Program-made: the position numbers and the translations under genes
From: a virus
Lineage: Duplodnaviria; Caudoviricetes
IMG/VR virus record: IMGVR_UViG_3300009068_000095
Location: 1-35,187 of that record
Length of the DNA: 35,187 nt
Strand: one strand, 5' to 3'
The notes under the pieces: model-generated
Databases searched by the model: none
What the model was told of the DNA's origin: nothing
Seen by the model: the letters and a program-made list of their open reading frames with translations, nothing else
Part shown: positions 1 to 35,187 of the stretch, piece after piece
How positions within the stretch are numbered: position 1 is the first letter of the stretch
How the letters are laid out: every line of letters starts with the position of its first letter

Positions 1-1
1 A

Positions 2-211
2 GGTAGTTGGTGGCATATATCCGATATCCATCAACACGCCAATAGCTTAGAGGGAATATGTAATGACGAGGCAGAAGAGATAACCGACGAAGAGGCAAGA
101 GAAGTATTAAGGCTTATGGATAAGTGCCATGATTGCGAAGTAGGCTTGAATTGGGATGTAATAGAAAGTTGGATTGACCATGTAAAAGAGCTCAGGAGAA
201 AGACAGCATGA
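2..211 (+). CDS. partial phage hypothetical protein (C-terminal part)
   Basis: Manual translation: GSWWHISDIHQ...ITDEEAREVLRLMDKCHDCEVGLNWDVIESWIDHVKELRRKTA*. TGA overlaps the next ATG (ATGA at 208-211). Confidence 0.75.
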   Translation, partial: GSWWHISDIHQHANSLEGICNDEAEEITDEEAREVLRLMDKCHDCEVGLNWDVIESWIDHVKELRRKTA

Positions 212-381
212 CACGCTATCAAATGCAGTATGAAATTTATACTTTGATGATGGACATTTATCCTGAATTGCAGCATCAGGAATTAGACAATCATCTTGTC
301 AATTTATGGAAATGCACAGACGATTATTTAATGAAGTATCTTCAAGCTACAAAGGACATCGCATCATGGAAATTACATTAA
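208..381 (+). CDS. hypothetical protein (57 aa, below ORF-track cutoff)
   Basis: MTRYQMQYEIY...ASWKLH*; AGGAG upstream; ATGA coupling. Confidence 0.65.
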   Translation: MTRYQMQYEIYTLMMDIYPELQHQELDNHLVNLWKCTDDYLMKYLQATKDIASWKLH

Positions 382-566
382 CTTTAGAGCAATACAATAA
401 AATACGCCGGTTATCTGATTTTGCCGACTTTTATCTTGACGACCATATACCCAGCTCAGATTTTTATCAGGAGCAATTTGAGCATGACATGGAAGATATT
501 TTTTGGGCTAAAGAGGTATTCCAAGAGATTGACGCAAGAATAGGAGCTAACAATGAACAGAGATAG
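366..566 (+). CDS. hypothetical protein
   Basis: ORF 306..566; ATG366 (MEITLTLEQ) preferred because it follows AAGGA and avoids a long overlap. Confidence 0.7.
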   Translation: MEITLTLEQYNKIRRLSDFADFYLDDHIPSSDFYQEQFEHDMEDIFWAKEVFQEIDARIGANNEQR

Positions 567-735
567 CATGGTGCAACGCTTAATCCAAGATGATATCAAT
601 ACGATTGGGCACGCTTTTGAGGTGGGCGATACTGATTACTTATATGACATTCTTTTAAATAATATAGGCTATGATAAGCAGACGCTGCGAGAGATTATTG
701 ACCAATACAATACAAGAACATGGGAAACCGAATAA
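553..735 (+). CDS. hypothetical protein
   Basis: TAGGAG RBS; TAATG coupling to the next gene. Confidence 0.75.
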   Translation: MNRDSMVQRLIQDDINTIGHAFEVGDTDYLYDILLNNIGYDKQTLREIIDQYNTRTWETE

Positions 736-887
736 TGGAAGAGTGCTCAATTTGTAGTGTAGAGTTTTCTATTGAAGAAGAGGGCGGGATTGTCGGTGAG
801 TTTGGTATTTTACCGGTGCAATTTTGCCCCACATGCTTATGCTGTATGTTAGATATGGCAGACCAATTAAACGAGGGAGTAATATGA
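735..887 (+). CDS. small putative zinc-finger protein (50 aa)
   Basis: MEECSICSVEF...VQFCPTCLCCMLDMADQLNEGVI*; CxxC...CxxC; coupled on both sides (TAATG, ATGA). Confidence 0.7.
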   Translation: MEECSICSVEFSIEEEGGIVGEFGILPVQFCPTCLCCMLDMADQLNEGVI

Positions 888-1150
888 AAGCATTTCCAAG
901 TAGAGCACCAATTAACGCCGATTGCATTGGCATAACAGAGCACGCCGGCATGGACTTGCTGGACTATCACGCTGCAAGAGCTTTACCCTTAGCATTTCAC
1001 TATTATAGAAATGCCATTGAGAATGATGGCGGCAAATTTGAATGGGAGGGAGATGATGAAAATACCCCTTCCATCGATTTAAACATTGTCGGTTTGTATG
1101 CCTATCTTTTAGGCAAAGCTATGCTGAAAGCTAAAAATGAGTTGGGTTGA
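884..1150 (+). CDS. phage hypothetical protein (AFP...GMxLxDYxAAxA-type)
   Basis: MKAFPSR...GMDLLDYHAARALP resembles a widespread phage motif; GAGGGAG RBS. Confidence 0.75.
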   Translation: MKAFPSRAPINADCIGITEHAGMDLLDYHAARALPLAFHYYRNAIENDGGKFEWEGDDENTPSIDLNIVGLYAYLLGKAMLKAKNELG

Positions 1151-1382
1151 TGCTTACGCACAATTTATTGAACAATTATATGAAAGAAGAGAAATGAAAA
1201 CATATGAAGTAGTTTTGCATTATTCCGGCAGGCAGGTCTGTTATGTCTCAGCACCGGACGAAGACGAGGCGATAGATGTTGCGTATGACGAGCTCGCCAA
1301 TATGCACCAGCTTGATAGTTTAGAGGTGGTGGATGTCGAGAGCTGTGAGGATTATGAGGACGACGAGGATGATGGATTTTGA
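1137..1382 (+). CDS. acidic hypothetical protein
   Basis: ORF track; the start may be 1194 (MKTYEV); acidic tail EDYEDDEDDGF. Confidence 0.7.
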   Translation: MSWVDAYAQFIEQLYERREMKTYEVVLHYSGRQVCYVSAPDEDEAIDVAYDELANMHQLDSLEVVDVESCEDYEDDEDDGF

Positions 1383-1498
1383 GCTTTACTATCTACCAAT
1401 CGGACGGATTAAAGGTCATACAATGGTTTAAGACTGTTGATGACCTTCTCAAATCTATGCTGGAAAACCCTAATAACACATACCATAGGAACACATGA
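1379..1498 (+). CDS. hypothetical protein (39 aa, TTG start)
   Basis: MSFTIYQSDGLKVIQWFKTVDDLLKSMLENPNNTYHRNT*; TTGA and ATGA overlaps fill the gap exactly. Confidence 0.6.
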   Translation: MSFTIYQSDGLKVIQWFKTVDDLLKSMLENPNNTYHRNT

Positions 1499-1677
1499 GG
1501 ATATTGACCGACCGGACTACCTTATTACAGGCAGTCGATAGATTAGAGGTTAAAGGGGGTTTTGCCAATGCACTTGGTAAAGCAGCCCTTTTAGCGGATA
1601 ATGAGAACCTGAAACGGCTTGTAAATGCTTTCCCTGAATTATTTGAGGGTCAGGCTTCTCTCAGATTGGTTAAATGA
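1495..1677 (+). CDS. hypothetical protein
   Basis: GGFANALGKAALLADNENLKRLVNAFPELF resembles a common small phage protein; ATGA coupling. Confidence 0.75.
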   Translation: MRILTDRTTLLQAVDRLEVKGGFANALGKAALLADNENLKRLVNAFPELFEGQASLRLVK

Positions 1678-1862
1678 ACGCTACGATAATTTACTTAAAA
1701 GATGGGAAAAACGGCATGGTTGAGGTCTCGATGGAAATTATCGGGCAGCCTAACCAATCTTTCCTATTGAGTAAGAACATTGGTGAAAAGCTAGCCGAGC
1801 TTAAGATTACTAAGTTTTGCGACAATGAGTTTACGCAAGAGCCGCCGGAAATGCTGCAATAA
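1674..1862 (+). CDS. hypothetical protein
   Basis: ATGA coupling; converges on the primase gene. Confidence 0.65.
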   Translation: MNATIIYLKDGKNGMVEVSMEIIGQPNQSFLLSKNIGEKLAELKITKFCDNEFTQEPPEMLQ

Positions 1863-2628
1863 GCAATTTCCCAGCTTCGTAAGCACCCAATCTTAATTCA
1901 GCGTCATTAAAATCTTCCTTTTGAATATCGGAAACCCAATGGGGATACCCTTGTGCTACCTTGATTCCTACGGGGTCATTATCAGCCACGATAACGCAGT
2001 CAGGATACGACTTTGCCATATCTGATAGATTGCCAGCAGAGAAACATACAACGAGCTTATAGCGGGTTTTGTTGCATTTTAGAGCCCGTCTTACAGATAA
2101 GGCAGTCGCCATACCCTCACAGAGTATCGGAATACCCTTGTTATCCATGATATATACCGCACCTTTATTGCATTGTCCGGCAAGAAACCGCTTAGTCCCA
2201 TCTTGGGATATGGTTTGCAGACCGGAAATATTCCCATCAATCCGCATGGGGATTACTAGATTACCTTCCCACACATACCCTTTTAGCTCGGGAAAACCCT
2301 TAGCCGCTAAATACGGGTGCGTTGTCTCTACGCATTGTGAGAGTATCCAACTTGCCCGCTTAGCTGCCGCCGCTTGACGCTGCAGGGTAATTTGCTCAGA
2401 TTTTTTGCGTTTAGCTGCTAATTGAGGGTCAGGCTTATAGTCCTGGCCTCTCCAAAGAACGGGCTTCTCATGCTTACTCCAATCCTGCAGAGCTCCACAA
2501 TTTCCAGAGTAAATATATGAACCATTCCGTTTATTAGGATGGTCTAAAGTCTTTACCCTTGTCCATTTGTCATATACGAGATGGTCGATAATTAACCCGT
2601 GCTGCTCTGCAAAAGATTCAAATGTCAT
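1831..2628 (-). CDS. TOPRIM-domain DNA primase (phage/plasmid type)
   Basis: HPYLAAKG, LVIPM, LQTI..DGTKRFLAG, ILCEGMATALS, IVADND and DFND TOPRIM motifs. Confidence 0.88.
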   Translation of the reverse strand: MTFESFAEQHGLIIDHLVYDKWTRVKTLDHPNKRNGSYIYSGNCGALQDWSKHEKPVLWRGQDYKPDPQLAAKRKKSEQITLQRQAAAAKRASWILSQCVETTHPYLAAKGFPELKGYVWEGNLVIPMRIDGNISGLQTISQDGTKRFLAGQCNKGAVYIMDNKGIPILCEGMATALSVRRALKCNKTRYKLVVCFSAGNLSDMAKSYPDCVIVADNDPVGIKVAQGYPHWVSDIQKEDFNDAELRLGAYEAGKLLIAAFPAALA

Positions 2629-4103
2629 GCTGCTTTCCTATACTGTTTTGATTTGGAGAACGCAATCATTCTGCTTTTAATCCAGCTAAGGGTCTGCTGG
2701 GATGGTGGGCGGGGCTCTACCTTTATTCCATTAGGATAGGCATCAAACTTCTCACGATACTTAATGGCTGCCCATCCGTCTTTATATCCCTTCATACGTC
2801 CGTAATAGACTAACTCGGAATAGAAGTGGGTATTTTGTATCTGGAGCTTCTTATTTGCCTTATCTAGCTCTTCAAGAGTGCCAGCTATGCTTATAATAGA
2901 ACTTAGAGCTTGCCTGACGTGTCCACAGGAGGAGCAAGTATTGTTCGGAGATGTCCAAAGTGCGGCACAGGCGGGACACTTTGCTGCTTTCTTTTCTCTT
3001 TCAGTAGGCTCACGCTTAGTCACCTCACCGCCGGTCTTGAGTTCCGTTACGCCGTCGTGGTATAGGCTTTCCCAATCATCCCTGAACCGCAGGAAATTAC
3101 CTGAATGGTCTAGCAGGACACCAAAATCCTTGCCTTCGTGGGGTCTTAGGATGCGTCCGATTTGTTGAACATGGCTGCTAAAGGACTTACTAAACGGTCT
3201 AGCAGAAATGCCAATACAAACATCGGAAACGTCAAAGCCACGAGTAAGGATATCAGTGGCAATAAGACCATGAATATTAGTGTCAGGTTTACCAAAATCT
3301 TCAATAGTATCTCGCTTGAAGTCATCATCTTCCTTGTATGAAATAGAAACAAAGTTATAACCGGCTGCTTTAAATTGAGCTACAAGTTCCTTGCCGTGCT
3401 CAACACCAGCACAGAACACAATAGTCTTCATAGGTTTGCCGTATATCTCATAGGTTTTTTTAACCCATTCCGCAACGATATCTCCGGTTATTTGAATGCC
3501 TCGGGAAGTAGCTTCTGCTTGAGACCATTCGCCGGCAATCAGTTTTACTCCGGTCATATCAATTTCTTTGGCGATATAAACCTTAAGCGGGACAACCCAG
3601 CCTTCTTCCACGAGTTCCTTCATGGGAGCTGCACCAATAACATTTGTGTAGATGTTGCCAAGACCGCTAGTAAACGGGGTGGCAGTAAGACCGACTACTT
3701 TAATTTGAGGGTTAGCCTTAATGAAGTCCACTGTTGATTTATACATGACATGGCACTCATCAACAATAAGCATATCAATATCTGGAAACTTGCGGCGGGC
3801 TAAAGTCTGAGACGAACAGATTTGGATAGGTTCAAATGGACGCTTGTTCCAATGACTTCCCTGTCTTACTCCATGTTTAATACCATATTTGGCTAATCTT
3901 TTACTGGTCTGGTCAACCAATACTATACGGTCTAAAACCATCGCTACCCGCTTACCTTCAGATGCGGCTTGCTGCATGATAGCCATAGCACATTCTGTTT
4001 TACCAAACCCTGTAACGGCACAGAGGATTTGGCGGGTATGTTCTTTGAAACCTTCGTTTAACTTTTGGATTACTTCAGATTGATGCGGACGCAATACTAA
4101 CAC
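2625..4103 (-). CDS. superfamily 2 (DExH) helicase, RadD/YejH-like, with C-terminal Zn finger
   Basis: LRPHQ, TGFGKT (Walker A), DECH, GLTATP, RGFD, QQIGRILR, LDHSGN, CPAC...CSSC; TAGGAG RBS with GTG start. Confidence 0.93.
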   Translation of the reverse strand: MLVLRPHQSEVIQKLNEGFKEHTRQILCAVTGFGKTECAMAIMQQAASEGKRVAMVLDRIVLVDQTSKRLAKYGIKHGVRQGSHWNKRPFEPIQICSSQTLARRKFPDIDMLIVDECHVMYKSTVDFIKANPQIKVVGLTATPFTSGLGNIYTNVIGAAPMKELVEEGWVVPLKVYIAKEIDMTGVKLIAGEWSQAEATSRGIQITGDIVAEWVKKTYEIYGKPMKTIVFCAGVEHGKELVAQFKAAGYNFVSISYKEDDDFKRDTIEDFGKPDTNIHGLIATDILTRGFDVSDVCIGISARPFSKSFSSHVQQIGRILRPHEGKDFGVLLDHSGNFLRFRDDWESLYHDGVTELKTGGEVTKREPTEREKKAAKCPACAALWTSPNNTCSSCGHVRQALSSIISIAGTLEELDKANKKLQIQNTHFYSELVYYGRMKGYKDGWAAIKYREKFDAYPNGIKVEPRPPSQQTLSWIKSRMIAFSKSKQYRKAA

Positions 4104-4166
4104 TAAGACTCCTAACTACCAAGAAACCGCTTGGCATCGGGGGGGGAAATACGGTTTATGTGAAGT

Positions 4167-4568
4167 TTATACAGGCTGTTTTAAGTCGCCGAGCCGACTT
4201 TGTAAGTCCCCCCGATATATAAATGATTGCACCTTTTGTCTTACTGTAATCTCATCTAACTCAACATACCATTCGTGTTTATACCTATACTTTTTAACTA
4301 GACAATTACCCAAATCTATGTCCTCATCAGAGTCATGCCGGCAAACGATAAGTAAGGACTCACGAGCATATCCAACCACATCACAAAGCCTCTCTAAAGC
4401 AAGTCTTTGTCCTAAATCCATTTCTTTATTACCACGCTTGGCTTCAATAAAAATAAAGTATTTATCATTAACTTCCATAAAGGCATCAATGTCAGTAGGG
4501 TATTTAGTATCAAACCGCAGATTCTCAAATACGCATTTTTGGTGAAAGCCATGCTGGTCTTTAATCAT
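4167..4568 (-). CDS. PD-(D/E)xK-like nuclease-fold protein
   Basis: PTDID...FIFIEAK...GQRLALERL; start 4568 chosen from the ATGA overlap. Confidence 0.65.
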   Translation of the reverse strand: MIKDQHGFHQKCVFENLRFDTKYPTDIDAFMEVNDKYFIFIEAKRGNKEMDLGQRLALERLCDVVGYARESLLIVCRHDSDEDIDLGNCLVKKYRYKHEWYVELDEITVRQKVQSFIYRGDLQSRLGDLKQPV

Positions 4569-4768
4569 TTTGCCTTGCTCTTCCAATAGTTTATTTGACC
4601 GACCGATTGCGCATTCTTGGTCTGGTAAAAATCACGGGAGGCTTGCAATGCTTTAATCTCCGCAGCTTGAGCCGCAATCTTGTTTTGAAGTTCCTCAATG
4701 ACAGCCTCAGCATCCCATTCCTCACCAAGGATTTCTTTCTCAAGTTCAAGTATCGTCTTCTCATTCAT
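4565..4768 (-). CDS. coiled-coil hypothetical protein
   Basis: IEELQNKIAAQAAEIKALQASRD heptads; ATGA coupling. Confidence 0.75.
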   Translation of the reverse strand: MNEKTILELEKEILGEEWDAEAVIEELQNKIAAQAAEIKALQASRDFYQTKNAQSVGQINYWKSKAK

Positions 4769-4944
4769 TTCAAACTTCTGAGAGCTTGTTCCAGTTGATG
4801 CTGTGTTGCTTTACTGTTATTCATTACTCTCTGAGCTTCATTACAGCGTTCTTTCCAACGGATAACTTGCTGGACTGAGCCGTTTTTTACGGCGTCCGGA
4901 ATTTTATTCATTTGTTCTTGTATTTGTTTTCTAATGTCGTTCAT
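4765..4944 (-). CDS. hypothetical protein (59 aa)
   Basis: MNDIRKQIQEQMNKIPDAVKNGSVQQVIRWKER...ALRSLK*; ATGA overlaps at both ends. Confidence 0.7.
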   Translation of the reverse strand: MNDIRKQIQEQMNKIPDAVKNGSVQQVIRWKERCNEAQRVMNNSKATQHQLEQALRSLK

Positions 4945-5105
4945 TTCACATCCAATAAATCTTCAGGTTTAATACCACGTTTTTCTAAGGCTATCTTAAA
5001 CTTCTCTAATGCCTGCTTCTCGTAATGGTTAACATTTGGGCGGCTCATACCTAATGCATCTGCTACTTCTTGCTGCGTCATATGGTAATAATCTTTTTGG
5101 TTCAT
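4941..5105 (-). CDS. sigma70 region-4-like HTH protein (54 aa)
   Basis: MNQKDYYHMTQQEVADALGMSRPNVNHYEKQALEKFK...; GGAGG RBS. Confidence 0.8.
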   Translation of the reverse strand: MNQKDYYHMTQQEVADALGMSRPNVNHYEKQALEKFKIALEKRGIKPEDLLDVK

Positions 5106-5184
5106 AAATTTCCTCCGGTCTTTTACTGTATGCCCGCTTTTTCAGTATTCCTATAGGTGTTTTCCATTAACAAACTTCCTTCTC

Positions 5185-5492
5185 TCATAGGACAGGACGA
5201 GAGGGTGATAAGCACATAGGATAAATATGTGAAGTCTCCGCATCTTCAGCCGACTTGCGTCCACTGCTCCCTGAGGTACTGTTTGTCTTCCAGAGCGCCT
5301 ATCAACTAGAGTCGGCCATACTCCCCTACATCACCCATCATGCTCTGTTCGTGTGGATACCCAGTCAAGTCCCACTGCGCCGTCCTGTCAAATCTTTCGA
5401 TATAAGCGCAACCTGTCTTTAATATCTCGGTCATTAGATATATCCATGTAAGGTAGCTGGATGAACCGTCTGTATCGTCGCTCTACGGCGGA
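5185..5492 (-). ncRNA. candidate large multi-stem structured RNA
   Basis: Nested helices 5191-5199/5381-5389, 5203-5209/5330-5336 and 5249-5255/5310-5316, plus local hairpins and a GAAA tetraloop on the - strand; no ORF of 60 aa or more. Confidence 0.6.
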
Positions 5493-5494
5493 AA

Positions 5495-5600
5495 AGGAAA
5501 AACCTCATAGGGTATGAAGTCTGATTGGACATTCGCTTATGTTTACTTCCCGCCACCTAAACATAAAAGAACAGTTCAGACCCCATACAGTATGAGGCTT
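5495..5600 (-). ncRNA. C4/CI-like antisense RNA / attenuator hairpin
   Basis: Long interrupted stem 5503-5597 followed by a U-rich tract on the - strand; its two single-stranded boxes are complementary to upstream boxes at 5604-5612 and 5629-5634. Confidence 0.65.
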
Positions 5601-5653
5601 ACAGCGGGAAGTTTAACATAAAAGAACCGTCCAAAGTCCGTTTACGCAAATGA

Positions 5654-5664
5654 AGTGTATCACA
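5654..5664 (-). promoter_or_regulatory. extended -10 promoter driving the RNA cassette and replication operon
   Basis: The - strand reads TGTG-A-TACACT. Confidence 0.5.
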
Positions 5665-5670
5665 AGATTT

Positions 5671-5750
5671 AAAAAAAGTGGAGCTGTCGCAAATATAAGG
5701 CAGACATTTAAGCACCTTTGGCACTCCGAAACATCCTCACGAGATGGACT
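5671..5750 (-). ncRNA. candidate ~80-nt small RNA
   Basis: TATAAT at 5759-5754; hairpin CATC..GTGA..GATG; three-way junction closed by GGAG/CTCC; T7 tail. Confidence 0.4.
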
Positions 5751-5782
5751 TTTATTATAATACCGGTCGTTTTACATAATAT

Positions 5783-5796
5783 TAGGGTTTACCCTA
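5783..5796. promoter_or_regulatory. palindromic operator-like site TAGGGTTTACCCTA
   Basis: Palindrome between divergent transcription units; related copies occur elsewhere in the window. Confidence 0.5.
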
Positions 5797-5825
5797 TGTA
5801 TATTTGGTGTAATATACGCTACAAT

Positions 5826-5840
5826 TGGTGCACCGCAACA
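5826..5840 (+). promoter_or_regulatory. PhaR-like box TGGTGC-ACC-GCAACA
   Basis: TGC-N3-GCA core lying between a candidate -10 (TAATAT, 5810-5815) and the GGAG RBS. Confidence 0.45.
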
Positions 5841-5858
5841 TAACTTATGGAGATAACC

Positions 5859-5996
5859 ATGTTTGATTTTGAAAAGCAATACAAAGATGCATTAGCAAAG
5901 TTTGAGACTGTAACCAAGCAGAGCAAAGAAGCGTACGAGTTTTGGTACAACTGCGTAATGGACTCATGGAAAGACTTGTATAGCAAGAAGAAGTGA
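5859..5996 (+). CDS. small helical protein, possibly phasin-like (45 aa)
   Basis: MFDFEKQYKDALAKFETVTKQSKEAYEFWYNCVMDSWKDLYSKKK*; GGAG RBS; has its own terminator. Confidence 0.7.
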   Translation: MFDFEKQYKDALAKFETVTKQSKEAYEFWYNCVMDSWKDLYSKKK

Positions 5997-6002
5997 TTTA
6001 AC

Positions 6003-6028
6003 GGGGGGTATAACCCCCCTTTTTGTTT
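6003..6028 (+). terminator. intrinsic terminator
   Basis: GGGGGGT-ATA-ACCCCCC followed by TTTTTGTTT. Confidence 0.8.
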
Positions 6029-6115
6029 CTCAAAGTGTACAAAATGGGGTGATATGTACACTTTTTGCAGTTTTTTATACATATAGGTATTAATATGTAT
6101 AGACAATAAACACTT

Positions 6116-6466
6116 TTAGGTATCAATTAAGTATTCTTTAATAGTCACTTGGCAGCCGCCGCCCTTAATTTTCTCGCCCCGCTCCACTATCAGCTTCCAG
6201 ACTTGCTGGTCGTCGTCGTAAATAATTCCGTTCATGGAGTCTAGGACGCACTTGCAAATGTTATCTATGTCCAATAGCCGCTTGTCTCTTGGATAAAGGA
6301 TGATGGATACTTCTACTGGCTTATCTCCAAATGTAGCAACGTTCCTACATATTTCTTGGACGGCTTTTTTAAATTCCATTCCACGCTTGGAAATATACCG
6401 GCGATGACCGCTAGCCAGCCAATAAGCATTGACGCTACAGGGATAAGGAAATACTAGGGTAAGCAC
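6116..6466 (-). CDS. rusA: RusA-family Holliday junction resolvase
   Basis: PYPCSVNAYW, PRDKRLLDIDNICKCVLDSM, YDDDQQV. Confidence 0.9.
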   Translation of the reverse strand: MLTLVFPYPCSVNAYWLASGHRRYISKRGMEFKKAVQEICRNVATFGDKPVEVSIILYPRDKRLLDIDNICKCVLDSMNGIIYDDDQQVWKLIVERGEKIKGGGCQVTIKEYLIDT

Positions 6467-6501
6467 TTATATAACACATGAGAGAAAGTGGGTACGATGT
6501 A

Positions 6502-6530
6502 TTGACTTGTCATATTGGAAGCATTATATT
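6502..6530 (+). promoter_or_regulatory. sigma70 promoter
   Basis: TTGACT, 17-bp spacer, TATATT, followed by a GAGGAG RBS. Confidence 0.75.
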
Positions 6531-6550
6531 GGACTTAGAGGAGACTGTCT

Positions 6551-6658
6551 ATGAATGATAATTTAATGAGTATTGCAGCTACATCTATTATTGTAATCCT
6601 TGCGATTGTGTTCTTTCTTTGTGTACTCATAGGCAACCGTGTATGGTCTTGGCTATAA
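6551..6658 (+). CDS. small membrane protein (35 aa)
   Basis: MNDNLMSIAATSIIVILAIVFFLCVLIGNRVWSWL*; GAGGAG RBS. Confidence 0.65.
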   Translation: MNDNLMSIAATSIIVILAIVFFLCVLIGNRVWSWL

Positions 6659-6822
6659 AATATTTTGTAATTTGTTTTTCAATTGTTCTTTGCGCCCATG
6701 TGTTACATGTAACGCACGACCCTAAGATTGTGTATGCCTGTTCCGAGGTGACAGAGGACGACCCGATTGATGTTCAGAGGAAATGCTATGGAAATAAAGT
6801 TAGAAATCACCAGAGAGAATGA
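6643..6822 (+). CDS. membrane-anchored hypothetical protein
   Basis: N-terminal hydrophobic stretch; YACS...PIDVQRKC. Confidence 0.6.
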   Translation: MVLAIKYFVICFSIVLCAHVLHVTHDPKIVYACSEVTEDDPIDVQRKCYGNKVRNHQRE

Positions 6823-7030
6823 AGATGGCTCAGCAGATGCAATGGTTCATTTTGACAAAGAAGGATTGGCTTTCTTGGTTCAGGAAGGGATTGTCGCAAT
6901 CCTATGGCAGTATATTAAACAACAGGAAACAAATGGCAAGAAAACTGTCAAAAGCAAAACGGATAGAAAACCTACTAAACCCGTCAGTTCAAGAGGCGTT
7001 AGAGCGAGAGCAAAGAAACTACAACTTTGA
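6788..7030 (+). CDS. hypothetical protein
   Basis: MEIKLEITRENEDGSADA; GAGG RBS. Confidence 0.7.
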   Translation: MEIKLEITRENEDGSADAMVHFDKEGLAFLVQEGIVAILWQYIKQQETNGKKTVKSKTDRKPTKPVSSRGVRARAKKLQL

Positions 7031-7229
7031 TTTGTATCAAATGGTAGGGCGTACTAGTCGCAGCGCTTCAGAGGCTTTTAGGGATGCTGAATATGCTTAC
7101 GCTATCCATAAGTTTGATGATGATTGGGCTTGGGTGGTGCGGCGTTTTTATAAAACCACGACAGATTTTGTAATGTCGGCATTTTTAGGTGGGATGGCTG
7201 TAGGATTTATTTACTGGATAACAAAATGA
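6933..7229 (+). CDS. hypothetical protein with C-terminal TM segment
   Basis: MARKLSK...RSASEAFRDAEYA...; AGGA RBS. Confidence 0.65.
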   Translation: MARKLSKAKRIENLLNPSVQEALEREQRNYNFDLYQMVGRTSRSASEAFRDAEYAYAIHKFDDDWAWVVRRFYKTTTDFVMSAFLGGMAVGFIYWITK

Positions 7230-7540
7230 AAACACGATTTGATTTAGAGGACGAGATATTTTCCGTAGAGCAGACCGGCAAAGATATTGAAATGCTGTTT
7301 AAAACTTACGGCGACCGCTCTTGGCCTATGACTGAGGATGAGGTAATGAATGCCCTTCTTGGAATCTACACCCTCCATGAGATGCGCTGCTATTGGTTAG
7401 ATGATACTTACAAACAAGTTCACCAGCTTAACGAGTACGCAACTCCGGAAGTAAAAGCCCGCCGAGAAGAGCTTATGGGCAAGATTTTAAAGAAGAAGAA
7501 AAAGAAGAAAAAAGAAATAGACATAGATGGGCGCTGCTAA
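7226..7540 (+). CDS. hypothetical protein
   Basis: RFDLEDEI...TEDEVMNALLGI; poly-Lys near the C-terminus. Confidence 0.75.
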   Translation: MKTRFDLEDEIFSVEQTGKDIEMLFKTYGDRSWPMTEDEVMNALLGIYTLHEMRCYWLDDTYKQVHQLNEYATPEVKARREELMGKILKKKKKKKKEIDIDGRC

Positions 7541-7683
7541 TGAACGACATGATAAGAGCACGAGTAAATAGTGAAGTGAAACAACAAGCTGAAGAAATTT
7601 TAAAGGCTCACGGACTTAACTTATCTGTTGCCATTCGGATGCTTTTAACCAAGATAGTTAGAGAAAAAGAATTTAAATTATGA
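7540..7683 (+). CDS. RelB/DinJ-like ribbon-helix-helix protein (47 aa, orphan)
   Basis: IRARVNSEVKQQAEEILKAHGLNLSVAIRMLLTKIVREK matches the DinJ/RelB N-domain pattern; TAATG and ATGA coupling. Confidence 0.8.
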   Translation: MNDMIRARVNSEVKQQAEEILKAHGLNLSVAIRMLLTKIVREKEFKL

Positions 7684-7826
7684 GTAGTTGGTTAATCATT
7701 CTCACAGGAGCAATTTATGCGTATATATCCGGAGAGCAGTATTTCAAAGGTAACGTGGGCATGGCTATTTGCTACGCTGGCTATGCTCTTGGTAATGTGG
7801 GTCTTTATATGATGGCAACAAAATAG
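7680..7826 (+). CDS. small two-TM membrane protein (48 aa)
   Basis: MSSWLIILTGAIYAYISGEQYFKGNVGMAICYAGYALGNVGLYMMATK*. Confidence 0.75.
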   Translation: MSSWLIILTGAIYAYISGEQYFKGNVGMAICYAGYALGNVGLYMMATK

Positions 7827-7834
7827 GAATAAAA

Positions 7835-8194
7835 ATGGATAAGAATGAGCAACTAGCATTTAATATTGGGTATGCTACCGGAGCCGTTACAACAGGGATT
7901 GTGGTTGCTTGCGTGGTTTTTATTGGCGTGATGATTTCTAAGCCGGCATGTGCACAACAGAGCTGGGAGAGAAGCCCAGACAACTGGCAAAACAGTCAAT
8001 ACAACTACAACAACAGCAGTACCAAATGGGAAAACAGTCCACAAAACTGGAACAATAGTCAATACAACTACAACGCTAACAACGGGGTTTACGATAATAG
8101 AGGAAACCGTATTGGATATGAGACCATAGCGCCTAGTGGTACAGTAAATTATTTTGATAACAATGGCGCACGCCATGGATACAGGAGCAAGTGA
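7835..8194 (+). CDS. exported or membrane-anchored Asn-rich repeat protein
   Basis: TM segment, then 7-aa-period NSxxN(W/Y) repeats and YDNRGNRIGY. Confidence 0.75.
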   Translation: MDKNEQLAFNIGYATGAVTTGIVVACVVFIGVMISKPACAQQSWERSPDNWQNSQYNYNNSSTKWENSPQNWNNSQYNYNANNGVYDNRGNRIGYETIAPSGTVNYFDNNGARHGYRSK

Positions 8195-8349
8195 TGGTGG
8201 ATTACAGTGAAACAATGCTAAGCATTAACAAGTCTATGAAAGAGATTAATGACTTTTTATTAGCTGGCGATAAAAAAGCTGCCGTAGGAATGTTATTAGC
8301 GGTCGCAGCAAGTGCGGAGATGTTGGCTGCATGGATTAAAAACAATTGA
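8194..8349 (+). CDS. hypothetical protein (51 aa)
   Basis: MVDYSETMLSINK...AAWIKNN*; AGGAG RBS; overlaps its neighbours. Confidence 0.65.
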   Translation: MVDYSETMLSINKSMKEINDFLLAGDKKAAVGMLLAVAASAEMLAAWIKNN

Positions 8350-9221
8350 AGATAACCAATAAATACGGATTACCAGAGACAATAGTCCAAGCGGTAAAGC
8401 GTCCTACCTATTCTAAGGGTGCTTCGCATATGTCGGTCACTGGCCTACTAACTAGCCCACGGATTGTCCAGCTGCGGGAGAAGTATGACCATCTGATAGA
8501 GCAGGATGTTACAGAACTTATTCCTTCTCTATGGGGTACGGCAATGCATTACATCCTAGAGCAAGGCAAAGTGCCCGGTCATATTGTGGAAGAGCGTCTC
8601 TTTGCTGAGCTAGATGGCTGGAGCGTTTCAGGAGCTATTGACTTGCAGATTGAGTCCGACAAAGGCATTGAGATTAACGACTATAAAAATGTTGGTGCTT
8701 GGGCGGTAATGAATGAGAAGAAAGAATGGGAAGAGCAGCTTAACTGTTATGCTTGGCTGGTAGAGTATGTAAAAAAAGCTCCCGTCCATAAGCTCGCTAT
8801 TATTGCTATTGTCAGAGACTGGAACAAACGGGATGCCCAAACTAAAGAAGGTTATCCAGAGGCTCGGGCGGTCGTCATACCAATTAAGTTATGGACAATG
8901 GAACAACGGGAACTATTTATCCGTAGCAAAATCCATATTCATTCCGAGGCTAAATTTGCAACAGATGCAACAGAAGTGTTACAATACTGTACAGCAGAGG
9001 AAATGTGGGAAAGACCAACAGTCTATGCCGTCAAGAAAGATGGCAATCAAAGAGCAAAGTCTTTACACGATACAGTAGAAGATGCAGAGGAAGAAGTAAA
9101 AAAATTGGGCAAAGGATATGTACTTGAAACACGCAAAGGCAGGAGAGTGCGCTGCGAAGAGTATTGCCAAGTAGCCCCATATTGTGACCAATACAAAGCG
9201 TATTTAGAGGAAAACCAATGA
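8346..9221 (+). CDS. PD-(D/E)xK exonuclease (Cas4/RecB-like)
   Basis: GTAMH, VEERL, SGAID, INDYK, QLNCY and a C-terminal RCEEYCQVAPYC cysteine cluster. Confidence 0.85.
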   Translation: MKITNKYGLPETIVQAVKRPTYSKGASHMSVTGLLTSPRIVQLREKYDHLIEQDVTELIPSLWGTAMHYILEQGKVPGHIVEERLFAELDGWSVSGAIDLQIESDKGIEINDYKNVGAWAVMNEKKEWEEQLNCYAWLVEYVKKAPVHKLAIIAIVRDWNKRDAQTKEGYPEARAVVIPIKLWTMEQRELFIRSKIHIHSEAKFATDATEVLQYCTAEEMWERPTVYAVKKDGNQRAKSLHDTVEDAEEEVKKLGKGYVLETRKGRRVRCEEYCQVAPYCDQYKAYLEENQ

Positions 9222-9433
9222 GTGCAAATGGTATGCAGGTAGGCGGTACGCATTACTCAAAGAATGCAATCCAGCCATGGGATTATATAGTTGCCAATGA
9301 CCTTGGCTATCTTGAGGGGAACATTGTTAAATACGTTTCCCGTTACCGGTTTAAGAATAATGTTGAGGACTTGCGTAAAGCCCAGCACTATTTGGAAAAG
9401 TTAATCGAAGTAGTACTTAAAGAGGAGAAGTGA
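9218..9433 (+). CDS. DUF3310 / SaV-like (T7 gp1.7-related) protein
   Basis: QVGGTHY, IQPWDYI, EGNIVKYVSRY, EDLRKAQHYLEKL. Confidence 0.9.
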   Translation: MSANGMQVGGTHYSKNAIQPWDYIVANDLGYLEGNIVKYVSRYRFKNNVEDLRKAQHYLEKLIEVVLKEEK

Positions 9434-9627
9434 TGAAGACAAGGCAAGAAATGATTTACGACTTTATGTTGGCATTAGCCCCAACAACAACTGACAAGTC
9501 TAAAGACATGTTGAAATTTTATGATGCGACTCGTAAAGAACCGCCAGATGATTTTGAAGAAATTCTATGTAATTCTATATATCAAGAAGCTGCATGTTTA
9601 GCTGATGCGTACTTGGAGAAACTATAA
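9430..9627 (+). CDS. hypothetical protein
   Basis: KTRQEMIYDFMLAL; GAGGAG RBS. Confidence 0.75.
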   Translation: MMKTRQEMIYDFMLALAPTTTDKSKDMLKFYDATRKEPPDDFEEILCNSIYQEAACLADAYLEKL

Positions 9628-9629
9628 TC

Positions 9630-10340
9630 ATGGAATACAAAGAACTGAGACAGATAGACGTCTCTAAATATACTGAGAAGAAAAATAATCTTACGTATCT
9701 ATCTTGGGCATGGGCGGTCGACCAGTTATTATTAGCTGACCCTAAAGCACATTGGTTTTATCCGGAGTATCAACGCTGGGGCGGTGGTTCTGTAATGGTA
9801 TTTTGTACTGTTATTGCCAATGATATAGCCCGTACAGCACAGCTTCCAGTAATGGACTATCGGAATAAGCCGATTTCTGAGCCGGATTCTTTTGCCGTCA
9901 ATACTGCTATGCAGCGTTGCTTAGCTAAGGCAATCGCCCTGCATGGAATTGGGCTATACATATACAACGGCGAAGACATTCCGCCGGATACTGGAGACAC
10001 TAAGCCAATGCCAGAAGTGCCAAATATCCCAGCACCTAAGGCAGCAGTTAAGAAAGCGGCAGAAATGTCTGTAAACAAACCCTTAACAGGGAAAACGGCA
10101 GGCAAGCCAGGAGAGTGGCAGTTAACAGTCATGGAAACAGAAGACGTTAACGCATGGATGGAGTCGTTAAAAGCCGGCGTAAATGCATTGCTGGCAATAG
10201 CTACCCATCCAGACGATGTAGCCAATATCTTTAAGAATAATCGTGTTGTGTTTGATAAAGCAAAAGAGTTAGACGAAAAAGCATATGCACAGATTATGGT
10301 AAGTTTTTCAGCAACAAAAAAATCATTAACTAAGGAGTAA
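9630..10340 (+). CDS. sak: Sak (Rad52-like, DUF1071) single-strand annealing protein
   Basis: LTYLSWAWA, LPVMDYRNK, VNTAMQRCLAKAIALHGIGLYIY.GED. Confidence 0.9.
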   Translation: MEYKELRQIDVSKYTEKKNNLTYLSWAWAVDQLLLADPKAHWFYPEYQRWGGGSVMVFCTVIANDIARTAQLPVMDYRNKPISEPDSFAVNTAMQRCLAKAIALHGIGLYIYNGEDIPPDTGDTKPMPEVPNIPAPKAAVKKAAEMSVNKPLTGKTAGKPGEWQLTVMETEDVNAWMESLKAGVNALLAIATHPDDVANIFKNNRVVFDKAKELDEKAYAQIMVSFSATKKSLTKE

Positions 10341-10342
10341 TT

Positions 10343-10612
10343 ATGGAATACGAAGTAAGACCAAACACCGGCTCACTACACATCTCTTCACAAAAGCGTA
10401 CCGAGAAGTCCCCCGATTTCTTTGGAACCATTGCGATTGACAGGGAATACGCCAAGCTTTTATTGGAGCAATCCGATGATGAGACGATTGCCGTTAAGTT
10501 ATCCGCATGGAAACGGGAATCCAAGACCGGAAACAAATTCCTATCGCTTGCAGTAGATACTTATGTTAAGGACGCAGCACCTAAATCTACGGACAAAGAC
10601 CCATGGGAGTGA
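10343..10612 (+). CDS. putative ssDNA-binding protein (DUF736-like)
   Basis: NTGSL, KSPDFFGTI, LSAWKRESKTGNKFLSL and an acidic DPWE tail; lies next to sak. Confidence 0.7.
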   Translation: MEYEVRPNTGSLHISSQKRTEKSPDFFGTIAIDREYAKLLLEQSDDETIAVKLSAWKRESKTGNKFLSLAVDTYVKDAAPKSTDKDPWE

Positions 10613-10785
10613 AGAAAATAGCGACAGAGAAGATTTTAGATGACCTAAAAGACGCTCTCAAAGACACTATCAAAGACAACATGGAAAAGGATACCGTGAT
10701 TAAAGACCTTATGTTAATCATTAATTATCTTGAATCTAAGCTGGGAATTTATAAAGGACTTGAGGATGCAGACGAGTCAGTTTGA
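10603..10785 (+). CDS. hypothetical protein
   Basis: ORF within the operon; helical. Confidence 0.6.
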   Translation: MGVKKIATEKILDDLKDALKDTIKDNMEKDTVIKDLMLIINYLESKLGIYKGLEDADESV

Positions 10786-11179
10786 GGCTAAAAAAGTCGC
10801 TCTTAAACAGACCAAGGATGGGTATGTTATGAACTTAGCTATCCATCCAGACGAAATACCCGACGAAATTGTAAAAGATTTTGTTGGGGCTCGTTACATG
10901 GTTGTTATGGTGCGCCTTGCAGACAATGAAGAGCCATTAAATCGTCAAGAGTTTGCTGGTGCTCAGATGGTTAAGCTGGCAGGAATGCTATGCCGAGATA
11001 AAGAGTTTTGGGATTACTTACACGAAACTGGTCAGCTATTTGAAATGACTGAGCCGGCTTGTGTGGAATGGTTAACTAGCTATTTAAAAATCAGCTCTCG
11101 GGCTGATATCAAAGTAAACATGACTGCCCAAAACGAACTAAAAGAACTATACACGGAGTACAAAGAGTGGAAAAACTAA
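10766..11179 (+). CDS. hypothetical protein
   Basis: MQTSQFEAKKVALKQ...AGMLCRDKEFW...ISSRADI. Confidence 0.75.
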   Translation: MQTSQFEAKKVALKQTKDGYVMNLAIHPDEIPDEIVKDFVGARYMVVMVRLADNEEPLNRQEFAGAQMVKLAGMLCRDKEFWDYLHETGQLFEMTEPACVEWLTSYLKISSRADIKVNMTAQNELKELYTEYKEWKN

Positions 11180-11445
11180 TCCCGTACAGCTTGTACCTTC
11201 CCCAAGAGCATATCAATAAGCTCAAGGGAATGGCTAAACAAAGAAAGGCTTCCGCATTTATTCGGGATGCTTTGATTATGGCTTTAGAAAACGGCGAAGA
11301 ATTTAACAGTGGATATAACAAAGGACTGCGGGATGCCTGTAAAGTGGTTTCTGAAAATGAGCACCTTAAGTTCTTGTCTTATAAGGGAAAACCGATGAAT
11401 ACTATGCTTGTCGACCAGCTTAAAATGTTAGCTAAACATGGATGA
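11167..11445 (+). CDS. RHH-like DNA-binding protein
   Basis: PYSLYLPQEHINKLK...ASAFIRDAL beta-alpha-alpha pattern. Confidence 0.6.
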   Translation: MEKLIPYSLYLPQEHINKLKGMAKQRKASAFIRDALIMALENGEEFNSGYNKGLRDACKVVSENEHLKFLSYKGKPMNTMLVDQLKMLAKHG

Positions 11446-11617
11446 TAAAAAGCATATGCGATTCTTGGCAGCTTGTTTTGCCTTGACGATAGCAGAACCT
11501 AAGAAAGCGGTACAACTAGCGGACGAACTCATGGAGGAGTTATACGGTGAAAAAAATATTGATAACGGGATTGCTGCTGTTGTCCCTAAGCGCAAGCGCA
11601 GCCGGAATAATAGCTGA
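11438..11617 (+). CDS. hypothetical protein (59 aa)
   Basis: MDDKKHMRFLAACFAL...AVQLADELMEEL...GIAAVVPKRKRS. Confidence 0.6.
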   Translation: MDDKKHMRFLAACFALTIAEPKKAVQLADELMEELYGEKNIDNGIAAVVPKRKRSRNNS

Positions 11618-11828
11618 ACTTGAGAATGAGGGTGGCGGTACCATTGCACTTACAGATATTGGTTGTAAAACTGTTGTTGGTGCCAATATTGCTTACTCTA
11701 ATCATCGTAATGGGAAACATATTTTAGGATGCTGGGTATCAGACAAAGAGAATGTGTACGTAAAGTGGTCTGATGGAGATATTAGGGAATACCCTTGGGT
11801 TAATTTTAAAAGGGATACCAAAATATGA
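11547..11828 (+). CDS. secreted hypothetical protein
   Basis: Signal peptide MKKILITGLLLLSLSASA; NEGGGTIALT, GCW; GGAGGAG RBS. Confidence 0.75.
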   Translation: MKKILITGLLLLSLSASAAGIIAELENEGGGTIALTDIGCKTVVGANIAYSNHRNGKHILGCWVSDKENVYVKWSDGDIREYPWVNFKRDTKI

Positions 11829-12172
11829 ACGCAAATGAACTAGCTGATGAATTAGAGGCTTGCTTTACTAGAGCAGATTGGGTACATGTAAACGAGTGTG
11901 CCACCATGCTACGCAACCAACAAGCCTTAATAGAAAATCTAAACGGACGCATCGAGCGCATGATTGAAAAGCAGAGCCACTATGAGGCAATGGAACACGC
12001 TGCAGGATTTGAGGCTGGTCGTCAGCTGGGGATGAAACAAGAGCGGGCATTATGGGAGTTGGCTGCATCTACACAGGAAATTGAAAACCAAACAAAACCA
12101 TCAAAGTATTCAGATGCATGGTGGAAAGAAGTAGAAGAATTTAACAAACAACTAAGGGAACAAAAGAAATGA
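11825..12172 (+). CDS. hypothetical protein
   Basis: MNANELADEL...ATMLRNQQALIE; ATGA coupling. Confidence 0.75.
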   Translation: MNANELADELEACFTRADWVHVNECATMLRNQQALIENLNGRIERMIEKQSHYEAMEHAAGFEAGRQLGMKQERALWELAASTQEIENQTKPSKYSDAWWKEVEEFNKQLREQKK

Positions 12173-12384
12173 AAAATTTTGATATAGAAGTATTTGTAAA
12201 AGACCTTGACAAGTTATTTAACGATATGCAAGACAAGGCAATCGCTGGTTCAGAGAACGTGGCTACCGCATCTTGGGTTATAAAACAACAGCTAGAAGAA
12301 ATTGAATACTGGAAACAGATGTTTGAAAAGGCAATGAAAACGCAGGAATTATCACAAGATATCCATTGGGAGAAACACTTATGA
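12169..12384 (+). CDS. hypothetical protein
   Basis: ATGA coupling. Confidence 0.7.
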   Translation: MKNFDIEVFVKDLDKLFNDMQDKAIAGSENVATASWVIKQQLEEIEYWKQMFEKAMKTQELSQDIHWEKHL

Positions 12385-12581
12385 CTACCTTTACTTCAGA
12401 AGACCGCATTTTGGCACAGAAAGATATAGACTTAGAAGAGGTTATACTAGCGCTTAAGGCCGCTGGATTTGCTGCCCCAGAATATGAAATATTACCTGAC
12501 GGAAGCACACATTTCTTTTATGGACAAAAAAACATTGATACTCCAGTATCTTTCAAAGAACCCGGGGACAAAAACATCTGA
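12381..12581 (+). CDS. hypothetical protein
   Basis: MTTFTSEDRI; GGAG RBS; ATGA overlap. Confidence 0.7.
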   Translation: MTTFTSEDRILAQKDIDLEEVILALKAAGFAAPEYEILPDGSTHFFYGQKNIDTPVSFKEPGDKNI

Positions 12582-12771
12582 TATGAGCTTGGGGATGAAT
12601 AATTCATCCTTGGGAATTCATCTAAGAAACTTGCAAGACAAAGGTTTATTAGTGAAAACCCAGTCTGGTGGATGGCAGGTATCAGAAAACTACATAATGA
12701 CTGCACAGCCCCCTATAAATACGCCCATAGACTTAGTTGGAATATGCGTTCGGAAAATGATTGATGTATAG
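12520..12771 (+). CDS. winged-HTH-like protein
   Basis: ILQYLSKNPG...SSLGIHLRNLQDKGLLVK..GGW. Confidence 0.6.
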   Translation: MDKKTLILQYLSKNPGTKTSDMSLGMNNSSLGIHLRNLQDKGLLVKTQSGGWQVSENYIMTAQPPINTPIDLVGICVRKMIDV

Positions 12772-13051
12772 GAATAAGAAATTACTTGAAATACTTAGAC
12801 AATCCCCATGCCAGATATGTGGTAGAGAAGACGGCACAGTTGTGGCTGCACATTCCAATCAGCTTCGGGATGGTAAAGGCAGAGGACTTAAAGCCCATGA
12901 CTACCGATGCGCTGCCCTATGTTTCACCTGCCATGCTGATATTGACCAGGGCAAATTGCTCTCCAAGGCTGAACGTATTGAAGCGTGGGAGGAAGCACAC
13001 CGCAAAACAATTGGCTGGCTTTTTGAAACAGAACACTTAGAGGTTAAATGA
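12761..13051 (+). CDS. DUF1364-like Zn-binding (HNH-related) phage protein
   Basis: PCQICG, TVVAAHSN, GKGRGLKAHD, LCFTCH. Confidence 0.8.
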   Translation: MMYRNKKLLEILRQSPCQICGREDGTVVAAHSNQLRDGKGRGLKAHDYRCAALCFTCHADIDQGKLLSKAERIEAWEEAHRKTIGWLFETEHLEVK

Positions 13052-13785
13052 GTAGAATAATTAGCTGGTTTTCTTGCGGCGCAGCAAGTGCTGTCGCTAC
13101 TAAATTAGCGATATCTGAAAGCACAACTCCGGTAGAGGTTGTCTATTGCCACGTCAAAGAAGAGCATCCAGACAATATGCGCTTTATGAAAGATTGTGAA
13201 CAATGGTTCGGTCAACCAATTACCGTTATTCAAAACGACAAATACAACGGCAGCATTTATGAGGTATTTGAGAAACGCAAGTACATTGTAGGTATAGCTG
13301 GTGCACCCTGCACAGTTCACCTCAAAAAAGATATGCGCCAGCAATTTGAGCTGCCGGATGACATTCAAGTATTTGGATATACAGCAGAAGAACAAGACCG
13401 AGTAGACCGCTTTATAGACGCTAACAATAGCGTTAAGTTGTGGTCTATTTTGATAGACAAAGGACTTGGAAAATCTGACTGTTTAGCCATGATTGATAGA
13501 GCTGGAATTGAATTGCCAGCAATGTATAAACTGGGATACCAAAACAATAACTGTATTGGGTGTGTAAAAGGCGGTCTCGGTTATTGGAATAAGATTAGAG
13601 TAGACTTCCCCGAACAGTTTAATCGCATGGCTTCCATGGAAAAATTGATTGGGGCAAAAATATTAAAGCACAAGGGTGAGCGTATTTGGTTGTCAGACTT
13701 ACCGGTTGGAGCTGGTGACTACCCAAAAGAACATGCCATTGAGTGCGGCATTTTTTGTCATATGGCAGAGGAAGAGATAAGGTAG
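13048..13785 (+). CDS. PAPS-reductase-family (PP-loop, Fe-S) protein
   Basis: SWFSCGAASAVA, EHPDNMRF, APCT, MYKLGYQNNNCIGCVKGG, ECGIFC. Confidence 0.8.
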   Translation: MSRIISWFSCGAASAVATKLAISESTTPVEVVYCHVKEEHPDNMRFMKDCEQWFGQPITVIQNDKYNGSIYEVFEKRKYIVGIAGAPCTVHLKKDMRQQFELPDDIQVFGYTAEEQDRVDRFIDANNSVKLWSILIDKGLGKSDCLAMIDRAGIELPAMYKLGYQNNNCIGCVKGGLGYWNKIRVDFPEQFNRMASMEKLIGAKILKHKGERIWLSDLPVGAGDYPKEHAIECGIFCHMAEEEIR

Positions 13786-13830
13786 GGGGCGACCGAAGGT
13801 CTGGACGCAGAGGAACGCCGCTACCCCCTA
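13783..13830. terminator. GC-rich stem between convergent operons
   Basis: TAGGGGG(13783-89)/CCCCCTA(13824-30) enclosing GACC-GAA-GGTC; no U tract. Confidence 0.4.
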
Positions 13831-14175
13831 TAGTTCGAGTGGGTCAAACCCTAATTCGTCTGATATAACTTTAGTGCGCCGTCTAAATTCGGCATCGTGA
13901 TGGCTCCATTTTTGAGTCTTCCAGCGACTCATATGGACGCATTCATGGATTAAAACACGGATAACTGTTGCTAAATGTCCGCATTTCTTGTCTGAGATAG
14001 TAATGACGTGCTCATACTGCTCTCCGTCATCATAAAGATAAGTGCCCATAGTCTCTGGGTCTGAATCTACAATAAACTTAATCTGCTCTGGCAATGGCAT
14101 AGGCCACCGTTGAAACGGCTTCATACAGTAAATTGCGCTGTATAAGTTGCGAAGAATAGATGGATTTAATTTCAT
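13828..14175 (-). CDS. SprT-like zinc metalloprotease
   Basis: LIHECVHM (HExxH) and HHDAEF. Confidence 0.75.
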   Translation of the reverse strand: MKLNPSILRNLYSAIYCMKPFQRWPMPLPEQIKFIVDSDPETMGTYLYDDGEQYEHVITISDKKCGHLATVIRVLIHECVHMSRWKTQKWSHHDAEFRRRTKVISDELGFDPLEL

Positions 14176-15134
14176 ACGTTGTTTATGCAGCCTCTGAACT
14201 CAAATTCGTCCTCACCGCAGACCTGAATAAGCTCTGGCAACATCAGTCTACCACGTTCAAAAGACAGTAAAGCAAACCCTGAACGCCAGTCTTTGCAGCC
14301 ATCTTCCGTGTAATGGGTGAACTGTTCCCCATAAATGTCCGCTAAAGTGCCTGTTTGAACGCCATAGCGGGTTCCGTTGTAGTCGGTAATAGGTTGCACT
14401 GCCAAATTGTGTGTGTGCCCTGTAACCATGTTTACGCCTGAATTAAGGGCATTGGCTCTTCCGGCTCCAAAACCACCTTTCCAACGGTGTTTAATGCAGG
14501 TATCCTCATTAACCCAATACGACCAGCAAGGCTGCCAGTGTGGGAAGTGGTCTTTAAGGGTAAACCCTGATACTCCCTCATACTGGGGTGCTTGAGCTGC
14601 CAAGAACGTTTCAAAACGGGCGTCATGGTTTCCCATCGTCCAGATTAATTGAGCTCCTATAGCTTCATTTTGGATGTTTCCCATGAAATCCTGGCAGGCT
14701 TCTAGCTCTTCTTTAACGGTAGGGCTATGTGTCCAGCCAATCCTAGGGTGTCGGCTATTCTGAGAGCCGTCAAATACGTCTCCATTTGCAATCACGACCT
14801 TAGGACGGAATTCCTTGATTATCATCAGAAGGGCTTTATAAGCCGTTGTATATTCGTCAGGCCAGAAATGGGCATCTGAGAAGACTACTACCCTTCCCTT
14901 ATCCATTTCAATACCCCTGCGGGCATTGCCAATGACTTGTTCTAGCTTTTTCAGGGGGGTATATCTTTGGTCTTCTAGTGAAGGAAGACTAATATTTAAC
15001 CGGTTTTCTATGGAACGGCGCCGATTGTAAACTGACCTAACGTCTAATCCATGTTCTTTAGCAAATTTCTGCGGACTGCCAATTTTTCTCCAAGATTCTA
15101 TAAATTGGTCATCTGTTAAAAAATATTTAGTCAC
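14172..15134 (-). CDS. calcineurin-like metallophosphoesterase with N-terminal HTH
   Basis: SDAH, NGDVFD, GNHD, GHTH. Confidence 0.88.
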   Translation of the reverse strand: MTKYFLTDDQFIESWRKIGSPQKFAKEHGLDVRSVYNRRRSIENRLNISLPSLEDQRYTPLKKLEQVIGNARRGIEMDKGRVVVFSDAHFWPDEYTTAYKALLMIIKEFRPKVVIANGDVFDGSQNSRHPRIGWTHSPTVKEELEACQDFMGNIQNEAIGAQLIWTMGNHDARFETFLAAQAPQYEGVSGFTLKDHFPHWQPCWSYWVNEDTCIKHRWKGGFGAGRANALNSGVNMVTGHTHNLAVQPITDYNGTRYGVQTGTLADIYGEQFTHYTEDGCKDWRSGFALLSFERGRLMLPELIQVCGEDEFEFRGCINNV

Positions 15135-15213
15135 GTTATTTTCCCCTGTTAGTCAACGCTAACCAGATAATACATTGATTTATAAGACATTTGTGTGAAG
15201 TTAGGGTATGTCC

Positions 15214-18200
15214 CTATTTTTTTAATGACTTTCTCATCTCTTCAACTTGCCTTGCCATGTCAGACATCATGATTTTTATGCGTGCCATTTCGTCTCTTCT
15301 GTCTGCTGGGTCTATCGCCTGATTAGTCTCTACCATGCGAGCTTGTTTACGCAGCTGAGCCAATTGTTTAGTAGTCTGGTCGTATACTTTAGCAAGAGCA
15401 ATATCATCGCCTCTTTCTTCCATGACTTTTTGTAACTTCTCAGAGTCACCAATTTCGGCGTAATGACGCATATCTGCTAGGGCTGACTGGATTCTTTCGT
15501 TGTTCTGATAGAACTGCGTCATGTACTTAGATTGAGTCTCCGGCATGGTCTTGATAAAGCCCATAGCCAATGTATCAATAATTGGCGGATGAACCTTTGC
15601 ACCCTCTTGGAATGGCTCTACAGCTCTATCTGCAGTCGATACGGCAGTAGCACCCATCCAGCCTAAGTAAGCCTTAATAGCGTAATCCATTTGTACTGGA
15701 GAGAACCCTTGTGCATCTGGATTAAATGTCAATACTTTAGAGGCTGCCTCAGATACGCCGCCTAATGCTTTAGCAATACCGCTTGTTCTTTCGGTAGCAC
15801 GTTCTTGCTTGGATAAACGCTCCATACCAGCAGATTCGATTGGAGCACCGGTAAAGCTGTCTTTATTAGAATACAAGTCAATCATCGGCTTAATCATTTG
15901 TGGCATTGGATTAAGAGAGAATGTATCCATCAAGATAGAATTCAAACGATTACCAAAGACTTTGCCTTCTACGTTCTCATCTGTAATCTGCTCTAATGTA
16001 CGCTCTGCAATCGTTCCAAGGGCGCCAATTTCAAATGGCTTAGGAATGCGGAATTGAACATCATCAATCTTAAACCACCAGAAGTTATCTCTATCCCAAT
16101 CCTCACGGCGTTGGAAGTCTTCATCGTCTTTGTATGCGCTGTAAAGTGCTAAAGACGCCAACATAATTGCACTAGAGACCGCCATAAAGCGTTGTGCTTT
16201 TTTCTTATCATTAATATCTAAGGGTTTACCCGTAGCCATATTATAGATAACACGAGATGTTGGAGCAAAGCCGTCTCTGCCTAACTTGTATATACCCTGT
16301 AATCGAGCATTAAAGAACGGAACTACAGAACCAATTACTTTAATTGTACGGAACTGACCTTGCATAGAGAAGTCCATGAGGTCACGGGCTGCATATGACG
16401 CCTCTAAATGAGACTTACCGCTGTCTATTAATTTCTTATAAAGAGCTAGACGGTTGGCATTTTCAAACTTATTACCTTGTTCATTATACCAATCAAGTGC
16501 CTTTTGTAGATTTGCCTTAATCTTTTCTGGTGTATCTAGGATTGTTCCAGTAGATACGCCTTTGTCAATCAGTCGCTTAATTAGCTTAGCTTGGTTGCCT
16601 TCGTGAGCTGTGCCCATTTCAAAAATGCCGCCGCCAGCCAATGCTGCTACGAACGTTGGATTGCCTTTTTTAGATAGGGCGAGTCCATTATAAATGTTGC
16701 TTGCTAGATTAGGAGATAAATCAGAGACGGCAACGGAAGACATGGAGTCACGGATTAAGTTGCGAATCTTGTACGCTGGGCTCAGTGTTACACCATAACG
16801 TAGTGCGTTAGTAAATCCCTTGGCAATATCCAAGAATGCTGACTTTGGTCCAAGATAAGAGATGGTAGAGATAGCATCTACTAGGTCTGGGTCTGACAGC
16901 GTATAGTGAGCTGTTTTACCTTCTTGCATAATCTTCACGGTATTAGCAGGATACTTGCCATCCATCGGCTTAGACTTCTCTGCTACATCCATCATCTCTG
17001 CAGCTTTAATTGTATTTTGTGCTGCAATATTTTTAACGGACGCTGAGAGAATGTGTGACCAATTCATCAAGACGTTTTCCATCAAGTCATTCGTCTTCTT
17101 TTCGCCGCCCTTTAATGCTTTGCTAAAGTATTGACCGGTCAACTTAGAGGATGAGCTGACAGACTGAACATCGCCGTCTTCCATAGCTTTATAAAACGGA
17201 ATGTAGTAAATGTCATTGGAGAAGTTCTGATAACCTTCTGTATCAATAATTCCGGCTTCCCTTGCCACGTTTAATACGGAACGATTAAGAGCATTCTCTT
17301 CATTCAAAGCAGTCTGATAAACAGATAAACGGGGTTTGCCGTCTAATTGACCTTTTGTTAATTCATTGCGGCCTGCAATAACATCTGCTGGGAATGATGG
17401 TTGAGCTGGTTCTTTTAAACCTTTTCTATCTTTAGCAGGAATTTGCTTCCATTTAGCATACTTCTCAGCTACCTGAGCATCACGGTTTAATGCTTTCCAT
17501 ATTTGGTATTGGTCTACTTCAGAACCTAGCGGAGCAAGAATTTCTAATAGACCTTTGGTGCCAGGCTTAATGTTTAGCGCCCCGTTATCTAGGAATACTT
17601 GACCGTACTCTAGCAATCCTTGAAGACCGCCGTCAATAGATTTGGACAGACGGGCTTGCATATACGCTTCATCGGAATAGTTTTTAATGGCACGGAACTC
17701 ATCAAACACACCAGTAACCATGCGGTCAAAGAAATTAGTCCTTAGATTATCAAACTTCTCTTTAACAGTAGCCTTCTCTTGAGTAAACTGTTTACGTATC
17801 TTTTCAGCATAGTCTGGGTCAATACCTTCAGCTACCTTTAATGTTTTAGCTCTTTCAGCACGGGCTTTTTTCTCAAAACGAATATCAGGATTTTCTGCGC
17901 TAAATGCACCGGTATTGCCAGTAGCAGATTTAATTTGATTTGAATCAAATGGTATGTATTGTTTTGGTTCTCCACCGAAGGCTTCTCTTACTTCAGGAAA
18001 AAATCTTGCCTCATCACTTGTGGTAATGATGCCGTCGTACCCTTGAGATTTCCATATATCAATTTGTTTTTTAATATCTTCTTTGCTTTTCCCAAGTCTT
18101 TGACTAAAACTATTGATTTGCATTGCATCTAAATAAAGAGGATTTTTTATTGAAAGAAATGCTGGGTAAACACGCCCACCTTCACCGCCAACAAATTCAT

Positions 18201-21200
18201 TGGCATACTCTTTCGTGTCATTAACTTGGTCTACTGCTTCTTGTGAATTGCCTTTTTTTAACTTAATTGATTGATTGCCATCACTTGTGTATTTAAAAGA
18301 ATCATGGTCAACGACTACATTTTTTAACACTTCAAATTTATTTTTACCTAAATATTTATATACCGGACCGTCTTCTCCACCTTCTGCATAAAACTTTCCT
18401 ACCTCTAACTTACCTAAATCAGAAAGAACGGATACATAGGGTACTGTTTGACCAACAGCAGATGTATCTTCAGATAATGTATATTTATTTAAAAGTCTTT
18501 CTCTTTTTCTTAAATATTGGTCATTTGTATATGCATTTGCTTCATCGGTATTTTCAGTAAACCAAGATGCCGGGTCAAAAATACTAAAATCCTCTTTATC
18601 AGTGCCGTGATAAACAACCTTTGGGCTGCCGTCCTCATTAACAACTTTGCTATCCCCAAACCATTTAGCAAGATTTTGCTCTCTAGCTTTTCCAGTAATA
18701 GTTTGTTTACCTTTTAGTTTGCCGGCTCCTGCCTCTTGGAATACATCTTCTGCAGTTCTGTAGCCATTACCTTTTAACCAGTTACCAATACGTTTTAGGA
18801 AGTTAACAACCCTAGACATAATGGATTTAACAGCTGGAGCTTGTGTTTGAACATCAGCAAAAGCATGAGCGATAGCTTCTTCTAATTGAATTTCTGTTGT
18901 CTCGTCCCCATAGCTATTGGCGATATCATACTTAGCCATCCATTCAGAACGGGCTTTTTGCTCCAATAGATTCCAGTCTGCAGCAGAGAATAGACCTAAA
19001 TCTTTCATAGCGTGTAGTGCTTCGTGGTTAAACGAACGCAACATATTGTCGCCAGATAAGGATAGTTTAATTAACTTGTTTAAATACAAACCATTGACTG
19101 CCGTCATTTTCCCGTTGATATACTCATTAATAGAATCTTCAAAACGAAGACCAACGTCGTTTAATCCCATGCTATCTAATGCTTGACGCAAAGAACGCAT
19201 TAGTTTTTTCTCATCCGCAATAAACTTATCTGCAAATGGAGTGGCTGTTTGTTTTTCGTATAGGTAGTTTTTCTTAGAGCCGTATTGAACATCTTTTGCC
19301 AACAAGAAACGTCCAACCTGAAGCACTTCCGAAGCCGATACAACCGGCTGCGTATTAGAGCGGTCGTAGAAATAAGAATGGCGGAAAGGGTCTAAACTAA
19401 TTTGAGACCATGCTGGGTCATTTAGTTTTTCCTGAACCATTTTATAGGCGTCTTCAGGAGACATGTTTACCCACTCGCCTTCAACAGTTTGCTGAGGCAT
19501 CTTATATTCTTGACCCGTAGCAACCTTTAATGCTGCCTTTTCATTACGGGGCTCAAATTTAACATTCTTAACATATGCTGTACTAGAGTATCCAATAACT
19601 TTTCCATGAGTTCCTTTAGTTCCCTCACGGTGAATAGAAACAACGCTACCGCCTTTTTGAAGGGCGTTAATATCCATTCTTAAACCAACTTTAGTGCCGT
19701 TCTTAATGTCCGGATTAATATCATCTATCTGATTAGACTTAAGAACTTCCTTCATTTTTTCTAGGGATGTTGGAGCGTCCGGCTTGGAAACCATAGTAAT
19801 TGGCATATAGCGATTTACATATTGCTCAAACTGCTCTCTATTCATTGCTCCTTGCTGCAATAAATTAGCGGCAGCAACAACCTGAGGATGGCGTCCCTTG
19901 GGAACTCTTAATCCTTCTGTTGGCAATTCTGGTAGCCCAGCAACTACAGGCTCTGCAATTGGTTCACGAGCACTTTCTTCCGGCACTGCTTCTGAAAAAT
20001 AATCATCTACCGGAGGCGATTCAATAGACACTCCCAATATCTCACCATTTGGACCAATATTGGTAGAGGGAACTACTGGCTCTCTTTGAGCGTATTCCTC
20101 TGGGGTTACAGGGCCAGCTTTAGCACCCTTTTCTGGCGCTACAAACTCTTCTGATAACTTTGCTGCTGTTTGCTCTTCGGAAGGGATATTTTTAACAAGC
20201 TCTTTACGTCTTTGAACTTCATCATCTAGCTTCTCATATTCATTAAAAATAGCTTTATATTGAGCATTAGCTTGTTCTAATCCAGGTGTCGACACAATGT
20301 CGCCATCGTAAAGCGCTTTAATCTTATCTGTTAAAGCATTAACGCCGCCATTGTCATTAGGGTTAAAGAACTCTTCGTCAGACAAATATCCTACGTCATG
20401 AGCAATTCTTGCTAAATCATCTAAATCTTGACCTTTGGGACGGTCATTAGTAAAAAAACCTTTTTGCTGTGATTTGGTTAATAACTTATTAGTCGGATGC
20501 CGTGGATTAATAAATTCGCCATAATAATTACCCTTTAATGGGCGGGCTTGTAAAAACTCTTTAAACGCATTATTTGCTTTTGTAACCTGTGCACCAGCAG
20601 CTTCCAAGTCCTTAGCCATAGCCTTGACTCTTTGCTCATATCCTTTAGTTTCAAAGTTGTATATGTCTTGTTCTGTTGGGTTAATTACAACTTTTTTGCT
20701 ATCTTTAAAGGTTTCTATAATTTTGCCATTAGCGTCTAAAAGGTTAACGCCGCTTGCTGTTTTATTTGGAACGCCTTCAAAGAACTTAACACCCTCTACT
20801 GGGTCAAATACGGCAACTGTCTGCATTGGAGATACTGCAGGCTCTTGTGGTTTAGGAGCAAAGAATAGTCCGCCTTCTGGAGTAGCGTTTTTAAACGCCT
20901 CTTCCGCTTGTTGACGGCGTGCTGCTTGTTCTTTAGTAACAGTCTCTTTATGGGCAAAGAACTTTTGCATCGTAGGAGAATTGGCTCTTGCCTCATCCCA
21001 ACGGGCTTTCATAATAGCGGCTTGGTCTTCTGGCTTAGCAAAGGCTTCAGTGGTTCCCGTTGCAGGTGGCGGATTCATACCAAAACGCTCTTTAAAGGCA
21101 GAACTTTCGCTAGTGGCTACTCTGCCATCAGGGAACACATAAAACGTCTCAGAACCTACAGAGGTAGGTGCATTAGGGTCATATGACAATGCAGGACGTG

Positions 21201-22272
21201 GGATGTCTACAGGCTGTGGTTGATTACTTTCCTTGGCTCTAGCTTGAGCTTCCTCTACCAGTTTTTTAGCGTTTGCTAATTCATTGGCATTGGCTGAGTT
21301 TACAAGGCTAGACTTCAGACCAAAGGCTAAGCCACCGAGAGCTCCTAGACCTGCTGCTGCACCAACACCCTTAAATATATCTGTATCTGGTTTTACTGCT
21401 TGTAGTTGAAGGTTAGACGCTAATTGACCACCAGCCTCTTCTACACCTTCACTTAGGGTTTCCCCTAATGTTCCACGGATAATTCCCGTTTTAGGAGCTC
21501 CAGCCATACCACGGGTTAATGCTCGTTCAATGGTAGAGCCTGCACCAAAAGACGTTCCAACAGTTAATGCTGCTGCTTCAATAGCCGCTATACGGGCTCT
21601 AGAAAGAGCTTCTTTAACGGCTGAATCTTTGTCATATCCTTGGGAAATAAGCTCGTCATAGACCTTCTCATAGGTGTCAGAACCGATGTCTGCACCCTGC
21701 ATGATTGCGCCGGTACCAATAGCTCCACGGGTTCCTGATTTAGCCAACGCCTCTTCGGTGGCGTTTCTCATGAGCATCTTAACGCCCTGCTTAGTCGCTA
21801 ATCCGCCGCCCAATGTTCCTGCTAAATTTGGAATCTGTTCAGATAAGAATGAGGTTAATAGGGCTGGGTCTGTAAACGTGCTTTTAATTGCAGTGCCGGC
21901 TTCTTCCCAAAAACCCTCTGCTTGATTGATTTTCTGAGCCCGTAATGCTTCTTTGGCTTTTAAGACTGGAGATTTAGCTTGTTCAGCAAACTTCTCAAAT
22001 TGCCGTGCAGCACCTTGAAGTCCTAATTCTCTTTCGTCTGGGGTAAATACACCCATTAACTCACCGACTTGACCCGGTAATTGTGCTAATCCAGCAACAC
22101 CTTTTCCAAGACCTGCTGCAATATCAGTTGCCGCCTCACCCCAAGTACGCTTCTCATTAAGGGCTAGCTCTGGGTATGCGTTTAATATCTTTGCCTTAGC
22201 AGCGCTCGGGTCTAAATCATCCGGAATGTTTTCAACTAACGTCCCGTCAGGTAACTGAATGTTGTAAGGCAT
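15214..22272 (-). CDS. giant polyvalent (probably injected) protein: zincin-like + ART-like + LPD38 domains
   Basis: HEALH...EEAIA; WFGDSKVVNEDGSPKVVYHGT...QIKSATGNTGAFSAENPDIRF; WDRDNFWWF...RIPKPFEIG...PMIDLYSNKDSFTGAPI. Confidence 0.85.
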   Translation of the reverse strand: MPYNIQLPDGTLVENIPDDLDPSAAKAKILNAYPELALNEKRTWGEAATDIAAGLGKGVAGLAQLPGQVGELMGVFTPDERELGLQGAARQFEKFAEQAKSPVLKAKEALRAQKINQAEGFWEEAGTAIKSTFTDPALLTSFLSEQIPNLAGTLGGGLATKQGVKMLMRNATEEALAKSGTRGAIGTGAIMQGADIGSDTYEKVYDELISQGYDKDSAVKEALSRARIAAIEAAALTVGTSFGAGSTIERALTRGMAGAPKTGIIRGTLGETLSEGVEEAGGQLASNLQLQAVKPDTDIFKGVGAAAGLGALGGLAFGLKSSLVNSANANELANAKKLVEEAQARAKESNQPQPVDIPRPALSYDPNAPTSVGSETFYVFPDGRVATSESSAFKERFGMNPPPATGTTEAFAKPEDQAAIMKARWDEARANSPTMQKFFAHKETVTKEQAARRQQAEEAFKNATPEGGLFFAPKPQEPAVSPMQTVAVFDPVEGVKFFEGVPNKTASGVNLLDANGKIIETFKDSKKVVINPTEQDIYNFETKGYEQRVKAMAKDLEAAGAQVTKANNAFKEFLQARPLKGNYYGEFINPRHPTNKLLTKSQQKGFFTNDRPKGQDLDDLARIAHDVGYLSDEEFFNPNDNGGVNALTDKIKALYDGDIVSTPGLEQANAQYKAIFNEYEKLDDEVQRRKELVKNIPSEEQTAAKLSEEFVAPEKGAKAGPVTPEEYAQREPVVPSTNIGPNGEILGVSIESPPVDDYFSEAVPEESAREPIAEPVVAGLPELPTEGLRVPKGRHPQVVAAANLLQQGAMNREQFEQYVNRYMPITMVSKPDAPTSLEKMKEVLKSNQIDDINPDIKNGTKVGLRMDINALQKGGSVVSIHREGTKGTHGKVIGYSSTAYVKNVKFEPRNEKAALKVATGQEYKMPQQTVEGEWVNMSPEDAYKMVQEKLNDPAWSQISLDPFRHSYFYDRSNTQPVVSASEVLQVGRFLLAKDVQYGSKKNYLYEKQTATPFADKFIADEKKLMRSLRQALDSMGLNDVGLRFEDSINEYINGKMTAVNGLYLNKLIKLSLSGDNMLRSFNHEALHAMKDLGLFSAADWNLLEQKARSEWMAKYDIANSYGDETTEIQLEEAIAHAFADVQTQAPAVKSIMSRVVNFLKRIGNWLKGNGYRTAEDVFQEAGAGKLKGKQTITGKAREQNLAKWFGDSKVVNEDGSPKVVYHGTDKEDFSIFDPASWFTENTDEANAYTNDQYLRKRERLLNKYTLSEDTSAVGQTVPYVSVLSDLGKLEVGKFYAEGGEDGPVYKYLGKNKFEVLKNVVVDHDSFKYTSDGNQSIKLKKGNSQEAVDQVNDTKEYANEFVGGEGGRVYPAFLSIKNPLYLDAMQINSFSQRLGKSKEDIKKQIDIWKSQGYDGIITTSDEARFFPEVREAFGGEPKQYIPFDSNQIKSATGNTGAFSAENPDIRFEKKARAERAKTLKVAEGIDPDYAEKIRKQFTQEKATVKEKFDNLRTNFFDRMVTGVFDEFRAIKNYSDEAYMQARLSKSIDGGLQGLLEYGQVFLDNGALNIKPGTKGLLEILAPLGSEVDQYQIWKALNRDAQVAEKYAKWKQIPAKDRKGLKEPAQPSFPADVIAGRNELTKGQLDGKPRLSVYQTALNEENALNRSVLNVAREAGIIDTEGYQNFSNDIYYIPFYKAMEDGDVQSVSSSSKLTGQYFSKALKGGEKKTNDLMENVLMNWSHILSASVKNIAAQNTIKAAEMMDVAEKSKPMDGKYPANTVKIMQEGKTAHYTLSDPDLVDAISTISYLGPKSAFLDIAKGFTNALRYGVTLSPAYKIRNLIRDSMSSVAVSDLSPNLASNIYNGLALSKKGNPTFVAALAGGGIFEMGTAHEGNQAKLIKRLIDKGVSTGTILDTPEKIKANLQKALDWYNEQGNKFENANRLALYKKLIDSGKSHLEASYAARDLMDFSMQGQFRTIKVIGSVVPFFNARLQGIYKLGRDGFAPTSRVIYNMATGKPLDINDKKKAQRFMAVSSAIMLASLALYSAYKDDEDFQRREDWDRDNFWWFKIDDVQFRIPKPFEIGALGTIAERTLEQITDENVEGKVFGNRLNSILMDTFSLNPMPQMIKPMIDLYSNKDSFTGAPIESAGMERLSKQERATERTSGIAKALGGVSEAASKVLTFNPDAQGFSPVQMDYAIKAYLGWMGATAVSTADRAVEPFQEGAKVHPPIIDTLAMGFIKTMPETQSKYMTQFYQNNERIQSALADMRHYAEIGDSEKLQKVMEERGDDIALAKVYDQTTKQLAQLRKQARMVETNQAIDPADRRDEMARIKIMMSDMARQVEEMRKSLKK

Positions 22273-22280
22273 TCTTTCCC

Positions 22281-24002
22281 TTACTTAATGTTTGAAAAGT
22301 TTATTGTACGATTTTGTTGCATTGCTGGCATAGGTTGAATGCCAAGTTGTTGACTTAATCCTTGGAAGTAAGGGTCTTCTCGTTTAATCCTGTTAATTTC
22401 TTGCTGCAATAACGCTGATTTTTGGTCGTCCGGCAACATACTAAATCTAGGATTATTTTTAACTAAGAAATTATTGGCTCTATCTACAATGTTCTTTTCA
22501 GCCATTCTGTAGTCGTCACTTAAGCGACCACGTTCTGCTGACAACATTGTTGCTTTTCTTATCTTACCTATTTCTCTGCCTTCTAGTGCGCCTATATCAG
22601 CCTTATTCAAGGCTGCTAATTCAGATGCACGACGGGCTTTAGATGCGCCATACTGCTCCACTCCAGCCTTACCACCCAATCCAATATTGGCAAATGCATA
22701 TGGAGATGTACCGCCCATCATGCCTAGACCAGCTGCCAGTAAAGCAAGATTCTTATCTTCTGCAGCGCTCTTTTTTAATTCGGCACGGGCTTCTTTGTTT
22801 TGAGCAAGTAGCTCTGCATAGTAATCCTGTTCTGTTGCAGGAGCTTCCTGTGGTTTGTAAGGGTATACAGGAGGCGCTTCAGTAGTTGCTTGAGGAGTAA
22901 CTACTTTTTTAGGAGCTTGTCTTTCTTTCATTCGGTTATATTCTTCTTGAGTAATCTGTTTATTGTTTAACAAATTCTCAGGAGTTCCAGGAACAATTGT
23001 TTTGTACTCGCCCATATCTGGAGAAGTTATCATAGGGATTCCTAAATCTGAATACCCACCTTCATCAAAATGACGTACTTCACCACCTTCCGCCAAGCCT
23101 ACTATGTAATTACGAGTTTCTCTTGGTAAGCTATTGATGCCGTTTTCTGCACGCAATGCCCTGTCTAGTCTACCGGGTCCTGCATTGTACGCAGCAGCAG
23201 ATAATGCTGGGTCTTGGTATTTGTTGTACATTTTCTTAAGATAAGCAACTCCGCCGGCAATATTTTGACTTGGGTCTGTTGGGTCTACGCCGAGCTCTTT
23301 AGCAGTTCCAGGCATCAACTGCATGACGCCAATGGCGCCAGCTTTTGAACGGGCATTTTCAGGGTTCTTTAAATTACCTGTTTCTTTATACAGTACATGC
23401 AGGGCTAGATTGGGGTCGACACCTTGACGATTAGCTTCTTGTATAACTTGAGATTCATAAGGATGTGAGCCACGGGTTTGAGCTGGTGCGGCGTATTGCT
23501 GCATTTGTTCTGCTTTAGTAGCCTCGTAAGACCTTGGCATACCTTGCATCATTGAGGATGCTCTATCAGGAATACTCTTAATTCCAGACATAATCTCGCC
23601 AAACGCTCTTTCCATTTTAGATTTACGAACCTTATCTTCGTAATCTTCATAGTCTTCTTCTGACATACCGCCATCTGCAAAAGCAATAATTCCACCGCCG
23701 GCATATTGACGTTCTGGCATAGGTAACTGTGCTACTCCAGCATCTTCCATGGCTGGCTGCTCTGCTTGAGCATTCTGAGCCATTAAATTTTCCATTACTG
23801 TAGGAGGTGTTTGACCGGCATTTTGTAACGCTTTTGTACGAGCTACTGCATCAGCCATCTCTGCTTTACGTCCCAAAATTGGAGCAAGCATGTCTTCCCG
23901 GATTTCACCCTTCTGAGCCATCTGCATAATCATGGCTTGAGGAAGTTTTGCTAAATCATCAATAGAGCTGTTCTGTTGTTTAAGTGCGCTAAGTATGCTC
24001 AT
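22281..24002 (-). CDS. internal virion protein with lytic transglycosylase (SLT) domain
   Basis: KETG, SKAGAIGVMQLMPGTA, NIAGGVAYL, AAAYNAGPG, ETRNY. Confidence 0.88.
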   Translation of the reverse strand: MSILSALKQQNSSIDDLAKLPQAMIMQMAQKGEIREDMLAPILGRKAEMADAVARTKALQNAGQTPPTVMENLMAQNAQAEQPAMEDAGVAQLPMPERQYAGGGIIAFADGGMSEEDYEDYEDKVRKSKMERAFGEIMSGIKSIPDRASSMMQGMPRSYEATKAEQMQQYAAPAQTRGSHPYESQVIQEANRQGVDPNLALHVLYKETGNLKNPENARSKAGAIGVMQLMPGTAKELGVDPTDPSQNIAGGVAYLKKMYNKYQDPALSAAAYNAGPGRLDRALRAENGINSLPRETRNYIVGLAEGGEVRHFDEGGYSDLGIPMITSPDMGEYKTIVPGTPENLLNNKQITQEEYNRMKERQAPKKVVTPQATTEAPPVYPYKPQEAPATEQDYYAELLAQNKEARAELKKSAAEDKNLALLAAGLGMMGGTSPYAFANIGLGGKAGVEQYGASKARRASELAALNKADIGALEGREIGKIRKATMLSAERGRLSDDYRMAEKNIVDRANNFLVKNNPRFSMLPDDQKSALLQQEINRIKREDPYFQGLSQQLGIQPMPAMQQNRTINFSNIK

Positions 24003-24004
24003 AA

Positions 24005-24904
24005 TTAACCTCTAGGACCAAACATATTATAGAGAGACAATCCAGTTAATCCCATACCGCCTAACTGACTAGCAAAGCTTGGTGGTGGAGTTGTCTGAGA
24101 ACCTGTTTCACCGGTTTTTGTCAATGGAACACCACGAACTAGGTTATTCATAGTCTCTAAACTTGTCAATGGATAATTGAGCTTGGTCATTAAATCTTGA
24201 TATTGTGCATCCAATTGTTGTTGTTGGGTAGCTCGTTGCAAATCACCATACGCACCTTGAGTCTTGAGGCGGTCAATATCTGTAGCTTGTTGTGCAGTTC
24301 CTAACTGACCAAATGTTTGACCTAAACCAGTATAACCGGCAGCCTGACCCAACTGGGCTTTTTGCGCTGCATCAAATGCGTTTTGCATGCCTGTGGCTTG
24401 GATGTTACCTAGCTTAGTTTGGAGGTTACGGTCCATTTCAGTTTGAGCTAAGAGCTGACGAGCACCACCATAAGTTCCTTGTCTGGGCGCGGCTAGGTTA
24501 TTGGTTAACAATCCCTTTTGTGCATCACGTAACGCTTCTTGTTTATTAACATCAATAACGTTTTGCTCATATGGAGACATATACATTCGGGTTTGCTGTG
24601 GGCTAAGCATAGAACCTAGGGCACCAAGACCCATAGCGGCGGCACCAGTTCCAAGACCAAATTGTCCAGGAGTTTGCATGCCGCCTAACTCAGTACCAAT
24701 CTGTTGTTGCATTGGAGACATACCAGCAACACGACCAGAACCAGCTAATCCAGCTGCTTTTAACGGGTCACCATAAGTAGTGGCGTAATCTTTAGATAAA
24801 AGCCCTTGAGCCGTTGGTAATATACCGCCAGTATCCGTAATGTACGGTTTTAATACGGCTGGGACGTCCGTTAGGGATGTTGAAATTGAGGTAGATGTTG
24901 CCAT
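24005..24904 (-). CDS. putative DNA-ejection / internal virion protein
   Basis: Q/G/A-rich; YMSPYEQNVI, TYGGARQ; position among internal proteins. Confidence 0.7.
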   Translation of the reverse strand: MATSTSISTSLTDVPAVLKPYITDTGGILPTAQGLLSKDYATTYGDPLKAAGLAGSGRVAGMSPMQQQIGTELGGMQTPGQFGLGTGAAAMGLGALGSMLSPQQTRMYMSPYEQNVIDVNKQEALRDAQKGLLTNNLAAPRQGTYGGARQLLAQTEMDRNLQTKLGNIQATGMQNAFDAAQKAQLGQAAGYTGLGQTFGQLGTAQQATDIDRLKTQGAYGDLQRATQQQQLDAQYQDLMTKLNYPLTSLETMNNLVRGVPLTKTGETGSQTTPPPSFASQLGGMGLTGLSLYNMFGPRG

Positions 24905-24914
24905 TTTTTATCCT

Positions 24915-26645
24915 TTACGCAGCTAAATATTTGCGTGGGTTAATTTGTTTGCCTTGTTTTTCTGTTCCGGTGCGAGCTTTTCTGACTTTATCCATCATTG
25001 AATACAATTGTTTTGCACCAGCTTTAGATGAGCCGTTTCCAAGGTGAGAAACAACATCTGCCGGAACAACAAACTCTTCATTTGCTAATCTAGCGGGTTG
25101 TTTTCCTTCAATAGAAGCTGGAATAGAATCACTCATACCGTCCCCAGGTCCGTTTAAAAACTGACCGCCATCTGAATATCCGCCAAGGTGCCCGCCTGCT
25201 GCATAACCAGCAATTCCACCACCAAAGAGACCATTTTGCAAGTTACCTTGGCTTAAACCACGAGCCTCATCTATGCCATACTCATCATCTACTGAGCCAC
25301 CAACAGCATATAGCGTGCTATCCCCAGTCATACGAGAATAAAGATTTTCTGATTCTTTGCCTCTGCCATAGAAAGTATCTCCAATAGAGACATCTCTATT
25401 AGGATTTGCACTAAATGGGCTTTCTCTTACGGCTTTACGAGCATCTTCTGTAGAACGATTAATTTCAGCCATTGCTTTATCGTATTCTGCTTGAGAAATA
25501 GCGTTAGCTTGTTTAGCTTCTTCAAGGTATTTGCGTTGCTCATCCATTGCTGCAAGGCTTGTGACGCCATAAACAGTTCCAGCTGTAGCCATCATTGGAG
25601 CCATAGTAGCACCTGATTTAACCGCTGCAGCAGCGGCTGGGTCAATGTTTCCAGTTAAAACACTTTTAATACCAGAAACTGTATCACCCATTCCTTTTGT
25701 AGCATTATCTACAGCGCCGCTATAGTTGTAATTTTTAACCGCCTCATAAGCATTTCCTGGGGCATTAGCCATATCCGTACCAAGTTGAGATGCACCCTCA
25801 GTGAACTTTGTGCCAAGCTGAGATGCAGCATCACTAAAGTTACCTTTTAAAAGATTCTCTGTCATAGAGTATGGTTGCGGCACCTCTTTTAAAACATTAG
25901 CAGATTCACTTGCCAGTGCCCTAGTCATTTCATTAGCAGAATTTTTTGCAATTTCATCTGCCGTCAATTCGGCTGCCGTTGCACTTACTGGAACAGCCCC
26001 TTCTGATACTGGCAACAAAGCCGCATCAGGTGCACCACCAGCAGCCCTTAAATATTCGCCTAATTCAGATGTGGCATAAGCAGTTGCTCCACCAATCATA
26101 GCGCCTTGAAGATTAAATTTGCCGCCTTTGTGCATTACACCAGAACCATTTAAAGCGCCTAAGCCAATGGCTAAAGGTTGGCCTCCTGGAATCATAGATG
26201 CAGCCACCTGAGCAACCGTACCCCATCCTCCTGGAATTGCTTTACCAACCATCTTGTCAAAACTTGCAAGACCAGCGCTAGCAGGCTGAACAATAGCCTT
26301 TTCTAAAGGTTGGAATATTTGAGTTCCTAGATTGTTAATAGCTCGATTAGCTTCACCAACAATAGGAATGCTGTCTACAGCTTTGCTTACAGCACTACCA
26401 GGATTTAAAGGGTTTAACTGACCAATAGCACGTTGAACTGGCTTAAACACACTGCCAATGCTAAAAAATTCTGGTAAACCCGTATGTGGGTTAATAGTGC
26501 CAGAACCCCCTAAAGCTTTTAGAATTCCAGCTTCTTGTGGATTAATATGGGCAACAATAGAATCACCATAACGACCATATTGGGGTAGCTCTTGAGCTAA
26601 TGCTTTAAGTCCGTGAGCTTGTCCGCCCTGTGCGTAGTAGTTCAT
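24915..26645 (-). CDS. putative internal virion protein
   Basis: N-terminal GRYGDSIVAHINPQEA..GGSGTINPHTGLPEF; C-terminal GPGDGMSDSIPA..ARLANEEFVVPADVV. Confidence 0.75.
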   Translation of the reverse strand: MNYYAQGGQAHGLKALAQELPQYGRYGDSIVAHINPQEAGILKALGGSGTINPHTGLPEFFSIGSVFKPVQRAIGQLNPLNPGSAVSKAVDSIPIVGEANRAINNLGTQIFQPLEKAIVQPASAGLASFDKMVGKAIPGGWGTVAQVAASMIPGGQPLAIGLGALNGSGVMHKGGKFNLQGAMIGGATAYATSELGEYLRAAGGAPDAALLPVSEGAVPVSATAAELTADEIAKNSANEMTRALASESANVLKEVPQPYSMTENLLKGNFSDAASQLGTKFTEGASQLGTDMANAPGNAYEAVKNYNYSGAVDNATKGMGDTVSGIKSVLTGNIDPAAAAAVKSGATMAPMMATAGTVYGVTSLAAMDEQRKYLEEAKQANAISQAEYDKAMAEINRSTEDARKAVRESPFSANPNRDVSIGDTFYGRGKESENLYSRMTGDSTLYAVGGSVDDEYGIDEARGLSQGNLQNGLFGGGIAGYAAGGHLGGYSDGGQFLNGPGDGMSDSIPASIEGKQPARLANEEFVVPADVVSHLGNGSSKAGAKQLYSMMDKVRKARTGTEKQGKQINPRKYLAA

Positions 26646-26941
26646 ATAATAGTCACCGTTACCGTCCCCACACTAGCTGTGGCAGATACTCCATATAAAT
26701 AAGAAATGTTGGGTACAACAATCTTTAAGTCTTCCCCAACCTGAAATACAGTCCCATTTGGCAAATTGTACCCTGATGTTGGTAAATTTAATAGCCGAAT
26801 ACCATCCATTTGTAAAGGAACATTTGAATCCAATTGCGTAAAATAAAGCCGTAAAACACCGATTAACTGCGCTAACTGCTGTTCGCTATATTCTGGGGTA
26901 GCCAAAGGTAGTGCTGGCGAACGAAACCGTTGCATTCCCAT
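26642..26941 (-). CDS. hypothetical virion protein
   Basis: PALPLATPEY...LRLYFTQLD; coupled to its neighbours. Confidence 0.7.
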   Translation of the reverse strand: MGMQRFRSPALPLATPEYSEQQLAQLIGVLRLYFTQLDSNVPLQMDGIRLLNLPTSGYNLPNGTVFQVGEDLKIVVPNISYLYGVSATASVGTVTVTII

Positions 26942-28986
26942 TAGCGTTTTCCGTCTGGTCTACCGTCTAAACGGGGGCTTCCCAACTGCCACTGAACCCC
27001 TAAATTGCTAGATTCAATCTCAACTGCCATCTGTCTTGCCCTAGCCCGCATAAATATCTGTTCGGTGTATATATCCACTGAAGTCTCAATTACTGCGCTT
27101 GATTCGCTATTTGAATAAGCATTGCCTGGAAAGTTCCTAGGTCTAATATACATAGTGACTTCAGGGGCGGCAGCTGTAGACCCCGTAAAACTAATGTCTG
27201 GGATGATTCTCTTCGATAAGATAAATTGTTCCCCGTCTACCAAGTCAAAGTCTGACGAAGAAATATACGAAGCCATTGGCAAGACATTATCGTCTACACC
27301 TTGTTCGTGGTTATAAATAACGCTATCGCCCGTCATGCTAGTCTGAACCACAAGTTGTGAGATGTTTACTGTATAGGTTCCTGTACCGCCTGTACCTGTA
27401 CCCAAAGCAGTAATAATTGTACCTGTTGCTACGCCTGTGCCAGTAATTACTGAACCAATTTGCAAATAACCTGCCGCAATACCTGTTACGGTTAAAGTGG
27501 TGCTAGAAATAGCGCCTGTAAAGTAAGTTCCAGTTACGGCTTGAGGGTATTCCCTTAGTGAGGAGTCTGACCACGCAGTGCGGTCTATTGTGCCGTAATA
27601 CCAAATCTTCTCTAAATGGTTGTATATTACATAGGCATTATTGACTTGACTATCTGCTGTAGGGTAGAACCACCAAATTTCGTTCCAGCCTTCATTGGTT
27701 CCACAGATGATTTGGTCAGCTTGGTCGTAATTAAGGTTTTGGAATACATGATTACGGATAGTACAAGGAAGCGTTTCTACACGTCCACCATAGGCATAGA
27801 ATTTGTCATGCCCAAACCAATAAGCTGTGTTATTTACAGTAGCAACGCAACGAGGGCTAAGAATTGAGATGTTGTCAGACAGTTCTTGCAGACCAAATAC
27901 GTCTGTTGTACCTAAAAACTGTAAAGAATTGAGCGTACCCTCAGTAAATACAAGTATTTCTTGGCGTGTCGCAACCGCAGAAACAATGGCAGAGCCACGA
28001 GAAACCCGCAAAAAGCCAGCTGAATTTGTGACTTGTGGTGTCCAGTTATTAGGTTGGTCTTGGTTTGCCCAACGAATCAGCAAAGGGTCAAAAGCACCGC
28101 CACCGTAAGGGGTAGCCCCAAATGCTAATAAATGCTTGTCATTCTGGGAAAGTAAAACCTGCATTGCTTGCGTAGGCACATCAGAAGGCGCAACGCTACC
28201 TATGGTTGTTGTTGACAATAAAGTAGCCCTAGTTCCTGTACCACCAGAGTTTTTCCAGTAATAAATAGCACCATTACGAATATTGGCTACAAGGTCGTCA
28301 TCAAAGTTTTGCAAAAACCAATCCCGCTGAGGATTGACTACTGGAACACCAGAACCCGAACCCCACGCACCACGACCCCATGTACCTGCACCCCAGCCAT
28401 TTCCAATCGAGGCAGTGTCATTACCTACGCTAATTTGAAAGGCAGCTGTAATTCCAGCGCCACCACCTGACGTAGAAGACGTAGCCGCAGTCGTTGTGGT
28501 AATAGTGAATGTATTTGCTGTAATAAAGTCAACAATAAATTCAGTATTTAAGTTAACCGCTAAGATTCCACCTACCGCTACTGCGCCAGAAAAAGTTACA
28601 TAATCACCCTCTGAAGCTCCGTGGGAGTTAATTGTTACCGTAACTGTCTTAGACCCATTGACCGTGGTAAAACAGTTATTGGTTGCTGGGCTGACAAAAG
28701 TCTGGCGAATTGGAGTGATGTCATACAGAATCTGACCTGCTTCAATGTATAGTTTTTTAGATGTACCAAGAGCCAAATAGTTATCTGAAGCAGTTGTAAC
28801 CCAATTAAATACTTGCCGACAGATACCTGCTACAACGAATGTGCCGTATCGTAACCAGCCGCCTATTTTTTGTGGATAGCCAGAACGAAACCGAATTTTG
28901 TCGCACTCATACCAACCGCCTTCGTTGGTGTAGTTAGTTTGGTCTCTGTTGACACCTGGTTTAAATTGTAGCTTTTGTAATGGCAC
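26941..28986 (-). CDS. tail tubular / packaged-DNA stabilisation protein (P22 gp10-like)
   Basis: [53 protein letters not shown]. Confidence 0.75.
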
Positions 28987-28991
28987 AGGGT

Positions 28992-29579
28992 TTACCCTAA
29001 TATAGATAGAGCTTTGGCAATTTTGGCTTTACGGTCATCTAAACCAGTTAAACCACCGTTAATACGTTTAGTCATTGTCTCAAAATCACCACTATCTGCC
29101 AAGCTGTTTAAGCCCTTCTTGTTCCAGAACCAGCCAGCACTTAATGCCGCATATCGTGCATCCAGCAATAAAGTAGGGTCAGAAAGAAAATCAACGCCAA
29201 TACCCAGTCCGCAGTTTGCATAGTTTTCCTTACCAGTTAGCTGGATGAGTCCTCTGCCCAAATACTTAGCAGCTTCTTCCTCACTAGTATTACCTAGCCT
29301 GCCGTTATAGACCTTGCCAGCTATCTTAGCTGGTTGACGGGCGTATTGGTCTGCAATCTCTTTTGTGGGAAAACGACTGGGCCAAGTCTTCATTAGACCT
29401 TCAGCGCTGTAATTTAAGTTTTCTTGAAGAGTCTTGAAATTTCCAGACTCGTGAGCACATTGCCCTAAAAAACAAGCTTGGCGAGCGGGAGTAGAAATAT
29501 CATATTTGACAAAAGTCTCTTCTAGCGGGGCAAGCCACTGATGGTCAATACCCAGTTTGTCTAGCTGGTCATACGTCAT
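28992..29579 (-). CDS. GH19-family endolysin
   Basis: [44 protein letters not shown]. Confidence 0.92.
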
Positions 29580-29977
29580 TCTTTCTTAGCTTTCATATCC
29601 ATAATCTTCTCTAACGTTCTACCACCAAAGTAAAAAGACATGATTAACATACCCCACTGCCCAAGTAGTTCTACGTAGTTGTTGTTTACCTCAACATCAA
29701 AAGCTGACATCATGGCAAAAGTAGAATAAACAACCAATATAAATACCAAAGTCATTGGGCGGATGTTTTTAGATAGCGTAGAGTCAGAAGCCATATCAGC
29801 TTGCTGTCTTTTAGTAAGTTCTTGCTGCTCTGCAGTATCTGCTGCAATTTGAGCCAGCTCACCATTTTGTTGCATCTCTAACAGTTTGAGTTTGGCTTGC
29901 TCTGCTTGTGCTGGGTCAGGAAAGACCTTGTCTAGTATCTTACCGCCAATGTCTAATAGTGCGCCCAATGGAAACAT
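29576..29977 (-). CDS. holin (3TM, GTA-type)
   Basis: GKILDKVFPDP, DMASDS.LSKNIRP, YFGGRTLEK; adjacent to the endolysin. Confidence 0.85.
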   Translation of the reverse strand: MFPLGALLDIGGKILDKVFPDPAQAEQAKLKLLEMQQNGELAQIAADTAEQQELTKRQQADMASDSTLSKNIRPMTLVFILVVYSTFAMMSAFDVEVNNNYVELLGQWGMLIMSFYFGGRTLEKIMDMKAKKE

Positions 29978-30243
29978 TATTTTCTTCCCTTTTCTCGTTC
30001 TTCAAGTAACTGCACTTTAACTTGTAACTGATGTATATCTTTATAAATTTCTTCTTTAAGTTTATGCCTTGCCTCGGCAGAAAGCGGAGAATCAGTTGGT
30101 ACATTTTCCTTGGTAATTAAAGCTGGCATCTGCCCTTCAATCTTAGTAAGCCGTGTAGAAAAGTCTGATACTTGACCTAATAACCAAGCCAAACACGCTA
30201 CAACAATCGGCAATACAGCCTTTAAAATGTCTTGGATATTCAT
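29977..30243 (-). CDS. membrane-anchored coiled-coil protein (lysis region)
   Basis: N-terminal TM segment. Confidence 0.7.
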   Translation of the reverse strand: MNIQDILKAVLPIVVACLAWLLGQVSDFSTRLTKIEGQMPALITKENVPTDSPLSAEARHKLKEEIYKDIHQLQVKVQLLEEREKGRK

Positions 30244-30692
30244 CCTTTATAACCCCATGTTAAAAACCACGCTATTACAGCTGCTGCTGCAAAGCAATAA
30301 AACTGCACTCTTCTTACTGCCTTTAAATCATGCTGGAATTCTTCATTGGCTTTGCGTTCCATATTCTCAATATCCAGTTTAATCTTTAGTACCGCTTCCC
30401 ACTCTTTTGCTCCGTACTTCTTAACAAAATCAATTTTAACTTTGGCTTCTTCATCAGAGATTTGTTTCTTATGCTTCCATGATTCAAGCGCCTTAATCAG
30501 CGCTTTTTCTTTCTTAAACTCCGCTTCTCTAGCCGCTCGGCGTCTTTCTTGTGCTTTCTTTTGCGCTACATCTACTGCATCTTGTTGAACACCTTCAATG
30601 CTTTTTGACAGATTCTTAGAGGCTTCTCGACTTGCATCAAGACTCCCACTAAGAGTTTTTACTCCTTCGGATATACCAAACGGGTCTGCCAT
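30240..30692 (-). CDS. coiled-coil protein with C-terminal TM segment
   Basis: ORF track; ATGA coupling. Confidence 0.7.
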   Translation of the reverse strand: MADPFGISEGVKTLSGSLDASREASKNLSKSIEGVQQDAVDVAQKKAQERRRAAREAEFKKEKALIKALESWKHKKQISDEEAKVKIDFVKKYGAKEWEAVLKIKLDIENMERKANEEFQHDLKAVRRVQFYCFAAAAVIAWFLTWGYKG

Positions 30693-30700
30693 AGTTCACT

Positions 30701-30904
30701 TTATTTTGCCTTCTTTGCACGAGCAGTTCTAATGGTGGTTTTAGCAACAGTAGCTTTAGATGGTAAAGGACGTGTCTTTCTTACTCGTGGTTTAGGTTCT
30801 TCTAAGTCTGGTATTTTTGGTTCGAAATTAACCTTACCAACTTCCATGTTGATTTTAGGCATATAGCCAAACTTATCAAATACCCAAGAAACAATAAACA
30901 TCAT
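30701..30904 (-). CDS. hypothetical basic protein
   Basis: K/R-rich C-terminus. Confidence 0.65.
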   Translation of the reverse strand: MMFIVSWVFDKFGYMPKINMEVGKVNFEPKIPDLEEPKPRVRKTRPLPSKATVAKTTIRTARAKKAK

Positions 30905-31116
30905 TGCACCACCTCTGCAGGTTTATTCAAAGCATCTTTAAGCATCCCAAAGAAAGCATTTTTGCCAACATTTAGCTGGTCAAGATTGAACTGCGCACTG
31001 TTAATCTTGCGGTCTAAATCAATGCAATGGTTAAAAATAGCCTGTTGCTCTGGGGTTAAGTCTTCGTACTGGTACTCTACATTGTCGATAGTAATGGGTG
31101 TTTTTTTGTTTTCCAT
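30901..31116 (-). CDS. hypothetical protein (tail-associated)
   Basis: Start MENKKTPITIDNVEY follows AAGGAG. Confidence 0.75.
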   Translation of the reverse strand: MENKKTPITIDNVEYQYEDLTPEQQAIFNHCIDLDRKINSAQFNLDQLNVGKNAFFGMLKDALNKPAEVVQ

Positions 31117-31145
31117 TAGTTTTCTCCTTTGGTTGGTTGATAAAA

Positions 31146-31367
31146 TTATTGCGCTGCGGTTTGTAACGGTGTCAAGTCCTCTGTAGTCCAGAAGTCTTTT
31201 GCCAGCATGATGTTTAAATGCTCTTTGTTGCGAGCAATCGTATCTGCCCACTCTTCGGCTGTAGTGTTCTCTGGCTTGTCGCCATTGATGAGGGCTACGG
31301 AATCAAGAGCCGCTTTGTAGTGCTGGGCGATTTCTTCTGCGGTTACTTCTTGTACGAGTTCAGTCAT
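31146..31367 (-). CDS. small tail-fibre-associated protein
   Basis: EIAQHYKAALDSVALI...RNKEHL..MLAKDFWTTEDL; follows a fibre gene. Confidence 0.75.
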   Translation of the reverse strand: MTELVQEVTAEEIAQHYKAALDSVALINGDKPENTTAEEWADTIARNKEHLNIMLAKDFWTTEDLTPLQTAAQ

Positions 31368-31368
31368 T

Positions 31369-32673
31369 TTATTTTCCTAATTGTTGTTTAAGGGAATCTA
31401 CTTCTGCTTTAAGTTCTTGGATTGCGGCTACAAGAGTAGCAACAAGGAATGATGTGTCAATGCCTTGTGGTTGGATTTTTCCATCTTTGTCTAATGCGTC
31501 TTTTTCACCGCTTACTGCATCAGGGCAAACTTCTGCTAATTCATGTGCAATAAAGCCTTGACCAGAATCGCCTGTAGTTTTCCACTTGTATGTAACAGGT
31601 TTGAGTAATGCTACCTTATCCAATGCGCCTGTCATTGGTACAACATTTTCTTTTAGTCGGTAATCAGAAGTAGTTACATAAGAAGTAGTAGAACCACCAG
31701 TTTCAATCTTACCTACTTGTGAACTATTTACATAAAACTTAACATAAATTCCTGACGAATATCCGCTTGCTTTGGACATATACATATTAGAATCATTATT
31801 GTTTTGAACTGTAATAATTCCTTTTGCACTACCACCATAAATAGCAACTCCAGGATTAGTAGAGCTTCCTACATCAATGCCACCCGCTGAAACTGCACCG
31901 CCAGTAATAAAAATACTGTTGTTATCAACAAGAACTTTAGGATTGCCATCACCATCAGATAACACAATGTAGTTACTTGCTGTACGGATGTCTAGACTGT
32001 TTTGATTGCCATTGTAAGGGCCAAGAATGGTGTTCTTAGTTCCTGTGGTCATTGAGTAACCAGAAGTGTTACCTACAAAAGTGTTGTCATTACCAGTTGT
32101 TGAATAACCTGACAAACGACCTAAGAATGTATTACCGCCTGTACCTGTTGTGTGACTATAACCAGCTTGATAACCTACTGCTGTGTTGTTAGATGCGGTG
32201 GTGTTTGATGCTAAAGCACTTACTCCTACTGCGGTGTTGTTACCACCAGTAGTATTAGAATTTAGTGCTGGATAACCAAATGCGGTGTTATTTGCACCAG
32301 TTGTATTTGCCGCCAAAGCACCTCTACCAAAAGCATTATTGCTTGAACCAGTAGTATTTGCTTGTAACGCATAAAAACCAAAGGCAGAGTTATTTGCACC
32401 AGTCGTATTAGCGTATAAAGCCTGATAACCAAATGCTTCTATGCTTGTACCAGTAGTATTGCTGTAGGCGGCTTGATAACCTACTGCTGTGTTGTTAGAT
32501 GCGGTGGTGTTTGCTTTAAGGGCTTCATTACCAATTGCGGTATTAGTAGCACCAGTTGTGTTTGCTACTAAAGCATCACCACCCAATGCGGTATTTGATG
32601 CTACCCCGCCTCCACCTGAGCTAGTTGCTCCAGCAGTGATAAGACCTGTCGTTCCGTTAATTGTTACAGTCAT
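31369..32673 (-). CDS. tail fibre / RBP with 14-aa repeats and C-terminal intramolecular chaperone (peptidase S74)
   Basis: NTTGxxNTAxGxxAL repeats; TSDYRLKEN, GFIAHEL, LVAAIQELKAE. Confidence 0.88.
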   Translation of the reverse strand: MTVTINGTTGLITAGATSSGGGGVASNTALGGDALVANTTGATNTAIGNEALKANTTASNNTAVGYQAAYSNTTGTSIEAFGYQALYANTTGANNSAFGFYALQANTTGSSNNAFGRGALAANTTGANNTAFGYPALNSNTTGGNNTAVGVSALASNTTASNNTAVGYQAGYSHTTGTGGNTFLGRLSGYSTTGNDNTFVGNTSGYSMTTGTKNTILGPYNGNQNSLDIRTASNYIVLSDGDGNPKVLVDNNSIFITGGAVSAGGIDVGSSTNPGVAIYGGSAKGIITVQNNNDSNMYMSKASGYSSGIYVKFYVNSSQVGKIETGGSTTSYVTTSDYRLKENVVPMTGALDKVALLKPVTYKWKTTGDSGQGFIAHELAEVCPDAVSGEKDALDKDGKIQPQGIDTSFLVATLVAAIQELKAEVDSLKQQLGK

Positions 32674-33775
32674 TATTGTGCTCCTTTTAATGCAGCAATC
32701 TCGGCTGCTTGTGCATCTACTTTAGCGTTTAGTTCTTGGATTGCTTTAATTAAAGGCATTACAAACATTTCGTAAGATATACCTTGAATAGCGCCTTGTT
32801 CATCTGATGTTACGCTCCAGCCAGCGAAGTCTGTAATGTTGTGATTGTCTAATATTTCCTTAACTTCTTGAGCAATCAAACCATACATCTTGTTTTGATA
32901 AAGCGGTTCTGTCTGTGAAGCATCATAGTCAGACATGGATTGGTCAAGTTCAGCAGGTGATTTCCACTTATAGCTTACTGTTCGCAAGTCATTAATAAAG
33001 TTAAGACCAAGTTCTGTGTTGGTAGTAATCTCTTTTTTAAGTCTTTGGTCAGAAGAACGAGTCCAAGAAGCGTTAGCACTAAATTGGTTGTAAACCCTAT
33101 TAGCTCCAGTACCACTTCCAAAAGTGAAGTAGTTGTCACCAATACAAGTAACATCAAAACCAAGAACAATTTGATTTGATGCACCAGACGCACTTACATC
33201 GGTATAAGAACCAACAAGTATGTTATTAGAGCCAGTTGTCAATGAAACATCATGGTTTCCAGATTGAACACCAATACAGACATTTGGACCACCTGATGTA
33301 ATTCCAGAGCCAGCCAATTGACCTATACAGGTGTTGTAGCTACTTGTTACAGCAGTAAGTGCTTGAGAGCCTATTGCTGTATTGCCATTAGCAGTAACTG
33401 CTGCATTTAACGCATTTAACCCTAAAGCTGTATTACTTGCTCCAGTAGTATTATTGTAAAGAGCCGTATAACCTACTGCAGTATTGTTTGATGCTGTTGT
33501 GTTGTTATAAAGTGCTGCGCTACCTACTGCTGTGTTGTTGCTTGCGGTAGTATTTGCATACAAAGCACCTGTTCCAAAAGCACAGTTATAGCTACCAGTG
33601 GTGTTAGTTTTAAGAGCGGCATAGTAGCCAGTATCTCCACCAACTCCCACATTTCCTTCACCAGTAGTGTTTGCATATAAAACAGATGCACCAATAGCAA
33701 CGCACCCATATCCTGTTGTTTTTGAATAAAGTGCTGAATAACCTACTGCGGTGTTGTTAGATGCGGTGGTGTTTG
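32165..33775. repeat. near-identical 38-43 bp direct repeats encoding NTTASNNTAVGY
   Basis: 32165-32207 is identical to 32471-32513 (43 bp); 33738-33775 matches 37/38; partial copy at 33522-33539. Confidence 0.85.
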
Positions 33776-34157
33776 AAAATAAAGCAGTTTCACCAATAGC
33801 TGTATTTGAACTTCCTGTGGTATTTGCATACAAAGCCGCATTACCAAATGCTTGATTACTTGCACCAGTTGTTAAAGCATTAAGTGTATTCCACCCAAAA
33901 GCATTGTTGTAATCTCCTGTTGCACCTGAGGGAATTGTTGTATTGGCAACAACTACATTGTGTGCTACATTTCCACCGCCATGCCCTACAGTAACGTTAT
34001 TAATAACTGCGTCTTTAGCAAAAGTAACTGCCTGTGAAGCATTAATAGTTACCGCAGTCGTAGTACCATTAGTTCGTAATTGAAGCTCACCGCTGGTATC
34101 TCCAGCTATTGCTATTGCTGTGCCAGCAGTTGTGCCAGCCGATATAGTAGATGCCAT
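32673..34157 (-). CDS. second tail fibre / RBP with 14-aa repeats and S74 chaperone
   Basis: Same repeats; SSDQRLKK, GLIAQEV, LIKAIQEL. Confidence 0.88.
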   Translation of the reverse strand: MASTISAGTTAGTAIAIAGDTSGELQLRTNGTTTAVTINASQAVTFAKDAVINNVTVGHGGGNVAHNVVVANTTIPSGATGDYNNAFGWNTLNALTTGASNQAFGNAALYANTTGSSNTAIGETALFSNTTASNNTAVGYSALYSKTTGYGCVAIGASVLYANTTGEGNVGVGGDTGYYAALKTNTTGSYNCAFGTGALYANTTASNNTAVGSAALYNNTTASNNTAVGYTALYNNTTGASNTALGLNALNAAVTANGNTAIGSQALTAVTSSYNTCIGQLAGSGITSGGPNVCIGVQSGNHDVSLTTGSNNILVGSYTDVSASGASNQIVLGFDVTCIGDNYFTFGSGTGANRVYNQFSANASWTRSSDQRLKKEITTNTELGLNFINDLRTVSYKWKSPAELDQSMSDYDASQTEPLYQNKMYGLIAQEVKEILDNHNITDFAGWSVTSDEQGAIQGISYEMFVMPLIKAIQELNAKVDAQAAEIAALKGAQ

Positions 34158-34321
34158 TATGCTAACTCCTCATCTGTTGGTTTAGCTAGTGTAGGGTGTT
34201 CCCATTTAGCAATGTAATCGCCTTTGCCGTCTGAATCGTTTTGCAAGTTAATATCACCATAACAAAAATCGTATGTTGAAAGTTCAGGATATAAAGCTAC
34301 TATTTTTTCTTTTAATGTCAT
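34157..34321 (-). CDS. XkdW-like small tail-fibre accessory protein
   Basis: LQNDSDGKGDYIAKWEHPTLAKPT; TAATG coupling. Confidence 0.75.
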   Translation of the reverse strand: MTLKEKIVALYPELSTYDFCYGDINLQNDSDGKGDYIAKWEHPTLAKPTDEELA

Positions 34322-34899
34322 TACGCACTCCTTACCAAGCAACCTGAAAACTGCTCTTGCACATCAATGTCGGTATTTTGTGATACTCCTGAAGTTTGAT
34401 ACGCATAAATTTCAACATAATCTGTTGTTCCATTCATAGAAACTAAAGCAGTAACCATCATGTAAATATATCCGTTAACTAAACCACAAGTTGCACCATT
34501 TACATAAGCCGAACCATTTTTAAAAATTCTAAAAGCATTGTTTGAAGATGTAATAGAACCATATCTTGTATTGGCATTAATTTGGTAATATCCAGCTACA
34601 GTTGGTGTAAAACGGCTATTTGCAAAATTATTGTTTGTATCCCAATTTTCTGTAGCGTATAAAACTTTAGTAAACACATTGTCAGGGACAGTTGTTGCAC
34701 TACTTGAATAAGCACTAAACGCTGGACCATTACCAGCCACATTAGTTCCTAACATAGCTTGTGTAACTACGGCACTAGAAGCAGTTGTTACTATTGTTCC
34801 TGCATTGGCTGGCAGTGTAATAGTATTAGTACCAGCTACGGCTGGGGCAGATAGCGTTATTGCACCGCTTGTATCGCCTGAAATTACGACTGAGGACAT
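34321..34899 (-). CDS. short tail fibre with C1q/TNF-like C-terminal domain
   Basis: GPAFSAY, DTNNNF, RFTPTVAGYYQIN, NGTTDYVEIY. Confidence 0.75.
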   Translation of the reverse strand: MSSVVISGDTSGAITLSAPAVAGTNTITLPANAGTIVTTASSAVVTQAMLGTNVAGNGPAFSAYSSSATTVPDNVFTKVLYATENWDTNNNFANSRFTPTVAGYYQINANTRYGSITSSNNAFRIFKNGSAYVNGATCGLVNGYIYMMVTALVSMNGTTDYVEIYAYQTSGVSQNTDIDVQEQFSGCLVRSA

Positions 34900-34926
34900 A
34901 TTCTTTTTCCTTTAATTTCGTCTATT

Positions 34927-35187
34927 TTACAAGATTACCCAGCGTTGTCCACTTGGAACGGTAACTGTTTTTGTTGCATTAATGGTTATTGGGCCAACAC
35001 TTTCAGCGTTTTTACCAGTTGTAAGCGTGTAATTAGTGGTTACAGTAACACCGTTTTCAACAAATACTTCATCACCGCCACCACCTGTAGCACCACCACC
35101 TAACTGACCCCATGCACCGCCTTGATAGCCTTCAAACTGTGCTGTATCGGTGTTATAACGAATTTGTCCGTTTACTGGAACAGCAGG
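34927..35187 (-). CDS. partial tail fibre protein (C-terminus)
   Basis: GQIRYNTDTAQFEGY..GAWGQLGGGATG..VFVEN..TTNYTL..GPITI..TVPSGQRWVIL*. Confidence 0.8.
   Translation of the reverse strand, partial: PAVPVNGQIRYNTDTAQFEGYQGGAWGQLGGGATGGGGDEVFVENGVTVTTNYTLTTGKNAESVGPITINATKTVTVPSGQRWVIL

Follow-up and report, generated by a model that had tools for sequence, protein, structure and literature searches.

In Eru1 phages, an SF2 helicase and a Toprim primase take the place of O and P, with neither an initiator nor a polymerase (PMC8044961, PMC11447400). The Eru1 unit (phage TL-2011c), Fels-1, PS-1, and T1/TLS share the same order, an SF2 helicase and then a Toprim protein, and lack O and P. How phages with this pair of proteins (Eru1 Stx phages and T1-like phages) find their origins does not appear to be settled. 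R-loop origins are known from T4 and ColE1 (PMC3016281, PMC5043065), and T4 UvsW removes origin R-loops (PMC3016281). In phage P4, the CI RNA causes premature termination ahead of the replication genes (PMC4825925). P4 CI and its kin, C4 of P1/P7 and IsrK/SeqA of Gifsy-1, are small RNAs encoded on the same strand within the leader of a replication operon, and each is complementary to an upstream target.

The window (the entire 35,187-nt stretch of viral DNA that we analyzed) has an operon on its minus strand that agrees with the Eru1 order (Table 1). Its SF2 helicase is 29.6% identical to the Eru1 counterpart (over 99%), and the Toprim primase is the last gene. Profile matches bore out the gene calls of the first-pass annotation, which were an HTH protein, two small ORFs, a PD-(D/E)xK-like protein, the helicase, and the primase. 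The PD-(D/E)xK-like ORF, whose final ~15 codons overlap a structured element, had no match in Pfam or PHROG and no sequence match in the PDB; VRR_NUC appeared at Atlas rank 17, on 14% of members, which is just a lead. By eye, a PD-(D/E)xK-like ORF also precedes the helicase in TL-2011c and Fels-1. The 67-aa ORF lies where relatives encode a full-length ParB-like protein (phrog_1033), and by tblastn, residues 215-266 of that protein align to 4723-4568 (E = 1.7e-9). In relatives, the HTH gene may also follow the helicase or be absent. A 49-aa ORF had weak phasin-like Atlas scores (0.75-0.77), and a search of the window for tRNAs or tmRNAs found none. The lambdoid Eru1-type phages are under cI/Cro control, unlike the window. 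Two further Eru1 traits had no matches among the scanned ORFs of the window: an upstream repressor of the LexA type, and eru1C (DUF1367/NinB) behind the primase. We found no LexA box near the promoter.

The first-pass annotation also saw no O- or DnaD-like initiator in the window. Profile searches of the ORFs agree, although the record is a fragment in which terminase, portal, and capsid had no match. Similarly, we scanned 102 ORFs from the early regions of three relatives, of which two are complete, and found no initiator, DNA polymerase, or integrase; type-A records, which carry the window's kind of large RNA, are at most 66% complete, which bounds the search there. No iterons had been seen either, and indeed 3900-6700 contains no repeat family of more than 2 copies (among the 20 largest of 35). 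The absence of an initiator is ordinary for such modules, as the SF2 helicase and Toprim primase replace O and P in Eru1 phages (PMC8044961).

Table 1. Features of the replication operon and its leader.
Feature	Position	Strand	Remarks
-10 box of small RNA	5759-5754	-	
Small RNA, ~75 nt	5671..5748	-	5' hairpin with conserved UCUCGUGAGGA motif, then intrinsic terminator
Putative promoter P1 (extended -10, TGnTAcAcT)	5654..5664	-	conserved columns in 22/22 leaders; putative start ~5647
Target A (seqA / a1b1-like)	5601..5647	-	hairpin 5639-5624 with variable loop; variable A2 box 5611-5602
Putative internal promoter P2 (extended -10)	5610..5618	-	putative start ~5603
Antisense RNA/attenuator	5492..5603	-	two alternative folds, both with covariation
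Switch segments X, B, and B1	X 5600-5578; B hairpin 5571-5532; B1 5534-5525	-	specificity loop in B hairpin
Switch 3' segments	Y 5522-5500; U tract 5502-5492	-	
Large pseudoknotted RNA (type A slot RNA), ~305 nt	5185..5490	-	8/23 pairs compensatory
Helices of large RNA	5389-5380:5200-5191; 5336-5330:5209-5203	-	
Pseudoknot helix of large RNA	5347-5342:5296-5291	-	crosses the helices
GNRA hairpin in large RNA	5261-5252	-	
HTH protein, 54 aa	4941..5105	-	Sigma70_r4 (E = 6.5e-6); Sigma70_r4/HTH_3
Conserved 59-aa ORF	4765..4944	-	homologs 34-95% identical in relatives
67-aa ORF	4565..4768	-	matches only C-terminal ~50 aa of relatives' ParB-like protein
PD-(D/E)xK-motif protein (VRR-NUC-like lead)	4167..4568	-	PTDID...FIEAK invariant in 25/25 aligned
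Element 2, ~75-nt motif	4141..4213	-	outer stem, invariant hairpin 4199-4184, A-rich linker, CCUGUA
H-type pseudoknot	4117..4140	-	directly 5' of helicase ribosome-binding site (AGGAG 4113-4109)
SF2 helicase, 492 aa (ResIII/DEAD, Helicase_C), Eru1A-like	2625..4103	-	phrog_16 (E = 4e-78)
Toprim primase, 265 aa (Toprim_3)	1831..2628	-	phrog_2249, phrog_510

Upstream of the genes, the leader (5106-5760, minus strand) contains the small RNA, two putative promoters, an antisense switch, and the large pseudoknotted RNA. It is better conserved than the genes (82% versus 62-75% DNA identity to one relative), and the large RNA is 82% identical to locus L003 versus 71% for the helicase. The longest ORF in the leader is 55 aa and on the opposite strand, and there is no plus-strand promoter-like site within 5106-5760. 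A blastn search of GenBank phages with the leader gave chance matches only. Alignments of relatives and covariation upheld the series of non-coding elements that had been proposed from the letters (small RNA, promoter, antisense/attenuator, and large element). We recovered 17 distinct variants of the small RNA among fetched loci via its UCUCGUGAGGA motif. Its 5' stem covaries (CAUC/GAUG, CUUC/GAAG, UAUC/GAUA, and GAUC/GAUC), most variants lie 7-10 nt after a -10 box, and it had no match in an Rfam search of the window. A consensus promoter scan missed P1. The second promoter-like box, P2, was not among the features of the first pass; its TG-n-TAnAAT-like sequence could be read in all 26 distinct cores and in 22 of 22 aligned leaders.

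The switch has two alternative folds: either A pairs with B and Y forms a short hairpin, or X and Y form a rod. Its core (5647-5492) outfolds 100 of 100 shuffles (z = -3.5), and in the alignment 97.2% of the cells are paired and 6 of 31 pairs are compensatory. The A-B complementarity is allele-specific: across 22 leader variants, cognate pairs had -30.3 kcal/mol versus -20.6 for non-cognate pairs, and the cognate was best for 15 of 22. RNA from P2, with its putative start at ~5603, would lack target A, and folding predicts X:Y in 26 of 26 P2 transcripts. Nascent P1 transcripts are predicted to form A:B in 22 of 22 cases, or X:Y in 22 of 22 if A is blocked. At equilibrium, A:B wins in just 5 of 26 full P1 transcripts, so the switch model relies on kinetic trapping. 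A plus-strand look-alike of target A within rusA (6356-6387) was taken as chance.

As in P4 CI/C4, pairing is allele-specific, and the small RNA is encoded on the leader strand and complementary to a target that lies further upstream within that transcript. P4 CI/C4 systems also have a second target downstream of the RNA (seqC, a2/b2); here, X pairs with the downstream Y, which probably belongs to the small RNA itself, and we found no second target for B in the large element. In contrast to P4, the large RNA comes next instead of kil/icd/ant ORFs, and the small RNA appears to be made from its own promoter. The Rfam models for C4, c4-a1b1, IsrK, and related RNAs gave no match at the gathering threshold or at E ≤ 10.

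Folded as a single sequence, the large RNA does not outperform shuffles (z = -0.84 over 5106-5520; -0.95). The comparative alignment, however, is 99.5% paired with one pseudoknot, and the compensatory pairs give the conservation of structure that had been set as a check. Conserved single-stranded motifs lie within a compact fold, and we found no match in Rfam. In the window and in most relatives, the RNA heads the operon, immediately behind the U tract. Contigs from RNA runs of close relatives cover 5119-5601 (X3, 497 nt) and 5357-5524 (X5); they show presence only, since coding parts elsewhere are covered too, strand and ends are not given, and DNA may have been present. There are also distant homologs (L349-L355), of which L355 matches a profile built solely from close copies (E = 1.7e-6). 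A wider family, F, shares the topology and is probably kin to the window's RNA: the relation depends on a series of intermediates and on a descriptor drawn from both groups, and a profile from family F alone misses the window's RNA.

Other relatives carry a different RNA in the same slot. Among 44 distinct cores, the switch is followed by a type A RNA in 16, by Betaproteobacteria-1 (type B; RF02932) in 27, and by type C in 1. Betaproteobacteria-1 RNA is also pseudoknot-rich and shares the switch and the replication-gene contexts, but the window's RNA (~305 nt) has another topology and no covarying direct repeat. The RF02932 covariance model had no match in the window, while type B relatives score 70-97 bits. 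Betaproteobacteria-1 goes with three kinds of module: SF2 helicase plus Toprim, a T7-type primase-helicase, or a truncated O plus P. In phage AP1 and L248 it lies directly downstream of the primase, a place open to an origin but not to a leader of these genes. In 4 of the 58 informative loci of Betaproteobacteria-1, the available DNA has no replication gene. The parts do not form one fixed module; the genes, element 2, the slot RNA, and the switch recur in different combinations among relatives.

The distant homologs of the large RNA lie upstream of O-like initiators that are reduced to their C-terminal domain. The initiator of L355 matches only positions 180-262 of the 383 in phrog_270, and those of L246 and L212 also match just the C-terminal part. 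Across 80 loci, the short O-like genes never have more than 56 open codons upstream. A slot RNA lies upstream in 55 of 70 distinct loci with short initiators (B 32, F 16, A 7), a sample seeded from three Betaproteobacteria-1 loci and so one related group, versus 0 of 4 control phages with full-length initiators, which are from other hosts. The RNA can be up to ~2 kb, often several ORFs, from the short initiator. Another 7 of the 70, with at least 2 kb upstream, have none of the profiled RNAs, and nor do both truncated GenBank cases (1.8 kb of flank). Similarly, 25 of 57 helicase loci with at least 2 kb upstream lack a profiled slot RNA. The non-coding gap of TL-2011c and Fels-1 is short, and these phages, like PS-1, do not match the switch or slot-RNA profiles. 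We rejected PfAn1 as a case of a gap plus truncated initiator because it has an unannotated full-length initiator. The association with initiators that lack the N-terminal half, seen for Betaproteobacteria-1, extends to the uncatalogued RNA family of the window.

A second structured element had been proposed at 4104-4216. It is indeed structured, but it comprises two independent elements (4213-4141 and 4140-4117); folding of 4090-4220 as a single sequence gives no support (z = -0.54). Element 2 is a mobile cis motif found ahead of helicase, DUF927 primase, or terminase genes. Its core 16-mer occurs at 66 viral loci, 60 of which have the conserved tail, and two further loci have a compensatory base pair. 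The pseudoknot was identified in 73 of 87 distinct helicase 5' regions versus 14 of 300 shuffles, and both stems covary. In an alignment to RF02679, element 2 has a pistol-like P1 hairpin and then a UAAAUA-type linker. It scores 22 bits in the window and, among 9 scanned loci, 25-30 bits in 4, but it is below the gathering score (34.5 bits) everywhere and lacks the full fold (P2, P3, the loop pseudoknot, and the cleavage site), so we rejected it as a pistol ribozyme. The apparent P3 in the window is the separate helicase pseudoknot, which is absent from copies before other genes. We also rejected the weak Rfam candidates in the window, pistol (E = 0.45) and RsaF (E = 1.1); none reached the gathering score.

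Our preferred reading, at slightly less than an even chance, is that an RNA marks the origin within the leader and that a switch like P4 CI/C4 gates its transcription, likely deciding whether polymerase gets as far as the large RNA and the helicase-primase genes. The large RNA likely marks the start of replication given that relatives carry such RNAs upstream of an initiator without its DNA-recognizing half; the link of RNA to origin is through co-location. In the proposed mechanism, A pairs allele-specifically with B, and X pairs with itself or with Y, as covariation shows. From folding, a fresh P1 transcript would trap A:B before Y is made, leaving a weak Y hairpin, so that polymerase would read on. 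P2 RNA, which lacks A, would expose the B loops while X and Y pair as a 21-bp rod ahead of the U tract; its binding to A in trans would impose the same rod on P1 transcripts and terminate them. The logic would be that of P4 CI, with immunity or control of copy number that needs no cI protein. We infer this polarity, and the reverse is possible. The read-through RNA might fold into the knot and remain on its template, held in an R-loop or tethered by a protein, and so give the helicase and primase an opened site; in relatives, the site might serve the truncated O domain or the T7-type primase-helicase. The pseudoknot before the ribosome-binding site may tune translation of the helicase. Counting against this model, the nearest solved relative of the helicase is RadD, UvsW of T4 clears R-loops from origins (PMC3016281), and the RNA has no long G run (the longest is 4) and a mild G skew (0.15 versus 0.05-0.11 in genes).

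The first-pass annotation had placed the large element where an initiator gene would be. Its tie to modules without a full initiator is supported, but the details of the ColE1 analogy are not. The proposed likeness to ColE1 RNA II/RNA I and to T4 oriF and oriG is that a transcript, not a protein initiator, would open the origin, under the control of an antisense RNA of ~110 nt (PMC5043065, PMC3016281). The suggested gating in the manner of RNA II fails because the antisense RNA comes from the same strand and has no particular affinity for the large RNA, and because the phage encodes its own primase, as well as a helicase. The antisense RNA pairs with the leader's own 5' part at -35.6 kcal/mol; against the large element it is no better than shuffles (-27.4 versus -25.9 ± 2.9). 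We found no opposite-strand RNA complementary to the large element. Priming in ColE1 proceeds through a persistent RNA-DNA hybrid, a cut by RNase H, and extension by Pol I. The R-loop origins of T4 require no specific RNA sequence, unlike the origin proposed here.

A possible but rather unlikely explanation is that the large RNA acts in cis on expression of the early operon (as a put-like antiterminator, a stabilizer, or a processing scaffold) and that replication starts from an unrelated site or by recombination. Its place directly after the U tract would fit this, as would the 4 Betaproteobacteria-1 loci that precede RecE-like genes. In L265 and L355 the slot RNA follows cro, as do nut and put sites, and the window encodes Sak, an exonuclease, and RusA for a recombination-dependent start. 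This would leave the link to N-terminally truncated initiators unexplained, and the position behind the primase in AP1 and L248 also argues against it, although the RNA could lead the next genes there.

It seems improbable that the RNA acts in trans, as a defense decoy or as a scaffold for the nuclease-fold protein, the primase, or the truncated initiator, with the early operon providing only timing. The compact fold with conserved single-stranded motifs is what one might expect of such an RNA, and all 4 type-A helicase contigs have the PD-(D/E)xK gene in place of the ParB-like gene, which is kept in 50 of 50 other close helicase loci. But type A occurs in just two lineages of helicase phages, the homologs L349-L355 have no match to the PD-(D/E)xK gene, and we saw no dedicated terminator after the large RNA. 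Slightly more doubtful still is the first-pass suggestion of a folded single-stranded DNA origin (of the ssi or G4 type) for the helicase and primase, with the RNA incidental. The same tie to replication genes would support it, and covariation cannot separate RNA from single-stranded DNA; however, the G-U pairs, the GNRA loops (which vary among GCAA, GAAA, and GUAA), the UUCG loops, and the constant sense orientation behind promoters make RNA more likely.

If the RNA-marked origin is correct, then tailed phages would have a new route to origin recognition, and a function could be assigned to one orphan family in Rfam and to several families outside it. More tentatively, we propose that many tailed phages may have exchanged the lambda-O-type initiator, or its DNA-binding half, for any of several unrelated pseudoknotted RNAs that specify the origin, are gated by an allele-specific antisense switch, and serve three different helicase/primase systems in modular fashion. 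The switch would be a protein-free, allele-specific regulator with at least 16 alleles, and hence a source of candidate orthogonal regulators. Whatever becomes of the origin reading, the window has four RNA motifs that have comparative support and match nothing in Rfam.

The window covers part of a tailed-phage genome. Genes for ejection, tail, lysis, and recombination were found, no terminase, portal, or capsid match was obtained among its genes, and the contig of a close relative extends leftward into terminase genes. The minus-strand operon encodes, in order, a 54-amino-acid HTH protein, two ORFs (59 and 67 amino acids), a protein with a PD-(D/E)xK motif, an SF2 helicase, and a Toprim primase. 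Protein modules of this kind are known. The operon is preceded by about 650 bases free of long ORFs, and Rfam had no match anywhere in the window. Elsewhere, a polyvalent-type protein is encoded among the ejection genes, the cognate toxin of a lone RelB-like protein was not seen, and a conserved 49-amino-acid ORF is phasin-like by weak Atlas scores only.

The leader ahead of the operon is conserved, and four parts can be distinguished. A helicase search yielded 73 viral loci. DNA identity between the window and locus L003 is 82.6% for the switch and 82.0% for the large element; for the genes it is 71.3% (helicase), 74.7% (rusA), and 61.5% (primase). In the small RNA, the stem flanking the 11-letter motif varies on both sides across the variants, while the invariance of the motif is by construction, because it served as the search key with which they were retrieved. 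Most variants have a -10 box 7-10 bases ahead of the small RNA; in four, a stop codon precedes the small RNA instead.

Features of the leader, the operon, and other parts of the window
Feature	Position	Strand	Remarks
49-aa ORF	5847-5996	+	terminator at 6003-6025; orientation opposite in several relatives
Small RNA	~5748-5671	-	hairpin with conserved 11-letter motif, then terminator; 17 distinct variants
Antisense switch	5664-5492	-
P1 extended -10 box	5664-5654	-	conserved in 22 aligned leaders
P2 extended -10 box	5618-5610	-	conserved in 22 aligned leaders
Large pseudoknotted RNA	5490-5185	-
67-aa ORF	4565-4768	-	only C-terminal coil of ParB-like protein remains
Element 2	4213-4141	-	16-letter core in 66 viral loci, conserved tail in 60
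Pseudoknot	4140-4117	-	both stems covary across distinct helicase 5' regions
12-bp palindrome, exact	5784-5795, 14557-14568, 28987-28998
Polyvalent-type protein	15214-22272	-	2352 aa; ART-PolyVal and LPD38 domains
RelB-like protein	7540-7683	+	47 aa

A single-sequence fold of the large RNA (type A) was not better than chance, and direct searches with it recovered no lineages beyond two close ones. Two distant homologs, L355 (E = 1.7e-6) and L352 (E = 0.007), were matched by a profile built from those close copies; they surfaced independently, among loci fetched for a different protein. In an alignment of 8 sequences, which form effectively two groups, three helices (first derived from the window's sequence), one of them crossing another, are 99.5% paired, with compensatory changes in 8 of 23 pairs; sliding the same alignment as a control gave 39-54%. 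The first-pass annotation had pointed to a structured element here, and its structure is indeed kept among relatives. The helices cross in the same way in a wider family, F (16 sequences), whose stems take many different sequences. Type A and family F are probably kin, and only probably because the F profile on its own does not find the window's RNA. None of 19 loci with type A, F, or other slot types matched Rfam. The window's RNAs are real and are uncatalogued there.

In the antisense switch, segment A sits between the promoter-like boxes P1 and P2, and segment B, the specificity hairpin, about 60 bases beyond. A and B covary: cognate pairing averages -30.3 kcal/mol, versus -20.6 with the B of other phages, and the cognate B is best or tied for A in 15 of 22 leaders (16 distinct B-loop alleles), where the permutation test treats leaders as if they were unrelated. 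Two alternative folds are supported by pair counts. In fold 1 (A hairpin, X:Y rod, and B hairpin), 97.2% of 678 cells are paired and 6 of 31 pairs are compensatory; in fold 2 (A:B, X hairpin, and Y hairpin), the values are 89.4% of 528 cells and 5 of 24 pairs, two badly aligned pairs included. The X:Y rod is predicted in all 26 P2 transcripts, but at equilibrium the A:B state is predicted for just 5 of the 26 full-length P1 transcripts. For the nascent P1 transcript before Y is made, A:B is predicted in 22/22; with A blocked, X:Y is predicted in 22/22. Compared with X:Y (-29 kcal/mol), the Y hairpin is only weakly stable, at a median of -8 kcal/mol.

In phage P4, as described in PMC4825925, base-pairing of the CI RNA with seqA and seqC halts transcription of the replication genes; our switch shares the P4 layout, with a small RNA complementary to a target upstream in its own leader. 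By analogy, its polarity would be that of P4, with termination before the replication genes. IsrK is a case of opposite polarity, so the reverse could also occur. The earlier proposal that an antisense RNA gates the large element in the manner of ColE1 RNAII did not hold: B pairs with the large element no better than with shuffles, and therefore the two are not an RNA I/RNA II pair.

The slot behind the switch is swappable: following 44 distinct switches, the next RNA is type A in 16, type B in 27, and type C in 1. Type B is Betaproteobacteria-1 of Rfam. By eye, other relatives have different switches and different long non-coding inserts. Seven loci (L012, L027, L030, L036, L059, L076, and L318) have further unrelated antisense-type leaders and long non-coding inserts in the slot, and Rfam matched none of these. 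The distinct type-B loci number 85, of which 27 were too short on the downstream side; in the remaining 58, an SF2 helicase lies within 3.5 kb in 44, only a ParB-type gene precedes the sequence cut-off in 3, and a short O-like gene (5) or a T7-type primase-helicase (1) is found in others. In 4 more, type B stands ahead of RecE-like genes and no replication gene was seen; in the last one, it lies directly behind the primase, as it also does in the cultured phage AP1. In 31 type-B loci (such as L004:3031-3105), Betaproteobacteria-1 continues about 90 nt beyond the Rfam model, with a pair of short direct repeats, spaced 47-52 nt and covarying between phages, and then an AT-rich tract. The repeats have no consistent complement elsewhere within the loci; they may serve as iterons or guide RNA-DNA pairing. 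Betaproteobacteria-1 is attributed to the survey PMC5737381, whose main text does not name it. Our searches for Betaproteobacteria-1, for structured RNA and phage origins, and for truncated initiators and non-coding RNA, which mostly covered literature outside subscription, found no description of these elements among the matches listed; papers retrieved for Betaproteobacteria-1 were unrelated by title and abstract.

Ahead of the helicase, 4104-4216 had been read as a single structured element and is in fact two, element 2 and a pseudoknot. Element 2 precedes SF2 helicases, the DUF927 primase of another module, or terminase genes, and has only the first hairpin and linker in common with pistol ribozymes. 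Near one copy there is a weak hammerhead-like match (L100:2413-2481; 33 bits, below threshold). Of 87 distinct helicase 5' regions, the window's own DNA among them, 73 have the pseudoknot at a distance of 5-20 bases from the helicase start; it occurs in 14 of 300 shuffles. T4 gene 32 has a translational operator, and by this analogy the pseudoknot is a candidate translational operator for the helicase.

The full ParB-like gene is absent from all type-A helicase contigs and kept in 50 of 50 other close loci. The window retains scattered palindrome sites despite the loss of this protein's N-terminal part: besides the exact copies, there are matches with one mismatch at 11784, 16221, 21455, and 27544, and 12 matches with up to two mismatches, versus 4.2 expected. 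Relatives have 2-5 exact copies. Metatranscriptome contigs of close relatives span 5119-5601 and 5357-5524, plus coding parts elsewhere; they indicate presence only.

The large element had been proposed to stand in an initiator's place. Lack of an initiator is by itself ordinary for such modules: TL-2011c, PS-1, and Fels-1 carry this helicase-primase pair at the site expected for O and P, this replacement is the published Eru1 type (PMC8044961), and T1/TLS have no polymerase and no iterons (PMC11447400). TL-2011c, PS-1, and Fels-1 had no match to our RNA profiles. Candidate origins in culturable phages are a non-coding gap of 600 bases that separates cro from the helicase gene in PS-1 (L425:2387-3001; folding z of -2.1 against mononucleotide shuffles) and a G-rich non-coding block shared by TL-2011c (L424:2420-2630) and Fels-1 (L426:2280-2520). 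In relatives G001, G006, and G007 (66, 100, and 100% complete), 102 of 240 listed ORFs, chosen from non-structural regions, included no initiator, polymerase, or integrase, and tyrosine integrase was absent from 5/5 records. A profiled RNA is present in only 23 of 57 distinct close helicase loci and absent from 25 despite at least 2 kb of upstream DNA. Long ORF chains in many RNA-less loci may push the leader beyond the DNA covered.

By co-location, slot RNAs are linked to truncated initiators. The similarity of the short O-like genes to initiator profiles is confined to the C-terminal part. In the top 80 of the 564 confirmed loci of this domain, the open frame continues upstream for 56 codons at most. 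A slot RNA lies upstream in 55 of 70 distinct loci (B 32, F 16, A 7), the query having been seeded from three type-B loci and the A and F profiles partly built from these loci; 7 lack one despite at least 2 kb upstream, and a further 8 are too short. In L355, cro is followed by a promoter, a different antisense-type leader, the type-A RNA, two small ORFs, and a short O domain. Among six GenBank phages taken from 123 matches, neither the four with full-length initiators nor the two with short ones had a slot RNA within 1.8 kb. Between its cro and P genes, phage PfAn1 encodes a full-length O-like initiator that is missing from the annotation (L431:1293-2007).

What the large RNA does can be read in several ways. 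It might act in cis on expression, a possibility we consider rather unlikely. A trans-acting RNA is improbable, and a single-stranded DNA origin is less probable still; the GNRA loop of the large RNA varies (GCAA, GAAA, or GUAA). The best mechanism, which we hold tentatively and at somewhat less than an even chance, is that the large RNA would mark the phage's replication origin, gated by the CI/C4-like switch.

What the first reader, a model, noticed from the sequence alone, without database searches (positions are those of the whole stretch)
5110..5492. ~300-380 nt ORF-free, deeply nested multi-stem element (candidate novel ncRNA)
Seen: perfect nested long-range helices GACAGGACG 5191-99/CGTCCTGTC 5381-89, GGGTGAT 5203-09/ATCACCC 5330-36 and GCCGACT 5249-55/AGTCGGC 5310-16. 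Local hairpins occur at 5213-31 (CACATA/TATGTG), 5231-47, 5266-96, 5353-75, 5422-41, 5442-62 and 5466-88. AUC-GAAA-GAU (5401-5392) and G-U extensions favour the - strand. TGCGC 5376-80/GCGCA 5406-10 would cross the outer helix (pseudoknot or alternative fold), and a second CCTGTC (5412-17) offers another register. Such a gap is conspicuous in a genome with almost no intergenic space. I do not recognise the family.
Basis: partly seen in the sequence, partly recalled or inferred. Interest (0 to 1): 0.85.

Follow-up and report, generated by a model that had tools for sequence, protein, structure and literature searches.

The report
Knotted phage RNA, likely replication origin
A freshwater phage carries a ~300-base non-coding element absent from Rfam, predicted to fold as an RNA with four pseudoknots, in a slot that related phages fill with interchangeable folded elements and where an origin-binding starter gene is missing, so it likely marks where phage DNA copying begins.

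Summary
The element is real: minus strand, about 5490-5186. The whole-gap folding z-score is not significant, but 32 distinct full-length homologues show compensatory changes. No Rfam family matches. The element follows a promoter-like site and a C4/CI-like antisense stem-loop, and precedes HTH, helicase and primase genes. Related phages fill this slot with one of eight partly related folded elements, including Rfam Betaproteobacteria-1. Among phages whose lambda-O-like initiator lacks its N-terminal DNA-binding half, 49 of 51 carry such an element; among those with a full-length initiator, 0 of 64 do. The two sets are largely different clades. Best reading (0.5): an RNA-based replication origin, working like ColE1 RNA II or the non-RepA mycobacteriophage origins; nothing here tests replication. 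Rivals are a put-like antiterminator, a trans-acting RNA, or folded ssDNA. The Fremin 2023 viral RNA alignments could not be read, so a prior listing is not excluded.

The parts
5186..5490 (-). Structured element ('family B', my label), about 305 nt, four predicted pseudoknots
   Evidence: 89 of 395 loci hit, 32 distinct full-length sequences, 4 clusters at 70%; pair tables; map
5465..5489 (-). P1 hairpin; inner 3 bp 5487-5485/5478-5476
   Evidence: inner pair U-A 7, C-G 12, U-G 1, mismatch 1 of 21; outer pairs change on one side only
5442..5462 (-). P2 hairpin with a near-invariant 11-nt loop
   Evidence: double changes in two or three pairs
5411..5440 (-). Module 1: P3 hairpin (5440-5423) whose loop pairs with 5413-5411 (PK1)
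   Evidence: PK1 central pair A-U 10, C-G 8, U-G 6; all five pairs canonical in 24 of 24
5376..5410 (-). P4 (5410-5406/5380-5376), which encloses the 5' strand of P5 and so forms a pseudoknot
   Evidence: four inner pairs invariant in 24 of 24, so conserved but without covariation
5191..5389 (-). P5 outer long-range helix 5389-5381/5199-5191
   Evidence: top-ranked stack in an unbiased scan of 13,393 variable column pairs
5353..5375 (-). P6 hairpin
5291..5347 (-). P10 (5347-5342/5296-5291), enclosing the P7 5' strand and module 2
   Evidence: fully paired with double changes in 11 of 11 group A/B and 10 of 10 group C
5203..5336 (-). P7 (5336-5330/5209-5203), crossing P10
   Evidence: six pairs canonical in 13 of 13 group A/B/E sequences with little variation; group C has a different split helix
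5297..5324 (-). Module 2: P8 hairpin (5324-5308) whose loop pairs with 5299-5297 (PK2); a second copy of module 1
   Evidence: PK2 outer pair G-C 13, A-U 8 of 21; P8 double changes
5247..5266 (-). P11 capped by a GNRA hairpin (5261-5252)
   Evidence: GNRA loop in 11 of 11 group A/B with double changes in the stem; P11 A-U 19, G-C 2 of 21
5498..5600 (-). C4/CI-like antisense stem-loop ending in a U tract; loop 5557-5546 and bulge 5530-5525 complement upstream boxes
   Evidence: z -5.2; boxes covary in six homologues, read by eye
5604..5634 (-). Leader boxes (5634-5629 and 5611-5604) complementary to the antisense bulge and loop; pairing them frees a terminator-like hairpin
   Evidence: alternative fold, z -4.7
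5654..5662 (-). Extended -10 promoter-like site
   Evidence: sequence, conserved; not reported by the -35/-10 scan
4941..5105 (-). Small HTH gene, first gene downstream
2625..4103 (-). SF2 helicase
   Evidence: phrog_16; ResIII and Helicase_C
1831..2628 (-). Toprim primase
   Evidence: phrog_2249; Toprim_3
6116..6466 (-). RusA-like resolvase, upstream landmark of the slot
   Evidence: phrog_34

Best explanation
The element is a conserved, pseudoknotted sequence on the minus strand that likely acts as a cis RNA marking the phage replication origin in place of a DNA-binding initiator. Shown: the covarying helices, the position at the head of the replication operon, swapping with other folded elements in one slot, and co-occurrence with initiators that lack their N-terminal half. 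Inferred: transcription from the site at 5662-5654 either stops at the C4/CI-like unit or reads into the element. The nascent RNA would fold and lock through P5 and P7 only when its 3' end is made. It would then hold the duplex open as an R-loop or supply a primer near 5190. The phage helicase and primase (this phage), or the stand-alone initiator C-terminal domain with host enzymes (G001 type), would load there. The antisense unit would set how often this happens and could give immunity in a non-integrated state.
For: One slot, one occupant: 36 of 73 helicase loci hit one of eight profiles. Apart from the 5' domain that F and J share, no locus held two families. The antisense unit and the large element swap independently. 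G001 (rated complete) carries this family, no helicase or primase among the ORFs scanned, and only the C-terminal part of phrog_270. That protein is stand-alone in 80 of 80 relatives. Longer relatives carry HTH_36 or DUF1376 domains, and in phage Fyn8 the full-length gene lies between cII and the helicase loader. With at least 2.5 kb upstream, 49 of 51 truncated-initiator loci carry a slot element versus 0 of 64 full-length loci. A model-free check gives ORF-free gaps of 300 nt or more in 42 of 47 versus 5 of 64, and Rfam finds nothing in 17 of the 80 full-length loci tested. In cultured phage AP1, Betaproteobacteria-1 lies just after the primase rather than after an antisense unit, so the slot RNA stays with replication genes. 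In L280 and L273 the element follows a Cro-like gene. HTH_36 and tyrosine integrase are absent from 5 of 5 near-complete genomes. Precedent: PMC7157519 and PMC3035462 (passages read).
Against: No replication data. The truncated and full-length sets are largely different clades with different GC content, so the contrast may be few independent events. The profiles were seeded from loci of the first set. 37 of 73 helicase loci had no hit; short flanks or a distant slot was shown only for G006-G008. MW202426 has helicase and primase but no slot-family hit in the 14 kb read. G skew on the RNA strand is only 0.09 in the window. No cis-antisense RNA I was identified. Cumulative skew follows gene direction and does not single out the site. 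RNA-library contigs cover the element but also neighbouring genes. The window's record is rated 56% complete, so an initiator could lie outside it. The slot is also where lambdoid nut/put sites lie (recalled).
Confidence: 0.5

Rival explanations
1. A cis-acting RNA antiterminator like HK022 put: the nascent RNA binds RNA polymerase and lets it read through downstream terminators.
For: Lies after an early promoter or Cro-like gene and before replication genes, which is the nutR/putR position (recalled). No N-like gene was recognised. In AP1 the slot RNA precedes a nin-like run of small genes.
Against: In group B and family J a promoter-like site follows the RNA directly. The link to initiator truncation is not predicted. 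About four times the recalled size of put.
Confidence: 0.15
2. A trans-acting RNA or RNP (decoy, protein scaffold or GOLLD/ROOL-like ornate RNA) released by processing, placed here only to use an early promoter.
For: Flanked by a U tract and often a promoter. Invariant loops and a duplicated module suit protein binding. RNA-library contigs of two studies cover it.
Against: Fixed position and orientation next to replication genes across eight families, one per locus. No sign of high abundance (contigs only). Loop complements elsewhere in the window reach only 8-9 nt.
Confidence: 0.15
3. The fold forms in single-stranded DNA and is a loading site for primase or helicase, like ssi/pas sites.
For: Same context evidence as the best reading. 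PMC5737381 notes that such motifs are hard to tell from ssDNA structures (passage).
Against: GNRA loops in 11 of 11 group A/B, many G-U pairs, and a position right behind a transcribed antisense unit.
Confidence: 0.08
4. A 5' leader or riboswitch that controls the first downstream gene.
For: In the window no promoter is found between the element and the HTH gene. Competing P10 folds could be a switch.
Against: The downstream gene varies (HTH, ParB-like, helicase, PAPS-reductase-like). The element does not cover a ribosome site, and an intervening promoter-like site is common.
Confidence: 0.07
5. A ribozyme that cuts or processes the early transcript.
For: Chained pseudoknots and invariant linkers.
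Against: No Rfam ribozyme hit even at E up to 10. Group II domain V-like letters are present only in groups C-E.
Confidence: 0.05

Closest known systems
Betaproteobacteria-1 RNA (Rfam RF02932)
   Same: Fills the same slot in close relatives, behind the same antisense unit in L019 and L020. By eye it also extends to about 210 nt with a long-range 3' pairing.
   Different: No sequence or model match to this element. The hairpin-loop module was not found in it. No function for it was found in print.
ColE1 RNA II/RNA I and MRB plasmid origins (PMC3035462, passages)
   Same: A long folded transcript in a region without a Rep gene, under small-RNA control.
   Different: No plasmid match. The control RNA here is upstream on the same strand, not a cis-antisense RNA I. 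The phage encodes its own helicase and primase. Priming is untested.
Non-RepA origins of parABS mycobacteriophages (PMC7157519, passages)
   Same: A phage without integrase or full initiator, with a ~600-bp transcribed non-coding region; a ParB-like gene lies next to it in many relatives.
   Different: Different hosts. No ParA was seen among the ORFs scanned and the window itself lacks ParB here. The main text has no 'secondary structure' passage. No sequence comparison was made.
ARRPOF, GEBRO and PAGEV motifs (PMC5737381, passage)
   Same: 223-349 nt motifs tied to plasmid replication regions.
   Different: Plasmid-borne; no Rfam hit here.
P1/P7 C4 and P4 CI antisense RNAs (recalled)
   Same: The adjacent unit 5600-5498 has two exposed stretches complementary to upstream boxes that covary.
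   Different: No Rfam C4 hit. No second, downstream target pair was seen by eye. This describes the neighbour, not the element.
HK022 put RNA (recalled; one search gave listings only)
   Same: Folded cis RNA near an early promoter of a lambdoid-like phage.
   Different: Much larger and pseudoknotted; often followed by a new promoter-like site.

Membership tests
Betaproteobacteria-1 (RF02932) | Covariance-model score of 49.4 bits or more | tested here: not met
   No hit in the window or in 12 loci, 10 of them homologues; positive controls score 78-105 bits
Any Rfam 15 family | Gathering-score match | tested here: not met
ColE1/MRB-type RNA replicon | No origin-binding Rep protein | tested here: inconclusive
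   None recognised in the window, G001 or G003; the window's record is incomplete and many ORFs are unannotated
ColE1/MRB-type RNA replicon | Cis-antisense RNA I overlapping the 5' end of the long RNA | tested here: inconclusive
   No + strand promoter or terminator there by consensus scan; no stranded reads available
ColE1/MRB-type RNA replicon | Sequence similarity to plasmid origins | tested here: not met
   No match in PLSDB
ColE1/MRB-type RNA replicon | RNA-DNA hybrid primes DNA synthesis; region replicates alone | not testable with these tools
   needs mini-replicon and nascent-strand data
put-type antiterminator | Nascent RNA makes RNA polymerase resist termination | not testable with these tools
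   position only
C4/CI antisense RNA (upstream unit) | Exposed stretches complementary to upstream boxes, covarying | tested here: met
   read by eye in alignment A1; folds; a scripted extraction failed
C4/CI antisense RNA (upstream unit) | Rfam C4 model match | tested here: not met
C4/CI antisense RNA (upstream unit) | RNase P processing and superinfection immunity | not testable with these tools
   recalled features

The most novel reading that the evidence does not exclude
Lambdoid-like phages of aquatic Betaproteobacteria have replaced the origin-binding half of their initiator with a swappable set of pseudoknotted RNAs (this family, Betaproteobacteria-1 and six more). The RNA itself acts as origin recogniser and loading platform for a phage helicase/primase or a stand-alone initiator C-terminal domain: an RNA initiator, not merely a primer.
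Probability: 0.25. Interest if true: 0.93.

Novelty: new variant of a known kind. Interest (0 to 1): 0.78.

Why it matters
It would give a testable function to an orphan Rfam motif and to at least seven further folded elements in one stroke. It would also extend RNA-based replication initiation to abundant aquatic phages that carry their own helicase and primase. Even if the origin reading fails, a 300-nt RNA with four covarying or conserved pseudoknots and a duplicated tertiary module is a good target for structure work. A cultured phage (AP1) holds a slot RNA, so the question can be tested.

Tried and rejected
Whole-gap folding z-score: not significant; kept as a result against, outweighed by covariation. 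Peptide coding: no shared frame. tRNA/tmRNA: none. blastn against phages and plasmids: only chance-level pieces or nothing. The GTDB scan gave 24 pattern matches; only two contigs of one MAG are homologues, in phage-like context. Loops as anti-ribosome-site RNA: best complements 8-9 nt, ribosome-site position not checked, not pursued. Group II domain V and RNase P resemblances: rejected by eye, letters not conserved in groups A/B. Pairing of the P2 loop with the G-rich stretch before P8: plausible in A and C, weak in B, by eye only, not claimed. G006-G010 first looked like counter-examples; G006-G008 hold family J and G010 family G, and G009 was not examined further. No RNA was seen after the primase in the helicase loci displayed. 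The stand-alone initiator domain gave a model (pLDDT 85) but no PDB match, so a DnaT-like role rests only on GenBank labels. Contig laying cannot give RNA ends, strand or level. MAFFT misaligned P4 and the 3' part, so pairs were counted from motif anchors. One anchor was wrong and was corrected, whose script then stopped on a coordinate error fixed. L347 (truncated) was left out of the 24-sequence tables; groups D and E (3 sequences) were left out and did not parse. Literature searches for a description found none.

Full report
Setting. The window is an IMG/VR-type virus record rated 56% complete, with podovirus-like virion genes. On the minus strand the order is RusA-like resolvase (6116-6466), a gap of about 750 nt, a small HTH gene (4941-5105), three small genes, an SF2 helicase and a toprim primase. 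Rfam gives no match in the window. At E up to 10 it gives only a chance microRNA hit on the upstream hairpin.

Observation. The quoted helices are in the sequence. Folding energy alone is unremarkable for the whole gap (z +0.39 and -0.66) and modest for the core on the minus strand (z -2.9). Pattern scans of viral, metagenome and genome collections and a helicase search gave 395 loci. Of these, 89 hit the profile, with 32 distinct full-length sequences, 15 clusters at 95% and 4 at 70% identity; the count includes the window's own copy. I sorted 24 representatives into five groups, A-E.

Structure (map). The outer helix P5 has pairs 3-9 canonical in 24 of 24 sequences, and six of its columns change on both sides. 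It is the top stack in an unbiased scan: 294 of 13,393 variable column pairs are fully canonical with a double change, 233 of them isolated and probably due to relatedness, and the longest stacks are P5 and PK1. P2, P3 and P6 show double changes. On alignment A4, 90.6% of cells pair against 82.1% in shuffles, although MAFFT misplaced P4 there. Four crossings are predicted. PK1 joins the P3 loop to 5413-5411 (A-U 10, C-G 8, U-G 6 of 24). P4 is crossed by P5; P4 is invariant, so conserved but not proven by covariation. PK2 joins the P8 loop to 5299-5297 (G-C 13, A-U 8 of 21). P10 is crossed by P7; P10 is fully paired with double changes in groups A-C, while P7 varies little. P3/PK1 and P8/PK2 share loop and receptor letters and look like a duplicated module. 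G-U changes and GNRA loops fix the strand and favour RNA over DNA. No tree-aware significance test was run.

Upstream neighbour. 5600-5498 folds as a long stem-loop ending in a U tract (z -5.2). With the leader included, boxes at 5634-5629 and 5611-5604 pair with its bulge and loop and free a terminator-like hairpin (z -4.7). The boxes change together with their complements in relatives (by eye). This matches my recollection of P1 C4 and P4 CI RNAs; I saw only search listings on them.

The slot. In close relatives the same position holds Rfam Betaproteobacteria-1 (9 of 15 loci scanned), in L019 and L020 behind the same antisense unit as the window. Other relatives hold six further folded-looking sequences, which I labelled F-K. 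With profiles for all eight, 36 of 73 helicase loci hit. F and J cross-hit through a shared 5' part, and otherwise no locus held two families. The misses were not checked one by one; in G006-G008 the slot lies 4-10 kb upstream and is filled. In group B and family J a promoter-like site follows the RNA, which argues against a leader. In the cultured phage AP1, which has cI- and cro-like genes, Betaproteobacteria-1 lies directly after the primase.

Link to the initiator. G001, rated complete, carries this family but no helicase, primase or integrase among the ORFs scanned. It encodes a 134-aa protein matching only positions 178-266 of initiator family phrog_270. All 80 relatives fetched are equally short. 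Longer relatives add HTH_36 or DUF1376, and in Fyn8 the full-length gene sits at the lambda O position. Three of the 80 short loci lacked my anchor motif and were dropped; they carry Betaproteobacteria-1. With at least 2.5 kb upstream, 49 of 51 short-initiator loci carry a slot element (17 of 26 with less). None of the 80 loci from the full-length search does, 64 of them clearly full-length with enough flank. ORF-free gaps of 300 nt or more occur in 42 of 47 versus 5 of 64. The limits are real: the profiles come from the first set, GC content differs, and the sets are largely separate clades.

Mechanism. Two unlike replication modules share these elements, and both lack a recognisable origin-binding protein. 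In lambda the origin lies inside gene O (stated in PMC7157519, passage). The simplest reading is that the folded transcript has taken over origin marking. Precedents, read as passages only: ColE1 and MRB plasmids (PMC3035462); non-RepA mycobacteriophage origins, where a ~600-bp transcribed region suffices (PMC7157519); and the ARRPOF, GEBRO and PAGEV motifs (PMC5737381). R-loop formation, priming, protein loading and control by the antisense unit are all inferred. Results against: weak G skew, no RNA I found, uninformative genome skew, RNA contigs that cover genes as well, one helicase-primase record with no hit, and no structural match for the short protein. I put the origin reading at 0.5, a put-like antiterminator and a trans-acting RNA at 0.15 each, folded ssDNA at 0.08, a leader at 0.07 and a ribozyme at 0.05.

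Novelty. Not in Rfam 15, and no description was found in searches. The supplement of PMC5737381 could not be read, and attributing RF02932 to that paper is recall. For PMC10690425 (listing and supplements only) four table or text files gave no hit, but the large archive and PDF files were unreadable, so the family may be among its candidates. The scan's own index held no note on this element. One note, e1-8235517, seen after my own checkpoint, proposes the same role for Betaproteobacteria-1 on another genome; it is not independent evidence. Verdict: a real, Rfam-absent, highly pseudoknotted element; likely a new variant of RNA-based replication origins; interest 0.78.

Noticed in passing
window 5498-5662 (-): C4/CI-like antisense unit with two alternative folds (z about -5) and covarying target boxes; no Rfam hit. 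Several unrelated sequence types of the same design sit in this position in relatives.
   Followed up: partly
L430:3935-4190, L413:3055-3300, L464:3285-3540: Family F (my label): about 250 nt, no Rfam hit where scanned. Its 5' part resembles family J and its 3' part resembles group B, suggesting domain shuffling.
   Followed up: partly
L404:11636-11959, L077:3570-3860, L409:10741-11060: Family J: about 320 nt. It has a hairpin loop and downstream letters like module 1 and a run of four G tracts near the 3' end.
   Followed up: partly
L027:3355-3770, L057:3040-3500, L074:2560-2800, L420:3180-3390: Four more slot occupants (G, H, I, K); structure not analysed, no Rfam hit where scanned.
   Followed up: no
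L490:8893-9110 (Acidovorax phage AP1): Unannotated Betaproteobacteria-1 RNA right after the primase gene; the conserved region runs about 90 nt beyond the Rfam model.
   Followed up: partly
L150 and L342, upstream of the element: A small ORF of about 75 codons lies between the antisense unit and the element, in the place of P1 icd / P4 kil (recalled).
   Followed up: no
L399:10353-10757: A family of stand-alone 125-135 aa initiator C-terminal domains; well-predicted helical model, no PDB or Pfam match.
   Followed up: partly
window 5847-5996 (+): 49-aa gene on the opposite strand with its own terminator (6003-6022), present in some relatives and absent in others.
   Followed up: no
L491:2891-3053 (MW202674): F-like match (E 5e-17) under tiny CDS annotated on the opposite strand, which are probably spurious.
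   Followed up: no
L403:9490-10680: RtcB-like tRNA ligase in the early operon of G006.
   Followed up: no
window 5783-5796: Short palindrome upstream of the promoter, also present, sometimes repeated, in relatives; possibly a binding site.
   Followed up: no
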